A stretch of DNA of 64,000 nt. Origin: an uncultured virus (IMG/VR IMGVR_UViG_2617271287_000001). Lineage: Duplodnaviria > Heunggongvirae > Uroviricota > Caudoviricetes. Made by a program: the position numbers and the translations under genes. Position 1 is the stretch's first letter, and the number at the start of each line of letters is the position of its first letter. The stretch lies in the IMG/VR virus record IMGVR_UViG_2617271287_000001, positions 1-64,000 of that record. One strand, written 5' to 3'. The notes below the pieces were generated by a model. It was not told the origin of the DNA, made no database searches, and saw nothing but the letters and a program-made list of their open reading frames with translations. Below are positions 1-64,000 of this stretch, piece by piece.

Positions 1-1155
1 ATGGCCACTATTCGCGCTCGGCGCAACGCCGATGGAACGGTGATGTACACCGCGCAGATTCGTATCAAGCGCGGAGGCGCGCAAGTCTATCAGGAGAGCG
101 CAAGTTTCAGCCGGAAAAAGGCCGCTGAAGCATGGGCGCTCCGTCGGGAGGCTGAATTGGCCGAGCCCGGTGGCTTGGAGCGGGCGACGAAAAAGGGGGT
201 ACTGCTTCGGAACATCATCGCCCAGTACCTGGCCGACCGGGATAAGACTCGCCCGCTGGGTAAGACCAAGATCGCCACGCTGACCGCCATCGCCGCTTCC
301 CACCTGGGCGATACCATCGACCGGGATATCACCAGTCAGGTGCTCGTTGACTATGCGCTGTGGCGCATGGGGCCGGACGGGGGAGGGGTGAAGGCGCAGA
401 CAGTTGCCAATGACCTGGCACATCTTGGGTCGGTGTTAGGAGTGGCGGAGGCAGCCTGGGGGTATCAAGTCGACCCGGACGTTATGGCGAAAGCCCGCAG
501 AGTTCTCAAGAACCTGGGTTACAAGTTGCGCAGCAGGGAGCGTGATCGGCGCCCGACACTTGAAGAGTTGGATCGGTTGTTCCAGGCGTTCGAGCGCTCA
601 TGGCGATCGCGGCCGACCTCGATGTGCATGGCGAAGGTCGCTGCCTTCGCATTGTTCTCCAGCCGAAGGCAGGAGGAGATCATCCGTATCCGGTGGGCGG
701 ATCTGGACGAGGCCCGGGGCGCCGTCCTGGTCCGGGACATGAAGAACCCAGGCGACAAGTGGGGTAACGACGTGTGGTGTCAGCTACCCGAGGAGGCAAT
801 GGCGGTCATCAAGAGTATGCCGCGGGCCTTCGACGAGATCTTTCCATACACCACCGATGCGATTCAGGGGGCATGGAGTCGCGCGATCACTGCCGCAGGT
901 ATAGAGGATCTGACGTTTCACGATCTGCGCCACGAAGCGATCAGTCGGCTGTTTGAGCTGGAGTGGGACATTCCCAAGGTGGCTTCGGTCAGCGGGCACC
1001 GAGATTGGAACTCTCTTCGGCGATATACCCATCTGCGTGGGTCTGGTGATAAATATGCTGGCTGGGAATGGCTCCCGAAGGTCCTGGCGATGCCGGTGTC
1101 CTTCGGGGAATGGGTTTCCAAGAAGAAGTCAGGCCGCCGGTCGGGCTCGGTTTAG
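1..1155 (+). CDS. int: Tyrosine recombinase / phage integrase
   Basis: Catalytic motifs R (SSRRQEE), HDLRH, GHRDW..L.RY. Confidence 0.95.
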   Translation: MATIRARRNADGTVMYTAQIRIKRGGAQVYQESASFSRKKAAEAWALRREAELAEPGGLERATKKGVLLRNIIAQYLADRDKTRPLGKTKIATLTAIAASHLGDTIDRDITSQVLVDYALWRMGPDGGGVKAQTVANDLAHLGSVLGVAEAAWGYQVDPDVMAKARRVLKNLGYKLRSRERDRRPTLEELDRLFQAFERSWRSRPTSMCMAKVAAFALFSSRRQEEIIRIRWADLDEARGAVLVRDMKNPGDKWGNDVWCQLPEEAMAVIKSMPRAFDEIFPYTTDAIQGAWSRAITAAGIEDLTFHDLRHEAISRLFELEWDIPKVASVSGHRDWNSLRRYTHLRGSGDKYAGWEWLPKVLAMPVSFGEWVSKKKSGRRSGSV

Positions 1156-1404
1156 CCGTTCATGGTCTTTCAGGGCGACCTCGCGCTGTTTGTCCAGATA
1201 CGCCGCCAGGTCCGCCAAGTGAATGCCTCTGGCAGCCTTCTGGCTGGACTCGATCCGCGTGATAGGGATCTGGATCTGTCCGGCCAGGACCTTCCGCTGG
1301 AACTGCTCGACAGTCAGGTGACTGAAGTAGTCGGCGCATACTCTATTCAGCGGGATGATGGCGAGGCCGTTGTACTGGGCCATGAGAAGGAACAGGGTAT
1401 TCAT
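1129..1404 (-). CDS. Pyocin activator PrtN-family protein (excisionase-like position)
   Basis: MNTLFLLMAQY...IPITRIESSQKAARGIHLADLAAYLD matches the PrtN family pattern; convergent with int. Confidence 0.85.
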   Translation of the reverse strand: MNTLFLLMAQYNGLAIIPLNRVCADYFSHLTVEQFQRKVLAGQIQIPITRIESSQKAARGIHLADLAAYLDKQREVALKDHERLNRARPAA

Positions 1405-1523
1405 CAGTAGCACCCCGCTTGCCATGCCGCTAGCGTGTGGAGGATCGGGAATACCTCCACGGCGAGCACCGCGGTCAGGCCAAGGGCGGCGATGATGCCA
1501 AGGGCGGTCAGTGTTCTACGCAT
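1404..1523 (-). CDS. 39-aa hydrophobic peptide (not in ORF track)
   Basis: MRRTLTALGIIAALGLTAVLAVEVFPILHTLAAWQAGCY; stop overlaps the next ATG (TGATG). Confidence 0.6.
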   Translation of the reverse strand: MRRTLTALGIIAALGLTAVLAVEVFPILHTLAAWQAGCY

Positions 1524-1983
1524 CGCTTAGCTCTCCCTGACTCGCCGCTGCCCGGTCCTTGAGCGATTCGATGACGGTTTGCGGCATGTCCACCTCTGCC
1601 TGCTGGACGAGATCCTGGAGCACTTCCAGCGCGGCCTCGATGAGGCTCTCAGCCACGCCTTGGTCGCGCCACTTGGTTTCGATGTAGCGGCGCTTGCCGG
1701 CGATCTGCCGAGAGAAGTCAGCACGCCGGCGTTCGATGATCACGCCAGTGACCTGCTCCAGATAGTCGATGTATTCCAGCGTCAGCTCGTGCTCGTTGCC
1801 GGTGTCGGCGAAGACCCCTCGGATGTTTGGGGCCTCCACTGCGATGGCTAGCAGTAGCGTAGCTGTGCTGTCCTTACCGCCGGAAACACTGATGATGTTG
1901 TGTTGTTCGCCGAGTACCAGGTCAGCGCCAATCCGCGAGCATGGTATGGCTTGCGATGGAGTGGAGGCAGAGAATGCTGTCAT
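1516..1983 (-). pseudogene. Truncated PAPS-reductase-family (PP-loop) protein
   Basis: SVSGGKDS and FADTGNE motifs, but only 155 aa; C-terminal part of the family appears missing. Confidence 0.65.
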
Positions 1984-2054
1984 GCCGTCTCCCCCTGGAC
2001 CATTTGCCTTGGTGTCTGCATGCTTCGTTTATCGCTGATGGCAAGGGGATGGCC

Positions 2055-2714
2055 ATGTTTCAAGAGGAAGTCACAATCAAGTTGCGTCCTAGTCATCTTT
2101 TGGGCTGCGTACTGGTCTCTCCCTTTATGGTGCTGCTGGGGTGCTGGATATGGTCTTGGGGATGGAGTAGCGCCAATGCTCCGGCCTGGGTTCAGGCGGT
2201 TGGCAGTGTTGTCGCTATTTTTGTGAGTTGGATTTTCTTTGTGCTTGATAAGCGAATTCAGCGTCGGAAACAAACCGAAGATAACAAGCTGATGCTTAAG
2301 CAGACGGTTGGAGTTGCGAAGCATGCTGGAAAGCTGGGGAAAATGGTTATATCTTCCGTGAAGGAGAAAAGAGGGGGCCAACAGCAAGCGCTCTTTGGAA
2401 CTTCTGAGTACCTCAGCACCATGAGGTCGGTTAATTTTAACCAGTTGCCAACAGTGGATAGTGCACTGGCTTGGCTGGAGCTGCAGCATGCTCTTTCGGA
2501 CCTGTGTCAGATAGTGCAAGTTGATGAGCCAGAAAGTGTGGAGTTTCATCGCCTGGCTCCTTTGGCGGTGGTAATTGATCGCGCTATAGCGAGATTGGTA
2601 ATTGATGCTGCGGCATTTATTCCGGAGTTGGGCGATGAGGCCTCCATGCTTAAAGCATTGGGAACAAGTAGAAAAAAAATTGACGGGCCACCTCTGCCAA
2701 AGTCGCTGGATTAG
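2055..2714 (+). CDS. Accessory membrane protein (moron)
   Basis: Lower GC, opposite strand to the early operon, two N-terminal hydrophobic segments (AWVQAVGSVVAIF). Confidence 0.8.
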   Translation: MFQEEVTIKLRPSHLLGCVLVSPFMVLLGCWIWSWGWSSANAPAWVQAVGSVVAIFVSWIFFVLDKRIQRRKQTEDNKLMLKQTVGVAKHAGKLGKMVISSVKEKRGGQQQALFGTSEYLSTMRSVNFNQLPTVDSALAWLELQHALSDLCQIVQVDEPESVEFHRLAPLAVVIDRAIARLVIDAAAFIPELGDEASMLKALGTSRKKIDGPPLPKSLD

Positions 2715-3029
2715 TAAGTCGAGATTTTCCTGGGCAGTGGCTAAAGTTTCTGACTCCGGTATGTGCCTGTGCTTGTGTAAGCGGGCCGACACTAGAAAAT
2801 AGTCGTTTTTCATGCCGAGCCAGATCGCAGTCAGTTGGTGTTCTTCGACAGCCAGAAAAACGACGAAATAGCTGTGTTGCGCTGTGCTGTAATGGTGTGC
2901 GCAGTGGCTGCTGAAGCGACATAGCTCGGCGGAGGCGAAGAGATCGATGTTCGGAGACTCGCGAGGGCCGAGAGGGAGCTGGGCCTGGTAGATGGCCTGG
3001 GCGAGATCGTGGCGACGGAAAGCGGTCAT
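2715..3029 (-). pseudogene. Remnant of an HD-family phosphohydrolase (YfbR-like)
   Basis: LCRFSSHCAHHYSTAQHS...EHQL resembles RFxGH..YSVAQH; the following LHD motif is absent. Confidence 0.55.
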
Positions 3030-3505
3030 GCCCGTCCCCCTTCGGTTTTCTCCAGGCGCTGGAGGAGGTCGGTGTTCGCGATGCGCAGCGCGGCAATCTC
3101 TTGGTTCTGCTCGCGGATCTGCGCGCACAGCGTGCGGATCAGTGCGTTATCGGTGGGCTTCGGTGGGCGCTTTCCCCCCTCGACAAGCTGCGCGGGCGAG
3201 CGAGTCATTAAGCGAAGCGTGGCTATGTGCTTCGCGCCCCGGCGCAGCCTTTCGTGGGGTATGCGTGCCTTCGGCGTGTACTGAAGGTTGGGTTGGAATA
3301 TGCCTGCTGCTGCGCAGCAGTGGCTTTCTATAGCGCCACCCTCGGGCATCGGTTGGCGGCCTTGGGCGATGGCGATCAGTTGGATGCGACGTGCCAGGCC
3401 GCCGCCGCGCTTTTGCGCGGCCGGGGCTTGGGTGCTTTGGGTGGCGTGTGCCAGGGCGGCGCCCTGGTCTTGTGCCGCTACGCGGCTAGCCGGGATAGTA
3501 GTCAT
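3026..3505 (-). CDS. Phage hypothetical protein
   Basis: ORF coupled within the leftward operon. Confidence 0.6.
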   Translation of the reverse strand: MTTIPASRVAAQDQGAALAHATQSTQAPAAQKRGGGLARRIQLIAIAQGRQPMPEGGAIESHCCAAAGIFQPNLQYTPKARIPHERLRRGAKHIATLRLMTRSPAQLVEGGKRPPKPTDNALIRTLCAQIREQNQEIAALRIANTDLLQRLEKTEGGRA

Positions 3506-3514
3506 CGCGCTGCC

Positions 3515-3754
3515 TCACATGCACATCGGTGCAGTGTCGCCGGAGTAGTCGAGGTCGACTGACTCCCAGCCGCTCGGACGAAGGTGGTCATCGATCTCGC
3601 GGATCTGGTCGCTGATATCGGCAATCGTGATTTCCCCGCGTCGAGCATCGTCCTCGTCCCACTGTGGCTGGGCGCGGCGCAGGCGGGTCAGGCTGTCGAC
3701 GTGGTGGCTGCGGTGCTTCAGCAGGTCGTAGGTGGAGAGGCTGGAGTAGTTCAT
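3515..3754 (-). CDS. Phage hypothetical protein
   Basis: ORF with GGAGG RBS, coupled to the upstream gene. Confidence 0.7.
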   Translation of the reverse strand: MNYSSLSTYDLLKHRSHHVDSLTRLRRAQPQWDEDDARRGEITIADISDQIREIDDHLRPSGWESVDLDYSGDTAPMCM

Positions 3755-4377
3755 GCCGCCTCCTGCGCTTCAACTTCTGCGCTCTGGCTGGCCAGTTCCG
3801 TGATGGCGAGCCGCTGGAGGATCGCGGCGAGCTGCTGTTGGGCTTCGGCGTCTGCGTTGCGCTTGGTGGTGCCGGTCTTTTGGAACTGTCGAGCGTGGCC
3901 GCTGAGGAGGCGACTGGCGGTGCGGATGGCGTCCAGTTCTTCGGCGACCAAGTTCTGCTCGCGGAGGAGCTTCGCGGTCTCAGCCTGCCGATGATTGGTC
4001 GCGATGCGTGTCTCCAGCTCCGTCTCCAGGCGCTTCAGTTCCGCTTGTTGCTCTTCGTGGCGCTGCTGCCAATCCGCAAGTTTCTCGGTGGCCTCGGCTT
4101 CGACGTTTTGACGAAGTTCCTTCTCGTCGCTGATCTCTTCCTGCTGCTCATCGATGACCTGTTGCAGGCGCTGGGCATTGGTGCGCAGCTTGGCAAGGTC
4201 GGCATGCAGCGCCGTCAGTTCCTGGCTGTGCGAGGCGCGGCAGAGGTAAAGCGCCTCGTCGACCGCCTGCTGTTGGGCGTTCTTCCTGTCCTTGCGCCCA
4301 GCAAGATAGGCGGTGGCGATCAGGACCAGCAGCGCGGCGAGAGTGGTGGCCGCGAGAATGATGTGTTGGGTATGCAT
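3751..4377 (-). CDS. Membrane-anchored coiled-coil protein
   Basis: N-terminal TM segment followed by an E/Q/L-rich helix. Confidence 0.75.
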   Translation of the reverse strand: MHTQHIILAATTLAALLVLIATAYLAGRKDRKNAQQQAVDEALYLCRASHSQELTALHADLAKLRTNAQRLQQVIDEQQEEISDEKELRQNVEAEATEKLADWQQRHEEQQAELKRLETELETRIATNHRQAETAKLLREQNLVAEELDAIRTASRLLSGHARQFQKTGTTKRNADAEAQQQLAAILQRLAITELASQSAEVEAQEAA

Positions 4378-4427
4378 GGTGGTTTTCTCCATTGGTGGTG
4401 GGTGGCCGGTGGTGGCGGCCGGTGTGG

Positions 4428-4745
4428 TTACTCGTTACTGCCGAGTCGGGCATATGCCTCGTCGGCCTGCCAGGCTCGTGAGTCGATCCAGGCCGCAAGG
4501 TGGCGCACATCGACAAATGGCTGGGCGCGCTGACTCGGGTCGACGGTGGTGATGGGGAGGCGGATTCGGCGTTCCTTGATCGAACGGCTGAACGTCTCTT
4601 CGTTGAGGTTGTGGAAGTACCGAATGCGCAGGTGCTCCAGCGGGATCAGCACGTCGCCGAAGGTGCGGTAGAGGAGTTCCACCGTCTCCGGGCGTGGGGC
4701 CGGAGTCAGGCGAAGCTCGGGTTGGTTGTCGTGAGGAGTGCTCAT
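4428..4745 (-). CDS. Second PrtN-family protein
   Basis: LIPLE...RLPITTVDPSQRAQPFVDVRHLAAWID aligns by eye with 1129..1404. Confidence 0.75.
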   Translation of the reverse strand: MSTPHDNQPELRLTPAPRPETVELLYRTFGDVLIPLEHLRIRYFHNLNEETFSRSIKERRIRLPITTVDPSQRAQPFVDVRHLAAWIDSRAWQADEAYARLGSNE

Positions 4746-4972
4746 GCGGCGGCCTCGTTGAGCACGGCTACCGCGTCCTCGATGCCGCTGGCTGCTTCGT
4801 TGAGTTGGTCGACGATCTCTTCCATGCGCGCTCCGCGGTTGCTGGCTTGCAGGCTCTCGGGCATAGCGTCCAGGGCCTCCTCCTCCTCGCTAACCAAGGT
4901 TTCGATCTGCTCGCGGATCTCTTCGAGTTGAGCGGTGATTTGTTGCAGTTGGCGTCGGCGTGCGTTGTTCAT
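4742..4972 (-). CDS. Phage hypothetical protein
   Basis: Acidic helical 76-aa ORF with overlapping start/stop. Confidence 0.75.
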   Translation of the reverse strand: MNNARRRQLQQITAQLEEIREQIETLVSEEEEALDAMPESLQASNRGARMEEIVDQLNEAASGIEDAVAVLNEAAA

Positions 4973-5130
4973 TTGTTCCCCTTGGGGTGGTTCCAGGCGA
5001 TCTCTACGTGGGTTCGTACAAGTTCCCGTAGGTGTTCCGGCACCCGCTCCAGGGCCGCCCTGCGTTCCTCAATGGTTCGAAGGGCGACGATCTGGCGGGC
5101 GTATTCGCGGGGCCGGGGCTCGTCAGCCAA
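4969..5130 (-). CDS. 53-aa phage protein (TTG start, not in ORF track)
   Basis: MADEPRPREYARQIVALRTIEERRAALERVPEHLRELVRTHVEIAWNHPKGNK fills the gap between coupled genes. Confidence 0.6.
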   Translation of the reverse strand: MADEPRPREYARQIVALRTIEERRAALERVPEHLRELVRTHVEIAWNHPKGNK

Positions 5131-5416
5131 CCTCGCGGCGGTCCGGGACCGCCGGCGGGCAGACGCGGGGGATGCCGAGCTTGTCGGCCAGCCATGCCAC
5201 TCCGGCCGGGCGCACTTTCGTCGAGTGGCTGTACTGCATGCCGAGTTCGGGGTGGTGCCAGGGCGTTTCCTTTGCGCGCAGGTAGAGGCGGTCGCGGACT
5301 GGAGCGGCTGGAAGAGTGTTGCTGTCGAGCAGGCCGGCCGCCTTCATGCGCTTGATCAGCTCGGGACGCGTCAGCCCGAGGCGCTGCGCGGCCTGGTGCA
5401 GGGACAAGTCTTTCAT
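5123..5416 (-). CDS. Antirepressor KilAC/ANT-like DNA-binding protein
   Basis: HTH-like start (SLHQAAQRLGL) and STKVRPAGVAWL. Confidence 0.65.
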   Translation of the reverse strand: MKDLSLHQAAQRLGLTRPELIKRMKAAGLLDSNTLPAAPVRDRLYLRAKETPWHHPELGMQYSHSTKVRPAGVAWLADKLGIPRVCPPAVPDRREVG

Positions 5417-5425
5417 CGCGGCCCC

Positions 5426-5737
5426 CTACGCAGCCTGGTCGAAACGGCGGCGAGCCGGGGTCTCGTCCGCGGTGTCCAGGCGGCCATTCGCGATGGACTC
5501 GATGTAGTCGGCCACGGTGTTGGCGTTGGACTGGGAGTCGAGCGGGAGGCCCAGGCTGTTCAGCGTGGAGCCCATTCGAACGATGATGTGGACCTGTCCA
5601 GCGCCGCGCTCAATGTCGAGAGTGACGTGGACTGCCTGACGGGTTTCGGCGTCGTAGAGGGCGTGGTTGAAGCGGCCGTTGAGGCTGAGCTGAGCCTTGA
5701 GCCGCACAAAGGATGGTTGGCGGAGTGCGTAGGTCAT
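5426..5737 (-). CDS. Phage hypothetical protein
   Basis: ORF with GGAGG RBS. Confidence 0.7.
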   Translation of the reverse strand: MTYALRQPSFVRLKAQLSLNGRFNHALYDAETRQAVHVTLDIERGAGQVHIIVRMGSTLNSLGLPLDSQSNANTVADYIESIANGRLDTADETPARRRFDQAA

Positions 5738-5925
5738 GCCGCGTCACCTCCAAACGGGGAGGTGGTGGTTACCGAATAACGGCGGCCCGGGGTACGGCTG
5801 GCTACAAGCTGGGCTTTGCCGTTGAAGATGACGACAAGGCAGCCAGTTTCGGCCTGGAGGCGTTGGACCTGTTGCGGGGAGGAGGTACAGGCCGGGTGGA
5901 CGTGTACCGTGGCGGAACGTTGCAT
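5734..5925 (-). CDS. First gene of the leftward early operon, 63 aa
   Basis: GAGGT RBS, directly after the pL-like promoter. Confidence 0.7.
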   Translation of the reverse strand: MQRSATVHVHPACTSSPQQVQRLQAETGCLVVIFNGKAQLVASRTPGRRYSVTTTSPFGGDAA

Positions 5926-5961
5926 GGTGTTACCTCGTCTCTGTGGTGGAGAGTCGAGGTA

Positions 5962-6003
5962 ATTAAACGCAACGTTTAAAGCTGGGTCAATACGTTTTGT
6001 TTA
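5962..6003 (-). promoter_or_regulatory. pL-like promoter with two operators (TAAAC-N5-GTTTA)
   Basis: TTGACC (5985-5990) -17- TTTAAT (5962-5967) on minus; operators at 5964-5978 and 5989-6003. Confidence 0.75.
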
Positions 6004-6009
6004 TTTTGT

Positions 6010-6750
6010 TTATTGGTCGAAGGCAAGGCCTTTCTTTTTTCGGAGCGTCGACCACCAAAATACCCAGCCAAGGATTCGGATTTGTTGGGTCTCGATCTGC
6101 TCGGCTGAGTATTCTTCGTCTGGGTGCTCTGTTGTGTTGAAGCTCCGCAGGCGCATACCGCCCGCTGGCAGGCGATATAGGTATTTCACTCGTAGCATTC
6201 CGTCATGTTCAAGGGCGTAGATTTCGCCGTCCAGAATGCGGGTTGCGCTCTTGTCCACTCCGATGGTGGCGCCATTCATAATCAATGGCTCCATGCTGTT
6301 CCCGCTGACCGTGGCGCAGAAAGCCGCCGAAGGGGAGACTCCGGCATTTCGAAGCGTAGCGTAGGAGAATCGCAGCTTTCTCCCCTTAATCTCACGCACC
6401 GCTGTTCGGCCGGCTCCGGCGGATAGCTCAACTTCCTTGTACAGCGGCACTTCAACCTCGTCCGGTTCTAGGGGCGTTCTGTCATCCCAGGGATCGAGGG
6501 GAGAGAGCAGGGAGCTTTCACCGCCTGTGGCTAGGGAGTTCGATGGAGATTCGCTATCTGTTCCATCGCTCAGCCAGCGAGGATTGACGGCTAGTGCGTC
6601 AGCAATAGCGAAAACGCGGGCCTTTGGAATCCCGCGCTTGAACCAATTGTTGACGTGTTGGGGCTCAACGCCTAGCGCTGCTGCGAACTCGCTATAGGCG
6701 ATTCCTCTCTCATCGAGGAGGCCGCGCAATCTGGTGCCGGATGTGCTCAT
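6010..6750 (-). CDS. CI-like repressor, HTH + S24 peptidase, PrtR-like C-terminal domain
   Basis: SAGAG cleavage site, GNSMEP, RVK; likely start MSTSGTRL. Confidence 0.93.
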   Translation of the reverse strand: MSTSGTRLRGLLDERGIAYSEFAAALGVEPQHVNNWFKRGIPKARVFAIADALAVNPRWLSDGTDSESPSNSLATGGESSLLSPLDPWDDRTPLEPDEVEVPLYKEVELSAGAGRTAVREIKGRKLRFSYATLRNAGVSPSAAFCATVSGNSMEPLIMNGATIGVDKSATRILDGEIYALEHDGMLRVKYLYRLPAGGMRLRSFNTTEHPDEEYSAEQIETQQIRILGWVFWWSTLRKKKGLAFDQ

Positions 6751-6832
6751 AAACTCAGAGTTTACAGGGGTAGACATTGCGTTTAAATAAACGTAATGTG
6801 TATTACCGAATGCGAAGAAAACGGTGCGTTTA
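6750..6832. promoter_or_regulatory. oR region: four operators and a pR-like promoter
   Basis: TAAACtcagaGTTTA 6750, TAGACattgcGTTTA 6771, TAAACgtaatGTGTA 6788, AAAACggtgcGTTTA 6818; TAGACA-17-TAATGT. Confidence 0.8.
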
Positions 6833-7068
6833 TGGATCAATCGGCATTGGAAAAGGCGATTAACGCTGCTGGAGGTGGACGGGCGCTCGCGCAAGCAATG
6901 GGGCTTAGCCCGATGGCTGTTTCCCAATGGAAAAAGCGCGGGGTGCCTGCTGAGCGTGTGCCTGCCGTGGTGCGAGCATGCAAAGGTGCTGTTGCTGCAC
7001 ATGAATTACGGCCGGACCTGCCAGACCTATTTCCACTTCCAGATAAGCACTCTAGGAAAGCAGCTTAG
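6832..7068 (+). CDS. cro: Cro/YdaS-like HTH protein
   Basis: GGRALAQAMGLSPMAVSQW...HELRPDL; divergent from the repressor. Confidence 0.9.
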   Translation: MDQSALEKAINAAGGGRALAQAMGLSPMAVSQWKKRGVPAERVPAVVRACKGAVAAHELRPDLPDLFPLPDKHSRKAA

Positions 7069-7300
7069 TCCCTCGCCACCACCGAGGGAGGGGAGCCAGG
7101 CCGGCTGGAGCAGCACGCTAAGTACCACCACAGCCGGCCGAGCTTCCCAGACCCGAAGCACGGATGCCTCGGGGTTGCCAGCCTCTCCACCACAGAGCTG
7201 CTGGCTGTAACGGTCGGGTGATCAGGAATACCGATCACCCGGCCATCGTGGCAGATGGCGTTTCCACCACAGAGCGGCCATCTGCCTTGTGACCACCATG
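7069..7300 (+). ncRNA. Candidate multi-hairpin RNA (four CCACCAC hairpins, two GGA-loop hairpins)
   Basis: Six consecutive stem-loops read by eye between cro and the CII-like gene. Confidence 0.6.
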
Positions 7301-7373
7301 CAATGTGACCACGGCGCCTACTCTAACAAGGTTGGTGGCGTCGTGGCACTGGCAGTAAACAGGAATAATTGCC

Positions 7374-7928
7374 ATGTCCCGACCCTCGTTCGCGGATCAG
7401 TTCGACCGCATGGGCCGCGAGGTGCTTCCCTTGGGCGAAGCGCTCAACCTCGTCGCCCGCAATCAACGCATGTGCCACGGTGGCATCACTGGCTTCGCTC
7501 ACTCCACCGGCCGCAGCGTCTCCACCACTTCCCACAAGTTCGACCCCAGCCACACCAGCCACATCCTCAACATCTACGACGTGCTCGACTTCCTGCGGTA
7601 CGTGTCGGCCGAGGGGCGGGCGGTCGTGCTCGACGCGCTGCATGCCGAGCTGGGCGACAGCCTGTGGTTCTTCGTTTCGCCGCTTCAGTTCGAGGATGTG
7701 CCGGCCAGCCTGATTGCCGGTGCCGGCGAGATCCTGCACACGTCGGCCAATGCGGCAACCACCATCGCGCGCCATATCGAGGATGGTCGCATCGATGCGG
7801 CCGAGCTGGCCGAAACCCAAAAACTGGCGATGAGCATCATCCGCGCGGCGGTTGGCCTCTACGAGCGGGCTCGCTACGTCCACCAGACCACCAAGGGCGC
7901 CGAACGCGGGGAGGTGGCCAATGGCTGA
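7374..7928 (+). CDS. Phage regulatory protein, CII-like
   Basis: Position after cro; C-terminal DGRIDAAE motif. Confidence 0.7.
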   Translation: MSRPSFADQFDRMGREVLPLGEALNLVARNQRMCHGGITGFAHSTGRSVSTTSHKFDPSHTSHILNIYDVLDFLRYVSAEGRAVVLDALHAELGDSLWFFVSPLQFEDVPASLIAGAGEILHTSANAATTIARHIEDGRIDAAELAETQKLAMSIIRAAVGLYERARYVHQTTKGAERGEVANG

Positions 7929-8130
7929 TATCGCGGATCACGCCAATGACCTGGTGCTGGAGCGCATGGAGGCGGCGTTGGCTGCCCGAGCGCTGGTAGT
8001 GGCTGGCGAATCGGCTCATGAGTGCGAGTGCTGCGGCGAGCCAATCCCGCCGCGCCGTCGCGAAGCTGTGCCGGGGTGCCAAACCTGCATTGAATGCCAG
8101 TCCTTCAACGAGCGGAGGGGGCGCCGGTGA
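7921..8130 (+). CDS. TraR/DksA C4 zinc-finger protein (PtrB-like)
   Basis: MADIADHAND...CECCGEPIPPRRREAVPGCQTCIECQ. Confidence 0.9.
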   Translation: MADIADHANDLVLERMEAALAARALVVAGESAHECECCGEPIPPRRREAVPGCQTCIECQSFNERRGRR

Positions 8131-10340
8131 GTAACGAAGCCTTGGACGAAGTGCTGAATCAGCTTCGGGATCATGGTATCGAGCCCTTCACCAAGCGGAG
8201 CCCGGGCTGGGTGTTCGGCAAGCTGGTGCGCTGCAAGGTCGAGGGCGACCGGAGCGGGGAGGCTACTGGCTGGTACGTACTGCACGAATACACCACTGCC
8301 AGCGGCAAGACCCTCTATTTCGGGCGCTTCGGCAACTGGCGGCAGGATCTCAACGAGAAATTCAAGCTCAAGGGTGTTCGCCTGACTGCCGAGGAGCGCG
8401 AGCTTATGCACGCCCGCCAGGAAGAGGCCAAGCGCAAGGCCGCGGCAAAGGCCGCCTACGCCGCGCAGCGTGCTGCGCAGGGCGCCGCGCGGCTGTGGGA
8501 ACGGCTATCGGAGAAGGGCAAGGCGCCGTATCTCGACCGCAAGCAAATCGTCGGTATCGGCGGTCGCTACGGTTACGGCGGGCGTTTCATGGTGCCCATG
8601 CGAACGCTCAAGGGGCTGGTGGGGCTGCAAATCATCTACCCTGAAAAGCAGCCCGATACCGGCCGGGACAAGGCGTATTGGCCCTACGGCATGCAGAAGG
8701 AAGGCGCGTTCTGCCTGATCGGTCCGCGCCCCGAACCCGGCGAGCCGGTGTTGATCGCTGAGGGCTACGCAACCGGCGTCAGCCTGCATATGGCGACGGG
8801 CTGCGCGGTGGCTATTGCCTTCGATGCCGGCAACCTGCTGCCGGTCGGCAAGGCGATGCAGACCGAGTACCCGTCGCGGCCGCTGATCTTCTGCGGCGAT
8901 GACGACTGGAAGACCACCCGCCAGGACGGATCGCCTTGGAATCCGGGCGCTCAGGCTGCGGAGAACGCCGCCACGATCCTGGGCGGCCAGTTCGTACTCC
9001 CTCGCTTCGGCAGCGAGCGGGATGAGGGCTGGACTGACTTCAACGACCTGCACTGTGCCGAGGGGCTGGAGGTTGTCCGCGCCCAGGTCATGGCGGTGGT
9101 CCGGCCGCCGGCGGAAGGGGGCTGGCGTGACTGCTTGCTGCGGATCAAGGGCGGCGGGTTGGCGGCGCACATGGTGAACATCAGTCTCATCTTGCAGAAC
9201 GATGAACGGTGGCAAGGCGTGCTCGGCTATGACGAGTTCAGCGCCAAGACCATGAAGCTGCGGACGCCACCCTATGGCGGTGGTACGGGGGAGTGGACAG
9301 ATCTGGACGACATGCTGGCGTGCGAGTGGCTGGCACAGCAGTACGGTCTGTTGACGAAGGTGCCGCCGGTGCTCGAAGCGGTGTCTGTGGTGGCCAGCAA
9401 GAACAGTTTTCACCCGGTGCGGGCGTACCTTGAGGGCCTGGAGTGGGACGGTACGCCGCGGATCGAGCATTGGCTGAACAGGGCCCTGGGCGTGGAGGAG
9501 ACCCCGTACTCGATGAAGGCCGGCAAGCGCTGGCTGATCGGCGCTGTTGCGCGTGTTATGCGCCCAGGCTGCAAGATGGATACGGTGCTGATCCTCGAAG
9601 GGTTGCAGGGTGAGGGCAAGTCGACTGCCATGTCGGTGCTGGGCGGCGAGTGGTTCATGGATACCCCGTTCGTGCTTGGTGACACAGAAACATTTCAGAT
9701 GTTACGCGGCAAATGGATCAGCGAACTGGGCGAGTTGGATGCCTTCAACAAGGCCGACAGCACCAAGGCGAAGCAGTTCTTCTCGGCATCGGTTGATACC
9801 TTCCGCGAGAAATATGGCCGCAGATCCCGCGATGTGCCGCGACAGTGTGTTTTCGTAGGTACTACAAACCAGGAGGAGTACCTGAAAGACACCACCGGTA
9901 ACCGTCGATACTGGCCGGTCCTCTGCACGAAGGTGGATCTGGACCTGCTGCGCGAGATCCGGGACCAGCTATGGGCAGAAGCGCTGTTCTGCTACCGCGC
10001 CGGAGATCAGTGGTGGGTCTCGCGTGAAGAGCGCGCGCTGTTCGAGGAGGAGCAGGACAAGCGCTACACCGTCGACGCCTGGGAGCACAAGTTGATCGGT
10101 TGGCTGGAGGGGTACGTCGGCGAGACCGTCACCAGTGCTGACCTGCTGGGGGACGCGCTCAACCTCGACTTCGGGCATTGGGGCAAACCGGAGCAGATGC
10201 GAGTTGGCCATATCATGCACCGGCTGGGCTGGCGGCGCAGACGCCTGCCCGCATCCGGTAAGTCACCGGTGCGGCCGTGGGGCTATGAGCGGCCGCCGTC
10301 GTGGAAGGGGCGGCCAACGCAGAAGGAGGCCGCATTTTGA
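8127..10340 (+). CDS. TOPRIM primase fused to VapE/VirE-type helicase
   Basis: IAEGYATG, CGDDD, TDFNDL; Walker A GLQGEGKST; GTTN..YL.D.TGNRR. Confidence 0.9.
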   Translation: MSNEALDEVLNQLRDHGIEPFTKRSPGWVFGKLVRCKVEGDRSGEATGWYVLHEYTTASGKTLYFGRFGNWRQDLNEKFKLKGVRLTAEERELMHARQEEAKRKAAAKAAYAAQRAAQGAARLWERLSEKGKAPYLDRKQIVGIGGRYGYGGRFMVPMRTLKGLVGLQIIYPEKQPDTGRDKAYWPYGMQKEGAFCLIGPRPEPGEPVLIAEGYATGVSLHMATGCAVAIAFDAGNLLPVGKAMQTEYPSRPLIFCGDDDWKTTRQDGSPWNPGAQAAENAATILGGQFVLPRFGSERDEGWTDFNDLHCAEGLEVVRAQVMAVVRPPAEGGWRDCLLRIKGGGLAAHMVNISLILQNDERWQGVLGYDEFSAKTMKLRTPPYGGGTGEWTDLDDMLACEWLAQQYGLLTKVPPVLEAVSVVASKNSFHPVRAYLEGLEWDGTPRIEHWLNRALGVEETPYSMKAGKRWLIGAVARVMRPGCKMDTVLILEGLQGEGKSTAMSVLGGEWFMDTPFVLGDTETFQMLRGKWISELGELDAFNKADSTKAKQFFSASVDTFREKYGRRSRDVPRQCVFVGTTNQEEYLKDTTGNRRYWPVLCTKVDLDLLREIRDQLWAEALFCYRAGDQWWVSREERALFEEEQDKRYTVDAWEHKLIGWLEGYVGETVTSADLLGDALNLDFGHWGKPEQMRVGHIMHRLGWRRRRLPASGKSPVRPWGYERPPSWKGRPTQKEAAF

Positions 10341-10708
10341 TCAAGCCAATTGACGAGATGCTACGGACCTGGGCCGCCGAGCTGCACCCACCGAACGGCG
10401 TAGGTTCAGCCGGCAACGCTAGCGGCGGGAGCAATGTGATTGCTATGCTGATGGCGACCAGGGGAAACCTGACTCGCTCCACAGCGGGGGCTCGCTGTCC
10501 TCTGGATCGCACGGCGGACATTGAGCTGATCGTGAACAAGCACCTTCCGCCGCCCATCGAGCGGGTGGTGCGGTTGCATTACACGGACTACGACATGTCG
10601 GACCCGATGAAATGGGAAGCGTGCGGGTGCGGTAGAACCCAGTATTACCAGCGCCTGCACCTGGCCCATGCGGCCATTGCTGAAATCCTGCTGCGGCGGG
10701 CGGCCTGA
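10337..10708 (+). CDS. Putative late regulator (PA0613/Q-like)
   Basis: TTG start after AGGAGG; C-terminal HTH-like CGRTQYYQRLHLAH; lies before the late promoter. Confidence 0.65.
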   Translation: MIKPIDEMLRTWAAELHPPNGVGSAGNASGGSNVIAMLMATRGNLTRSTAGARCPLDRTADIELIVNKHLPPPIERVVRLHYTDYDMSDPMKWEACGCGRTQYYQRLHLAHAAIAEILLRRAA

Positions 10709-10720
10709 CTTGGCCGTGCA

Positions 10721-10992
10721 CTGTCCCACCGTCCTACTCTGTCCCGCTTCGTTTTTCGAGGCGGGACAGCGCAAAGCCCCGTCGCCGCTGGGGCTGTCCC
10801 ACTGTCCCACCTTTCACACACCCGCCCGCACATAGGCGCGTATCGCGCGCGCACGCGCGTAGCGTGCGCTCTTATTATTCTTCTCTTATATGCGTAGAAA
10901 GTAGTAGGACAAGTGGGACAGTAGGACAACGCCATATAAAACAATGGGTTATCTGTCCCACCTGCTGACCCACCTACTGACCAGTAGGACAG
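10721..10992. repeat. Direct and inverted TGTCC(C/T)AC iterons around AT-rich patches; putative origin
   Basis: About 12 full or near copies in both orientations. Confidence 0.75.
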
Positions 10993-11175
10993 CGCCGGAG
11001 GCGCTTGATAACCGTAGATGGATATACGCCGGACGAGTCCGGGACGAGTTTGGGGCGACTCCGGGATAAGTTCGGGGTGGCAATAAAACTGGGTTGCTGC
11101 CACCGAACTGAAGGGGTAAAAAGTAGGCACTCTCGTAGAGGTGCGCCAGTGAGGCACACGCTCCACATCATCCGA

Positions 11176-11200
11176 ACCCGGCCATCGCGCCGGGTTTTTT
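11176..11200 (+). terminator. Intrinsic terminator in the late leader (tR'-like)
   Basis: ACCCGGC-catcgc-GCCGGGT followed by a T-run; candidate promoter TTGCTG-17-TAAAAA at about 11094-11122. Confidence 0.7.
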
Positions 11201-11282
11201 ATTGGCTCGATTTCGGCGCCTCTGGCCTCCCTGGCGGGGCGTCGGGTCCAGGGACGGGCCGCCTACTCAGACCGAGGTGAAC

Positions 11283-11633
11283 ATGGCGACAGAGAACGAC
11301 GTTCAGCAGACGCTGAGCGATATCCCGACCTGGCTGTTCGTGCTGGTGTCGATGGCAGGCCTGTCTGGGGAGTTGTGGCGCGCCGAGGCGGCAGGGCTGA
11401 CGGTCAGCGATCTGCTGAAACGTGTCCTGCTGCGCTCGGGGGCGTCGGTGGTGTTCGGCCTGGCCTCGGTGTTGCTCGCCACGGCGAGCGGTGCGGGGCT
11501 GCCGGTTGCCGCCGCGCTCGGTAGCGTGGTCGCGTGCCTCGGCGCCGACGTGGCATCTGGTTTTTACACACGTTGGCTTGAGCGGAAAGCGGGCGGTTCT
11601 GAGGTGCCGCCTCGTCGGGCTGACTCGGAGTGA
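11283..11633 (+). CDS. Holin (pyocin PA0614-like)
   Basis: Several TM segments; QQTL.D.P.W...GLSGELWRA. Confidence 0.85.
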   Translation: MATENDVQQTLSDIPTWLFVLVSMAGLSGELWRAEAAGLTVSDLLKRVLLRSGASVVFGLASVLLATASGAGLPVAAALGSVVACLGADVASGFYTRWLERKAGGSEVPPRRADSE

Positions 11634-12367
11634 GAGGGGCTATCACTGCGCGGGACTTGGACGACGCCGTTCGGTCCTTGCAGCAGCTCGGTGGCGACTT
11701 GCCTGCTGCTGTGTTGGCCGACGCCTTGAACCACACGGCGAACCAGGCGAATCAGGCGCTGGTCGGGGAGATCGACCAGGTCTTCGACCGGCCGACACCG
11801 TTCACCCGCAACGCCATCCGCATCCTGCATGCCACTTCGCGCCGCCTTGAGGCGGCCTTGTGGGTGAAGGACGAAAAGGACCATGCCTCGAAGGGGCAGG
11901 CGCCGGAGGACTGGGTGGCTCCCCAAGTCTTCGGGGGGCCGAGGGTGGACAAGGCGTCGGAGCGGAACCTCCGAGCCCGGGGCATTCTGCCTGCGGGCAT
12001 GTTCGTCGTTCCAGCGGAGGGCGCCCGGCTGGACCAGTACGGCAACATGAGCCGCGGCCAGATGATCCAGATCCTCTCCGGCCTGGGCGCCCTGGAATAC
12101 CGAGCGGGGTTCAAAGGAAACGCCACTCAGTCGGCGCGCTCCCTGGCGAAGGGACACCAACTGGCGTACTTCGTGATGCGCCGTGGCCGCCGGCCGATTG
12201 GCATCGCCGAACGCCGTGGACGGACGTTGACCATGGTCCTCGCCTTCGTCCGCCAGCCTCAGTACCGCGTGCGCTTCCAGTTTCACGAAGTCGTTCGGCG
12301 TATTGCCGAGGACGACGCGCGCATCGAGGCGAACATCGAGCGGACCCTGGCGAAAGCGTTGCGCTGA
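11630..12367 (+). CDS. Phage late protein, possibly tail completion
   Basis: ALNHTA...FDRPTPFT; basic; coupled to the holin. Confidence 0.7.
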   Translation: MRGAITARDLDDAVRSLQQLGGDLPAAVLADALNHTANQANQALVGEIDQVFDRPTPFTRNAIRILHATSRRLEAALWVKDEKDHASKGQAPEDWVAPQVFGGPRVDKASERNLRARGILPAGMFVVPAEGARLDQYGNMSRGQMIQILSGLGALEYRAGFKGNATQSARSLAKGHQLAYFVMRRGRRPIGIAERRGRTLTMVLAFVRQPQYRVRFQFHEVVRRIAEDDARIEANIERTLAKALR

Positions 12368-12622
12368 ACCGTTGGCAGGTGGCTTGGCCGGGCGGAGCGG
12401 GGTTAGTTCAACCCGAGCCGGCGGTGGCCGCCTGCAGACGGGGTGTCGCGAAAAGCGGGGCAGTGACGTGCTGCTCAAAAAGCACCGGGGGCCCCTGAAG
12501 CGCCGCCCCCGACAAGGGTGATTCGAACCCCGTTCTCGCGCTAGTGGCTGGGCCGGGAAGTTAGTTAACAGGGTTAACCGGGTTAACCCCCCTCGGTTCA
12601 TCGTGGTTAACAGGTACCGCAC

Positions 12623-13213
12623 ATGGAGTTCATGACCAAGGCAGCGTTCGCGGACCGCCAAGGCTGGTCGCGCGCCTACGTGTCGAAGCTGGTCCGGCAA
12701 GGACGCCTCGTCCTCACTGCCGACGGAAAGGTCGACGTCCAGGCGAGCGACGAACTGCTGGCCGCCAGCGCAGACCCGAGCAAGGCTGCCGTGGCCGAGC
12801 GGCACCGGCAGGAGCGGGTGGAGAAGGGCGTGTACGCCCACATAGGCGCAGGTGCAGCCCCGAGCCCGGCCTTACCGGCACCTGGGCAGACCGCACCGCT
12901 GCCCGACTACCAGAAAGCCCGCGCACGGCGAGAGTACGCCCTGGCTCTGCTGGCAGAAGACGAACACCGCAAGAGCCGTGGCGAGACGGTCGAGCGCGCG
13001 CGTGTCGACTCCGCCGCCTTCACCGCTGCGCGCGCTCTGCGCGATCTGCTGATGGGCGTGCCGCCGAAGATCGCCGGCGACCTGGTGACGCTGACCGACC
13101 CCTGGGAGATCGAACGCCGCCTGACCCAGGCGCTGCGCCGTGCCTTGGAAGATGCCGACCGCCTCCTGCAGCTCGATGCCGAGATCGAACAAGGGGGCAA
13201 GGAGCCGAACTGA
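12623..13213 (+). CDS. Terminase small subunit
   Basis: N-terminal wHTH, coiled coil, precedes terL. Confidence 0.85.
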   Translation: MEFMTKAAFADRQGWSRAYVSKLVRQGRLVLTADGKVDVQASDELLAASADPSKAAVAERHRQERVEKGVYAHIGAGAAPSPALPAPGQTAPLPDYQKARARREYALALLAEDEHRKSRGETVERARVDSAAFTAARALRDLLMGVPPKIAGDLVTLTDPWEIERRLTQALRRALEDADRLLQLDAEIEQGGKEPN

Positions 13214-13216
13214 ACC

Positions 13217-15232
13217 ATGGAACAACCGTATGCCGACGGTGCCGCCGTGTACCTGGCGGCATACCGTCGAGGACTGAAGCCCGACCCCGAACTGTGGATC
13301 GATGAGTGGGCGGACGAGTTCCAGATGATCCCGGCGGATACGGGGGCGGCCGAGCCGGGCAAGTACCACACCGACCGGACCCCCTATGCGCGCGAGCCGA
13401 TGCGTTGCCTGTCGCCGCTGTTCCCAGCCAAGCGCGTGGTGACCATGATCGCCTCGCAGCTGATGAAGACCCAGGTCGCCTTGAACTGGATCGGCGGCTG
13501 TATCCACATGGCACCGGCCAACATCCTGGTGCTGCTGCCCACCGAGAAGCTGAGCAAGCGGGTATCAGGACGGATCGACAAGACGATCAAGGCCGTGCCG
13601 GTGCTGACCGCGCGCGTTGCCAAGGCCCGCTCGCGCGACTCGCGAAACACGCTCGACACCAAGGAGTTCGAGGGTGGCGCGCTGTACTGCGCGTCAGCCG
13701 GCTCGGCCTCCAACCTGGCCGAGTTGTCCGCTCGGTACGTGTACGGCGACGAAATCGATCGCTGGGAAATGGACGTCGACGACGACGGCGACCCGGTCAA
13801 GCAGGCCGAGGCGCGCGGTTCGACGTTCGGCCGCCGCGCGAAGTTCTACTACTCCAGCTCGCCCACGCTGAAAGGCGTTTCGCGGATCGCCGACCTCTTC
13901 ACCCAGGGCGACCAGCGGCACTACTACGTCCCGTGTCCGCATTGCGGAACGATGCAGGTGCTGGAGTGGGAGGGCCTGAAGTACGACCCCGATTACCGCC
14001 TTGTGCAGTACATGTGCTGCAACGAGGAGTGCGGCGCCCTGATCGAGGAGCACCACAAGGCGGCCATGCTGTCCGCTGGCGAGTGGCGAGCCCATGCCGT
14101 CGGTGACGGCGAGACCGTCAGTTTCACGCTGAGCGCGCTGTATGCGCCTCCCGGCTGGTTGACCTGGACGGACCTGGCGAAGGAGTACGACGAGGCCAAG
14201 CGTCTACAGGAGAAGGGCGATCCCGGGTCCATGCAGGTGTTCTACAACACCCGCTTGGCCCGGCTGTGGGACAGCGCCGAGGAAATGACCAAGGCGGACG
14301 AGCTGCGCAAGCGAGCCGAGGCCGAGGGGCATCGGCTGGGTCTGGTACCCGCCGGAGCGCTGCTGCTGACCGCGGCGGTCGATACCCAGCACAACCGCTT
14401 GGAAATGCTGGTGATGGGCTGGGGCGAGGGCCTGGAGCGCTGGACGGTCGATTTCCAGGTGATCCCCGGCGACCCGACCGACGAGCGTACCTGGGCGCTG
14501 CTCGACGAGCGCCTGAAGGCTCGATATCGGCACGTCAGCGGTGTGGACCTGGCCATCTGCGCGGTCTGCATCGACTCGGGCGGTCACCATACCCATGAGG
14601 TCTACCAGTTCACCCGCCTGCGCCGCTGGCGAAACGTGCTGGCGGTGAAGGGTGCGAGCAAGCGCGGCCGCCCAGTGCTGGCCCAGCGGCCGTCCAAGGT
14701 CGACGTCACCTGGCAGGGCAACACCGAGAAGAGTGGCGCCGAACTATGGATGGTCGGTACCGACACGGCGAAGGACTGGGTCTACAACCGCTACCACCTC
14801 AAGGATGGCCCCGGGGCGTTGCACTTCTCCGCAGACCTGCCGCCTGACTTCTTCGACCAGTGCGTGGCCGAGCGCAAGGTGGTCCGCTACGTGAAGGGGT
14901 TCAAGCGCACCGACTGGGTCAAGGCCAAGTCGGAGCGAAACGAGGCCCTCGACCTCATCGTGTACAACCTGGCCGCGGCCCACTTCCTCGGCCTGCATCG
15001 CTATCACGCTCCGCAGTGGAGCAGCCTGCGCGCAGCGGTAGGTCAAGGCAGCCTGTTCGCCGACCCAGTCGCCACGGTGCCCAGCGCAGCCGACGAGGCG
15101 GACGAGCATGAGCCGCAGAACGAGGCGCCAAGCGCCCCAGTGCGGCCGGCACCTCCCACGCGGAGCGCGAACCCACCATCCCAACCAACTGGCCGGCGTA
15201 CCTCGCGCAGCGGGTATCTGAGCCGCCGATAG
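13217..15232 (+). CDS. Terminase large subunit, lambda GpA family
   Basis: ASQLMKT, YGDEIDR, SSPT, CPHCG, IDSGG, RNEALD. Confidence 0.95.
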   Translation: MEQPYADGAAVYLAAYRRGLKPDPELWIDEWADEFQMIPADTGAAEPGKYHTDRTPYAREPMRCLSPLFPAKRVVTMIASQLMKTQVALNWIGGCIHMAPANILVLLPTEKLSKRVSGRIDKTIKAVPVLTARVAKARSRDSRNTLDTKEFEGGALYCASAGSASNLAELSARYVYGDEIDRWEMDVDDDGDPVKQAEARGSTFGRRAKFYYSSSPTLKGVSRIADLFTQGDQRHYYVPCPHCGTMQVLEWEGLKYDPDYRLVQYMCCNEECGALIEEHHKAAMLSAGEWRAHAVGDGETVSFTLSALYAPPGWLTWTDLAKEYDEAKRLQEKGDPGSMQVFYNTRLARLWDSAEEMTKADELRKRAEAEGHRLGLVPAGALLLTAAVDTQHNRLEMLVMGWGEGLERWTVDFQVIPGDPTDERTWALLDERLKARYRHVSGVDLAICAVCIDSGGHHTHEVYQFTRLRRWRNVLAVKGASKRGRPVLAQRPSKVDVTWQGNTEKSGAELWMVGTDTAKDWVYNRYHLKDGPGALHFSADLPPDFFDQCVAERKVVRYVKGFKRTDWVKAKSERNEALDLIVYNLAAAHFLGLHRYHAPQWSSLRAAVGQGSLFADPVATVPSAADEADEHEPQNEAPSAPVRPAPPTRSANPPSQPTGRRTSRSGYLSRR

Positions 15233-15243
15233 ACGAGGTCAGC

Positions 15244-15468
15244 ATGAGCACAGCGCAGCAGCGCCTGGACGAGGTCCGGGTGGCGATTCAGGACATCCTG
15301 AAAAAAGGGCAGTCGGTGCGCAAGGGAGACCGCCAGGTCGACCGCGCGCAACTGGCGAGTCTGCGCGTTCTGGAGCAGCAGTACGCCGAAGCCGCAGCCC
15401 TGGAGGCGGCTACGAACAACCGACGCTCGCGCCAGGTTCGCCTCTACAGCGGAGGCAAGGGGATCTGA
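15244..15468 (+). CDS. Head-tail joining protein (gpW-like)
   Basis: Small basic ORF between terL and portal. Confidence 0.75.
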   Translation: MSTAQQRLDEVRVAIQDILKKGQSVRKGDRQVDRAQLASLRVLEQQYAEAAALEAATNNRRSRQVRLYSGGKGI

Positions 15469-16934
15469 TGGCTACCCGATACCGAATCACGTCGAAGCGC
15501 ATTCGCAACAGCTACGAGGGCGCTGGCACCGGACGCCGCGCCGCTGGATGGGACGCGCCCGAGGCGGCGCTGAATGCGGTAGCCATTCCGGCATTGCCGA
15601 CCCTGCGCAAGCGCTCGCGAGCGGCGGTGAGGAATGACCCCTACGCCGCGAGCGCGATCAGCAAGCGCGTCAGCAACCTGATCGGCACCGGCATTACGCC
15701 GCGCGCACGTCTGGACGACGCGGCGTTGCGCGAGGCGTTGAACCTGCTGTGGGAGGACTGGGTAGACGAGTCGGACGCGGATGACCGTACCGATTTCTAC
15801 GGCCTGCAGATGATCATCGCGCGGATGGTCGAGGAAGCGGGCGAGTGCTTCGTGAGGCGCCGCAACCGACGGCCGGAGGACGGCCTGGCGGTACCTCTGC
15901 AACTGCAGGTGCTCCCGCCTGACTTCGTCCCGGTGGATCGCAATTTCAAGACCCGCAGTGGCAACGTGGTGCGCGCGGGAATCGAGTTCGACGCCATCGG
16001 CCGCCGGGTTGCCTACTGGATGTGGCAGAGCCATCCCGGCGATCCGGCGGCGCCCCGGCGCGGCTACAACCAGCTCAACCGCATCCCGGCGGACCAGGTG
16101 CTGCATATCTTCGAACCGCTGGAGGGTGGCCAGCTGCGCGGTGTGCCGCGCTTGTCACCGGTTCTCCTGCGGCTGAAGTCGCTGGACAACTACGACGACG
16201 CGGTGCTGTTCAGGCAGGAGGTTTCCAACCTGTTCGCCGGCTTCATCACCAGGCCTCGACAGGACGGGGCGCCGATCTTCGATCCGTCGACCGGGCTGGA
16301 ACTTGCGCAGGATCGCGACGGGACACCGATGGTCGGCCTGGAGCCGGGGACCATGCAGGAACTGCTGGAAGGGGAGGAGGTGGTTTTCTCCGACCCGCCG
16401 GACGCCGGTAACACCTACGTCGACTTCATGCGACAGCAACTGATGGCAGCGGCGGTCGGTGTCGACCTGCCGTATGAGCTGCTCACCGGCGACATGGGCG
16501 ATATCAGCGACCGCACCTTGCGGGTGCTGCTCAACGAGTTTCGGCGCCGGATCGAACAGGTTCAATTCAGCGTGTACGTCTACCAGCTCTGCCGCCCGGT
16601 GCGCGCGTGGTGGCTGGATACCGCGTACCTCAGCGGAGCAGTCGACCTGCCGGACTATCCGGCGCGGCGACGTGAGTTCCTGCGCACGCGTTGGATCCCG
16701 CAGGGCTGGGCCTACATCCATCCGGTGCAGGACGTCCAGGGCAAGCTGCTGGAGATCGGCGGAGGCCTCGCCAGCCGGAGCGAGCATGCGCTACGCACCG
16801 GATACGACGCCGAGGTGATCGACCGGGAGAACGCCCAGGACAACGCCCGGGCTGAAAGCCTGAACTTGCACTACACCACCGACACCGGGCAACCGGTGAG
16901 AGACCAAGGGGACTCCCATGAAGAAACGCAATGA
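15468..16934 (+). CDS. Portal protein, lambda family
   Basis: GQLRGVP, YELLTGD, GWAYIHPVQD. Confidence 0.95.
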   Translation: MATRYRITSKRIRNSYEGAGTGRRAAGWDAPEAALNAVAIPALPTLRKRSRAAVRNDPYAASAISKRVSNLIGTGITPRARLDDAALREALNLLWEDWVDESDADDRTDFYGLQMIIARMVEEAGECFVRRRNRRPEDGLAVPLQLQVLPPDFVPVDRNFKTRSGNVVRAGIEFDAIGRRVAYWMWQSHPGDPAAPRRGYNQLNRIPADQVLHIFEPLEGGQLRGVPRLSPVLLRLKSLDNYDDAVLFRQEVSNLFAGFITRPRQDGAPIFDPSTGLELAQDRDGTPMVGLEPGTMQELLEGEEVVFSDPPDAGNTYVDFMRQQLMAAAVGVDLPYELLTGDMGDISDRTLRVLLNEFRRRIEQVQFSVYVYQLCRPVRAWWLDTAYLSGAVDLPDYPARRREFLRTRWIPQGWAYIHPVQDVQGKLLEIGGGLASRSEHALRTGYDAEVIDRENAQDNARAESLNLHYTTDTGQPVRDQGDSHEETQ

Positions 16935-18090
16935 ACAGCCCCTGGCGCTGGCCGCCCTGTGGGCGCTGCTGGGCGTTGGCACGCTCGCCGATCCGCGCAT
17001 CCAGAACAAGGCGCAGGGCGCGCCGGATCTGCAGGCCGAGCACTGGTACAGCGTCAAGGCGCTGAGCGCTGAGGGTACCGGCTCGGTCGCCTCCATCGAG
17101 ATCTATATCTACGGCGAAATCGGCTTTTGGGGCATCACCTCCGCGGATTTCATCCGCGACCTGAAAGCAGTCGACGACGGCACCTCTCCGGTACTGGTTC
17201 ACTTCGACACCATCGGCGGCGACCTCTTCGACGGCATCGCCATCCACAACGCGCTCCGGGCCCTGGGCGAACGCTGCACCGCCCGGATCGACGGGGCCTG
17301 CTTCAGCGCGGGCAGTGTCGCGGCCTGCGGCGCGCACCGGGTCGAAATGGCCGACAACGCGCTGTTCATGATCCACAACCCCTGGACCTTCGCGGCAGGC
17401 GACAGCGAAGACCTGCGCAAGGTCGCCGACATGATGGACCAGGCGTTCGAGGGCATCGTGGCGAGCTACCAGCATCGGCCGCTGAATGTCGACGACGCCG
17501 AACTGCGCCGGATGATCGACGACGAAACCTGGCTCACCGCGCCCGAGGCGAAGGACAAGGGGTTCGTGGACGAGGTGCTCGGCGCGGCCGAGCCGATCGG
17601 CGTGAACGCACGCCTGGGCAAGGTGCTGAATCGCTATCGCAACACGCCCGACGCGGCGCGCCGGCTGCTGGCCAGTCGGGAGCCGGTGGGCGACCCCGCA
17701 CTGACGTCGGCCGAACTGGCTGCGGAGCTGACGGCGGACTGCGCCCAGGCCGGTCTGGCCGACTGCGCGGCGTACCTGATCAAGGCCTCGGGCCTGAAAG
17801 ATCGCGAAACGGTGCGCGCGGCCTTGGACAGGGCGAAGGCCGTCCGGTCGGTGTGCCTCGTCGCGAAAATGCCCGATGAGGCCAAGGCGCTCATCGAGGA
17901 GGGCCTGGATGCCGACGGCGCCCGTCTGCGGCTGTACGACAAGATCGTAGCGCGCAGCACCCAGGTGGAGATCGACAACCGCGTGCCGACGGACGATCAG
18001 CCGCAGAACACGGCTTACCAACCCCCGGCGCCGAGCGACGTGTACGCGAAGCGCCGGCTCAATGCCTCGAAAGGAGGAAAGCAAGCATGA
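16918..18090 (+). CDS. ClpP-type prohead protease/scaffold
   Basis: IYIYGEIG, GGDLFDG.AI.N, MIHNPW, ETWLTA.EA. Confidence 0.92.
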   Translation: MKKRNEQPLALAALWALLGVGTLADPRIQNKAQGAPDLQAEHWYSVKALSAEGTGSVASIEIYIYGEIGFWGITSADFIRDLKAVDDGTSPVLVHFDTIGGDLFDGIAIHNALRALGERCTARIDGACFSAGSVAACGAHRVEMADNALFMIHNPWTFAAGDSEDLRKVADMMDQAFEGIVASYQHRPLNVDDAELRRMIDDETWLTAPEAKDKGFVDEVLGAAEPIGVNARLGKVLNRYRNTPDAARRLLASREPVGDPALTSAELAAELTADCAQAGLADCAAYLIKASGLKDRETVRAALDRAKAVRSVCLVAKMPDEAKALIEEGLDADGARLRLYDKIVARSTQVEIDNRVPTDDQPQNTAYQPPAPSDVYAKRRLNASKGGKQA

Positions 18091-18722
18091 CCATCAAGAC
18101 CGAAGGCGTTCACGCCGGAGAGTTCCTCCTGTCGGAGGCCAACGGCTCGCGCAGCCGCGAAAACATCGTCATCACCGCCGGCTCCGGCCGGCTGGTGGCG
18201 GGTACCTTGATCGCCCCCATCACCGCCGCCAATGCGCTGACCGCGACCGCGGCGGCAGGGAACACCGGCGACGGCACTGTCGGTGCCTCCGTGGTGACCA
18301 GCGCCGCCATCAGCGGAACCTACGTGCTGGAAATCACCGAGGCCGGAGCCAATGGCGGCAAGTTCGAGGTGGTCGACCCGCAGGGACGCCAGGTGGGCAC
18401 TGGTCAAGTCGGCCAGGCGTTCACCGGCGGCGGAGTCGGCTTCACCCTTTCCGACGGGGCCACCGACTTCGTAGTGGGTGATCGCTTCAACCTGCAGGTG
18501 CTGGCAGGGCTCGGCGAGTGGACGCCCTACGACGACGACGGTGCCGATGACGGCCGTCGCGCGGCTGGCGGCATTCTGTTCGGTCCAGTGGACGCCACGG
18601 ATGCCGACGTCAAGGCGGTGGCCGTGGTCCGTGATGCCGAAGTGATCGCCAGCCTGCTGACCGGCCTGGATGCCGCCGGTGAGGCCGACCTCAAGGCGCT
18701 GGGCCTCATCCTTCGCACCTGA
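18087..18722 (+). CDS. Head decoration protein with inserted domain
   Basis: EFLLSEANG.RSRE start; position before the capsid gene. Confidence 0.8.
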   Translation: MTIKTEGVHAGEFLLSEANGSRSRENIVITAGSGRLVAGTLIAPITAANALTATAAAGNTGDGTVGASVVTSAAISGTYVLEITEAGANGGKFEVVDPQGRQVGTGQVGQAFTGGGVGFTLSDGATDFVVGDRFNLQVLAGLGEWTPYDDDGADDGRRAAGGILFGPVDATDADVKAVAVVRDAEVIASLLTGLDAAGEADLKALGLILRT

Positions 18723-18747
18723 CCTCCTCCGTCCCTCAACCACCTCA

Positions 18748-18770
18748 AGCCCCGCCTGCGCGGGGTTTTT
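18748..18770 (+). terminator. Intrinsic terminator-like hairpin
   Basis: AGCCCCGC-ctgc-GCGGGGTT followed by Ts. Confidence 0.6.
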
Positions 18771-18788
18771 CATTTCTGGAGTATCCAC

Positions 18789-19787
18789 ATGGCTGAAATC
18801 AGCATTTTCGAAGATGAGGCGTTCTCGGTGGAGGCGCTGCTGGCGGTGATCAACACCGATCACCCGGTGCCGGGGCAACTCGCCGCGCTGGGCCTGTTCG
18901 AGGAGCAGGGCGTGTCCTCGCTGGTGGTACAGATCGAAAAGGACGGCACCACGCTGCAACTGGTGGAGGCGAAAGCCCGCGGCGGCGTTGGCCAGGTCGT
19001 GACCGGTGACAAGCGTCAACTGGTCCCCTTCAACACCGTTCACCTGCCGCAGACGTTCCAGATCCTCGCCGATGAAATCCAGGGCATCCGTGCGGTGGGT
19101 AGCCGGACCGAGCTGCAGTCCGCCGAGGCGGTCGTGGCCAAGCGCCTGGAAAAAGCGCGCCGCCAGTTGGACCTGACCCACGAGTATCAGCGCATCGGCG
19201 CCATCAAGGGCAAGATTCTCGATGCCGACGGTTCGACGGTACTGCTGGATATCTACCAGGCCTTCGGACTGAGGAAGCCCAAGCCGCGATCGCTCGAGCT
19301 GGGTAACCCCGAGGGTGATCTGAGCGGCATTCTGGCCGACCTGCTGGACGAGCAGGACGACGCGCTGGGCAACGTCCCCAGCACCGGATCGCGAGCGTTC
19401 TGTGGCAAGAACTTCTGGGCCAAGCTCATCGATCACCCCAAAGTGCGCGGCACTTACCTGAACACCCTGCAGGCGGCGCAACTGCGGGGTGACCGTCGCC
19501 AGTCGTTCGAGTTCGGTGGCGTGGTCTGGGAGCGCTATCGCGGCAAGCATGACGGGGAGCCGTTCGTGGACGATGGCAGTGCCCAACTGGTCCCGGAGGG
19601 GGTTCCGGACCTGTTCATCAGCGCCTTTGCGCCGGCGGACTACATGGAGGTCGTCAACACCGAAGGCCTGCCGTACTACGCCAAGCTTGAGCGTCTGCCC
19701 TTCGACAAAGGCGTGGCTGGGGAAGCGCAATCGAACCCGCTGCACCTGTGCACCCGCCCGTTGGCGGTGCGCGAACTGACCCTCTGA
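18789..19787 (+). CDS. Major capsid protein (lambda E-like)
   Basis: FAPADY...QSNPLHLCTRP; position and size. Confidence 0.92.
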   Translation: MAEISIFEDEAFSVEALLAVINTDHPVPGQLAALGLFEEQGVSSLVVQIEKDGTTLQLVEAKARGGVGQVVTGDKRQLVPFNTVHLPQTFQILADEIQGIRAVGSRTELQSAEAVVAKRLEKARRQLDLTHEYQRIGAIKGKILDADGSTVLLDIYQAFGLRKPKPRSLELGNPEGDLSGILADLLDEQDDALGNVPSTGSRAFCGKNFWAKLIDHPKVRGTYLNTLQAAQLRGDRRQSFEFGGVVWERYRGKHDGEPFVDDGSAQLVPEGVPDLFISAFAPADYMEVVNTEGLPYYAKLERLPFDKGVAGEAQSNPLHLCTRPLAVRELTL

Positions 19788-19789
19788 CC

Positions 19790-20101
19790 GTGGCGGGTTT
19801 CTCTGAACTGGTCGCCGACATGGACGAGATCATCGCCGACGTCCTCGGCGATGGTGAGTTTGGCTACCTGGACCGCTCTGGCCGGCAGGTCGGCAATGCT
19901 GCGGTGATCGTTGAGGAAGGTGTGGAACGCATGGAGGCCGGCGCCCTGGATCGGTACCGCACCATTGCGTGCCGCAAGGCCGTGTTGCAGCCCCTTGATC
20001 GAAAGGGGGCGTTCCTCGATTCCGATGGCCAGGTCTGGCGCATCGACGGCATCCATGCCGACGACGGCGACTGGATCACTTTCTACGTGGTGCCCGAATG
20101 A
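19790..20101 (+). CDS. Head-tail adaptor
   Basis: Synteny after the capsid gene. Confidence 0.65.
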   Translation: MAGFSELVADMDEIIADVLGDGEFGYLDRSGRQVGNAAVIVEEGVERMEAGALDRYRTIACRKAVLQPLDRKGAFLDSDGQVWRIDGIHADDGDWITFYVVPE

Positions 20102-20535
20102 GCGATGTGATCGATGTACAGACCGCGGTCATCGGCCAGTTGCTGGACCTGCTCGCCGCGGTTCCGGTGTTCGGCGATACCGTCCGTGAGGACTGGGTGG
20201 CCGGGGTGCTCGACGCCGAGGACAGCGACGAGCCCGAACGGCTGATCATCCTGCAGGAAGGGGACACCGTGGAACGAGACCGGTCGCCGGGCAGTGTCGT
20301 GGAGGAGTGGACCGTGAACATCGTCCCGATGGCGCGCGGCAGGGACGCCGCCCAGGCGTTGCGCGAGGCGCGCCTGGCGATCAAGCGGGTGCTCAAGGGC
20401 CACAAGGCCGGGCTGACGGTGCCCGGCCTGGTGCGTGTCGATTTTCCGGCATCCGCTGTGCGCCTGCCCGAGCCCGGCCGGCGCTGGGCCTATCGAGCCA
20501 TCCCTCTGCAGGTCAGCTACTCGCAGCAGTTGTAA
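20098..20535 (+). CDS. Tail terminator-like protein
   Basis: Synteny and size. Confidence 0.65.
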   Translation: MSDVIDVQTAVIGQLLDLLAAVPVFGDTVREDWVAGVLDAEDSDEPERLIILQEGDTVERDRSPGSVVEEWTVNIVPMARGRDAAQALREARLAIKRVLKGHKAGLTVPGLVRVDFPASAVRLPEPGRRWAYRAIPLQVSYSQQL

Positions 20536-20585
20536 CCCATCCACCAGGCCGCCTCCGGGCGGCCTCTACATTTCCGGAGGGCTCC

Positions 20586-20786
20586 ATGCCCGAGATCATC
20601 GTTACCAGGCCGTTCAACTACCGCGAGGGGCTCGACGCGACCCACTACCCGGCGTCGAAGGGCGCCATCAGCGTTACCGCCGCCGTAGCTGCCCATGCCC
20701 TGGGCAAGGGCTACGCCACCGAGGCCAAGGCCAAGGCGCCGATTCCGGCAGCTACCGCCGAGCCGACCGGCGGCGACCAGAAGTAA
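20586..20786 (+). CDS. Small phage protein
   Basis: GGAGG RBS; MPEIIVTRPF. Confidence 0.65.
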   Translation: MPEIIVTRPFNYREGLDATHYPASKGAISVTAAVAAHALGKGYATEAKAKAPIPAATAEPTGGDQK

Positions 20787-20813
20787 CCCACCCGAACCCA
20801 TCAGGAGAGCCCC

Positions 20814-21566
20814 ATGCTCCAGACCATCGACCGCTCGTTCATCGGCGAGGGCATCATCCATGCCCGCCTGTACGGATCGCAGGAACCGTTCCTGCCGCTC
20901 GGCAACTGCGACACCTTCAACATCAGCTTCGCCACCGACCGCAAGACGCTGCCCAACTACATGGGAGGTGGCGGCAACAGCAACGTCCGCGAGCGCGTCA
21001 CCGACGTGACGTCCTCCATCGGAATGTTCGACCTGACCGCCGAGAATGTCGCCCTGGTGACGCGCTCCACCATCCAGGTGGCGCCTACCGCCGCGATCAC
21101 CGACGAGGCGCATACCTCTCAGGGGGTTGCGCTGGAGTTGATCCCGTTCAAGTACCTGCCGGACCTGACCAAGCCCGTGACGGTGAAGACCGCGGGGGAC
21201 GTCGAGGTGGCCCCGGGCACGGACTACCTGCTGGTACCCCACGGCATTCAGGTGCTGAGCGGCGGCAAGATCGATGCAACCGGCATCAAGGTCAGCTACA
21301 CGCCGCGCCCGAGCCGGGCGGTGCATATGCTCAACGGCTCGCAGAAGGAGCTGGAGCTGTTCATCGCTGGCCTGAACGACGCGCAGTCGGGCGAGCCGTT
21401 CGCGCTGCGCCCTCGCCGCGTCAAGTTCGGCCTCCTGCAGGAGCTGGCGGTGCTGGGCCAGGAATACGCCAAGCTCATCGGCCCGGCGGAACTGCTCGCA
21501 GATTCGCGCGTGACCGCGACCGACATTTCCAAGTTCTGCCAGATGGATCTCGCGCAGGCGGCCTGA
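20814..21566 (+). CDS. Major tail tube protein
   Basis: AGGAG RBS, 250 aa, precedes the tape measure gene. Confidence 0.8.
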
Positions 21567-21595
21567 CCGCCGTGCCAGGGATGGCCCCATGACCA

Positions 21596-21622
21596 CAGCC
21601 CGCCGTTTGGCGGGCTTTTTTT
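21596..21622 (+). terminator. Intrinsic terminator
   Basis: AGCCCGCC-gttt-GGCGGGCT followed by a T-run. Confidence 0.75.
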
Positions 21623-21636
21623 GCCAGAGGATTGCC

Positions 21637-24600
21637 ATGGCGAACCCAATGCAGCGCCTGATCCAGTTCGTTCTTCGCGGCCGGGACGAACTGTCGCCCG
21701 CCGCCCAGCAGTCGACCGAGGCGCTGGAAGGGCTGCGCACCACAGCGGCGAACCTGAACCGGCAGTTGGACGATGCGAAGGGGGCCCGCGGCCTGGTGAC
21801 CGCGCTCGGAACTACCGAGCGCGCCATTGCGCAGACGCAGACGTCGGTGCAGCGGGTGGACCGTACCATTGCGGACCTGCGCGAGGCGTTGGACCGCAAC
21901 CCCGGGAGCCGGGGCCTGGCCGTGTCCCTGCAGATCGCGGAACGGGACGCAGCGGGTCTGCGTCGGACCCTTGACCAACTGACCGCTCGGCACGCTGAGC
22001 AGCAACGTGCGGCGCGGGCGGCGGGCGTGGATACCGGGCAGCTTGCCAACGAGGAGCGGCGGCTGGCGTCGGTGGTCGACAACACCCGCGAGAGCATCGC
22101 GCAGAACAGCCGTGAGATCCGCGAGCTGGAACGCGCGCAGATGCGAGCGGCGCGGGAGGCTGCTGGCCACACCTCGCGCGTGACGGCGCTGCGCGAGGCC
22201 ATGTCGTCCGGCGTTCGCCAGGCAGCCGCTTACGCCGCAGCCTTCGTCGGCATCCAGGCGGCGCTGAACCTGGTGCGCAGAGGAATCGGCCTGGTGCGTG
22301 ATGGCATCGTCTCGATGCTGACCACCGGCGACCAGTTCGAGAACCTGCAGAACCGGCTTACGTCGCTGATGGGCTCGGTTGCCGAGGGGGAGCGGGCAAC
22401 CGCCTGGATCAAGACCTTTGCCAAGGACACGCCGCTTCAGTTGAGCGACGTCACCGACGCCTTCGCGCTGCTGAAGGCCTACGGCCTGGACCCGATGGAC
22501 GGGTCGCTGAAAGCGATCGAGGACCAGTCGGAGAAGCTGGGTGGCGGCATGGAGCGCCTGGAGGGCATCACGACTGCAGTCGGCCAGGCCTGGGCGAAGC
22601 AGAAGCTGCAGACCGAGGAGATCCTGCAACTGGTCGAGCGTGGCGTGCCGGTGTGGGACATGCTGGCCAAGGTCACCGGCAAGAATGCCGCGCAGCTGCA
22701 GGATCTGGCGAGCAAGGGCAAGCTTGGCCGGGACGTCATCAAGGCGCTGGTCGACGAAATGGGGCGCAGCTCCGAAGGGGCCGCTGCGAAGGCCATGAGC
22801 ACCCTGACCGGTCTGGTCAGCAACCTCGGCGACACTGCGGCCGACTTTCTCAACCGCATTGCCAACGCCGGCGCGCTGGACCACGTCAAGAACAAGCTGA
22901 AGGAACTGGGTGACACCATCGCGCAGATGGACCAGGACGGGCGCCTCGACTCGCTGGCCAAGGGGCTGTCGGATGCCTTCGTCCAGGGCTCGGAATGGGT
23001 CGAGCGCTTCATCAAGCGCCTGGCCGACGTCGATTTCGGCACCCTGATCGACAAGACCTCGGCCTGGCTTAGCAGCTTCAGCACCCAGTTGGACGACATG
23101 GCCTCGCGGGTGCAACTGTTCATCGCGCCGTTCCGGACGTTGTTCAACGGCGTCACCTCGGGCATCAGCGCTATCGCCCTGGCCTGGACCGGCACCATGT
23201 CGCTGATGGTCGCCGGCATCGAGAAGGTGGCGGAGAGGATCCCGGCGGCGCTGGGTGGGGAGCGCATCCGCAGTTCCGTCGCCGGCGTCCACGACTTGCT
23301 CAGCAGCATGAGCGAGGGCTTCCGCCAGCAGATCCAGCAGGACGCGCAGGATATCGCGGATGCCTGGGACACCAGCACCACGGCTACCGCCTCCGCCGCA
23401 CAGCAGCAGAGCCAGGCGATTACCGACACCTTCACCGACCTGAAGGCGGGTGCGAAGAACGCGGCGGCCGAGTCGGTGCAGGCGGTGACCAGCCTGCAGA
23501 ATGCCCTGGACCAGATCAGCGCGGCCAAGACCACCGAGCAACTGACCGCCCTGCAGGGGGAAATGCTCAAGGCCTACCAGGCCGGCACGCTGAGCCAGCA
23601 GGAGTATGCGAACGGCGCCGGTGTCCTCAACGCGAAGCTGACCGAACTGAAGTCGACCGCCAGCGGCGCCGCCCTGGGGGTGTCTGACCTCAGTACCGGC
23701 CTGGAGAACCTGAAGCAGGTCCAGGACGCGATCAGCAGCGCGAAGACCACGGTCGATATCCAGAACATCCGGACGGCGCTGGGCCGGTTGTACAACGACG
23801 GCACGATCAGTGCGCGGGAGTTCAACCAGGAACAGACCAAGCTGTCCGCCAAGGTCAAGGAACTGAAGGCGGCCGGCGAGGAGGGCGCCAAGGGTATGCA
23901 GGCGGTCGCGGAGTCCTCGGACAAGGCGGCCAAATCGCTCTCGGACCAGCGCAAGGCCATCGGCGAATCGATGGAGGCAACCCGCAAGGGAGTAGCGTCG
24001 ACGAAGGACGACATGGGCGCCTTCGAAGGGTTCTTCGGTGGGGTGTTGAGCACCGCGCGGCAGGGCGTTGCGCAGTTGAGCCAGGAAGCGCTGAACGCCT
24101 TCGATGCGATGCGTGGGATCTCCACCGTCGATCTCAGCATCGACACCAGCAGCCTGGACGCCACTTCGCGCTCCCTGGCCAAGGTCAGTGAGCAACTGGC
24201 CCGGATCAAGGCCGAGTCGGGCGTGGGCATGAGCGGTTTCGGCCGCTGGGCGATGGATACCCAGCGAGCCAGCCTGGAGATCCAGGCGGCGTACCTGGAG
24301 CAGAAGCGCAGCCTGCAGAGCCTGATGGACGACTACGAGCGCGGGACCATGAAGCTGGGCGACTTCGTGTCGGCGGCCAAGGGTGCTCGAAACGGTCTCA
24401 GCCTGCTGAACGATTCGGACATGCGGCAACTGGAGAGTGCAATCGAGGCGGCCAATCAGAAGATCCAGCAGCTCAAGGAAGGCTCGAAGTCGACGCTGGT
24501 CAGCCTGCGCGAGGAACTGGCGGGGCTGCGCGGCGAGCAGGAGGCCGTGGATCGCAGCCGGTTCAACAGCCGCAAGGCCGAGTTGCAGCAGCAACTGGCC

Positions 24601-24909
24601 GAGGCCCAGGGCAGCGGCGACATGAACGCGGTGCAGAACCTGATGACGGCGCTGGCCACCCTGCAGCAGATCCAGGCCGAGACGGATGCCAAGCGGCAGA
24701 GAGAGGAGCAGCAGAAGCGGGTGGACGAGCAGAACGCCGCCAAGGCCGCGGCGGCGGCGCCTGCCTCGCCGCCGGCTTCGAGTCCTCCGCCCCGGGTCGT
24801 TCGTTTCGAGACGGCGCGGGGAGCCGTTGACGTGGCGGTGGCCAGCGAACAGGACGAAACCAACCTGCTCGGCGTGCTCGAGCAGGCCAGCATGAGGACC
24901 GGCCGATGA
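21637..24909 (+). CDS. Tail tape measure protein
   Basis: About 1090 aa, Ala-rich helical; FAKDTP...[17 protein letters not shown]. Confidence 0.92.
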
Positions 24910-25316
24910 GGCTCGATGCGGTGGAACTGGGCGACCAGTTCGAATGGGTGGACGAGTTCACCTGGGATGCGGTGGCACAAGAGCAGGAACGCTCCCTGAC
25001 CGGCGCGCTGCTGGTGCAGGAAGGCACCAAGCTGCATGGCCGCCCGATCACACTGCGCTCCGGGGGAGGGGTATGGACGCCGCTGTGGGTCGTGCGCCAA
25101 CTGGAGGTGCTGCGCGACCAGCGCCTGCGGGTCATGCCGCTGGTGCTACCAGACGGCCGCGAATTCTCGGTGATCTTCAACCGCGCCGAAGGGACGCCGC
25201 TGGAAGCCGAACCGCTGTTCCGCGAGGTCAACCCCGGTCCGGACGCCGACTACCTGGTGACGTTGCGACTGCTCACCGTAGCGCCGCCCTCGGCACCGCC
25301 CACCCCCGACCCTTGA
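24906..25316 (+). CDS. Distal tail protein-like
   Basis: Follows the TMP; WVDEF.W...GRPITL. Confidence 0.7.
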
Positions 25317-25364
25317 TCCCACACCCCGCCTCGGCGGGGTTTTCTTTTCTGGCTGGAGTGTTCC

Positions 25365-28300
25365 ATGACGATCACCGTCGATGATGTAAAGCTGCTGAAA
25401 TCCCAGCGCCTCACCGATGAGGACGACGGCGGCGGCCGTGCCACCGGGCAGGCCGTGGTGGATCGCGAGATCAACAACCTGTTTCCCGATATCTCGCGCC
25501 TGGACCGGACCATCGGCCGGATCAACCTGCGCAAGGCCTTCGCCGGCATCAGCTCGAACAGCGCCGAGCCGTACCTGGGCGCTCATGCCATCGTCACGCG
25601 GGCGCCGGCCGATCCGCGTGTCTCGGTGCTGCTGTTCAACACCGGTAGCCAGACCGACGAGCGCCGCGACGCGCGCAACGCCATCGAGTCCTTCGTGGTG
25701 CCGGCCGTGTCCGCCTCGTTCGAACTGCTGGGCAACCAGTTGCAGGGCCAGCGCGCCATCGCTTGCGTGCAGCGCGAAGAACAGCGGCTACCCGAGATTG
25801 GCGAGGTCTATCAGTTGGTGTTCGAGTCGCGCTCGCAGTATGTCCGCATCACCGACGTCGAGGCGCGGCTCGAACAGTTCGCCCACGACTACGGCAACGG
25901 CAACTTCGTGAACTTCACCCGGCGCCGGCTGGACCTGTCGATCAGCGCGCCACTGGGCGCGACCTTCCCCGGCGGCCAGGTGACTCCAGGCGGTACCACC
26001 AGCCCGAAAAGCCAGGTGCTCAGCACCCAGGTCGCCGATGCCGCGCGGTACTACGGCATCAGCCCCCTGGCCGAGGCTGTCAGCCGCGGCGCCCTGAGCC
26101 TGCGGGTCAAGTCGGTCTATTCCCAGCTGGTGCCCAGCACCACCCGGGAGAACGCGCTGGTCGACCAACTGGCCGGCTACCAGCGGCGCCTGTTCGCTGC
26201 GGCCGGGCCGGCGCGGACGGTCAACCTGAATGTCGCGAACATAGGCAGCGGCAGGTCGCGGACGTTCCTCGGCACCGGCTGCGCGCCGGGTTCGCTGTCG
26301 CTGAGCGCCGGCGGCGGTGTGTTCGCCGACGACCGCAAGGGAGGCCTGCGCTACATCAGCGGTTCGAACTGGATTGCCAGCGGTACCGTCGACTACGAGA
26401 GCGGCGCAATCGAGATGGCGGCCTCCGGCAGCGGCTGGAGCGGGACAGCGAGCGCCACCTACCAGCCTGCCGCGGCGGCGACGGGCGAAGCGGTGACCGG
26501 GGAGATCCCTATCGAACTGGGCAACCGCGGCTTCGTCTACACCCTGTCGCTGTCCGAAGCGCCGCCCCAGCCGGGCACCCTGGTGGTCTCGTTCCTCGCC
26601 CTGGGCAAATGGCAGGAGATCCGCGACCAGGGCAACGGCGAATTGGCCGGGGAAGGCACCGGCACGGTGGACTTCGCGACCGGCTCGGTATCCATCACCC
26701 TGAGCGCGCTGCCGGACGTGGGGAGTTCGCTGATCTACGCCTACGTCGGGCAGAACGATGCGGCGCTGACCCAGCGCACCGGCACCAGCGTGCAGGCGCG
26801 CGCGCGGATCAACCGGACGTTGCCGCACCAGGGGCTGTTGCCCGGCTCCTACAAGGCGACGTTCAAGGTCGGCGGGGTAGAGCGCACCGTGCTCGATAGC
26901 GGCAACGGCTCGCTCAGCGGTACCGGTGGCAGCGGCCAGATCAACTATGCCGACGGCAAGGTCAGCATGGAATTGAGCGCCACCCCGGATGCCGGGAGTG
27001 GGATCGTGCATACCTACCAGCAGGGCAGCGTGACGGACAGCCCGCTGGCGGTGACCTCCGACAGCACCGGCATGTGCATCGGCACTCTCCCCGGGGCGCC
27101 GCTCAAGGCGGGCAGCGTGCGCCTATCGTGGATCACCAAGCGTCGCCAGGCGGCACCGACCCTCGGTGCTGACATGGGCACCGGGGCGCTGCCGATCTTC
27201 GAATCGGAGATCACCGTGGACAACTCGGTGACCGACGACGCCGCCGGTGGCTGGGCCGGGCGCGCCGGGACGATCAACTACGAGACCGGCGAATTCAGCC
27301 TGAAGGTGGCCGGCAACTACGTGTTCAAGGAGTACACCTACTACACCGACACGGTCGACAACTTCGGCATGAAGAAGCTGCGCCTGGTGGCCACCGATAC
27401 CACGTTGCTGGAGGGGTTCGGCGGCACGCTGAGCGTGCGCGCGCAGAGCCGCGGCGTCGAGTACGGCGAGCAGACCGATTCGCAGACCGTCGCGCCGGTG
27501 ACCCTGGACCTGTTGCCTGGTGTGGCCGAGCCGATCCTGCCGGGCTCGCTGGTGTTCACCTGGGCCGGCGAGGTCTACGTCGACCGCTCCGGTGTGCTCT
27601 ACAAGAACATCAACAGCAGCACCAACGCCGGCATCGCCGTCGGCTCGGTGGACTACGCCGGCCGTACCGCGACGCTGAATACCTATGGCTCGGGGGCGGC
27701 GCCGACGGTCACGCTGCTGGCCTGCCTGACCACCAACGCCGGCTTCAGCGTCACCAGCATGACCTTCCGCACGCCGGGGGCGCCGCTGCGTTCTGCGAGC
27801 CTGCAGGTGACGGCGGTTCGCCTGGATACCGCGCAGATCGTGACCACCACGGCGGACGCGAACGGTAAGCTCAATGGCGCGGTGATCAAGGGTAGCGTCG
27901 ATATCGTGACCGGCATCGTCCGGCTGCGCTTCACCAGCAATCTGGAGGACACCACTGGGGCCAGCGATATCCCGGTGATTCCGCTGCTGCTGCGCTACAA
28001 CGCGGTCGTCTTCACCTCGCTGCCGCTGGACGCCACCCTGCTGGGCCTGGACCCGGTGCGACTGCCGGCGGACGGGCGGGTGCCAGTGTTCCGCGAGGGT
28101 GACGTGATGGTGGTTGCCCATACCGCCGAGACCACGGTGCCGAGTCCTCAAGCTGGCGGCGTGCTGCAGCTCGGCCGCGACCAGCAGGCCGAGATCAAGG
28201 TGGTGGACGCCAACGCGGTGGAACTGGCCTCGGCGGGCTACAGCGTCGACCTAGAACGCGGCCGGGTGACATGGGCCAACCCGCTGGTCCTGCAGGATGC

Positions 28301-28916
28301 CGAGGGCAACCCGCTGACCCTGCCGCTGGTGGTGCGTGACCGGGTTGAGCACATGACCCTCTGCACCGAGGTCCAAGTGAACGGCGAGCTGGGAATCTCC
28401 TCGCCGCTGCCCTGGGATCTGCCGGCGGGCGAAACGCTGGCGTCCAGTGCGCTGAGCTGGGGCGACCTGCAGGCGCGGCTGCACCACTGGTTCACCCAGC
28501 GGACCTGGGATATCGGCTCGCCGAACTGGACCGACGAGCCGAAGGGCGACGGGACCACCGCCAACTACAACAGCCTCGCCTATCCGCCGCTGATCGCCAA
28601 CCGCGGTGCGATCGATGCGAAGTGGGCGCTGGTGTTCAACTCCTCGACCAGTTTCAGCGTGGTGGAGGAGAAGCTGGGGGTCATCGCCAACGGCACTACC
28701 ACCACCGACACGGCGCCGATCAACCCGGAGACGAACACGCCGTACTTCACCATCCGCAAGGAAGGCTGGGGCAGTGGCTGGGCGGCCGGCAACGCGGTGC
28801 GCTTCAACACCGACTCGTGCCTGGGGCCGATGTGGATCGTGCGGACGGTACTCAGCGGCAAGGGCACCGTCGAGGACGATGAATTCCACCTGCAGATCAG
28901 AGGAGACGCGGACTGA
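25365..28916 (+). CDS. Large tail tip/baseplate protein
   Basis: 1183 aa, G/T/S-rich, recurring G.(V/I)(D/N)Y..G motifs. Confidence 0.8.
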   Translation: MTITVDDVKLLKSQRLTDEDDGGGRATGQAVVDREINNLFPDISRLDRTIGRINLRKAFAGISSNSAEPYLGAHAIVTRAPADPRVSVLLFNTGSQTDERRDARNAIESFVVPAVSASFELLGNQLQGQRAIACVQREEQRLPEIGEVYQLVFESRSQYVRITDVEARLEQFAHDYGNGNFVNFTRRRLDLSISAPLGATFPGGQVTPGGTTSPKSQVLSTQVADAARYYGISPLAEAVSRGALSLRVKSVYSQLVPSTTRENALVDQLAGYQRRLFAAAGPARTVNLNVANIGSGRSRTFLGTGCAPGSLSLSAGGGVFADDRKGGLRYISGSNWIASGTVDYESGAIEMAASGSGWSGTASATYQPAAAATGEAVTGEIPIELGNRGFVYTLSLSEAPPQPGTLVVSFLALGKWQEIRDQGNGELAGEGTGTVDFATGSVSITLSALPDVGSSLIYAYVGQNDAALTQRTGTSVQARARINRTLPHQGLLPGSYKATFKVGGVERTVLDSGNGSLSGTGGSGQINYADGKVSMELSATPDAGSGIVHTYQQGSVTDSPLAVTSDSTGMCIGTLPGAPLKAGSVRLSWITKRRQAAPTLGADMGTGALPIFESEITVDNSVTDDAAGGWAGRAGTINYETGEFSLKVAGNYVFKEYTYYTDTVDNFGMKKLRLVATDTTLLEGFGGTLSVRAQSRGVEYGEQTDSQTVAPVTLDLLPGVAEPILPGSLVFTWAGEVYVDRSGVLYKNINSSTNAGIAVGSVDYAGRTATLNTYGSGAAPTVTLLACLTTNAGFSVTSMTFRTPGAPLRSASLQVTAVRLDTAQIVTTTADANGKLNGAVIKGSVDIVTGIVRLRFTSNLEDTTGASDIPVIPLLLRYNAVVFTSLPLDATLLGLDPVRLPADGRVPVFREGDVMVVAHTAETTVPSPQAGGVLQLGRDQQAEIKVVDANAVELASAGYSVDLERGRVTWANPLVLQDAEGNPLTLPLVVRDRVEHMTLCTEVQVNGELGISSPLPWDLPAGETLASSALSWGDLQARLHHWFTQRTWDIGSPNWTDEPKGDGTTANYNSLAYPPLIANRGAIDAKWALVFNSSTSFSVVEEKLGVIANGTTTTDTAPINPETNTPYFTIRKEGWGSGWAAGNAVRFNTDSCLGPMWIVRTVLSGKGTVEDDEFHLQIRGDAD

Positions 28917-29923
28917 TGACCGCTCGACAGTACAGCTATCGGGACGCCGGCGCACCGCCGGCGCTCTTCCCGTCGGCGGTGACGCCGTTCCAGAAGCTCA
29001 AGAGCTACCTGCGCGCGGCGCTGGTCGATGGCTACGGCAACAAGCCACCAGCAGGGTGGACCGTGGTAAGCGAGTTCGACACTGCCATCACCCTGGCTCC
29101 GGCGTCCAACTGTGCACAGATCACGTTCTGCCAGCACTTGCCAAGTAGTAGCGGTAGCAGCTACCGGGACTTCGTCGGGATCTTTGTACATGAGGGCATG
29201 CTGGATATCAGCACTCCGCTTCCAAAGGGGGTCAACACGCGATCACGTACGTGGTCGGCGGATACCAACCCCACCAGCAATGATGCCCATATCCTCTATC
29301 TGGGCTACATGTACTGGAACTACGCCACCTATTGGCAGATCTGCGCGGATGCCGAGACGTTTGTCTTTTGCATGCTGGCGGATAGGGGCTATGAGAATAC
29401 GAGCGAGGACTACAGCCTCGGCCTCTATGTCGGGCAGTACGAGAGCTTTAGTGGCGCCTCTGGCGTCCAGGGATTCATCGCCGTCGGTGGCGCCCAGGGG
29501 TATCAGAGTTCAGCCAGCCGAAGTACCAACCGGTCCTTTGGGAGTGGGTTCAGTTCACTGCGTGACCAGCGCTCGGGGGAGATCATCCAGGGTGGCGGCG
29601 CCGCCCTGGGGGCGCTGATGGACCAGATGCAGTACCAGAGCATGTACTACGACAGGCCAGAGGGAGAGAATCCGCCCTATTGGCGTATGCAGCAGCCCTA
29701 TGTGGCGAACGGCGCGAACTACGTCGGCCTCCTGAAGGGTGTGTGTTTCGACCCGATCCTGGGCCACTACCGGCATGGGCACCTGCTGGATCGGCTCGGC
29801 CTGCCCCTGGCCGCAACCTCGGTGGCGGAGGCGGTGCAGATGGATGGCAAGACCTATTACGTGGATATGGACCGTTGGGGGCTCTGGTTCCTGTCTGTCG
29901 ATCCGGCGTGGTGGCCAGCATGA
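28916..29923 (+). CDS. Tail-associated protein, candidate receptor-binding
   Basis: LVDGYGNKPPAGW N-terminus; Tyr/Ser-rich, lower-GC body. Confidence 0.7.
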   Translation: MTARQYSYRDAGAPPALFPSAVTPFQKLKSYLRAALVDGYGNKPPAGWTVVSEFDTAITLAPASNCAQITFCQHLPSSSGSSYRDFVGIFVHEGMLDISTPLPKGVNTRSRTWSADTNPTSNDAHILYLGYMYWNYATYWQICADAETFVFCMLADRGYENTSEDYSLGLYVGQYESFSGASGVQGFIAVGGAQGYQSSASRSTNRSFGSGFSSLRDQRSGEIIQGGGAALGALMDQMQYQSMYYDRPEGENPPYWRMQQPYVANGANYVGLLKGVCFDPILGHYRHGHLLDRLGLPLAATSVAEAVQMDGKTYYVDMDRWGLWFLSVDPAWWPA

Positions 29924-30780
29924 GCGGGCTGATGCTGCAGGTGGTGCCGCCGGTACAGGTCAGGCCCGGCACCTGGCTGCAGCGCTTCGGCATTGGGCCG
30001 AAGTCGCTGCGCCCGCCTGTGGAGGTCGCCTGGTCGGGTGCCAGGCAGGCGATCTACCAGACCCTCGCCGTGAAGGTCACCCGTGAAGGGGAGGAGACCT
30101 CGGCGCGCAAGATCGCCACGCTGTATCGCGGGGCGGTTGTCACCGCGACTGCAATGACGGCGTCTTTCCAGGTCTACGAGGGCGAGACGGTGCAGCGCTT
30201 CGAGGCATCGGGCCTGCGCGGACAGTTCGTGATCCAGGTCACCGACGAAGGCGACCCGCGCCTGGGGATCATTCGCTGGCCGGTCCTCGATGCCGATACG
30301 CGCCTGCTGTCCTATGACCTGACCGAAGGCTCGGGCGGTCGAGATCCGACCGACCCAGCGAAGGTGCGGGCGGTCGTCACGGTCGACGGCGGTGCTGCGG
30401 CGCGCCAGGTGGTGGTCATCGAGCGCAAGCTCGATGGCGAATGGCGGGTGGCCGGCGTGGGGCAGACGGCCGAGTCCGGGCGCGCCGAAATCGCTCTGGA
30501 GGTGACGGCCGGCGGGACCACTTACGCGATGGGGCTGGATGACTGGGGCGCGGTGTTCGAGCCGCGTCTCGCCGTCAGCCTGGGCCAGCGCGTGCGTCCG
30601 ACGATCTTCTCTGGCTGGCTCTACGAGGTGACCGAGGCCGGGGTACTGCCGGCGGCTGAGCCGGAGTGGTGGCCGATTGAGGGCGACAACCCCAGCCGCC
30701 AGGTCGGCACGGCCCGTCTGCAGGCGACGCGTTACTACCGCCCGCTCAGCCACGGGCCCTTTCCTGTCGAGGCTCTATGA
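29920..30780 (+). CDS. Tail protein
   Basis: Coupled ORF starting MSGLMLQ. Confidence 0.7.
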   Translation: MSGLMLQVVPPVQVRPGTWLQRFGIGPKSLRPPVEVAWSGARQAIYQTLAVKVTREGEETSARKIATLYRGAVVTATAMTASFQVYEGETVQRFEASGLRGQFVIQVTDEGDPRLGIIRWPVLDADTRLLSYDLTEGSGGRDPTDPAKVRAVVTVDGGAAARQVVVIERKLDGEWRVAGVGQTAESGRAEIALEVTAGGTTYAMGLDDWGAVFEPRLAVSLGQRVRPTIFSGWLYEVTEAGVLPAAEPEWWPIEGDNPSRQVGTARLQATRYYRPLSHGPFPVEAL

Positions 30781-32537
30781 TCAATGCGAGTTTCGGCGCC
30801 CCCTGGCAGAGGGCGGCGCCGCTTTCCGTGCGCGCCGTCCTGCTGCGCTGGCAGCGCCTGGTGCTTGCCGATGCGCGTAGCGGCGGGCTGTGGGGCTCCG
30901 GCCGGCCCCTGGCACGGCGTTGCGCCAGTGGCTGGTCCGGTGTACCGGTGCGTGATGCGGGCTGGGGGAGTGGCTGGAAGCACGCCGAGCAGCGCAACGC
31001 GGCAGCCCGCAGCGCTTGGGACAGCACCCGGATGCTGGACGTGGAGAGAGAGCTAGGCTGGGATCGGACGCTGCGTCCGCGTGATCGGCGCCTGTCGCTG
31101 ATCTACAACCCGCGCCCCGCGGCCAAGGACGCCGGCCGTCCACCCGGCTGGCGGCGCTCGGCCGAGTTCGACCGCTTCCGCGATGCGCTCTCGGAGAGGC
31201 GTGCCAGTCTCTACATCCCGACCGGGCTGCTCGACTTCAATTTCGGCCCGACCCGCTACACCCCAGCGAACACGCCCGACGTGTTCTTCGACTTCCGCTA
31301 CGTGGCGCCGGTCCGTGGTGTCCGTCCGGTGGACGCCGGGGCGCGCAGCAGCTACGGCAGCCCGGCCCGCTTCGATGCGTTGCGGCGGATTCCCTGGGCA
31401 TGGGGGCGGCCGACCGATCCGGTGCCGACGGGCATTGTCTACCCCGACTATCCGGGGCCGGTGGTACCGATAGATCCACCCACCGAGCCCGAGATACTGG
31501 AGACCTACATGATAGGAAACACGGTCACCCTGGTGGTGCTGCCGAGTCGCACGCCGCTGGATGCGACCAGCATTCGCATCGGCCTGGATATCGACTCGTT
31601 CGCCTGGTCGTTCTCGGCTGACCTGTTCGGTCGCACCTCGCTGGACCTGGCGGCGCCGGATGCCAACGGGCCGAAGACGGTAGAACTGGAGATCAACGGC
31701 TGGACCTGGCGGTTTCTGGTCGAGCGTTACAGCGGCAGCGGCAAGCATCCGAGTGAGCGCTACACCATCAGCGGCGCGAGCCGCACCCAACTGCTTGACG
31801 CGCCCTATGCGCCGAAGCGCAGCGCGGTGAACACGGCGCCGCTGAACGCACGGCAGGTTGTCGACGACCAGTTGCAGTACACCGGCTTTTCAGTGTCCTG
31901 GGACGTCGAGAACATGGGGCCGCCGGACTGGACGCTGCCGGCCGGCGCCTTCAGCTATCAGGATCAGACGCCGATGCAGGTCATCGTCAAGCTGGCCGAG
32001 GTCGCCGGCGGCATCGTCCGTCCGGGCCTGATGGACGACTCGGTGACGATCCTGCCGCGGTATCGTGAGGCGACCTGGTACTGGGACACCGCAATTCCCG
32101 ACCGGATCATCCCGGCCGCCATCGTCGCCGAGTGGGGCAGCGAGTGGAGTCCCCAGCCGGCATGGAATTTCGTCTACGTCAGCGGTACCAGCTACGGCGT
32201 CAGCGTGCAGGTGCGGCGCGCCGGTACCGCCGGCGAGGAGTCGGCGCCTGATGTTATGGAGGACTGGATGACCGGCACCGAGGTGGCACGCTCGCGCGGG
32301 ATCTGCGAGTTGTCGAAGGGCGGCAACCAGGCGATCGAGACGCGGCGTATCCCGCTGTTCCAGAAGGATGATGGGGTACCGGGCCTGGTGCAGCCGGGAA
32401 TGCTGGTCGAGGTGAGGGACGAACAGGCGACCTGGCGCGGGCTCTGCCTGGCCACCGATATCTCGGCCGAGGGGGTAGGGGCTAGCCGCGTTTGGCAGAC
32501 CCTGCGCATCGAGCGCCACTACCCGGGAGGCTCCTGA
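30777..32537 (+). CDS. Tail hub-like protein
   Basis: Coupled 586-aa ORF in the tail module. Confidence 0.7.
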   Translation: MINASFGAPWQRAAPLSVRAVLLRWQRLVLADARSGGLWGSGRPLARRCASGWSGVPVRDAGWGSGWKHAEQRNAAARSAWDSTRMLDVERELGWDRTLRPRDRRLSLIYNPRPAAKDAGRPPGWRRSAEFDRFRDALSERRASLYIPTGLLDFNFGPTRYTPANTPDVFFDFRYVAPVRGVRPVDAGARSSYGSPARFDALRRIPWAWGRPTDPVPTGIVYPDYPGPVVPIDPPTEPEILETYMIGNTVTLVVLPSRTPLDATSIRIGLDIDSFAWSFSADLFGRTSLDLAAPDANGPKTVELEINGWTWRFLVERYSGSGKHPSERYTISGASRTQLLDAPYAPKRSAVNTAPLNARQVVDDQLQYTGFSVSWDVENMGPPDWTLPAGAFSYQDQTPMQVIVKLAEVAGGIVRPGLMDDSVTILPRYREATWYWDTAIPDRIIPAAIVAEWGSEWSPQPAWNFVYVSGTSYGVSVQVRRAGTAGEESAPDVMEDWMTGTEVARSRGICELSKGGNQAIETRRIPLFQKDDGVPGLVQPGMLVEVRDEQATWRGLCLATDISAEGVGASRVWQTLRIERHYPGGS

Positions 32538-32773
32538 TGGCGACGGTCAACCCCTGGCGTCGGTTCATCGGGCTCTTACCGGGCGGCGCGCGCACGGTGG
32601 GGGAGGTGATCGACGTCGACGAGGGCGCCGGCACCTGCCGCGTCCGCCTGCGAAACAACGTCGTGATCGCGGCCCGGGGCACGGCGGTGCCGGCCGGGCA
32701 GATGGCGTTCATCAGCGATGGCCTGGTGACCGGGCCGGCGCCGCAGCTCCCCCAGTTCGATATCGAGGTTTGA
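32537..32773 (+). CDS. Small tail protein
   Basis: GGAGG RBS; MATVNPWRRF. Confidence 0.7.
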   Translation: MATVNPWRRFIGLLPGGARTVGEVIDVDEGAGTCRVRLRNNVVIAARGTAVPAGQMAFISDGLVTGPAPQLPQFDIEV

Positions 32774-32923
32774 CTGAGCCGATCCGACCAGCATGCCGTC
32801 CAGGCACTGCAGGCGGTCGGATCCGCGTTTCAAGGTGAGCGGATCGCGTGCGGAGATCCACCAGCCATCGCGCAAGAGCTGATCAACATGGGCGCGCAGC
32901 CCGGGGAACATCCGTTTATTCAT
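32576..32923 (-). CDS. Small protein antisense to the late operon
   Basis: AGGAGG RBS before MNKRMFPGL; 3' part overlaps the tail gene. Confidence 0.5.
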   Translation of the reverse strand: MNKRMFPGLRAHVDQLLRDGWWISARDPLTLKRGSDRLQCLDGMLVGSAQSNLDIELGELRRRPGHQAIADERHLPGRHRRAPGRDHDVVSQADAAGAGALVDVDHLPHRARAAR

Positions 32924-33018
32924 CGTGGTTCGCCTCCTACCTGGCAAGCGAACGATAGCAAACCGGAACCCCTTCACGCCTACCGATAGCAGAGCATTAA
33001 CGTTACTGGAGAGAACCG

Positions 33019-33648
33019 ATGCTGATTACCGAGCAGCAGCTGCTGCAGATATTTCCGAACGCCGGCCCGCAAGCCGGCGTTTTTGTTGGTGCGTTGAACC
33101 GCGGGATGACTCGCTTCGGTATCACTTCGCCCGTGCGAGTCGCCGCGTTTCTCGCCCAGGTCGGCCACGAGAGCAGCCAGTTGACCCGGCTGGTGGAGAA
33201 CCTCAACTACAGCGCGCGCGGTCTGGCGGCGACCTGGCCGAGCCGGTACCGCAGCGCCGACGGCAAGCCGAACGCTCTGGCCCTGAACCTGGCGCGGCAT
33301 CCGCAGGCTATCGCGAACAACACCTATGCCTCGCGCAATGGCAACGGAGACGAGGTGTCCGGTGACGGCTGGCGGTACCGCGGGCGCGGACTGCTACAGA
33401 TCACCGGCCGGTCAAACTATCGCGCTGCCGCCGCCGGGCTGGGTCAGCCGCTGGAAGCGGAGCCGGAACTGCTTGAGCAACCGGAGTGGGCGGCGCTGTC
33501 CGCCGCCTGGTGGTGGTCGACGCACGGCCTGAACGAACTGGCCGACCGGGGCGAGTTCGCTGCCATCACCCGCCGGATCAACGGCGGCCTGAATGGCCAG
33601 GCGGAGCGCCTGGCGCTGTGGGAGCGCGCCAAGGCGGTGCTGTCGTGA
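33019..33648 (+). CDS. Endolysin, glycoside hydrolase family 19
   Basis: FLAQVGHES, YRGRGLLQITGRSNY, ITRRINGG. Confidence 0.95.
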   Translation: MLITEQQLLQIFPNAGPQAGVFVGALNRGMTRFGITSPVRVAAFLAQVGHESSQLTRLVENLNYSARGLAATWPSRYRSADGKPNALALNLARHPQAIANNTYASRNGNGDEVSGDGWRYRGRGLLQITGRSNYRAAAAGLGQPLEAEPELLEQPEWAALSAAWWWSTHGLNELADRGEFAAITRRINGGLNGQAERLALWERAKAVLS

Positions 33649-34013
33649 TCTCGGCCCGCGTGATTTCGATCGCGCTGGCCTGCCTGCTATTGGTCGGCCT
33701 CGGCGCCGCCGGCGGTGGCTGGCTCGGCGCGCGGCACTACCGGCCGCAGCTCGATGCTGCGCTGGCGGATCTGGTCGCCTGCCGCGCCGCCAGGGGCGGC
33801 CTGGAGGACGCAGTGGCGGAGCAGGTCCGGCAGGTCGCCGCGCTGCGTCAGGCTGGCGAACAGCGGTCCCGGGATGCCGCGCAGGCGATGGGGCGGGGCC
33901 GGCAGCAGGCCGCCGAGCAGTATGCCGCGGCACAACACCTGCTGAGCCAGCGGACCGCCGGCGAGCAGTGCGCGGCTGCCGATGCGGTCATTGATCAGGA
34001 GCTGGGTCTATGA
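33645..34013 (+). CDS. i-spanin (Rz-like)
   Basis: N-terminal TM plus coiled coil after the lysin. Confidence 0.75.
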   Translation: MISARVISIALACLLLVGLGAAGGGWLGARHYRPQLDAALADLVACRAARGGLEDAVAEQVRQVAALRQAGEQRSRDAAQAMGRGRQQAAEQYAAAQHLLSQRTAGEQCAAADAVIDQELGL

Positions 34014-34270
34014 GGGTGGTGCTAATGCTGGTGATGGTTGCGCTGGCGGGATGCGCAGGCCAAGTCGAGCCTGAGCCGCGACCGGTGCGCGTGGAAGTGC
34101 CTATTGAGGTGCCGTGTCGTGCACCTGATATAGCAGAGCCGGCGTGGGCCACGGCGGGGCTGCGGAGAGACGACGACCTGCAAGTGAAGGTGCGCGCGTT
34201 GCTTGCGGAACGCCGGCAGAGGATCGGATACGAGGAGGAACTGAAGGCCGCCGTGGCGGCGTGCAAATAG
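34010..34270 (+). CDS. o-spanin lipoprotein (Rz1-like)
   Basis: Lipobox LAGC, Pro-rich. Confidence 0.8.
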   Translation: MRVVLMLVMVALAGCAGQVEPEPRPVRVEVPIEVPCRAPDIAEPAWATAGLRRDDDLQVKVRALLAERRQRIGYEEELKAAVAACK

Positions 34271-34384
34271 AAGGAGCGACCGCAACGGTGCTGTCACATC
34301 GTCGCGGTCGCTGAACCTGCAGACCTACCCTGCAAGCCCAGCCCAGGCTCCTGCCTCGTGCACGAAGCGAGCGGAGCCTAACAC

Positions 34385-34400
34385 CTGTTTATTCATACAG
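34385..34400. promoter_or_regulatory. LexA (SOS) box
   Basis: CTGTTTATTCATACAG fits CTG-N10-CAG with an AT-rich core. Confidence 0.65.
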
Positions 34401-34414
34401 TAAAGGCTTGCAAT

Positions 34415-35218
34415 ATGACCAGTCCTGTTTTCCCCTGGATGGGCGGAAAGCGGCGCCTTGCCGACCGTCTCATCCCTCTCTTCCCGCCCCATGAATGCTA
34501 TGTCGAGGCCTTCGCCGGTGGTGCGGCGTTGTATTTTCTGCGTCCAGTTCCTGCTCAGACTGAGGTGCTGAACGACTTGAACGGCGATGTCGTGTGCCTC
34601 TATCGGGTGGTGAAGCATCACCTCGAGGAGTTCGTGCGCCAGTTCAAGTGGGCGATCTCGTCGCGTCAGGTATTCGAGTGGCAGAAGATGACACGACCAG
34701 AGACGTTGACCGACATTCAGAGGGCCGCTCGTTTCTTCTACCTGCAGCACCATGCTTTCGGCGGTAAGGTCAGCGGGCAAACGTTCGGCACCGCGACAAC
34801 AGGCCCGGCCGTCAACCTCCTGCGCATCGAGGAAAACCTGTCAGCTGCATGGCAGCGGCTGGCGGGAACCTATGTTGAGAATCTGCCGTGGCTTGAGTGC
34901 GTTGAGCGCTACGATCGCCCGCACACCTTTCATTACATGGACCCGCCGTACTGGCAGACCGAGGGCTACGGCGTGGACTTCCCGTTCGAAGAGTACGAGC
35001 GGATGGCCGACTTCATGCGCCGCTGCAAGGGGAAGGTAATGGTCAGCATCAATGACCATCCAGATATCCGCCGGGTGTTCGAAGGCTTCCATATTGAGCG
35101 CCTGGATATCCGCTACAGCAACACCAACCAACGACAAGGCTCGGCCGAGGTCACTGGCGAGTTGGTGATCATGAACTGGGAGCCTGCCGCCCTGGGCGGT
35201 TTGTTCGTCGGGATGTAG
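34415..35218 (+). CDS. D12-class N6-adenine DNA methyltransferase
   Basis: WMGGK, YVEAFAGG, DPPY. Confidence 0.93.
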   Translation: MTSPVFPWMGGKRRLADRLIPLFPPHECYVEAFAGGAALYFLRPVPAQTEVLNDLNGDVVCLYRVVKHHLEEFVRQFKWAISSRQVFEWQKMTRPETLTDIQRAARFFYLQHHAFGGKVSGQTFGTATTGPAVNLLRIEENLSAAWQRLAGTYVENLPWLECVERYDRPHTFHYMDPPYWQTEGYGVDFPFEEYERMADFMRRCKGKVMVSINDHPDIRRVFEGFHIERLDIRYSNTNQRQGSAEVTGELVIMNWEPAALGGLFVGM

Positions 35219-35226
35219 CCTGTCAT

Positions 35227-35251
35227 GCCGGCCAACTGGCCGGCTTTTTTT
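35227..35251 (+). terminator. Intrinsic terminator
   Basis: GCCGGCCA-ac-TGGCCGGC followed by a T-run. Confidence 0.75.
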
Positions 35252-35287
35252 GGGCGTACACTAGTCGCTTTCCATTGAGGCCATGAA

Positions 35288-35407
35288 ATGCTGGTGATTC
35301 GGCTGAAAAGCAAGTGGACCCTGAAGTTGGACCGCCAGATAGGCAGTTCCGGCAAACACGGGATATGGGCATTCCACTGCTCTGAAAGCACTTTCGCGCC
35401 GTCTTCG
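35288..35407 (+). CDS. Partial phage protein cut by the gap
   Basis: MLVIRLKSKWTLKLDRQIGSSGKHGIWAFHCSESTFAPSS, open to the Ns. Confidence 0.55.
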
Positions 35408-35417
35408 NNNNNNNNNN
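35408..35417. other. Assembly gap (10 N)
   Basis: Run of N. Confidence 1.
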
Positions 35418-35744
35418 ATAGATCTATAGAGTTCCAATGAAGTCTGTAGATCATTGAGAAAGGGCCTTCGGGCCCTTTTTTCGTTCCGCCTCCAAGTCCC
35501 GTACCCGTTCGTGGAACGTCCGCGCCGAGGGGCGGTTCTCCTTGCCGCTTTCCCGGCGACCGGGGCCGTACGTTTCGCGAAGCCCTTCGTCTCGCCAGCG
35601 AGGCGGCTTGCCGCAAGATGCTGCCTCGGCACATCAGAAGTGTGGCTGTCGCACTCCAGGGGGGCTCGATTCATTGCACCTTGGACCGCCTTCGTGCGCC
35701 TGTTGCTTTGGCTGCCACGTTCGACCGAGCCGTCCCAAGGCCAG

Positions 35745-35950
35745 CGCTTCGGTATCGCAGCGCTTCGACGACCACTGAGAAGGTCGGCGAAGGTTGCCTC
35801 TGACTTGGGTGATAGAGGTAATAGCCCGGGAATGGATCGCACCAGCCTTCCAGCACGCTACCAGGTTGCCCTCGGCGATGTGCGGCTCGAACTGGGCTTT
35901 CGAGTGCAGGCATGCCACGGCCAGGGCGCACGTCATCGCAAGCGGCTTCA
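35745..35950 (-). pseudogene. Frameshifted LysR C-terminal fragment
   Basis: FEPHIAEGNLV in one frame, VLEGWCDPFPGYYLYHPSQRQPSPTF in another; no HTH. Confidence 0.7.
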
Positions 35951-36089
35951 TCGATCTAGCCGGCGACGCGAAAGAGTCGAGGGTTTTCGCGAGCCGGGCA
36001 TAAGGCGGCTGTCAGAGCGAGTGTCGACAGGCGTGGGTTCCTGGGAAAAGTATCCATCTACCTGCTAACATGGCGGCATCGTTGCCGAT

Positions 36090-39047
36090 GTGTCCGCAGG
36101 CTCTGGGCGCGGATGCCATGCCCTCTATCCGGCCGGAGAACTTTGCCATCGTAGACTCGACATGCTGACAAGGTCGTTGCTGTCCGCGGTCTTTTGCCTG
36201 TTGCTGATCGCTCTGCAGCCGCTGCCCGTCGAAGCCGAATCCATCCTGCCGGATGGGCGTACGACGACAACGATGCGTCCCTGGCTCGATAAACGAGCCA
36301 GGCAGTGGCTGGATGCACGGGAGCCGCTGACGGTAGGCGTGGTTTCCCCCGACTATCCGCCGTTGTCCATCTTCTACGCAGGCTCCTACAAGGGCTTCAC
36401 GGCCGATTACCTGGCCCTGGTGTTCGAGCGGCCGTTGCGCGTCAGGGACTTTCCGTCGCGGCAGGCGGCAATCGACGCGTTGTCGCAAGGGGAGATCGAC
36501 CTGCTTGGCGTCGGTAGCGAGGTCGAGGCCCGACAACACGGCTTGCTGGCATCCGCTGCGTATCTTTCCGACCGGCCGGTACTGGTGTCTTCCAGCGGTG
36601 CCCCGTTCGATTCGCAGGCGGAGTCCTGGCTGGCCACGGTCAAGGGCTATCTTCCCGCCGAACGTATCAAAGCTGCCTATCCGCACAGCAGGATCATCTG
36701 GTTCGACTCGCCGCAGCTTGCCCTGGAAGCGCTGAGCATGGGGGATGTCGATGGCGTGCTGGGGGACGCAGTTTCCACGCACTACCTCATCCAGACCCAT
36801 TACCTGCTGAACTTGCGCATCGAGAACTTCGCACCCATCGACAGCCAGGGTTTCCGTTTCCTGCTCCGGCCAGGTGACGAACCTCTGCTCGCGCTCATCG
36901 ATCGCGCCCTGCCGCATATTGGCGGGCGCTACGGCGACGAACTGTTGCGCAGCTGGAGCGCCGGGCGGCGCCTGCGCTTCGACGAGCCCCGGGTGACGCT
37001 GTCGCCGGCGGAGCAGCGTTGGCTCTCCGCGCACCCGGTCGTGCCGGTGGTGATCAACCATTCCCTTGGCGCGCTCGGGCAACTGGATAACGAGGGGAGG
37101 CTGAGTGGTATCGGGCGTGACTATCTGGACCTGATCGGCAAGCGCAGTGGCCTGCGGTTTTCCTTCACTGGAGCACGCAACTTCGTCGAGACGAAAAGTC
37201 GACTGGATGCGGAGGAGGCACTGGTTACGCCGACCATGCCTTCGTCGGAGCGCTTCGATTCCGGCCTCGAAGTGCTGACGCCCTATCTACGCAGCGCCAC
37301 GGTGCTGATGGGCGCCCGCCAGGGTGGCCGGGATGAAAGGGTGGGGCGTGTCCATGGCCTCGCGGACCTGGCGGGCAAGCGATTGGCGACGACGATTGGC
37401 TATTTTCTCAACGACTTCATTCGACGCGAACACCCGGAGATCAAGCTCCAGGTCTATCCGACCTTCCTCGCCGCCATGCGCAGCGTAGACGCCGGCCAGA
37501 GCGAGGCCGCCATCAGCAGCGACTATACCGGTCGCTATCTGTCCGCCCAGCATTTCGACAACCGGATCCAGGTCGTCGGTATCCTCGATGACCTCTCCAT
37601 CCCGATCAGCATCGGCGTGGCGAGGAACCAGCCGGAGCTGCAGGGCATCCTGGAGAAGGCGCAGCTGGCGATCGCTCCGGAAGAAGTGGCGGAAATCCTC
37701 CACCGCTGGGAGCCTCGCTTCGCCAAGGGAGGGGCGGACTTCTGGCGCGATCACCGGAGCAAGATTCTGCAGATCGGCGGATTGTTCGGCGTACTGATTT
37801 CCATCTCCCTCATCTGGGGTTTCTACCTGATGCGCCAGGTGCGCAAGACCCGCCAGGCAGAAGAGCAAGCCGACACTGCCAACCGTGCCAAGAGCGTGTT
37901 TCTTTCGACGATGAGTCACGAGATCCGTACGCCATTGAATGCGGTCATCGGCCTGCAGGAACTGGTGCTGAAAAAGGGCGAGAAGGGCGTGTTGGACCTA
38001 GATTCGCTGAGCATTGCCCAGGAGGCCGCCCAGGGGTTGCTGCTTCTGCTGGGCAATATTCTCGATTTGTCGCGGATCGAATCCGGTCGGTTCGATTCAG
38101 CTCCCGAACCAGTGCTTCCTGGTGAGTTGATCAGAGGAATCCTGCCGTTGGTTGGTGGGCTGACGCGGCAGAAGAATCTTTCCCTGGCACTGGAACTCGA
38201 CGGGGATCTCGAGCACTGGGTGCTGGTGGATCCCCTGCATTTCAAGCAGGTGTTGTTCAACCTGCTGGGCAATGCCATCAAGTTCACCGAGCGCGGAGGG
38301 GTAACGGTGCGGGCGGTGGGGCGGCGCGAGGCGGAGAGGCTTCATTTGCTGCTCGAGGTAAGCGACACCGGCCTCGGTATTTCGGAGGAGGACCAGGCCA
38401 GGCTGTTCCGGCCATTCTCGCAGGTCGGCTCGCCTGCGCTTGGCCAGGCGTCCGGCAGCGGCCTGGGGTTGTATATCAGCCGACGCCTGGTGCACCTGAT
38501 GGGCGGCCAGATCAGCCTGCGCAGCGAACTGGGCAACGGCTCCTGCTTCTCGGTCGAGTTCGATCTTCCGCTGACCGAGCCTCCGCCCAGCGAGTCCAGC
38601 GAAGCGCGTTCCGGAGTTGCCGAGGTCGAGGAGCGGAAAGAGGCAAGGGCGCTCTCGATATTGCTTGCGGAAGACCATCCGTTCAATCGGCTGACCCTGA
38701 CCATGCAATTGGAAAGCCTTGGGCACCGGGTGACCTCCACGGAAGATGGCGAGGAAGCATTCGAACGTTGGCAGGGCGAAGACTTCGACGTCGTGATTAC
38801 CGACGGCATGATGCCGCGGATGGATGGCTACGAGCTGGCGCGACGGATCCGGTCGCAAGAAGCCCTTGGCGGTCGGCGTCGCTGCTTGGTGATAGCGCTT
38901 ACCGCCAGCGCCGAGAAGGATGCGCTGGAGCGTTGCCTGGCTGCCGGCATGGACCGGGTCCTGTTCAAGCCGACTACGCTCGATGAGCTCGCTCGGGCGC
39001 TGAACGGGGGAGAGCCGCTCATGCCTACGAGCGTCGATTCGCAATGA
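36090..39047 (+). CDS. Hybrid sensor histidine kinase/response regulator, BvgS/EvgS-like (PA2583-like); start may be 36162
   Basis: Two periplasmic binding domains, TM, MSHEIRTPLN, NAIKFT, GSGLGL, receiver domain. Confidence 0.95.
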   Translation: MSAGSGRGCHALYPAGELCHRRLDMLTRSLLSAVFCLLLIALQPLPVEAESILPDGRTTTTMRPWLDKRARQWLDAREPLTVGVVSPDYPPLSIFYAGSYKGFTADYLALVFERPLRVRDFPSRQAAIDALSQGEIDLLGVGSEVEARQHGLLASAAYLSDRPVLVSSSGAPFDSQAESWLATVKGYLPAERIKAAYPHSRIIWFDSPQLALEALSMGDVDGVLGDAVSTHYLIQTHYLLNLRIENFAPIDSQGFRFLLRPGDEPLLALIDRALPHIGGRYGDELLRSWSAGRRLRFDEPRVTLSPAEQRWLSAHPVVPVVINHSLGALGQLDNEGRLSGIGRDYLDLIGKRSGLRFSFTGARNFVETKSRLDAEEALVTPTMPSSERFDSGLEVLTPYLRSATVLMGARQGGRDERVGRVHGLADLAGKRLATTIGYFLNDFIRREHPEIKLQVYPTFLAAMRSVDAGQSEAAISSDYTGRYLSAQHFDNRIQVVGILDDLSIPISIGVARNQPELQGILEKAQLAIAPEEVAEILHRWEPRFAKGGADFWRDHRSKILQIGGLFGVLISISLIWGFYLMRQVRKTRQAEEQADTANRAKSVFLSTMSHEIRTPLNAVIGLQELVLKKGEKGVLDLDSLSIAQEAAQGLLLLLGNILDLSRIESGRFDSAPEPVLPGELIRGILPLVGGLTRQKNLSLALELDGDLEHWVLVDPLHFKQVLFNLLGNAIKFTERGGVTVRAVGRREAERLHLLLEVSDTGLGISEEDQARLFRPFSQVGSPALGQASGSGLGLYISRRLVHLMGGQISLRSELGNGSCFSVEFDLPLTEPPPSESSEARSGVAEVEERKEARALSILLAEDHPFNRLTLTMQLESLGHRVTSTEDGEEAFERWQGEDFDVVITDGMMPRMDGYELARRIRSQEALGGRRRCLVIALTASAEKDALERCLAAGMDRVLFKPTTLDELARALNGGEPLMPTSVDSQ

Positions 39048-39137
39048 AAGTGCCCGACTGGTTGCCGTTTTGCGTGCCGCGAGCGGATGTATCGGGTAAT
39101 CTCTCGCAGAAATGAACCAGCACTAGTGAAGCGAACG

Positions 39138-39671
39138 ATGGGTTTTGAACAACTTGCCGAGCTGAGAGACCGTCTGCGCGCACAGGCGGCGCAGGCGAAA
39201 CCGGCTCAAACCAAAAGCTCCGCGGGACGCGCGAAGAAACGTGAAGCCGTCGAGCCGGGAGTCGAGGCTATCTGGAGGCTGCAACGGCATTTTCCGCTGG
39301 CGTTTCCGAAAAGTCCCGCGGCCAAGGTTCCGCTCAAGCAGGGTATTCTCCAGGATGCGCAGCAGCACCTCGAACTACTGGGAATCACCGCCGAACAACT
39401 GAAACAGGCCATCGCCACCTGGTGCCAGGGCAGCCGCTACTGGAGTTGTATGGTGGAAGATGCGCCGCGACTGGATCTGCAAGGCCAGGTTGCCGGCAAG
39501 GTAACCGCCGAGCAGGCGGTGTATGCGCGGCGGCAGGCGTCTCGCCGGCAGCGCGAGCAGATGCGCGAGAAGCGCGCCAAGCGTGCACAGGCGGGTGGCG
39601 AAGCGCCGGCCGCCACGGAGGCGCCGACGCCTGAAGCGCCCGCAACCGAAGCGAGCCCCGAGGCGAACTGA
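39138..39671 (+). CDS. proQ: ProQ/FinO-family RNA chaperone
   Basis: FPLAF...PLKQGI..D, RY, RLDLQG. Confidence 0.88.
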   Translation: MGFEQLAELRDRLRAQAAQAKPAQTKSSAGRAKKREAVEPGVEAIWRLQRHFPLAFPKSPAAKVPLKQGILQDAQQHLELLGITAEQLKQAIATWCQGSRYWSCMVEDAPRLDLQGQVAGKVTAEQAVYARRQASRRQREQMREKRAKRAQAGGEAPAATEAPTPEAPATEASPEAN

Positions 39672-39960
39672 TCGCCGGGGCAGGGCGCGTCGGATCCTGG
39701 CGCGCTCCTCGGTTGCCGGTCGCTGCGGGCCCATTTCGCGGACGTCTGGGCCCGTTTCTCCCGGCTTGTGCTACGCAATAGCCTGATCTGCAAAGTTTTT
39801 TTCGTAGAGCGCTTGCCAAGCTCGGCGAATCCGTCCATAATTGCGTCCATTCCAGCGATGGGTGAGCTAAAAATCTTTTGAAATCAAAGGGTTATAAGTT
39901 CAAAATCGCGCCAGGAAAGAAATTTCAGCGATATGCCAAACGCATGTCGCTTCGCTCAAA

Positions 39961-40034
39961 GGCTGAGTAGCAGAGTGGTTATGCACCGGATTGCAAATCC
40001 GTGAACGCCGGTTCGATTCCGACCTCAGCCTCCA
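39961..40034 (+). tRNA. tRNA-Cys (GCA); likely attachment site of prophage 2
   Basis: Cloverleaf, anticodon loop TTGCAAA, GGTTCGATTCC, CCA end. Confidence 0.97.
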
Positions 40035-40091
40035 ACAGGAAAGCCCCGTAGCTCAACGAGTTACGGGGCTTTTTTCTTGCCTAGGAAAGCG

Positions 40092-40125
40092 GATCATTTC
40101 CGCAATTCTCCGATCATTTCCGCAA
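40092..40125. repeat. Direct repeat GATCATTTCCGCAA x2, probable integrase arm sites
   Basis: Copies at 40092-40105 and 40112-40125, between tRNA and int. Confidence 0.7.
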
Positions 40126-40132
40126 CGCCTCC

Positions 40133-41197
40133 TCACTTCGTCGGGCTAACCACCTCGCCGACGCGTCGGTAAACGTTCTTCGTGATCTGTTCCTTTGTGT
40201 GGCCAAGCAGCTTGCTTGCGTCGGCCAGGTTCTCGATTTCGCTGGCTGCCTTGGGGCGAATATCGCTGAAGCGGAACTGCTTGATTCGTTCAGCAAGCGG
40301 CTCGTCTCGGGCGGCCACTGCTTGGGCGGCGGCTTCTGCTCGCGCCTCGTCCCAGCGATTTCGCATCATGGCGTAGCTCATGCGGAGGCCTGATGGGTTC
40401 GTGATGAGGCGCGAACTGGTAATACCGGCCAGTTTCCGGCGCTCGAACAGGCCGTCGATGAACACGCCCAGCCCTGTTGGCTGTTCGCCATCGAGCAAGC
40501 GAATCCTGAGCTTCTTTCCTGTCTTGCCCTGGGCAACCAGCAGGAACTCGCCTGCCAGATCGCCTGTTGAGACTTTCAGCGTGTCCGCAGGTCGCTGGCC
40601 GGTGAGATAGGCTAGATCCATCGCGTCTCGAAGCTCCTGGCAGGCATGAGCGTAGACCGCTTCCCAGACATCGTCGGAGGCATAGTAGTCCCTGGCCTTC
40701 TCCTTGTTCCGTCGCACCCGGGCGCAGGGATTTTCGCCATCGATGTAGCCCCACTCCCTCGCGAGCGTGAAGACATGCGAGAGTAGTGCTATCTCCCGGT
40801 TTCCACGAGTTTTCGCCGTCCTGGCATCGCGGTACTGGGCGACCACCTGAGGAGTAATTGCCGTGATCGGCGCGCTATCAAAGGCTTTCCGTAGTTGCCT
40901 CAGTTCGGCTTGATTGTCCGATTGGGTACGCGGCGCCTTCGTCGGGACGACCTCGCGCTCGTAGCGATCGAACAGTTCTTTCATGTAGCGCACAATCTTC
41001 GGCGTTGTCGTTCGCTCGAGGCGAGCCCATTCGGCGCGCGCCTCGTTCAGGTCGCTACCCAGCGGAATCTCCTTTCGATTTCCCTCCTCGTCTCGGCCGT
41101 TGTAGTAGTAGCCGATCCAGACTTTCCCCGATTTCAATTTTCGGACACGCTTCAACATGCGGGGCGGCATGTCTCGGTTCGTAGACTTCGGCCGCAT
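40133..41197 (-). CDS. int: Phage integrase
   Basis: TGQRPAD, QGKTG, FSDIRPKA, LLGH, VY. Confidence 0.93.
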   Translation of the reverse strand: MRPKSTNRDMPPRMLKRVRKLKSGKVWIGYYYNGRDEEGNRKEIPLGSDLNEARAEWARLERTTTPKIVRYMKELFDRYEREVVPTKAPRTQSDNQAELRQLRKAFDSAPITAITPQVVAQYRDARTAKTRGNREIALLSHVFTLAREWGYIDGENPCARVRRNKEKARDYYASDDVWEAVYAHACQELRDAMDLAYLTGQRPADTLKVSTGDLAGEFLLVAQGKTGKKLRIRLLDGEQPTGLGVFIDGLFERRKLAGITSSRLITNPSGLRMSYAMMRNRWDEARAEAAAQAVAARDEPLAERIKQFRFSDIRPKAASEIENLADASKLLGHTKEQITKNVYRRVGEVVSPTK

Positions 41198-41198
41198 A

Positions 41199-41432
41199 TC
41201 AGGACACGTTCGACAGGTCGAGCGACCAGGCGGGGGCGGAAACTGTGGTTCTTGTGGGATGAACGCCTGCCAGACGCAACCGTGCATACACCCGTCCGAC
41301 TATGGGACGGCCAGCTGCGTTGGTTTCATAGTTCCAATGATGATTTTCGAGCCATTCGATCTGTTTGCTCACGACCTTCTTTCCAACTAATTCAGTGATT
41401 TCGTCAGGGGATAGAAACTCGGAAAGGGACAT
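41199..41432 (-). CDS. Excisionase-like protein (DUF4224-like)
   Basis: FLSPDEITELVG...QIEWL...GRPIVGR, directly upstream of int. Confidence 0.8.
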   Translation of the reverse strand: MSLSEFLSPDEITELVGKKVVSKQIEWLENHHWNYETNAAGRPIVGRVYARLRLAGVHPTRTTVSAPAWSLDLSNVS

Positions 41433-41506
41433 CGCTGTTCCCTCATGAAATAGCGGCCCTTTCCGTTGGGCCGCGGCATGGATGATTTCAGGTAGGATGC
41501 ACCGGC

Positions 41507-41743
41507 TCACCCCTGCTCAGGGCAGGGGTACTCGGCGATGGTGCGGAGCGCCAGGCCCTGGGAATCTAGCGTCGGCGCCTGGTCATTGATGAGGGCCAGC
41601 AAGCTCTCGGCTGAGGAGTGAACGTCGTCGAGGTCCGTCGACCAGCGCTGCGGGCTGGTGTTGTGGATGTTGTTCAGGGCTTCGACGATGCCGCGCAGGC
41701 GGATGGCGCACTGCTCGATCAGTTGGTGTTGGGTAGAGGACAT
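41507..41743 (-). CDS. Phage hypothetical protein
   Basis: GGAG RBS; MSSTQHQLIEQC. Confidence 0.6.
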   Translation of the reverse strand: MSSTQHQLIEQCAIRLRGIVEALNNIHNTSPQRWSTDLDDVHSSAESLLALINDQAPTLDSQGLALRTIAEYPCPEQG

Positions 41744-41844
41744 TGCGGTGTCTCCGGTTGCTCCGGCGCCGGCGGCCGGCAGCGGAAGCATTTGCACAGG
41801 CCTATCCGTTGGCCCGTGGTGCGGCAGATGGTGGGGCGGTTCAT
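41719..41844 (-). CDS. 41-aa Cys-rich peptide
   Basis: MNRPTICRTTGQRIGLCKCFRC; ATGA coupling to the upstream gene. Confidence 0.5.
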   Translation of the reverse strand: MNRPTICRTTGQRIGLCKCFRCRPPAPEQPETPQCPLPNTN

Positions 41845-42266
41845 TTCGTGGCGTCTTGCTTCATGGCCTTGGCGTGGCCGACGCAGGTGCGGACTGGGTT
41901 GCCCTGGTCGTCCAGGTCGGCGTGGCAGTAGAACCGGCTGAGTTCCTGCCGGCAGTAGATGGCATCGGAGGTGGTGACCGGCGAGGTGTTCGCCGGGGTG
42001 CCGAGTCGATAGGCGCAGCCGGCGCACGTGCCGCGAGAGTTCACCGTTGCGGCCAGGACAACGCCCTGCAGCGCTCCGAACATCGTCGGGAGGTTCGCCT
42101 GCTCCGCGGTGTGCGGATGTTCGCCGTGCTCGATGAGGATCAACTCGACCATCGCTCGGCAGTTCTCGGCGACGGCGTTGGCCATGCCCAGCACCTGGGC
42201 GAACAGGTCGAGCATGGTGGCCGGGTCGCGCTGGGCGGCCATCTTCTCCAGCACCTGGCGGCGCAT
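41841..42266 (-). CDS. Phage hypothetical protein
   Basis: CAGCAY..FYCH..CVGH metal-binding pattern. Confidence 0.6.
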   Translation of the reverse strand: MRRQVLEKMAAQRDPATMLDLFAQVLGMANAVAENCRAMVELILIEHGEHPHTAEQANLPTMFGALQGVVLAATVNSRGTCAGCAYRLGTPANTSPVTTSDAIYCRQELSRFYCHADLDDQGNPVRTCVGHAKAMKQDATK

Positions 42267-42275
42267 TGGATCTGG

Positions 42276-42917
42276 TCATGGTGCATTCCTTGCCCCGCAG
42301 TTGGGGCAGTCGTCGAAGCGCTGATGCTCTGTGATGAAGCGTCCGCAGCCGCTGCAATTCAGCCTGGTGCTGTAGCTCAGGCGGCGCTGGCCCTGGTGCT
42401 CCGGCTTGGGTAGCTTCAGGCCGAAGAGCCGGAGGGCCTGCTTGTGGTTGAGGGAGGCCGCCACAGCAACAGGCCTGGCATGCTGGTCGATGTAGGACTT
42501 CGGCCAGGGCGCTAGCCCGCGCGCGGTGAGTACGCCGGCGTGGTCGAGCGGCCAGGTCCGTGCGGCGGCCAGGTTGGATGTCCGGCCGGCGGCCTCGGGT
42601 ACCCAGACAAGACAGTTGCCGTCCCAGTCCCTGTCGTAGGCGACGTAGATGCGGTCGTCCGCCGGCGCGCCGGCGAGTGCCTGCGTCCGGGACAGGTCCA
42701 GGTCCTGGTGATCGACGCCGTACTCGACCCGGGCGCGCACGTAGTCGACCGGCCAGGGCAGATCGGTTTCCCGGCACTTGTACTGCCGAACGGCATGGGC
42801 GCTGGTGAACGTCTCGGCTTCGTCGAGGTTGGTGGTGTAGCCGCCGCCGGCGCGCCAGAACGTTGCTCGGCTCCCGACGTTGCTGCGGCTGTCCTGCAGG
42901 TAGAAGAGGTCGGTCAT
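42276..42917 (-). CDS. Phage protein with C-terminal zinc ribbon
   Basis: MTDLFYLQDSR; two similar halves (PWP motifs); CSGC..CPNC. Confidence 0.75.
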   Translation of the reverse strand: MTDLFYLQDSRSNVGSRATFWRAGGGYTTNLDEAETFTSAHAVRQYKCRETDLPWPVDYVRARVEYGVDHQDLDLSRTQALAGAPADDRIYVAYDRDWDGNCLVWVPEAAGRTSNLAAARTWPLDHAGVLTARGLAPWPKSYIDQHARPVAVAASLNHKQALRLFGLKLPKPEHQGQRRLSYSTRLNCSGCGRFITEHQRFDDCPNCGARNAP

Positions 42918-43237
42918 GGCGCATCCTCCGCAGGACCGGTGATGTGCTCCGCGTGCAGAGCGCGCATTCCCAGGTTGGTGGCTACGGTGAACTCCAGCCT
43001 GGCGCCCTTCGAGTCCATCCAGCCGGGCAGCAGAGCGATTGCCTGGCAGGTGAGCAGCTTCTGCAGGTCGAGCCGCAGGTAGTCGGCCCACTCGAAGCCC
43101 GGAATCTCGCCGTGCTCGGCGGGGTTCTCGACCTGGTACCCGAGGCCTCGCAGGCGCGCGGCTTCAGCGTGGAAGGCGGGGAAGTTGTGTTCCGGCAGGC
43201 CAGTCATAGGTCCGGCGAGGTAGATGCGCTGGGTCAC
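42914..43237 (-). CDS. DUF4406 / nucleoside deoxyribosyltransferase-like protein
   Basis: IYLAGPMTG, NPA, W..S.GA.LE. Confidence 0.85.
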   Translation of the reverse strand: MTQRIYLAGPMTGLPEHNFPAFHAEAARLRGLGYQVENPAEHGEIPGFEWADYLRLDLQKLLTCQAIALLPGWMDSKGARLEFTVATNLGMRALHAEHITGPAEDAP

Positions 43238-43896
43238 GGCAGCAACTCCTCTCCGACCTGGCGGGCATGCTTGAGGCTGCCGGCCCTGATGCGCTTCCAG
43301 TTCTTCCCCCAGTCCTCCGTCAGGCCGCCCTGGCTCACGAAGAACGGGCCGTGCTTCACGAACACGGCGCCGCCGGCGTTGCGCATGACGAAGTAGGTGT
43401 TGTCGTCAACCGGGTCGTCCGCTCGGACGTGTTCGATCGCTTTGTCGGCCGGCGCCGTGCGCCAGTCCGGCCAGGTGCGCGCCTCGTTCTTCGTCTGCTT
43501 TGCGACCAGGGCGTCGATGATCTGCGCCGGCGTGGCGCCGGTGCGCCAAGCCCCGTCAAGGGCCAGGATCACAACGTCGATCCACTCGGCCAGGTCGCCA
43601 GGGGCTTCCTCGATCTCGCGCAGCTCCTTGCGGATGTGGTCGATGACGCCGGCGGCGCGCGGCCCTGGCCCGAACGTGCGTTCGCTGAACTCTCGCTGGC
43701 GATGAAGGTGCTGCTCGAAACTGAATCCAGTGCCGTGTAACACCTTGAGCATGTCATGCAGTTCTTGCTTCGCTTCATTGGCGTGTGCCATAGCATCGCC
43801 GCTGTCGAACGGGCCACCGACCAGGCTCCAGGCGCTGGCAAAGACTTGGGCTTGGCTCATAGCGGCGTTGATGGAGTCGCTGTTTTCTGCGGACAT
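43234..43896 (-). CDS. DUF550-type dATP/dGTP pyrophosphohydrolase
   Basis: FSERTFGPG...HIRKELREI...EWIDV...N..R.WPDWR. Confidence 0.8.
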   Translation of the reverse strand: MSAENSDSINAAMSQAQVFASAWSLVGGPFDSGDAMAHANEAKQELHDMLKVLHGTGFSFEQHLHRQREFSERTFGPGPRAAGVIDHIRKELREIEEAPGDLAEWIDVVILALDGAWRTGATPAQIIDALVAKQTKNEARTWPDWRTAPADKAIEHVRADDPVDDNTYFVMRNAGGAVFVKHGPFFVSQGGLTEDWGKNWKRIRAGSLKHARQVGEELLP

Positions 43897-43981
43897 AGGA
43901 ATACCTCTCGCCTACTGGCGATCTGCGATTAACTGGGGTATGTTCCGGTGGCCTGGCATGACGCCGGATGAGGAGAATTGG

Positions 43982-44242
43982 ATGACTAAGCTTATAGTTG
44001 ATAGGCCTCGCAGCCCCTTCCTAACAATCGATACAGGAAAGGGGAAAGGTAAGAGGGTCTTGGCTAGCTATTCGTGGGGCGGTCCGGAAAACGAACTACC
44101 GGTTAAAGTTCGGGTTTTTGTCGAAGTAAATGGCACGGACTTTTTTATCGAGGAGATTAGCGGTCCCTTCAATAGTCTTGAAGACGCTGCCGAGAAGGCG
44201 CTTGCTTCAGGTACGAGTTGGTATGATCGTGGCAACGGCTGA
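43982..44242 (+). CDS. Accessory protein, 86 aa (moron)
   Basis: GAGGAG RBS, lower GC, opposite strand. Confidence 0.7.
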   Translation: MTKLIVDRPRSPFLTIDTGKGKGKRVLASYSWGGPENELPVKVRVFVEVNGTDFFIEEISGPFNSLEDAAEKALASGTSWYDRGNG

Positions 44243-44457
44243 TCGCGTGACATTAGCAATTTAACGACATGGATTCAGATCCTTAGGGAACTGATACGCG
44301 GGCATGCCGGCCAGGCGACGGCAGATGGACGGATCGTTATCGCTGAGCGACCAGCCGCAGTGGTGCATATGATGGGATGCATGTCTTTTTTGTGGTGAGT
44401 GGGAAGAGACGCTGAGGAGCGGTATCTTCGGCTCTTTAGTCAAAGGGGCTGATGCGA

Positions 44458-45054
44458 ATGGACGAACTGGTAAAAGAGCTAATCCCACTACTTCAATATT
44501 TAATTCCTGGCTTTGTCGCGTCCTGGATTTTTTACACCCTCACATCATTTAAGCGCCCAGATACTTTTGGGCAGATTGTTCAGGCGCTTATTTTTACTTT
44601 CTTCATTCATGGAGTCGTTGCTGGGATTGGCGGGCTCCTCATATACATAGGGAAAGCTTGGGTGGTGTGGGGGCTATGGGACCAGAAGGCTGTTGCGATA
44701 TGGTCGGCTGTAATCGCCATTCTGCTCGGCCTGTTCGCATGCTTCTTGGTAAATAAAGGCTATTTGCATGCCATTCTTCGATTTGTAGGAATTACTGTTA
44801 AAACGTCTTGCCCAAATGAGTGGTTTAGTGCGTTCAATCGGTATAAAAGATTTGTGGTTCTTCATCTAAAAGATGATCGGCGAATCTACGGGTGGCCGGA
44901 AGAGTGGCCATCTGAGCCGTATAGTGGTCAGTTTGTAATTCTCGACCCAGCTTGGCTGGATGAAGAAGGAAAGGAGTATCCGCTTGGGGTAGAGGCATTT
45001 GTCATCGACGCCACGCAGGTACAATGGGCAGAACTCAGTACGAAAACTTGGTGA
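44458..45054 (+). CDS. Membrane protein, DUF6338-like
   Basis: Three TM segments, LIPGF, then FVVLHLKDDRRIYGW; low GC. Confidence 0.8.
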   Translation: MDELVKELIPLLQYLIPGFVASWIFYTLTSFKRPDTFGQIVQALIFTFFIHGVVAGIGGLLIYIGKAWVVWGLWDQKAVAIWSAVIAILLGLFACFLVNKGYLHAILRFVGITVKTSCPNEWFSAFNRYKRFVVLHLKDDRRIYGWPEEWPSEPYSGQFVILDPAWLDEEGKEYPLGVEAFVIDATQVQWAELSTKTW

Positions 45055-45058
45055 AACA

Positions 45059-45202
45059 ATGACCAGTAAAGCACCTCAACCAATGCCAACCGGGCGAAAT
45101 CCGAGCAGTGGTAGCGAAAAGAAAGGCAACGTGAACCCGCCGAAACCGACGAACGTTCGGCCTGCCGCTCCGAAAGCACCGCCAAAACCTAAAAGCTCTT
45201 GA
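45059..45202 (+). CDS. 47-aa Pro/Lys-rich peptide
   Basis: ATG 4 nt after the previous stop; MTSKAPQPMP...PPKPKSS. Confidence 0.6.
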   Translation: MTSKAPQPMPTGRNPSSGSEKKGNVNPPKPTNVRPAAPKAPPKPKSS

Positions 45203-45229
45203 GAAAGACGGCCGATGGCCGCCTTTTCC

Positions 45230-46906
45230 TTATGTGGATTGCGCGACACTCAGCGCCACCGCTACGTTGCGCACCCAGATCGGCGTATTGCTGAGCATGA
45301 AGGTTTCACCGGCTTCGGCCAGCAGCAGGGTGGTGCCCATCACGCCGGCGATGGCTTCGGCCGCGGCCGGCGGTACGGCGTTGCCGATGCGCTCGCTCCA
45401 GTCCTTGTCGCTCATACCGTCGAGCACCAGGTATTCCTCGGGCTCGACCAGGCTCTGTAGGGCTGCCTTTTCCAGCGTGGTGAAGGGGCGGTGCCAGGTG
45501 CCGTCGAGGCTGCGGATGATGCAGGTCAGGCGTTCGTCCGCTGCTGGGATGCGTGGATCAGCGACGCTGAATCGGCCGCTGTCGTAGCGGGAGCTGGCCG
45601 CGATGGCGCCGGAATGCTGGTTGAAGCCGATCACCCCGTAGTGACCGCCGGTCAGGTAGTTGTCGCCCTTGCCGCGGTGCAGGATGCGCGGGTCTGCCAC
45701 CGACTGCTGGCCGCCCTGGACGCCCTTGCCGCCGGCGATGATGGTGCCTGCAGGTTGGTCGTAGCGGATCACCCGATAGTTGCCGCTGTGGCGGTTCCAG
45801 TTGGGGCGCGGGTCGGCGACGCTGAAGGTGCCTTGGCCTGGCGTCGTTTGCCCAGGGATAGTCGGCGCTGACTCGGCCCAGCGGATCACCCCGAACTGCT
45901 GGCCGTGGTTCCAGTTCGAAGCCTGACGGTAGCGCGGGTCGGCGACCGAGAACGCACCGTTGGTAGGGCCGGAGCGGCCGGCGATGGTGCCGGCAGTGTC
46001 GTCCCACCCATGTACCCCCATGTAGCCGGAGCGGTACTCCGGCACGATTACTAGGTCGCGCAGGTGGCCATCCTCGATCGCCAGCTCGTTCAGGCTGCGC
46101 CAGTCGCTGCCGGCGCGTACCAGGGCGAGCCGCACCCAGGTCCGCCACTGCAACGACGGCACGCGGTGCATCGGGCCCGCGGCCTCGATGTCGCCGGGCA
46201 GCGGCATACGGCCGAGGATGTCGCCGACGGCGCGCAGGCTCTTCTTCTCCGGCTCGTACAGGAAGGCTGGGACCTTTTCGATGTTCCGGGCCACCAGCAG
46301 GAAGCGCTTGCGGCTCTGCGCCAGCCCTCCCAACTCGCCGCAGTCGTGGGTGGTTTCAGCGTTGGCGAAGCCGTAGTGGCCAAGCAACTGGCCGATCTGG
46401 TCGAGCAGGTGCCGGCCACGGGTTGCCAGGCGTGGGACATTCTCGAAGGCGATCAGCGGCACCGGGTCATCCGCCCAGGCCTCGCCCATCAGCCAGATGC
46501 AGCGCAGGGTCAGTTCGTTGAGGGCCTGGTAGCGGGGAGTTTTCGCCTTTTCCTCGGACAGCAGGCCGCTCGCGCCCTTGCAGGGGCTGGAAATGAACAC
46601 GCAATCCGGTCTTTTGCCGCCGGCGGCGCGACGGATGTCCTCCGGGGTTGCCTCCCGCCAACCGGCGGGCGGCTCCTTTCCATGGAAGCGGATGTATTGG
46701 TCGCGGGTGAACAGGTCCAGCTGGGTGCCTGGTACGCCAGCCAGTTTGGCGAAATCGCGCAAGACGCCCGCATCGACGTCGATGCCACCGAGACATTCCC
46801 AGTGCGCTTCGACATTGCCGACGCGCGGGCGCGAGCGGTTGAAGCCCTTGGCGCCGCCGCCCAGGCCGCAGCAGAAGTGGAAGTGGTAGAGGGTGCGCTT
46901 GATCAT
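45230..46906 (-). CDS. C5 cytosine DNA methyltransferase
   Basis: FCCGLGG, SSPCKG, ENV, QSRKR, GNAVPP. Confidence 0.92.
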   Translation of the reverse strand: MIKRTLYHFHFCCGLGGGAKGFNRSRPRVGNVEAHWECLGGIDVDAGVLRDFAKLAGVPGTQLDLFTRDQYIRFHGKEPPAGWREATPEDIRRAAGGKRPDCVFISSPCKGASGLLSEEKAKTPRYQALNELTLRCIWLMGEAWADDPVPLIAFENVPRLATRGRHLLDQIGQLLGHYGFANAETTHDCGELGGLAQSRKRFLLVARNIEKVPAFLYEPEKKSLRAVGDILGRMPLPGDIEAAGPMHRVPSLQWRTWVRLALVRAGSDWRSLNELAIEDGHLRDLVIVPEYRSGYMGVHGWDDTAGTIAGRSGPTNGAFSVADPRYRQASNWNHGQQFGVIRWAESAPTIPGQTTPGQGTFSVADPRPNWNRHSGNYRVIRYDQPAGTIIAGGKGVQGGQQSVADPRILHRGKGDNYLTGGHYGVIGFNQHSGAIAASSRYDSGRFSVADPRIPAADERLTCIIRSLDGTWHRPFTTLEKAALQSLVEPEEYLVLDGMSDKDWSERIGNAVPPAAAEAIAGVMGTTLLLAEAGETFMLSNTPIWVRNVAVALSVAQST

Positions 46907-47022
46907 GCGGCGGGTTCCTTTTCGCGAACGTGACGATGCACGGCGCCATGCGTGATGGCGCAGTGATGTCGTTGGGGCTAGAGTTGGATGGCCCGGCATG
47001 GGGCCGGATCAAGGGGAGATAA

Positions 47023-47223
47023 ATGGTGCCGAGAACGTGCTGTGATAACTCAATGCACTGCGTTGACAATGGTCAAGGCCTTGGAGACTTCAAACTGACT
47101 GGCCACCGTGAACCAATCGGCAAGAAGATGACCTTCTATACGTGCCTGGAATGCGGTGATCGATGGTCCCGGACTGAAGAGACTCACGGTGACCGTGTCG
47201 TCACTTGGCACCTGTTGAGTTAG
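47023..47223 (+). CDS. Small Cys-containing accessory protein
   Basis: GGGGAG RBS; CLECG; opposite strand. Confidence 0.6.
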   Translation: MVPRTCCDNSMHCVDNGQGLGDFKLTGHREPIGKKMTFYTCLECGDRWSRTEETHGDRVVTWHLLS

Positions 47224-47233
47224 CTCACCGCCA

Positions 47234-48091
47234 TCATGCTGCTGGCTCCTTGGTGTCGTGGAATATGTCGAGCTGCGCCAGGCCACTGCGCGCGGCATCG
47301 TTGAGCCAGAGGCATTCGATGCGGTCGCGTGCGCCGTCGGCGAGGGCGTTCCGCTCGAGGCGGTGCCAGTGGCGGTAAAGGTGGTCGTAGAGCGGGCAGG
47401 GGTACCCGGAGAGGACCACCATGCCGGTCAGCCCCTTGAGGAACGCCGCCAAGTCCCGGTGCTGGTCGTCGTCCAGTTCGTGTCGGTACGACTTGCCGGT
47501 GGCGTTGTGGCGGACCTTGGTGCTGCGAGTGGAATGGACGTAGGGCGGGTCGACGTAGTGCAGCGTGCTCGGCCGGTCGTGATGCTCCATCAGCACCAGG
47601 GCGTCGCGGTTCTCGATCACCACGCCCTGTAGGCGCTCGGTGATAGCGGCCAACGCATCGGGGTAGTTGCGCCAGTCCAGCGCGGGCGCGGTGCCACTCC
47701 TCGCCGACGTTGAGCGGAACCCCGTGCGTTCGCCGCTCGCCGCGGCGCTGCCGAAACCTTGGAAACTGCGGACCACCATCCGCCGGGCGCGCTCGAGCGG
47801 ATCCGTCGTTTCCGCGTAGCTGGCTTCGAACTCTTCACGGGCAAACGGGGTAAGCGCCAGGGACTGGCGCAGTTCCTCGCCACGGTCCCGCGCGACGCGG
47901 AACAGGTTCACCACGTCCCCGTCGAGGTCGTTGTAGACCTCGGCGTAGCTGCGGGCCTTCCGCAGCAGGACAGAAGCCGCGCCGCCGAAAGGCTCGATGT
48001 AGGTGTGGTGGGGCGCGAGGTGCTGGATGATCCACGGGGCGAGCAGCCACTTGCCGCCGTGGTAGCGGAGAATCGGTCGTTGAGGAGGCAT
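47234..48091 (-). CDS. Dam-type adenine DNA methyltransferase
   Basis: YHGGKW, YIEPFGG, DPPY. Confidence 0.92.
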   Translation of the reverse strand: MPPQRPILRYHGGKWLLAPWIIQHLAPHHTYIEPFGGAASVLLRKARSYAEVYNDLDGDVVNLFRVARDRGEELRQSLALTPFAREEFEASYAETTDPLERARRMVVRSFQGFGSAAASGERTGFRSTSARSGTAPALDWRNYPDALAAITERLQGVVIENRDALVLMEHHDRPSTLHYVDPPYVHSTRSTKVRHNATGKSYRHELDDDQHRDLAAFLKGLTGMVVLSGYPCPLYDHLYRHWHRLERNALADGARDRIECLWLNDAARSGLAQLDIFHDTKEPAA

Positions 48092-48234
48092 CGTCAGTAC
48101 TCGGTGAACAGGCACTGGACGCCGCCCTGCCTGACAGGGCGGCCCACGAGGCATGGTTGAATCGCCCACAGGGCGGCGTCCGGTGCGTGCTTGCTGGAAG
48201 AGAAAGCGCCCCGGGTGGGGCGCTGTATCGAGGG

Positions 48235-49980
48235 TCAGGCAGCAGCCTGCTGCTGCTGCTGGTCGACGAGTTGCCCGGCGTCGATCCAGACTGCCTGTAA
48301 CCAGGTCGGCGTCTTCGCCATCGCCTCCTTGAGCGTGCCGGCGACGATCACCGAATCGATTTCCTTGTCCATCGTCACGGCACGCAGCAGTGTCAGGGCC
48401 TGGCTACGACTCGGCAGGTCCAACACATCGAGGCGATCCAGCAGCGCCAGGCGAAGACCGGAGATCGTCGCGATGGCCAGGGCCAGCGTCGCGTCGCACC
48501 GCCAGCGTTCGGACTCGGACAGCAGGCCGTACAGCCGGCCGCCGAACGTGACGTCGATGTCGGCGCTGATCTGTACCGGCGACCAGCCGGCGGTGCCGGA
48601 CAGGCGCTGCAGCAGCTCGTTCACCGGCCCGATCGCATCGGCCAGGATCTCCGCTGGGATGCCCGCGGGCGATAGGGCATCGGCCAAGGTGCTCCAGGCG
48701 CAGACCTCGGCGTGGAAGCCGGCGGCCTGCTTGATGACGTCCTGGCGCTGCGCGGCGGCGTTGAACGCTTCCATCAGCGACTGCACCTTGGCCTGCTGCC
48801 GGTCACGCGCCTGGCGCAGTTCGTTGATCGCCTGTTCGCCGTTGGCGATCGCCTCGGCGCTGGGCGCCTGGGCGGTTTCGGCCTCCAGGGCGGCGGCCTG
48901 CGCGGCGGCGTCCTCGCTCTCCTTCAGGTCCCGTTGGCTGTTGGCGACGGCCCGCTGGGCGCTGGCAAGATAGCCGCGGTATTCCTCCAGGCGTTTCGCC
49001 GCCTCGGGATCGGCAACCTTCGTCGGTGGCTGGTGCGCGACCAACTGGCCGGCCTGCAGGTCCACGGTGCCCTGGCAATGAGGGCAGGTCAGCGGCTGGT
49101 GGGCGGGCTCGCCGCTGGCGGCGGCCTCGGCTGCCATGACCTTCTCCGACCACTCGTCCTGATTGGCCTCGTCGGTGGCCAGCTTGTTGCGCCGCCGGTC
49201 GGCCAGCGCTGCGGTTTCGCGGAGAGCGGTGATGCGGCTGGCGCGGGACTGGGCGTCGGCGTGGGCGCGCTTGCTGGAGCCCAGGGTCTGTTGGGCCTCG
49301 TCCAGGTCTTGGGCGGTGGCTTGCAGTTCCGCGCGCGCCGATTCCAGTTCCTCCTCGCTGACGATGGCCGTCGGCGCCTCCGGCTCCCACCCGTTCGCCT
49401 TGTCGCTGCCGTAGTTCTCGCCGGTGATTGCCTTCCAGGCGCCGCGCGCCTCGCTGGCGTAGTCCTTTGCCTGGCCGACCATGGCGGAGAACCCGGAACG
49501 GAGCAGGGGCTTCACCTTCTCGAACAGCGCCAGGTCGATGCCCTTGGCCTTCAGGCGCTTGCCGACCTCGGCCGGGCTGGCGCTGGCGCCGGTCAGGTCG
49601 AACAGCACCCGGCGGCGATCTTTGGCGTCCAGGGCGGCGAAGCGGCTGGCGTCGAGCACGAACGGCAGAAACGGCGAGTCGGCGAGCTGGGAGCCTTTGC
49701 CGCTGGGCAGCGCGACACCGCAGGCCTGCACCTCGCCGGCCTCGTCCAGCCACTCGACGCGGGCCTCGCCCTTCTTGGCGCCCTCGGTGATCAGTTGGCC
49801 GATATGCTGCTTCTGCGCAACGCGGCCGGGCTTACCTGTGAAGGCGTGGCTGATGGCGTCGAGCAGCGAACTCTTGCCGGCGCCGTTGTGGCCGGCCACC
49901 AGAAGCACTGGCGCAGAAACATCAAGGGCCGCATGACGCAGCCCTTGGAAGTTGGTGATTTCGAGTTTCGTGATGCGCAT
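48235..49980 (-). CDS. SbcC/Rad50-like ATPase
   Basis: GHNGAGKSS, coiled coil with CPHC hook, LSESE signature, LLD. Confidence 0.88.
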   Translation of the reverse strand: MRITKLEITNFQGLRHAALDVSAPVLLVAGHNGAGKSSLLDAISHAFTGKPGRVAQKQHIGQLITEGAKKGEARVEWLDEAGEVQACGVALPSGKGSQLADSPFLPFVLDASRFAALDAKDRRRVLFDLTGASASPAEVGKRLKAKGIDLALFEKVKPLLRSGFSAMVGQAKDYASEARGAWKAITGENYGSDKANGWEPEAPTAIVSEEELESARAELQATAQDLDEAQQTLGSSKRAHADAQSRASRITALRETAALADRRRNKLATDEANQDEWSEKVMAAEAAASGEPAHQPLTCPHCQGTVDLQAGQLVAHQPPTKVADPEAAKRLEEYRGYLASAQRAVANSQRDLKESEDAAAQAAALEAETAQAPSAEAIANGEQAINELRQARDRQQAKVQSLMEAFNAAAQRQDVIKQAAGFHAEVCAWSTLADALSPAGIPAEILADAIGPVNELLQRLSGTAGWSPVQISADIDVTFGGRLYGLLSESERWRCDATLALAIATISGLRLALLDRLDVLDLPSRSQALTLLRAVTMDKEIDSVIVAGTLKEAMAKTPTWLQAVWIDAGQLVDQQQQQAAA

Positions 49981-49983
49981 GGC

Positions 49984-50955
49984 TCACTCCACGGTGATGG
50001 GCTCTTCGGCCGGGGCCTTGGTGGCAACGGCGACGCGGTAGGTGTTGAGGTCGGGCGATTCGCCTTCGGTGGCGAGCGTGATCACACCGTCGTCGAGCAG
50101 CTTCAGGGCGACAGCCAAGGACTCGTCGGTGCTCAGCGCGAAGCGCGACTGCAGCCAGCCCGGGGTGATCTCGTCTTTGCGCAGCACCAGGACGGTGATG
50201 TCGTCGATGGTGTGGCCGCCGTAGGTTGTGGCGCCGGGCTCGGCGGCGCTGCTCAGCGGGTCTTTTTCCGGTTCCGGCGGCGATTGCAGGATCACCTCGC
50301 GCTCGCCGTTGGAGTTCGGTGCCGATACGACCCTGGCCACCTCCATCGCTTCAACGATGCGCGCGGCACGGTTGTAGCCGATCTTCAGGTGCCTCTGGAT
50401 GGAACTGATGGTTGCCTGGCGGGCGTCGCGGACATGTGCGACAGCCTCGAGGTACAACTGATCTTCACTGCCATCGCCCAGCAGCCCCTCTGCGACGTTG
50501 CCAGCGTGCAGCGGCATTTCGTGCTGGTCGCGGTCGGGCCGGACGTCGTCCAGCCCCTCGTCGTAATCGCTCGGTGCCATGACCAGCAAGCACAACTTGC
50601 CGGCGGCGTCGGTCAATTCGTGCTTGTTCGGCTCTGCGCCGTCTACCTTCGCCGTGATCGTCATGGTCTTGGCTTCGACCTTGATCGCTTTCATATCGAC
50701 TGGAACGGAGACTGCGCCGCGGGAAGCAATGATGCTGATGGCCACCCTGGTCACTTCGCTTACGCTTTCCGCTATGCGATCGATCACTTCCTGCTGCTCG
50801 TCTTCCTTCAGCAGGTGGAAGGGCACACGGACACTGCGCAGTTCGGTGACCACCGTGTTGACCAGGTCGCGCTCCAGCAACTCGTGCGCGATGGTGCTTG
50901 GGTAGTAGCCGTGTAGTTTGGCGCGGTCGATGATCTCGCGGTGTTCGGCTTTCAT
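49984..50955 (-). CDS. FtsK gamma-domain-containing phage protein
   Basis: [19 protein letters not shown]; no motor domain. Confidence 0.85.
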
Positions 50956-50967
50956 CCGGTGGAGCTC

Positions 50968-51168
50968 CTATTCGTTGGCGATCCGCTCCAACTGCTCGAG
51001 TTGGGCGTCGCTGAGGTAGGTGTGTGCGCCGTAGCGCTGGAAGTTGCTGCGGAGGTCGGCCAGGAACTGCTCGTCCCAGTCCGTAGCGGCGTTGAGCTCA
51101 GCCGCGCCGAGTAGCGCGGCGAACTCCCCGACTTGGCCGTACCGCTCAAGGACAGTGAGGCTGGGCAT
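50968..51168 (-). CDS. Phage hypothetical protein
   Basis: WDEQFLADL...LSDAQLEQL. Confidence 0.7.
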   Translation of the reverse strand: MPSLTVLERYGQVGEFAALLGAAELNAATDWDEQFLADLRSNFQRYGAHTYLSDAQLEQLERIANE

Positions 51169-51174
51169 GGCCGG

Positions 51175-52074
51175 TTACTCGAGATTGAGCCCGTCGTCGC
51201 CGGTGTCGCCGGTGTCCGACTGCTGGCCCGGGGCGGGTTCAGTGATTTCGCCGGTCTCGGTGTTCACGCCGTCCGGGACCTGGTCCTGAGACTGGTCGTC
51301 AACAACGCTGTATTCGCCGGTGAGGATGGACGCGTTGTCCTGGTCCAATCCAGCGTCGGCGCGTTCGTCCAGGGTGACTGCGGTCTGCAACTCGATGCTG
51401 ACCGGCAGGTACTTGAACAGCCGGCGGATGACGGTCTTCTTGGCCATCTCTTCGTAGTGGGTGACCCAAGGCCCGTTTCCGGATGCCTTGCTGGTGGCGC
51501 GTACTTTGTCGACGTCGGCCTTACTCATGACCTCGAATTGCACGCCGCCGTCCTTCAGCTTGGCGACCGCGTAGACGTGGGTCATGACGCCGCGTTCACC
51601 TTCACCCGGAACGTGCTGGACGTCCTCGTCGAGGCCGTAGCGATAGCTGAACTGGTCGTTCTGGTGCACGGTGCGCGCGGTGAGCGAAACGATCTGGCCG
51701 GAGCGCCGGGCAAGGTCAATCATCCCGCGGTAGCCGATGATCAACTGGACGTTCGACAGGCCATCTTTCGCCTTGCCGTTGCCGAACGGCAGCAGGTAGG
51801 CATGGCCGAGAGCGTTACCCGGTTCCAGGCCGAGCTGCGCGCATTGCATCACGGCGCCGAGGAAACTCTCCTGATTGCATTTCGCCAGGGCCGGTACTTT
51901 GCGGATCTCGGTCAGCGCGATGCGCGCGAGTCGGTCGGCGGTCATGTGCTTCGGAAGCGCCAGGGCCATCTGGGCTTTGATCTTCGGGTCAGTCATCAGG
52001 TGGGCCAGCGTTTTCGGCTGACCGTTGTTGGCGACATTGCCGGTCGCGGCGGCTTTCAGGGCGGTTGCGGACAT
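51175..52074 (-). CDS. recT: RecT-family recombinase
   Basis: QLGLEPG..LGHAYLLPF, IGYRG, EMAKKTVIRRLFKYLP. Confidence 0.95.
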   Translation of the reverse strand: MSATALKAAATGNVANNGQPKTLAHLMTDPKIKAQMALALPKHMTADRLARIALTEIRKVPALAKCNQESFLGAVMQCAQLGLEPGNALGHAYLLPFGNGKAKDGLSNVQLIIGYRGMIDLARRSGQIVSLTARTVHQNDQFSYRYGLDEDVQHVPGEGERGVMTHVYAVAKLKDGGVQFEVMSKADVDKVRATSKASGNGPWVTHYEEMAKKTVIRRLFKYLPVSIELQTAVTLDERADAGLDQDNASILTGEYSVVDDQSQDQVPDGVNTETGEITEPAPGQQSDTGDTGDDGLNLE

Positions 52075-52086
52075 GCTGGGCTCCGG

Positions 52087-52995
52087 TTACTTGAGGCGGA
52101 AAACGCGGGATTCGCTGGTCTTCTTGAACTGCTCGAACAGCGCGGGGTGAGCTTCCTTGAAGGCGGATTGGTCGAAGCGGTTGGTGGTCTGGGACTTCCA
52201 CGTCAGTACCGACTTGCCGTTGACCGTGAGTTGGGCGTGGTCCTGCATGAAGAGCTTGATGCGCTCCTCTGCGGACTCGATCTCGTACTCCAGGCCCTTG
52301 GCCTTGGCTTTCAGTTCGCGCAAGCGGTTGAACACCTCCACGACCTTGCCATCGGCCTCGATGCTGGTTCCGGCGTCACGTTCGAACAGCCGGAGCATGT
52401 CGCTGACAGCGGTTGCTTCAGGCGGATCCAGGCGCTGGATGCGTCCCCAGAACTCGACCTCCTTCTCGCGAATCGCCGCGATGGTTTCGTCGTCCCGCTC
52501 GACGCGGTACACGCGGAAGTCGTCGCCGCCGATCAGAACGCCGAAGATGCAGACCTGGCGGCCGGTGACCATCAGGCCGTGCATGGCCTGGGCGGTGTAG
52601 TGGACTGGAATGGCATCGGTCTGAACCTCACCCCATTCTTTCGCCTTGAAGGGGCTGACCGTCTTGATCTCGATGTTTTCGCCGCTGGCGGCCTCGGCGT
52701 CGATCTCGGCGGCCATGAAATCGTGCTGCTGGTCGCGGTAGCGGTTACCGCGGCCGACGATCTTCAGGCCGGTCTCTTCGGCCAGCAGGTCGATGACGTA
52801 GGGCTCCATCCGCTGGCCACGGGTGAAAATCTTCTGCTTCGCCGGGTCGACGGGACCGGTGCGCGGCTGGACCTTATCTAGGTACACGTCCAACGGAGTG
52901 CGCCAGGGACTGATGCCGAGGATGCCGGCGACATCGCTGCCGCCAAGGTACTTGGTGCGGTCGAGCGCGCCGACCGATGCGAGAGCTGCAGTCAT
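52087..52995 (-). CDS. YqaJ-like (lambda exonuclease family) nuclease
   Basis: LGGSD, EIKT, Y.AQ. Confidence 0.92.
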   Translation of the reverse strand: MTAALASVGALDRTKYLGGSDVAGILGISPWRTPLDVYLDKVQPRTGPVDPAKQKIFTRGQRMEPYVIDLLAEETGLKIVGRGNRYRDQQHDFMAAEIDAEAASGENIEIKTVSPFKAKEWGEVQTDAIPVHYTAQAMHGLMVTGRQVCIFGVLIGGDDFRVYRVERDDETIAAIREKEVEFWGRIQRLDPPEATAVSDMLRLFERDAGTSIEADGKVVEVFNRLRELKAKAKGLEYEIESAEERIKLFMQDHAQLTVNGKSVLTWKSQTTNRFDQSAFKEAHPALFEQFKKTSESRVFRLK

Positions 52996-53005
52996 GGGGC
53001 TGGTC

Positions 53006-53215
53006 TCATTTCAGGGTGAGGGTGGTTGTCGCGTGAAGGCGGGAGCTGCGCCGGAAGCGCAGAACGCAGAGGTCGCCGCATATGTCGGTGAAGAACGGGT
53101 TGTTGTAGCCGTGACGGTTGGCCAACTCGACGGCCTGGCGGATGCTCTTTCCGGCAAACTCTTCGATATCGTCGAGTTGGTCGTCGATGATCGAGCGAAC
53201 GGGGCGGGTGGTCAT
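53006..53215 (-). CDS. Phage hypothetical protein
   Basis: MTTRPVRSII; coupled. Confidence 0.65.
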   Translation of the reverse strand: MTTRPVRSIIDDQLDDIEEFAGKSIRQAVELANRHGYNNPFFTDICGDLCVLRFRRSSRLHATTTLTLK

Positions 53216-53433
53216 AGGTCGATGCTCCTCAGTTCCTGCTGTCTCGCATCCGCTGCGGCGTCGAGCCGGCGGCGCATGTCGTCGTATTGCCGGGTGCCGA
53301 TGGCGTCCAGCGTGTAGGCCATCTCGATCTGGCCGTGCCATACCAACTGGTCGTGGCGCGGGATCACCGAACGACGCATTGCGACGATCGCTTCCTCGAT
53401 CACGCCCTCGGCGCGCTCATTCGCCCATGCCAT
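53212..53433 (-). CDS. Phage hypothetical protein
   Basis: GGAGGA RBS; MAWANERAE. Confidence 0.65.
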   Translation of the reverse strand: MAWANERAEGVIEEAIVAMRRSVIPRHDQLVWHGQIEMAYTLDAIGTRQYDDMRRRLDAAADARQQELRSIDL

Positions 53434-53569
53434 CTTCGTCCTCCTGCTCTTCGTCCTCGTGCTCTGGTTCCGGGTCCGGCTGGTCCCAGAGCGGGTCGAC
53501 GGCACGGTCGTAAGCGAGTTGCGCGTTGCTGAAAGCCGCGCGGTTGCGGCGCTCGCGGTATGTCCACAT
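53417..53569 (-). CDS. 50-aa peptide with basic N-terminus and acidic tail (not in ORF track)
   Basis: GGAGAG RBS; MWTYRERRNRAAFSNAQLAYDRAVDPLWDQPDPEPEHEDEEQEDEDGMGE. Confidence 0.65.
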   Translation of the reverse strand: MWTYRERRNRAAFSNAQLAYDRAVDPLWDQPDPEPEHEDEEQEDEDGMGE

Positions 53570-53668
53570 CGGGATGCTCTCCGTGGTTCACCTGCATTCG
53601 GCAGCACCCAGGCACACGGCAGTCGTGCCCGGTGGGGCGCCGTGGTGGGTGCTCTCGAATGGAGGTTG

Positions 53669-53692
53669 AAAAAAGCCCGGCCGGAGCCGGGC
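53669..53692 (-). terminator. Intrinsic terminator
   Basis: GCCCGGC-tccg-GCCGGGC followed by T6 on minus. Confidence 0.75.
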
Positions 53693-54068
53693 GAAGAGGG
53701 GGAACGCTGCATGCGCAGCGGGGAGTGATCGGCGCGTGGGCGTCCCCTCTGGCTCCGTCCGCGCCACCAGCCGGCGGCGTTGCTCGTTGGCTCGCCTGCT
53801 TACGAGGCAGGTGCCTGACTCGGCTGCCGATCACTCTCCGCTGCGCCCTGGCCGCGCCAGGAGCAGGAAAGAGAAGGGCGCCGCCAAGCGCCCTGTTTCC
53901 ACTTACATGCACCGCCCTATGTGAAAGCGGTTGGGTACAGGCTCGACCGCATGTTGGCGATCTGCCCTTGGGGCTGGGCTACATGTCGAGATCCTCCGTT
54001 GTGCGCGCCGTTGGACCGGCGGGCGCTCGCCGTGGGTTAAACGCCCGGCAATGGGCCAGGCGCCGAAG

Positions 54069-54440
54069 TCAGGAGATCGCGGTGCAGGCCCGCAACGCCA
54101 CCGGCGCCGACTGGCCTTCGATCCAGATAACCGCCGCCCCGCCAAGCGACACGCTGGCTCGGCCGACGGTGCGGGTGCGCTGCGGTTCGGCCCCCCGGTA
54201 CGGCCGGTACTCGATCAGCGCTGGCGCTGGGTGCTCTCGGTTCCAGGCCTCGACCAACTCCGCCGGCGGCACAGGGCGGACGTTGCCGATCTGCTGGTAG
54301 ATCTCGGAGCGGTGGATGGCGACGTCGTCCGGGGCGGTGATGCCGAGGCGCACCTGGTCGCCTTGGCTGCCGAGGACAGTGACGGTGATGTTGTCGCCGA
54401 TATGCAGGGTTTCGCCGGGGCGGCGGGTCAAGATCAACAT
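54069..54440 (-). CDS. CsrA/RsmA-family protein with extra C-terminal domain
   Basis: [18 protein letters not shown]...[19 protein letters not shown] plus about 70 extra aa. Confidence 0.92.
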
Positions 54441-54670
54441 GGCGTAACTCCGTTCGAGGGATTTCGAGAGCAACCGATCTATCTCGGTTCGCAGTGGTAG
54501 AGGGCGGTCGCCCGCATTGGAAACTGCAAGCGGGAGGGGGAAAGGGATTTATTTCAAATGAGAATTATGCTGCTGGTTTTTTGTTCTATGGGTGGTCTTG
54601 AGTATGACTACAATGAATCCCTGAGTTGGTGCGCATATATTGATGCAAACACAACAGGGAGGTTGTCGAT

Positions 54671-55255
54671 ATGGCGATTAGCTTCGAGCCGCTCGATGTT
54701 GAGGGCGTTGATTTTCGTGGGGTTGATGTTGTCGCTTATAAAGCACGGAAAGGTCGTGGAAGGTCGGGGGATATTGGTTTGGGAAAATGCTTTGGCGCAA
54801 TAAGGTTGCTTGACAATAACAATGCTCGAATTGGAAAAGACCATAAGGCTTCAAGCACCCCTGCTGGATCAGCGGGGCTCCACAGCGAGCGGGTTGCCTT
54901 GGAGCGGTGCGTTAGGGCCAACTGGGAGCCTCCGCTTACCAACATAATGATACTTGGCATGCAGAATTCTCCTGGCCCTATCGGAAAAGAACTCTATGCA
55001 CGGGGAGTCCGAACAATTATATGCTTTACGGAGCTCCCACCTTGTCCAGCCTGTTTGACGTGGTGGAAGGCGCTTGATAGTAAGTTTCACCCTGGTTCTA
55101 TCAGATTGCAGTACTTTGGTTGGTTCGAAGACTACTATGGAGGCAAGACGCCAGAGGAAAGGATGGTCGATGACTCTGACGGAAATAATAGAAATGAGCA
55201 TGCGATAGAGGCTTTCAAGTCCTATCGAGATTCGTTCGAGGCCCCTACCAGATAG
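54671..55255 (+). CDS. Zn-dependent deaminase-fold protein
   Basis: HSE ... FTELPPCPAC; GGAGG RBS; low GC. Confidence 0.8.
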   Translation: MAISFEPLDVEGVDFRGVDVVAYKARKGRGRSGDIGLGKCFGAIRLLDNNNARIGKDHKASSTPAGSAGLHSERVALERCVRANWEPPLTNIMILGMQNSPGPIGKELYARGVRTIICFTELPPCPACLTWWKALDSKFHPGSIRLQYFGWFEDYYGGKTPEERMVDDSDGNNRNEHAIEAFKSYRDSFEAPTR

Positions 55256-55357
55256 TCCCAAATCAAGCATTGGCAAAACAGAATTTGGGGGCGAACCCGC
55301 TTTCAGCGTGGTCCCACTGCTCGTCTTTGTCGCTGGGGAAGTTGCTGCACGCCACGT

Positions 55358-55570
55358 TCAGGCCGGCTCGCAGTGGGATAAGGCAACGCAACCGGACACG
55401 CCGGCGAGCCAGACGACAGCGGTGTGCCCGCCTAGGATCTGGGCTTCAGTAGTGGTCCGGGTGCGCTTCGGCGCCGCGCCGCGATGGAACCGGTAGTCGA
55501 CCTCGGTGCCGGCGGGGTATGCGGAATTCCAGGCAGCAACGGTCGCCGCCGGGTTGGCGTTTCGCTTCAT
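55358..55570 (-). CDS. 70-aa protein homologous to the C-terminal domain of the CsrA fusion
   Basis: AWN..(Y/H)PA....YR..RGA.P.RTRT shared by both. Confidence 0.8.
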   Translation of the reverse strand: MKRNANPAATVAAWNSAYPAGTEVDYRFHRGAAPKRTRTTTEAQILGGHTAVVWLAGVSGCVALSHCEPA

Positions 55571-55661
55571 CGGGTGTCTCCGGATAGATTGCGGTAAGGC
55601 TGGTGTGCAGTCCCCGGCGAACCGGGGCGGTGTTGATCAGCAGGGCCGCATCAGTAGTGAT

Positions 55662-55847
55662 TCAGTTGTCCCATTCCGGACGCTCGCCGAGGCGACGCTT
55701 CTTTTCGGCGTTGAAGGCTTCGGCGATATCGAATGCGCACTCCACAAGCTCCTGAGGGTTGTTTGCGAGTTGGCAGTCACCAGCCAGGAGGCCAGCCAAC
55801 GCCACGTTTGCAGTTGCTTCCATCTCGTCGTACTCGTTACGCGTCAT
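55662..55847 (-). CDS. First gene of the leftward operon, 61 aa
   Basis: GGAGG RBS; MTRNEYDEM. Confidence 0.7.
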   Translation of the reverse strand: MTRNEYDEMEATANVALAGLLAGDCQLANNPQELVECAFDIAEAFNAEKKRRLGERPEWDN

Positions 55848-56200
55848 TGTTGTTGCCCTCCAGGGCGTGTTGACTTCCCGTCTGGCCCTCGGTGGAGGGC
55901 CAGCCAGTGAAATCGGTGTTTCTCCCGCGTTCGCCTGCTGGGCTTCTACAACCCGCGGGTGGTGCTCATTGCTGTCATTCCCCTGACTGCGGCGCCGATT
56001 GCCGCACGGCACAGCCAGGTTCCTGCCCATTACCGCCGGGATGGCGGGGCGCATTGCTTTCCGGGTCATTCGCTCGGTTCGGTCTGGTCCTCGTCCGCCG
56101 CAGGTTCTTCCTGCGTTGCCCAGGCCCGCATTGCCTGAGCGCGGATCGCCGGTCGCCGGTAGAGGCAATGCGATCTGTTGTTGATTTCTTGCTGTCGGGT

Positions 56201-56212
56201 TGTTAAAGAGCG
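56201..56212 (-). promoter_or_regulatory. boxA antitermination element
   Basis: CGCTCTTTAACA on minus, just downstream of oL. Confidence 0.75.
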
Positions 56213-56262
56213 GTCGGCTCGGTGGCCTGGCCGGCGGTGTGTTGCTGGCGTTGAGAGAAAAG

Positions 56263-56301
56263 TAAGCCAATGCCTAATCTTTGTAAATAGCTAATGCCTA
56301 A
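56263..56301. promoter_or_regulatory. oL operators of prophage 2
   Basis: TAAGCCAATGCCTAA and ATAGCTAATGCCTAA; consensus palindrome TTAGGCAnTGCCTAA. Confidence 0.75.
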
Positions 56302-56371
56302 TTTTTAAGTTTGCGCACTAACTATCTATGGGGGAGCGAGGCCGGCTTGCAGATTTTTTCAACAGAAAATA

Positions 56372-56387
56372 CTGTATGAATAAACAG
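56372..56387. promoter_or_regulatory. LexA (SOS) box
   Basis: CTGTATGAATAAACAG, in the context TACTGTATGAATAAACAGTA. Confidence 0.85.
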
Positions 56388-56403
56388 TATTTGGAGGATA
56401 GCT

Positions 56404-56730
56404 GTGCAGAAGAACAACCAAGGGAAAGGGCAGGTCTCGCCAGTGGAGAAGGTGCGCCTACGGGTATCAGCAATGATCAGTAGCCCTCGGGCTCAGGCGG
56501 AGCGTCGGGCGTCAATTTGGAAGGCGCAGGGGGATTCGGAAGAGGCTTGGCAGCAGGTGATGGAGGAGTTGGCCGAAACCGATGGACTCGAGATGTCGTT
56601 GGGGGAGAATGGAGTGGTTACGCTCACCTGGGAGGCGGGAGACGAGGAGGGCGTTGAAGTGGTCGATGGGATTGAACTGGTGCAGGAGCTGGACATGATG
56701 GTACAGCGCCTTCACGAGAAGCGGATCTAG
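56404..56730 (+). CDS. DUF1654-like protein, probably SOS-controlled
   Basis: MISSPRAQ...W..VMEEL.ETDG...VTLTW; GGAGG RBS. Confidence 0.75.
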   Translation: MQKNNQGKGQVSPVEKVRLRVSAMISSPRAQAERRASIWKAQGDSEEAWQQVMEELAETDGLEMSLGENGVVTLTWEAGDEEGVEVVDGIELVQELDMMVQRLHEKRI

Positions 56731-56736
56731 ATTGAA

Positions 56737-56764
56737 GAAAAAGCCCGCGTTCTGCGGGCTTTTT
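56737..56764. terminator. Bidirectional terminator
   Basis: A-run, GCCCGC-gttct-GCGGGC, T-run between convergent genes. Confidence 0.8.
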
Positions 56765-56779
56765 GAGGTGTGGCGTCTT

Positions 56780-57133
56780 TTAACCGAGAGGTGGCGTCAG
56801 TAGGTCATAGGTCATGTTGATGCTGCCATTTCCATTGGCAATAGCCCAAATGCCCTGACCTGGGGGCACGTACAACGGATATTGTATCCCTACTGATGGG
56901 ACGGGGGTGCCGATGAAAATCAAGCGCTTCGTGCTGTCACCGTATTCCGTCGGCGGAGCGGTGTCCGCAAATACCTGTACGCCGATGACGCCCGATGCGG
57001 AGTTTGCAAATAGAGTGCGGATGACCAAACCGTACAAGTTGTTTCCAGGTGCGACTATCTGCACAACAGTAGTGCCCACTGCTCGGTTGGCAAATAGAGT
57101 GCCGATGGGAGTGGGGTTTGCGAATTGTTTCAT
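56780..57133 (-). CDS. Accessory beta-rich protein downstream of the repressor
   Basis: AAGGAGG RBS; lower GC. Confidence 0.75.
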   Translation of the reverse strand: MKQFANPTPIGTLFANRAVGTTVVQIVAPGNNLYGLVIRTLFANSASGVIGVQVFADTAPPTEYGDSTKRLIFIGTPVPSVGIQYPLYVPPGQGIWAIANGNGSINMTYDLLTPPLG

Positions 57134-57315
57134 GTGCCCTCCTTGGAGTCCGTAAGTGGTAGGACCAAGCCGCGCTAGAGTCGAGGCGCGGCCTGTGCCG
57201 GACTGCTGTCTTTCCAGGCCGGCGGAGAGAATCTATCAAGGGTGGGGCGGGACGAAAAGCCCGCGGGTGGGAGGCTTCTACTGATCACCGATTGTATTGA
57301 CTTCCCGTGATCCGT

Positions 57316-58167
57316 TTATAGCTTTCTGAAATTCCAGGCTCCCAGCACTTTGGCTTGGAAATGGACGTCCTCCATGCGGGCCTTCTGCGGCTCGAAGGAC
57401 TTGTTGTCCGACACCAGCAGGTAGTGCTCGGCATCATGAATCTGCACCCGCTTCACGAACAGGTGCTGCAGCCAGGTGAAGACGTAGACGCCTTCCTCGA
57501 CGAAGTCGGTGATGCCCACGTCGACGAGGATCGGGGACTTGTCCTCGATGGTGCCCAGCATGCTCTGGCCCCATCCGGTGATGATCTTGAGGTTGGTCGC
57601 ATCGGTGTACTTCAGGCCGAGGTCATCCAACTGGACTTTGTCGACCACCAGATTCCTGACGAACTCACGGTACTCGGCCGGCACCTGGCCGCCACCCATG
57701 GCTGCGCGCACGTCGTACTGGGCGATCGAAATCGAATTTCCTTTCACCAGGGTGGTGCGGTTGAAGTCGGCGTGAATTACGTTCGATGTCGTCGATTGAT
57801 CGCCATCGAAAGACTCGGCTACTGCCTGCGCGATTTTCTCCTTAGCTTCGCCGCTCAACCCTTTACCGTGGCGCTGGAGCATCTCCATCACCTTTTCCGC
57901 AGCCGATGAGCCAGGGCGCTGAGGCGAACTACCTGGCGCAATAAGCTCCGCCTCCTTTTCGCTCAACCCCCAGTGTTCTGCGCCAACGACGCCTGAGAAG
58001 AACGATATCAACTCGATCAGCTTCGCTTTATCGATCCTGCCGGTGTTGATCCATCCTTGGACAGAAGGGGGCTTCACGCCGAACTGCTCTGCGAGAGCCT
58101 TTTTCGACATTTTTTTGGCGAGTCTGGCGGCCTCAATAGCGGCGCCTAGTTGGGGTCCGGTAAGCAT
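57316..58167 (-). CDS. CI-like repressor (HTH + S24)
   Basis: LAEQFGVKPPSVQGW; AMGGG, GQSM, VKR. Confidence 0.93.
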   Translation of the reverse strand: MLTGPQLGAAIEAARLAKKMSKKALAEQFGVKPPSVQGWINTGRIDKAKLIELISFFSGVVGAEHWGLSEKEAELIAPGSSPQRPGSSAAEKVMEMLQRHGKGLSGEAKEKIAQAVAESFDGDQSTTSNVIHADFNRTTLVKGNSISIAQYDVRAAMGGGQVPAEYREFVRNLVVDKVQLDDLGLKYTDATNLKIITGWGQSMLGTIEDKSPILVDVGITDFVEEGVYVFTWLQHLFVKRVQIHDAEHYLLVSDNKSFEPQKARMEDVHFQAKVLGAWNFRKL

Positions 58168-58233
58168 TGCCTAATTTAACGTCAGTTGTGGTGTGGTTAG
58201 GCAATGGCTTGCCTGTAATTAGCTAATGCCTTA
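58160..58233. promoter_or_regulatory. oR operators of prophage 2
   Basis: GTAAGCATTGCCTAA 58160, TTAGGCAATGGCTTG 58197, TTAGCTAATGCCTTA 58219. Confidence 0.78.
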
Positions 58234-58265
58234 CTCTTTTCTCCAACATTCCCCGGAGAAGAGAC

Positions 58266-58484
58266 ATGACTCCAGCAGAAGCAGTGCGCCAGGCCGCCGA
58301 GCTGTTGGGCAGTCGGGCCGAGTTGGCGCGAAAGCTCAATGTGAGAGCGCCCACCGTAAGTCAATGGTGTTCAGGCGTTCGACCAATCCCCGCGAAACGT
58401 GCAGTTGAGATCGAGGCGCTCACCGCTGGTCGGGTCCTCCGAAGCGAACTGTGCCCGTCGTTCCCATGGGGTGCGGCTGCCTGA
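58266..58484 (+). CDS. cro: Cro/YdaS-like protein
   Basis: GSRAELARKLNVRAPTVSQW...ELCP. Confidence 0.9.
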   Translation: MTPAEAVRQAAELLGSRAELARKLNVRAPTVSQWCSGVRPIPAKRAVEIEALTAGRVLRSELCPSFPWGAAA

Positions 58485-58515
58485 ACGCACCTTACTGGCC
58501 AGGAGCCGCCACGTC

Positions 58516-59088
58516 ATGCGAAGCGAATCGCACACCCTGATTTCCACGCTGCTCGGCGTGGTGAACCAATGGCGCCGCCGAGAGGGGTGGAGCCGCGAGA
58601 CCGTCGTCCAGCACATCGTGGAGGCGCACGAGCGCATCCAGGGAGCGCTGGTCACCGGCATCGTCTTCGACCCGCCAACGCGCGATACAACCGAGCGGAT
58701 GAAGGTCAACGCCGACCGCGTGTTCCGCTGGCTCGACGACGGAACCAAGGACACCAACCTGGTGCCGGCGAACTTCGTACCCAGCATCCTCGCGGCGCTG
58801 CCGACTGACCTGAAAGTCCAGGCCCTGGGCGACATCCTGACGCCTCTGGGCGTATCGGTACGTCTGATCGGCGGCGATGCAGACCAGCGGCCGGAGGTGC
58901 TCTGCATGCTCCGGACGCTCATCAAGGAGAACGGTGAGGCGCAGCAGGCTGTTGCCAGCCTCGTCGACGGCGCTGATGACCAGGAACTGCAGGAGGCCCA
59001 CCGGGAGCTCTCCGAATCCAGGGCGGCGACCGATGAGGCGCTGCGGATGATCGACCAGATGCGCCGGCCGCGCCTTGTTCAGGGGTAG
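58516..59088 (+). CDS. Phage regulatory protein in the CII position
   Basis: AGGAG RBS; synteny. Confidence 0.65.
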   Translation: MRSESHTLISTLLGVVNQWRRREGWSRETVVQHIVEAHERIQGALVTGIVFDPPTRDTTERMKVNADRVFRWLDDGTKDTNLVPANFVPSILAALPTDLKVQALGDILTPLGVSVRLIGGDADQRPEVLCMLRTLIKENGEAQQAVASLVDGADDQELQEAHRELSESRAATDEALRMIDQMRRPRLVQG

Positions 59089-59090
59089 CC

Positions 59091-60053
59091 GTGCCGTCCT
59101 TTCAGATCAACGACGAGGAGCGGGAGGCGCTCCGCGGCCTACCCATGCTTGCCCGCGAGATCTACGTGTTCGCCCTGCGCCCGTTCATGGACTTCGCAAC
59201 AGGCGTTGTCGGAGAGCGGCGCGGGATCTCTTGGAAGTCGATTGCCGAGGAGCTCTACGTCGAGCCGCACCAGGGCATCAAGGGCGGGGAGCCCTCCGAA
59301 AAGGAACTGCGGCGGGCGATGGTCTGGCTGCAGAAGGTGGGTCTGGTAGGCCCCAATCTGGCCGAAAGGCGCCTGATTTTTGAGTTACCGAAGGCTTCAC
59401 GGGATCAATCCGTCCGAAAAAAAGTGGGCACTAAGTGGGCAGATGAAGCGGGCAGTTATGTGGAAGGGTCGGAGCCCAGTAATTACGCGGCTCTCCCGGA
59501 AAAAGAGGGCAGATATGTGGGAGGGGGTGAAAGTGAAAAAGTGGGCACACCTCCGGTATCCGGTATTCCTCCTACTACTCCACCGCGCGAGGACCCGCAG
59601 CCCGGACAGCGATTCCCCATGCATGACGCCTGGCTACCCAGCGCCAGGGGCTGGCCCGCGACACTGACCCGTAACGGCATGAAGAACTACCAGCTACGCG
59701 ACGAGGATCTCCTCGAGTTCCGTAGCTACTGGATCAACCGCCCCGAGAAGTATCAGTCCCAGGGCCAGTGGGAACACGAACTTGCGCAGAACCTCCTCCG
59801 CAACCAGCGCTTCGACCAGAACAGGAGCAGCTATGGAAACCAAGCAGGAAACGCCGAAGGCCAAGCCGGCCATCGTGCCGCAAAGCGCGGCCTCTCACAT
59901 CGACAGGGCCCTCGCTCAGCCGTCGACCGCGTCAACGCCATCGTCGCAGCCAACGAGGCTGCCCGACAGGCTGCTGGAACGGCTCTGGGTGAAGATGACC
60001 GAGATGTACGGGCACCGCTGGACGTCGAGTTTTGGCGACAACCCGAATCCTGA
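59091..60053 (+). CDS. Replication initiator (O-like, DnaT-like domain)
   Basis: RFPMHDAW.P...EFRSYW...QWEHEL; internal iterons. Confidence 0.8.
   Translation: MPSFQINDEEREALRGLPMLAREIYVFALRPFMDFATGVVGERRGISWKSIAEELYVEPHQGIKGGEPSEKELRRAMVWLQKVGLVGPNLAERRLIFELPKASRDQSVRKKVGTKWADEAGSYVEGSEPSNYAALPEKEGRYVGGGESEKVGTPPVSGIPPTTPPREDPQPGQRFPMHDAWLPSARGWPATLTRNGMKNYQLRDEDLLEFRSYWINRPEKYQSQGQWEHELAQNLLRNQRFDQNRSSYGNQAGNAEGQAGHRAAKRGLSHRQGPRSAVDRVNAIVAANEAARQAAGTALGEDDRDVRAPLDVEFWRQPES
59422..59547 (+). repeat. Origin iterons AAGnGGGCA x5
   Basis: Copies at 59422, 59433, 59446, 59503, 59539 inside the initiator gene. Confidence 0.75.
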
Positions 60054-60594
60054 CGGCGCCTGGGCTACGGTGCTCCAGGGGCTGACCGGCCAGCAACTGG
60101 CCCACGGACTCAACATGCTGACGTTCATGGGCAGCCGGTTCGATTGGCCGCCGGCGGCGCCGACATTCCGGGAACTCTGCTTGAGCGTGCAGCCGGAGTC
60201 GCTCGGTCTGCCGGACCACGACACCGCGTTCAACCAGGCTCTGGCGTGCCGCTACCGCCACCAGGTGGTCAAGGCCGCCGCCGAGGCCACCGGCGTTTTC
60301 GATCTGCGCACCGGCGAGGTGAACGACGATCGCCTCCGCAAGCGCTTCGGGTTCCACTACGCAGAGATGGTCCGGCGGTGGGCAAACAACATCCCGCTGA
60401 GCCAGCCCGTCATCCACGCGATTGAGCATGACACCGGGAAGAGCCTGCTGGACCTGGCCGAGGATGAGGCCGAGCAGCAGCTCCGCCGGCGGATGCAAGC
60501 CCAGGGCCTGGATGGGCTCAGTGGCGCACAGGCGCGGGAACTGCTGCTGGCCAAGATGCGCCGGAAAGCGCCGGAGGTGCGCCGTGATGCATGA
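59833..60594 (+). CDS. Replication protein, P-like
   Basis: AGGAG RBS; MYGHRW...WPPAAPTFRELC...LGLP. Confidence 0.75.
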   Translation: METKQETPKAKPAIVPQSAASHIDRALAQPSTASTPSSQPTRLPDRLLERLWVKMTEMYGHRWTSSFGDNPNPDGAWATVLQGLTGQQLAHGLNMLTFMGSRFDWPPAAPTFRELCLSVQPESLGLPDHDTAFNQALACRYRHQVVKAAAEATGVFDLRTGEVNDDRLRKRFGFHYAEMVRRWANNIPLSQPVIHAIEHDTGKSLLDLAEDEAEQQLRRRMQAQGLDGLSGAQARELLLAKMRRKAPEVRRDA

Positions 60595-61030
60595 CCTCCG
60601 CCCGGTGATGTTCACCGTACCCGGCGAACCGGTGGGGAAGGGGAGACCGCGTATCGGTCGTGTCGGCGCCCACGCAAGGATGTTCACGCCGGCGAAGACG
60701 GCGAACTACGAGGGGTTGATTGCGCACAGCGGACAGCAGGCGATGGCAGGTCGCGCGCTGTTCGAGGGCCCGGTGCTGGTCGAGCTCGACATCGCGCTGA
60801 GCATCCCTCAATCGATGTCGAAAAAGCGGAAGTCGCTGGCGCTGGCCGGCGGCCTGTACCCCACCAAGAAGCCCGATATGGACAACGTGATCAAAGCTAT
60901 CTACGACGGCCTGAACGGCGTTGTCTGGAAGGACGACGTCCAGGTCGTGAAGGCGGTTGTGGGGAAGCGCTACGGCGAAACGCCAGGCGTGCGAGTGAAG
61001 ATCGTCCCTCTCCTCGAGGGCGAGCAGTGA
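60587..61030 (+). CDS. rusA: RusA-family Holliday junction resolvase
   Basis: GKGRPR, KPDMDN, D.LNG..W.DD.QV. Confidence 0.92.
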   Translation: MHDLRPVMFTVPGEPVGKGRPRIGRVGAHARMFTPAKTANYEGLIAHSGQQAMAGRALFEGPVLVELDIALSIPQSMSKKRKSLALAGGLYPTKKPDMDNVIKAIYDGLNGVVWKDDVQVVKAVVGKRYGETPGVRVKIVPLLEGEQ

Positions 61031-61058
61031 CTACAGGAAACTACAGGGGAGAGTCGAA

Positions 61059-61928
61059 ATGAGACTGATCAGCGCGCGCCAGGCTTGGCACGACGCCTTC
61101 TACGAGAGTCGGAGCTCAGTGCTGGCGGTGGCGGCCGACAAGGCCGCGCTGGGCAAGAAGGGGCGGGTGGCCAACGAGACGCACCCCGACCGCAAGGACA
61201 CCAACGGGCGTAGCGCTCACATGCTGGCCGCCGGCCTGGTGCAGGCTGCCATCCGCTCGCTGCCGAAGCCGCTGCAGCACTTCGGCCACACGCTGTACTC
61301 GCCGCTGGCCAATGGTGACGACGTGGCGATCGCTCACGGCCTGGTCTGGATCGGCGCCGGCCTCGGCCAACTGACCCAGCGCCAGGGCGAGCGGGCGTAT
61401 TGGATGGCGCTGGCGGCGATCAACTCGCACAAGCGCGCCGTCAACGGCCGCGACACTCTGCGCCCGGGCGAGGTCTGCCTGTTCATCGAGGAGCGCCTGG
61501 GCTGTCGGATCGACCCCAGCCATTGGGCTCGCGACTACGCCAGCACCTGGGAGCGGCTGGCGCGCCACGTCGACAAGCTGGATGCCCAGGCGCTGAGGCC
61601 GGTTGCCGAGGTTGTGGCGAAGCAGAGCGGCCTGCGGAAGGGGCTGGGCTGGCGCTGGCACCAAGTCGACCGCGATGTGGTGGCGTTGCACCGGGCCGAG
61701 GCCTACGCCGAGCGCCGGGAGCATCACCAGCAGCGCTTGGCGGAACGTCTGCGCAGGATGTCGGACCAGGAGCTGGCGCGGTGGGCGGCGAGGATGAAGC
61801 GGTACGGGGAGGCATACCGGGAGGAGTGGGGCGAGGACATCCTGGAATGCCCCAGTGTCCATCAGCGCTACCATGACCGCGTGGCGGCCTACTGGGCCCA
61901 GCGGGAGCGCCTGAAACGGGTCGCTTGA
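61059..61928 (+). CDS. Putative late regulator (Q position)
   Basis: Last early gene, before a promoter-terminator leader. Confidence 0.6.
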   Translation: MRLISARQAWHDAFYESRSSVLAVAADKAALGKKGRVANETHPDRKDTNGRSAHMLAAGLVQAAIRSLPKPLQHFGHTLYSPLANGDDVAIAHGLVWIGAGLGQLTQRQGERAYWMALAAINSHKRAVNGRDTLRPGEVCLFIEERLGCRIDPSHWARDYASTWERLARHVDKLDAQALRPVAEVVAKQSGLRKGLGWRWHQVDRDVVALHRAEAYAERREHHQQRLAERLRRMSDQELARWAARMKRYGEAYREEWGEDILECPSVHQRYHDRVAAYWAQRERLKRVA

Positions 61929-61998
61929 CGATTTGGCGAGCATTTGGGTATCGTTTTGCCATTGTGCACAGTTGCACCCAATCAACAGATTCCCCCGA

Positions 61999-62026
61999 AA
62001 ACCCGGCCCTGGCGCCGGGTTTTTTG
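61999..62026 (+). terminator. Late-leader terminator (tR'-like)
   Basis: ACCCGGC-cctggc-GCCGGGT followed by a T-run; TTGACG at 61926 is a candidate -35. Confidence 0.72.
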
Positions 62027-62232
62027 TGCCAGCAAGACTCTGCCGAATGAGATAGCTAATTGCATTATCGATGCCCCGCCATACAGCGAGGCTCTTTCTT
62101 CGCGAGCCTTTCCCGATACTTGGATGTAAATGTTCCGTTCGAGCCATAGGCCACCATTACCACCGATCTAACTTTGCTATCTATTCCTGTCGATAAGCCT
62201 AGGGTAGGTACTCAACCCAAGGAGAAGACAAG

Positions 62233-62382
62233 ATGAAAACTCAAGACAAGAACGGTAACGTGCAGGCCAGCCAACAAAGCAGCCAAGAACAGAAAACCGA
62301 TCCGGTCCAAACTCAGGTTCCCGGCAAAGACCAGAAACCGGCCAACGAGGAAAAGAAGGATGGGCGGGTCTGGAAAGGTTGA
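62233..62382 (+). CDS. 49-aa hydrophilic peptide (not in ORF track)
   Basis: AAGGAG RBS; MKTQDKNGNVQASQQSSQEQKTDPVQTQVPGKDQKPANEEKKDGRVWKG. Confidence 0.6.
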   Translation: MKTQDKNGNVQASQQSSQEQKTDPVQTQVPGKDQKPANEEKKDGRVWKG

Positions 62383-62798
62383 GGCAGGTTTTCTGGCCGA
62401 AGCCCCGCCGTTAACTTTCTGCACTCAACATCAGAAAGTTAGTTATGTCGCCACCAGAGCGATCGTTAAGAATTAGATCTAGATGCCTGATCAGCCGGTA
62501 AGTGCAGGTGTTAGGCAAGAACTCCGGCAACTCCTACGCGCCTTTTCGATTGATGGGGCCGGTAGGTGGTTCTCCAGCGAGACCAGTGTAGTTGGATGCT
62601 GGCGCTGGGGAGCCTTTGGTGGGCGGCGTGGGAAGACACGCATCGAACAAATCAAGCCCAGCCATAGCGCTGGGCTTTTTGTTTGTGAAGATTACTCAAT
62701 TCAAATTGGTTCAGTGTGAACGCACCATCAGCCGGTTTCTCCCGGCATTCAATCATGAGGCCCGCCGCGTGCGGGTCTTTCTTCATCTGGAGTACCCC

Positions 62799-63188
62799 AT
62801 GGCTGAACCGACGAGCAGCGGAGCAGTAGCAGCAGCCGGCGCCGTCGGGCTCACTGCCACCGCGATCATCCCTGGAGTCGACGTCAATGCGGTGATCGGC
62901 GGCTTCGCCGGCGCGCTGCTGTTCGTGCTCTGGGCCCACGACCTGACCATGGCCAGGCGCCTCGGCTACCTGCTGGCGTCCTGGGTGGGCGGCTACTACG
63001 CCGCCACAGAGGCTGTCGGGCGGGGCGCGACCCAGTTCTCCGGGCTGCCCGCACTGGTCACCGCCGCGCTGATCGTCACGATCCTGATCGGCGTGCTCGA
63101 CTGGATGATTGGTGGCCGCGCGCCGGCATGGCTCCAGATCGTTCTGCAGCGCATCGTCGGCATGATCGGAGGCCGGAAAGATGGTTGA
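62799..63188 (+). CDS. Putative holin
   Basis: GGAG RBS; several TM segments; first late gene. Confidence 0.75.
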   Translation: MAEPTSSGAVAAAGAVGLTATAIIPGVDVNAVIGGFAGALLFVLWAHDLTMARRLGYLLASWVGGYYAATEAVGRGATQFSGLPALVTAALIVTILIGVLDWMIGGRAPAWLQIVLQRIVGMIGGRKDG

Positions 63189-63465
63189 TCTGGTGACCCT
63201 GACGGCTGCGGCCGTCTGCGGCGCTATCAGTTGCCGCATCTTCACGTACCAGCGCCACGGTGCCACGTACCGGTTCGGCGTCTCGCTCTGCGCGTACATC
63301 CTCGCCGCTGGGACCGGCATGCAGGCGCTGTCGATCAGCCTGGCCGTGCTGATGGCGCGTCACGCAACGCCGATATCGCCCTACCTGCTGGCGGTCCTGC
63401 TGGTGCTGCTGGTGCTGGTCTACCGCAACAAGGGCAACATCGCGCCCATCCTGAGGCTCAGTTGA
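63181..63465 (+). CDS. Phage holin-family protein
   Basis: Three TM segments, C-terminal GNIA. Confidence 0.8.
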   Translation: MVDLVTLTAAAVCGAISCRIFTYQRHGATYRFGVSLCAYILAAGTGMQALSISLAVLMARHATPISPYLLAVLLVLLVLVYRNKGNIAPILRLS

Positions 63466-63473
63466 GGTGATCC

Positions 63474-64000
63474 ATGGCGCTAACAGCAAAACAGCGCCGC
63501 TTCGTCGCCGAGTATCTGCTTGACCTCAATGCGACCCAGGCGGCAATCAGGGCCGGGTACAGCAAGAATCGCGCGTCCGAGATCGGTTACCAACTGCTGC
63601 AGAAGCCGGACATCACATCCGCCATCCAGGCGGCTATGAAGGAGCGCGCCGAGCGCACCAGGTCTGACGCCGACTACGTCGTCCGGCGCCTGGAGGAGAT
63701 CGATCAGATGGACCTCCTGGACATTGTCAACGATGACCTGACCCTCCGCCCGCTCAGCCAGTGGCCCAAGGCCTGGCGCCAGTACCTCAGCGGCTTCGAC
63801 TTGGCCGAGATGTTCGAGGGCAAGGGCGATTCCCGCGCGGCGGTCGGCATCCTCAAGAAGATCAAATGGCCGGACAAGGTGAAGAACCTGGAACTGCTCG
63901 GCCGCCACCACGGCGTGTTCACCGACAAGTTCGAGCACTCGGGCCCCGGCGGCGGCCCGATTCCCACCATGCCGACCATGATCGAACTGGTGGCGCCTGG
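63474..64000 (+). CDS. Terminase small subunit (runs off the window)
   Basis: MALTAKQRRFVAEYLLDLNATQAAIRAGYS. Confidence 0.92.
   Translation, partial: MALTAKQRRFVAEYLLDLNATQAAIRAGYSKNRASEIGYQLLQKPDITSAIQAAMKERAERTRSDADYVVRRLEEIDQMDLLDIVNDDLTLRPLSQWPKAWRQYLSGFDLAEMFEGKGDSRAAVGILKKIKWPDKVKNLELLGRHHGVFTDKFEHSGPGGGPIPTMPTMIELVAP

Follow-up and report, generated by a model that had tools for sequence, protein, structure and literature searches.

A conserved hairpin array between cro and cII of Pseudomonas prophages and a proposed leftward antisense RNA

Our analysis shows that the spacer between cro and cII of a Pseudomonas aeruginosa lambdoid prophage is a conserved RNA module found at this position in Pseudomonas prophages, and that the tops of its hairpins are same-sense copies of gene start regions in the early-left (pL) operon. 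We tentatively propose, at a little under even confidence, that the opposite strand of the module gives rise to a leftward antisense RNA with several seeds, which would work much as the c4 RNA of phage P1 does without being its homologue.

A covarying hairpin array in the cII leader

The window, by which we mean the whole 64,000-nucleotide stretch of DNA analyzed, contains a P. aeruginosa lambdoid prophage. Positions 6000-8100 are 99.1% identical to phage LPPA36 and 94.5% identical to vB_Pae_U5, and in the records of both phages the counterpart of 6010-6777 is labelled prtR or CI-like repressor and the cro-cII spacer (7069-7373, 305 nt) is unannotated. On the 3' side of cII lie genes for a DksA/TraR-like zinc finger protein and then a Toprim/VapE primase-helicase (Table 1 lists the features discussed here).

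Table 1. Features of the immunity region and early operons, in window coordinates
Feature	Position	Strand	Basis or remark
Codons 4-12 of the 79-aa ORF 3754-3515: CCAGCCUCUCCACC...	3719-3744	-	
Start region of the gene after L3: CCACCAC (4401-4395), GGAG, ACCACCAUGCA, AUG 4377-4375	4373-4401	-	
L3 hairpin, GGCCG-CCACCAC-CGGCC, between PrtN/excisionase-like gene and next gene	4404-4420	-	
First pL gene, 63-aa conserved small protein, C-terminus ends -AA	5734-5925	-	phrog_13491
L1 hairpin, CCUCGaCUCU-CCACCAC-AGAGaCGAGG, 5' end of pL transcript	5933-5959	-	
pL-like promoter: TTGACC (5990-5985), 17 nt, TTTAAT (5967-5962)	5962-5990	-	read from the sequence; same in relatives
cI-type repressor (HTH + S24 peptidase, PrtR-like)	6010-6777	-	Pfam Peptidase_S24 2.4e-24, HTH_3
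cro-like gene, stop TAG 7066-7068, start codon uncertain	6796-7068	+	Pfam YdaS_toxin 2.3e-17, P22_Cro 5.5e-7
HP1: TCCCTCG (7069-7075)-CCACCAC (7076-7082)-CGAGGGA (7083-7089), 7-bp stem	7069-7089	+	
Proposed leftward antisense RNA with GUGGUGG-containing seeds	7069-7313	-	inferred; 3' end undefined in this phage
HP2: long stem, 23-nt loop ending CCACCA	7090-7148	+	
CGGA hairpin, CCCGAAGCA-CGGA-TGCCTCGGG, conserved	7152-7173	+	covariation (helix 1)
HP3: GCCAGCCTCT (7177-7186)-CCACCAC (7187-7193)-AGAGCTGCTGGC (7194-7205)	7177-7205	+	
Variable-sequence strong hairpin, GGA-containing loop (AGGAAUACC in this phage)	7212-7244	+	
HP4: GGCAGATGGC (7250-7259) GTTT-CCACCAC (7264-7270)-AGAGCG-GCCATCTGCC (7277-7286)	7250-7286	+	
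GTGACCACC-ATG-CAATGTGACCACGG	7289-7314	+	
Extended -10-like element, TGTTAGAGT	7320-7328	-	inferred leftward start near 7313
Hairpin with cII Shine-Dalgarno ACAGGAAU in loop, AUG at 3' foot	7350-7376	+	
cII, coliphage-186 type	7374-7928	+	Pfam Phage_CP76; phrog_101

A first-pass annotation, made from the letters of the window alone, had listed four CCACCAC copies with flanking stems on the plus strand of 7069-7300, and the sequences agree with it. Four copies within 232 nt of one strand are far beyond chance: by our own arithmetic about 0.05 would be expected at the rate of the window, which itself holds 28 copies on its two strands compared with 10.95 +/- 3.49 in shuffled sequences (0 of 100 shuffles reach 28). 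Relative to shuffles, the z-score of folding for 7060-7380 is -6.9 on the plus and -5.8 on the minus strand. The motif had been described as an invariant 7-nt loop carried on differing stems. This holds for three copies, which are 7-nt hairpin loops, and fails for the copy in HP2, which occupies the 3' end of a 23-nt loop (motif 7125-7131, its last C within the stem; arms GGCCGGCTG at 7099-7107 and CAGCCGGCC at 7131-7139). The constant part is also wider than seven bases, as TCCACCACAGAG is common to HP3, HP4, and the minus-strand copy at 5943; across relatives, the core is CACCAC. HP3 is built of an outer stem, a 2-nt bulge, an inner CUCU/AGAG stem, and the CCACCAC loop, and HP4 of a 10-bp outer stem, an inner UUU/AGA stem with a U-G pair, and the same loop.

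We gathered related loci using cII as an anchor. In IMG/VR we found 36 cII loci on 35 contigs, and all 35 with upstream DNA carry three to four CCACCAC copies. Further loci came from three species genomes at 54-57% cII identity and from three metagenome contigs, and cII-family loci also occur in three isolated phages, LPPA36, vB_Pae_U5, and Haddon. Among 401 sampled Pseudomonadaceae genomes, 31 have cII-family loci; 30 loci were fetched, and every one carries at least two sense-strand CACCAC words within ~330 nt upstream of cII, with a single GTGGTG in all 30 upstream regions together. In five cII (Pfam CP76) loci sampled from other Gammaproteobacteria, CACCAC occurs at most once, so the array belongs to the Pseudomonadaceae cII subfamily. 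We also scanned viral contigs for pairs of CCACCACAG words spaced by 40-70 nt, which gave 119 stretches. Among the loci examined from L039 onward, 22 locus-strands have at least two CCACCAC copies with a flanking stem of at least 4 bp; 11 are of the same Pseudomonas family, including one new variant (L101), and the other 11, judged by eye, were set aside as coding or tandem repeats with dense or regularly spaced motif arrays.

Clustering of the 63 distinct leaders gives 26 groups below 88% identity, which we treat as lineages. Their order is kept: the cro stop is followed by HP1 (loop (C)CACCAC(A)), HP2 (loop GGGAGCACACCA...), a CCAAGGCA-CGGA-UGCCUUGG hairpin, HP3, a variable hairpin with a GGA loop, HP4, GUGACCACC...GUGACCACGG, and finally a hairpin that presents the cII Shine-Dalgarno sequence (SD). 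In an alignment of 20 lineages (A3), compensatory changes occur in 24 of 39 pairs, including six of nine in HP3 (helix 2) and seven of eight in the variable hairpin at 7212-7244 (helix 3); HP4 is helix 4 of this analysis. Paired cells make up 87.6% of the alignment, compared with 75.9% in shuffles (0 of 500 reach the observed value) and 34-49% with slid partners, a comparison biased in favour of the structure since it was taken partly from the fold of the window itself. Covariation across related prophages, which the first-pass annotation had put forward as a check, is thus found, and together with the presence of the array in all 30 fetched Pseudomonadaceae loci it bears out the reading of the spacer as an RNA-level element kept across relatives.

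The hairpins have been selected to fold in the sense (pR) RNA, as judged from 61 CCACCAC hairpins of the 26 lineages, whose four loop-adjacent pairs include 34 G-U and only two A-C combinations. Our own tally for helices 1-3 of A3 is about 26 G-U to 13 A-C. The sense leader is therefore a functional structured RNA in its own right. Tests over the whole leader gave no strand preference (1x1 mismatches: 58 G-U and 72 A-C), and the energies of the hairpin domains are about equal on both strands.

These observations bear on whether the repeats could be a DNA-level element, such as origin iterons or binding sites for CII or the primase-helicase. The motif is repeated near replication genes and its stems are of nearly equal quality on the two strands, as such a role would predict; the strict orientation relative to transcription in both operons and the toleration of G-U pairs on the sense strand make the DNA-iteron reading unlikely, and the stems covary. 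A separate iteron-rich, AT-rich region at 10710-11080 is also a better origin candidate than the CCACCAC array. We give a DNA-level role next to no credence.

Same-sense copies of the early-left start regions

The first-pass annotation had counted two leftward CCACCAC copies, both intergenic. The minus strand in fact carries six between 3701 and 5949, and the intergenic placement holds for three of them: two 7-nt hairpin loops, at 5943-5949 (L1) and 4409-4415 (L3), and an unpaired copy at 4395-4401. The remaining three, at 5762, 4343, and 3701, lie inside open reading frames and do not form hairpin loops. The SD (GAGG) of the first pL gene falls within the 3' arm of L1. In 19 of 20 distant loci, L1 is kept along with its promoter context and a covarying outer stem; in the remaining locus the loop is altered to UUACCAC. 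By our reading, hairpins of the L3 type, again with covarying stems, are present in at least 13 of the 20 loci; an SD and start codon follow on the 3' side of L3, with further CACCAC words on both sides.

When we compared the plus strand of the leader with the pL region, exact words of at least 11 nt matched 45 sites in the pL sense orientation (19 of 20 loci) and five in the antisense control. The words in common are the L1 and L3 tops, GGAGCACACCACAUG, and ACCACCAUGCA, and the leader hairpin tops are thus same-sense copies of the early-left start regions. The functional tie that had been suspected between the array and the leftward copies is upheld by this count. Across loci, HP3 and HP4 are identical to L1 over 12-16 nt, and HP1-type hairpins to L3 over 11-17 nt. 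In the window, HP3 and HP4 have 15 and 12 nt, respectively, in common with L1, and the top of HP1 (CGCCACCACCG) equals that of L3 (11-nt identity with 4406-4417). The HP2 loop equals GGAGCACACCA(CAUG), in which the gene that follows L3 has its SD, spacer, and AUG; in relatives this loop reads GGGAGCACACCA, identical to the SD and spacer. Beyond HP4, ACCACCATGCA/ACCACCAUGCA (7292-7302) is identical to the start-codon region of the gene starting at 4377, and CACCATGCAA/CACCAUGCAA (within 7289-7314) to that of the gene starting at 5925. The early codons at 3719-3744 have 14 nt in common with the 5' half of HP3. Only exact words discriminate the pL sense sites from controls: a mismatch-tolerant ungapped score did not separate them in this GC-rich DNA (58 for pL sense, 56-80 for controls), and RNAduplex runs of the antisense RNA against the pL region returned unrealistic long-range duplexes.

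The copies also change together within genomes. In locus L197, UUACCAC replaces the motif in both HP3 and L1 while the remaining loops still carry CACCAC, and in L210 a leader hairpin and L3 are identical over 17 nt. Own-genome pairings exceed permuted pairings for L1 (13.0 versus 11.9, p 0.0017) and L3 (10.7 versus 9.1, p 0.0027), where the significance is an upper estimate since some of the loci are related. Co-change within a genome could also come from copying between repeats.

Since the leader and the pL mRNAs carry these words in the same sense, they cannot pair with each other, and a third party is needed: either a protein or an RNA with GUGGUGG seeds. On the protein reading, the sense hairpins would be operators at which an RNA-binding protein, either from the host or from the phage (the small first pL product, for example), controls translation or stability at L1, L3, and the pL starts; with its four to six copies, the cII leader would either subject cII to this control as well or act as a sponge for the protein. 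Such an operator system would explain the sense-strand G-U bias (34 to two), the single CACCAC core at every site, and the layout of invariant loops on varied stems, which resembles RsmZ/CsrB-type decoys, and the SD overlapped by L1 is that of a conserved small protein found wherever L1 is. We found no RNA-binding protein, however. The small 63-aa pL protein has no Pfam match and belongs to a PHROG family without an assigned function (13491), AlphaFold modelled it poorly (pLDDT 54.4), and the ESM Atlas returned hypothetical proteins only, below 0.9. Moreover, the identical words span 11-17 nt, differ from site to site, and include SD and AUG, which is in excess of what one protein site would require, and in L197 only HP3 and L1 changed as the other loops kept CACCAC. 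We regard a protein operator, or its decoy version, as rather unlikely but as a serious rival to the antisense RNA. The first-pass suggestion of a sponge RNA survives in part: titration may occur, with an RNA a likelier object of it than a protein given the 11-17-nt matches that take in SD and AUG.

The other first-pass suggestion, a multi-site antitermination system like nut or put in which both the pL and the pR transcript would carry boxB-like hairpins, is poorly supported by these data. Its appeal lies in position: matching hairpins with identical tops sit just after pL and just after cro, as do nutL and nutR in lambda and putL and putR in HK022. The boxA consensus words GCTCTT, CGCTCTT[AT], and TGCTCTTTAACA are, however, absent from 5880-6000 (minus strand) and 7040-7376 (plus strand). 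The first pL product (19 sequences aligned) starts M..ATLHV.P.C and has a short basic linker only, with no N-terminal arginine-rich motif as expected of an N-like protein. A consensus scan, which covers intrinsic and not Rho-dependent terminators, lists no strong one on the plus strand between the leader and 10849 (one weak five-pair hit, at 7651-7664, lies inside cII) and none in the minus-strand pL operon. L1 begins only a few nucleotides from the inferred start of its transcript, where it masks an SD; mid-operon there is a third copy, one leader holds four to six copies, and the identical words reach into SD and AUG. Antitermination is accordingly very unlikely in our judgement.

Minus-strand signals and a proposed antisense RNA

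The minus strand of the leader carries signals of its own. On the minus strand, 22 of 26 lineages have TGnTAnnnT at a constant spacing from the cII start; on the plus strand, none of 26 has it. Exactly the promoter-critical positions of this extended -10-like element are invariant. Next to the cro stop, 12 of 26 lineages have a strong intrinsic terminator on the minus strand, and terminator-like matches on the plus strand occur in only three of 26 leaders. In locus L159, the two signals bound a predicted RNA of 278 nt (z = -4.6). The lineage of the window itself has no terminator for a leftward RNA. None of 22 loci shows TGnTAnnnT or a terminator on the strand facing L1, which speaks against a rightward antisense RNA there and leaves the leader antisense as the only candidate trans-acting RNA with signals of its own. 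A sigma-70 consensus scan of 1000-13000 on both strands listed no promoters, missing both pR and the pL-like promoter at 5962-5990, and is therefore uninformative.

The minus strand of the leader also contains exact 10-17-nt complements of L1, L3, and the SD/AUG regions. Because this seed complementarity comes together with a promoter-like element and terminators, we rank a leftward antisense RNA first, and judging from these sequence signals the working strand is probably the minus strand, unlike the plus strand assumed in the first-pass annotation. Several results weigh against this ranking, namely the sense-strand G-U bias beside the loops, the neutral outcome of the whole-leader tests, and the missing terminator in the lineage of the window. 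Another is that the first mismatch beside an identical word is a wobble that a duplex could absorb in 16 cases versus 43 in which it is not, so that pairing would be limited to the exact 10-17-nt cores.

In the mechanism that we propose, the extended -10 promoter adjoining the cII start would drive a leftward RNA that in relatives would stop after ~275 nt at the intrinsic terminator beside the cro stop, and that in this phage, with no evident terminator, may run on toward cro and cI. Its hairpin loops would present GUGGUGG-centred seeds to L1, which contains the SD of the gene that opens the pL operon, to L3, and to the SD/AUG regions of other genes in that operon. Where loop paired with loop, translation would be blocked or the mRNA destabilized, and silencing of pL would form part of the choice between lysis and lysogeny. 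Being antisense to the cII leader, the RNA would act on cII too. The rightward copy of the hairpins, containing the four of the first-pass annotation, is the cII 5' leader, which also folds and carries RsmA-type GGA hairpins. Three steps of the mechanism are inferred: synthesis of the leftward RNA, its pairing in trans, and repression as the outcome of that pairing. All seeds have one CACCAC core in common, a feature that pairing alone does not explain. Of 24 RNA runs listed, we examined four; three consist of assembled contigs, which cover all or almost all of the stretch but are blind to strand and ends, and the single raw-read run had five reads, on one 33-nt piece only, so the prophage is absent from that run.

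The minus-strand promoter could be a counterpart of lambda pRE or 186 pE, which sit at the equivalent place. This opens a simpler account, in which the spacer is an ordinary long cII leader with an establishment promoter of the pRE/pE type, structured for Rho and RNase resistance and under RsmA control by way of its GGA hairpins and the hairpin that presents the SD, and its likeness to pL has no function in trans. The sense-strand structure bias suits this account, as do the RsmA-type motifs. The consensus for RsmA/RsmF is given as CAnGGAyG (10.1101/315341), and the CGGA hairpin holds CACGGATG (7159-7166), an exact match with GGA in the loop; CACGGAUG, likewise exact and in a hairpin loop, occurs in 19 of 26 lineages. 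The variable hairpin often reads A-CGGA-U or GCGGAGC in relatives, and the cII SD is presented in a loop as ACAGGA. These predicted sites suggest host RsmA control of cII translation. An ordinary leader nevertheless leaves unexplained the strand-specific words in common with pL starts (45 versus five), the conserved L1 and L3 hairpins, the lineage-specific co-change, and the leftward terminator before cro in 12 of 26 lineages, and we hold it to be improbable.

A more elaborate version of the leftward antisense RNA would be a two-strand RNA switch, which as a whole we consider doubtful. In such a switch, the antisense RNA would shut off pL and the cII leader; strong firing of pR would produce cII-leader decoy copies that soak up the antisense RNA; the host Gac/Rsm system would feed in through the RsmA-type hairpins of the rightward strand; and promoter strengths and host state would set the ratio of the two transcripts, which would decide between lysis and lysogeny.

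Relation to known RNA regulators

A search of 3000-12000 on both strands against Rfam (cmscan, E up to 10) returned nothing in 7069-7373 and only MEG8_1 and sR32 elsewhere. The first-pass view that the array is not a described family therefore holds against Rfam. The families without a match there include C4 (RF01695). Searches of the literature outside subscription journals, which covered the motif, antitermination in Pseudomonas phages, sRNAs of prophages, and the three related isolated phages, gave no description of the spacer element.

By analogy, the closest system in working principle is the c4 RNA of P1 and P7, described in PMC12197685 as a phage immunity-region RNA whose loop seeds pair around ribosome-binding sites (RBSs) in an antirepressor-type operon. 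The likeness lies in the minus-strand loops of the spacer, which are complementary to RBS regions of phage targets (45 versus five sites, 20 loci). The differences are several. The proposed RNA would be transcribed antisense to the pR RNA within the cro-cII spacer, from a separate promoter-like element, ~1.1 kb from pL and beyond cI and cro, and so would not lie on the precursor of its targets, whereas c4 and P4 CI regulators are processed from a precursor transcript shared with the target; P4 CI RNA and N15 CA RNA are relatives of c4. c4 is 77 nt long with two seeds, whereas the proposed RNA would be ~250-280 nt, three to four times that length, with four to six seeds around one complement of the CACCAC core, and one of its targets would be a 5'-terminal hairpin loop. 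The absence of a model match, the placement, the promoter, the length, and the number of seeds show that the spacer is not a member of the C4 family.

Short leftward or opposing antisense transcripts from immunity regions are also described in PMC12197685, where lambda OOP lowers cII and P22 sar lowers ant. These act only on the gene that they overlap, whereas the proposed RNA would also act in trans on the other early operon, and it would overlap the 5' leader of cII rather than its 3' end. The nut and put sites resemble the array in their placement after pL and cro, whereas the spacer has no boxA, N-like protein, or predicted strong intrinsic terminator downstream, and instead shows many copies, RBS overlap, and a 7-nt loop. 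The put RNA of HK022 is ~70 nt with two stem-loops that act in cis on RNA polymerase, whereas L1 is a single hairpin. The RsmY/RsmZ/RsmV decoys likewise combine one constant loop motif with differing stems, and an exact CAnGGAyG hairpin is present in the leader; the main repeat here, however, is CCACCAC rather than GGA, the module forms part of the leader of an mRNA, and most lineages have one full RsmA consensus per leader. RNAs bound by RsmA/CsrA usually carry several such sites or one that overlaps the SD.

The module occupies a central place in the lysis-lysogeny switch of prophages of a family common in P. aeruginosa, and the leftward antisense RNA, if real, would account for a 300-nt stretch that is blank in present phage annotations. 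It would add an RNA layer that couples both early operons in a role like that of c4 in P1, by another build, and that is possibly joined to host RsmA control, and it would provide a compact, testable trans antisense RNA with several redundant seeds. If the two-strand switch were also true, the ratio of the two transcripts would decide between lysis and lysogeny across the whole Pseudomonadaceae prophage family.

Region downstream of the primase-helicase gene

Downstream of the primase-helicase gene we identified an iteron-rich region, which contains at least six copies of CTGTCCCAC and its complement in both orientations, three copies of AGTAGGACA, an AT-rich stretch and a set of short-period repeats (see table). 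This region is likely a replication origin or a late-control region. The 135-aa ORF encodes a phrog_4300 protein; next come roughly 570 nt without coding sequence, a strong terminator and then a holin gene. Because this order equals that of lambda Q - pR' - tR' - S, the ORF may, by analogy, encode a late-gene regulator.

Features of the window (strand given where reported)
Feature	Position	Strand
HP3-like codons of the 79-aa ORF 3754-3515	3719-3744	-
First pL gene	5734-5925	-
Terminator-like hairpin with T6 run, within the cI 3' end	6019-6042	+
RsmA/RsmF consensus match, CACGGAUG	7159-7166	
GGA motif, loop of the hairpin after the CAnGGAyG hairpin	7224-7232	
GGA motif at the cII Shine-Dalgarno	7361-7366	
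135-aa ORF, phrog_4300 (unknown function)	10301-10708	
Iteron-rich region	10710-11080	
AT-rich stretch	10870-10900	
Three 11-nt-period repeats	11031-11074	
Strong terminator, GAACCCGGCC...GGGTTT TTTATT	11174-11197	+
Holin, Pfam Phage_holin_3_5	11274-11633	

Early-left genes and terminators near cI and cro

The protein encoded by the first gene of the early-left (pL) operon, aligned with its homologues in 18 loci (alignment A4), is 53-74 aa long. A beta-alpha-beta unit is conserved at its N-terminus, and the protein also has a short basic linker and a PFDPNDGG motif. Without exception in this alignment it ends in Ala-Ala, which resembles a ClpXP-type degradation tag. In the 79-aa ORF 3754-3515, codons 4-12 resemble the whole of HP3, the third CCACCAC hairpin of the cII leader (the cro-cII spacer), with 14 nt exact and 26 nt matching with five mismatches.

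The terminator-like hairpin in the cI 3' end would stop rightward (antisense) transcription leaving the early-left region; a stricter terminator scan of relatives found no counterpart. On the strand opposite cro and cII, immediately beyond the cro stop and exactly between it and the first leader hairpin, related loci L158, L159, L160, L162, L163, L166, L169, L173, L175, L176, L179 and L186 each carry a canonical intrinsic terminator made of a GC-rich stem and T5-6; none was found beside the cro stop in the window's own lineage.

RsmA-type motifs in the cII leader

In L007, from one P. aeruginosa lineage, the unit comprising the CGGA hairpin, HP3, the sequence-variable strong hairpin and HP4 is tandemly duplicated (L007:2130-2503), and this leader therefore carries six CCACCAC-type hairpins.

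The loop of a conserved leader hairpin contains an exact match to the RsmA/RsmF consensus CAnGGAyG, and the consensus is found in this loop in 19 of the 26 lineages (leader clusters below 88% identity). Together with the further GGA motifs in the leader, this loop hints that cII translation receives input from the host Gac/Rsm state.
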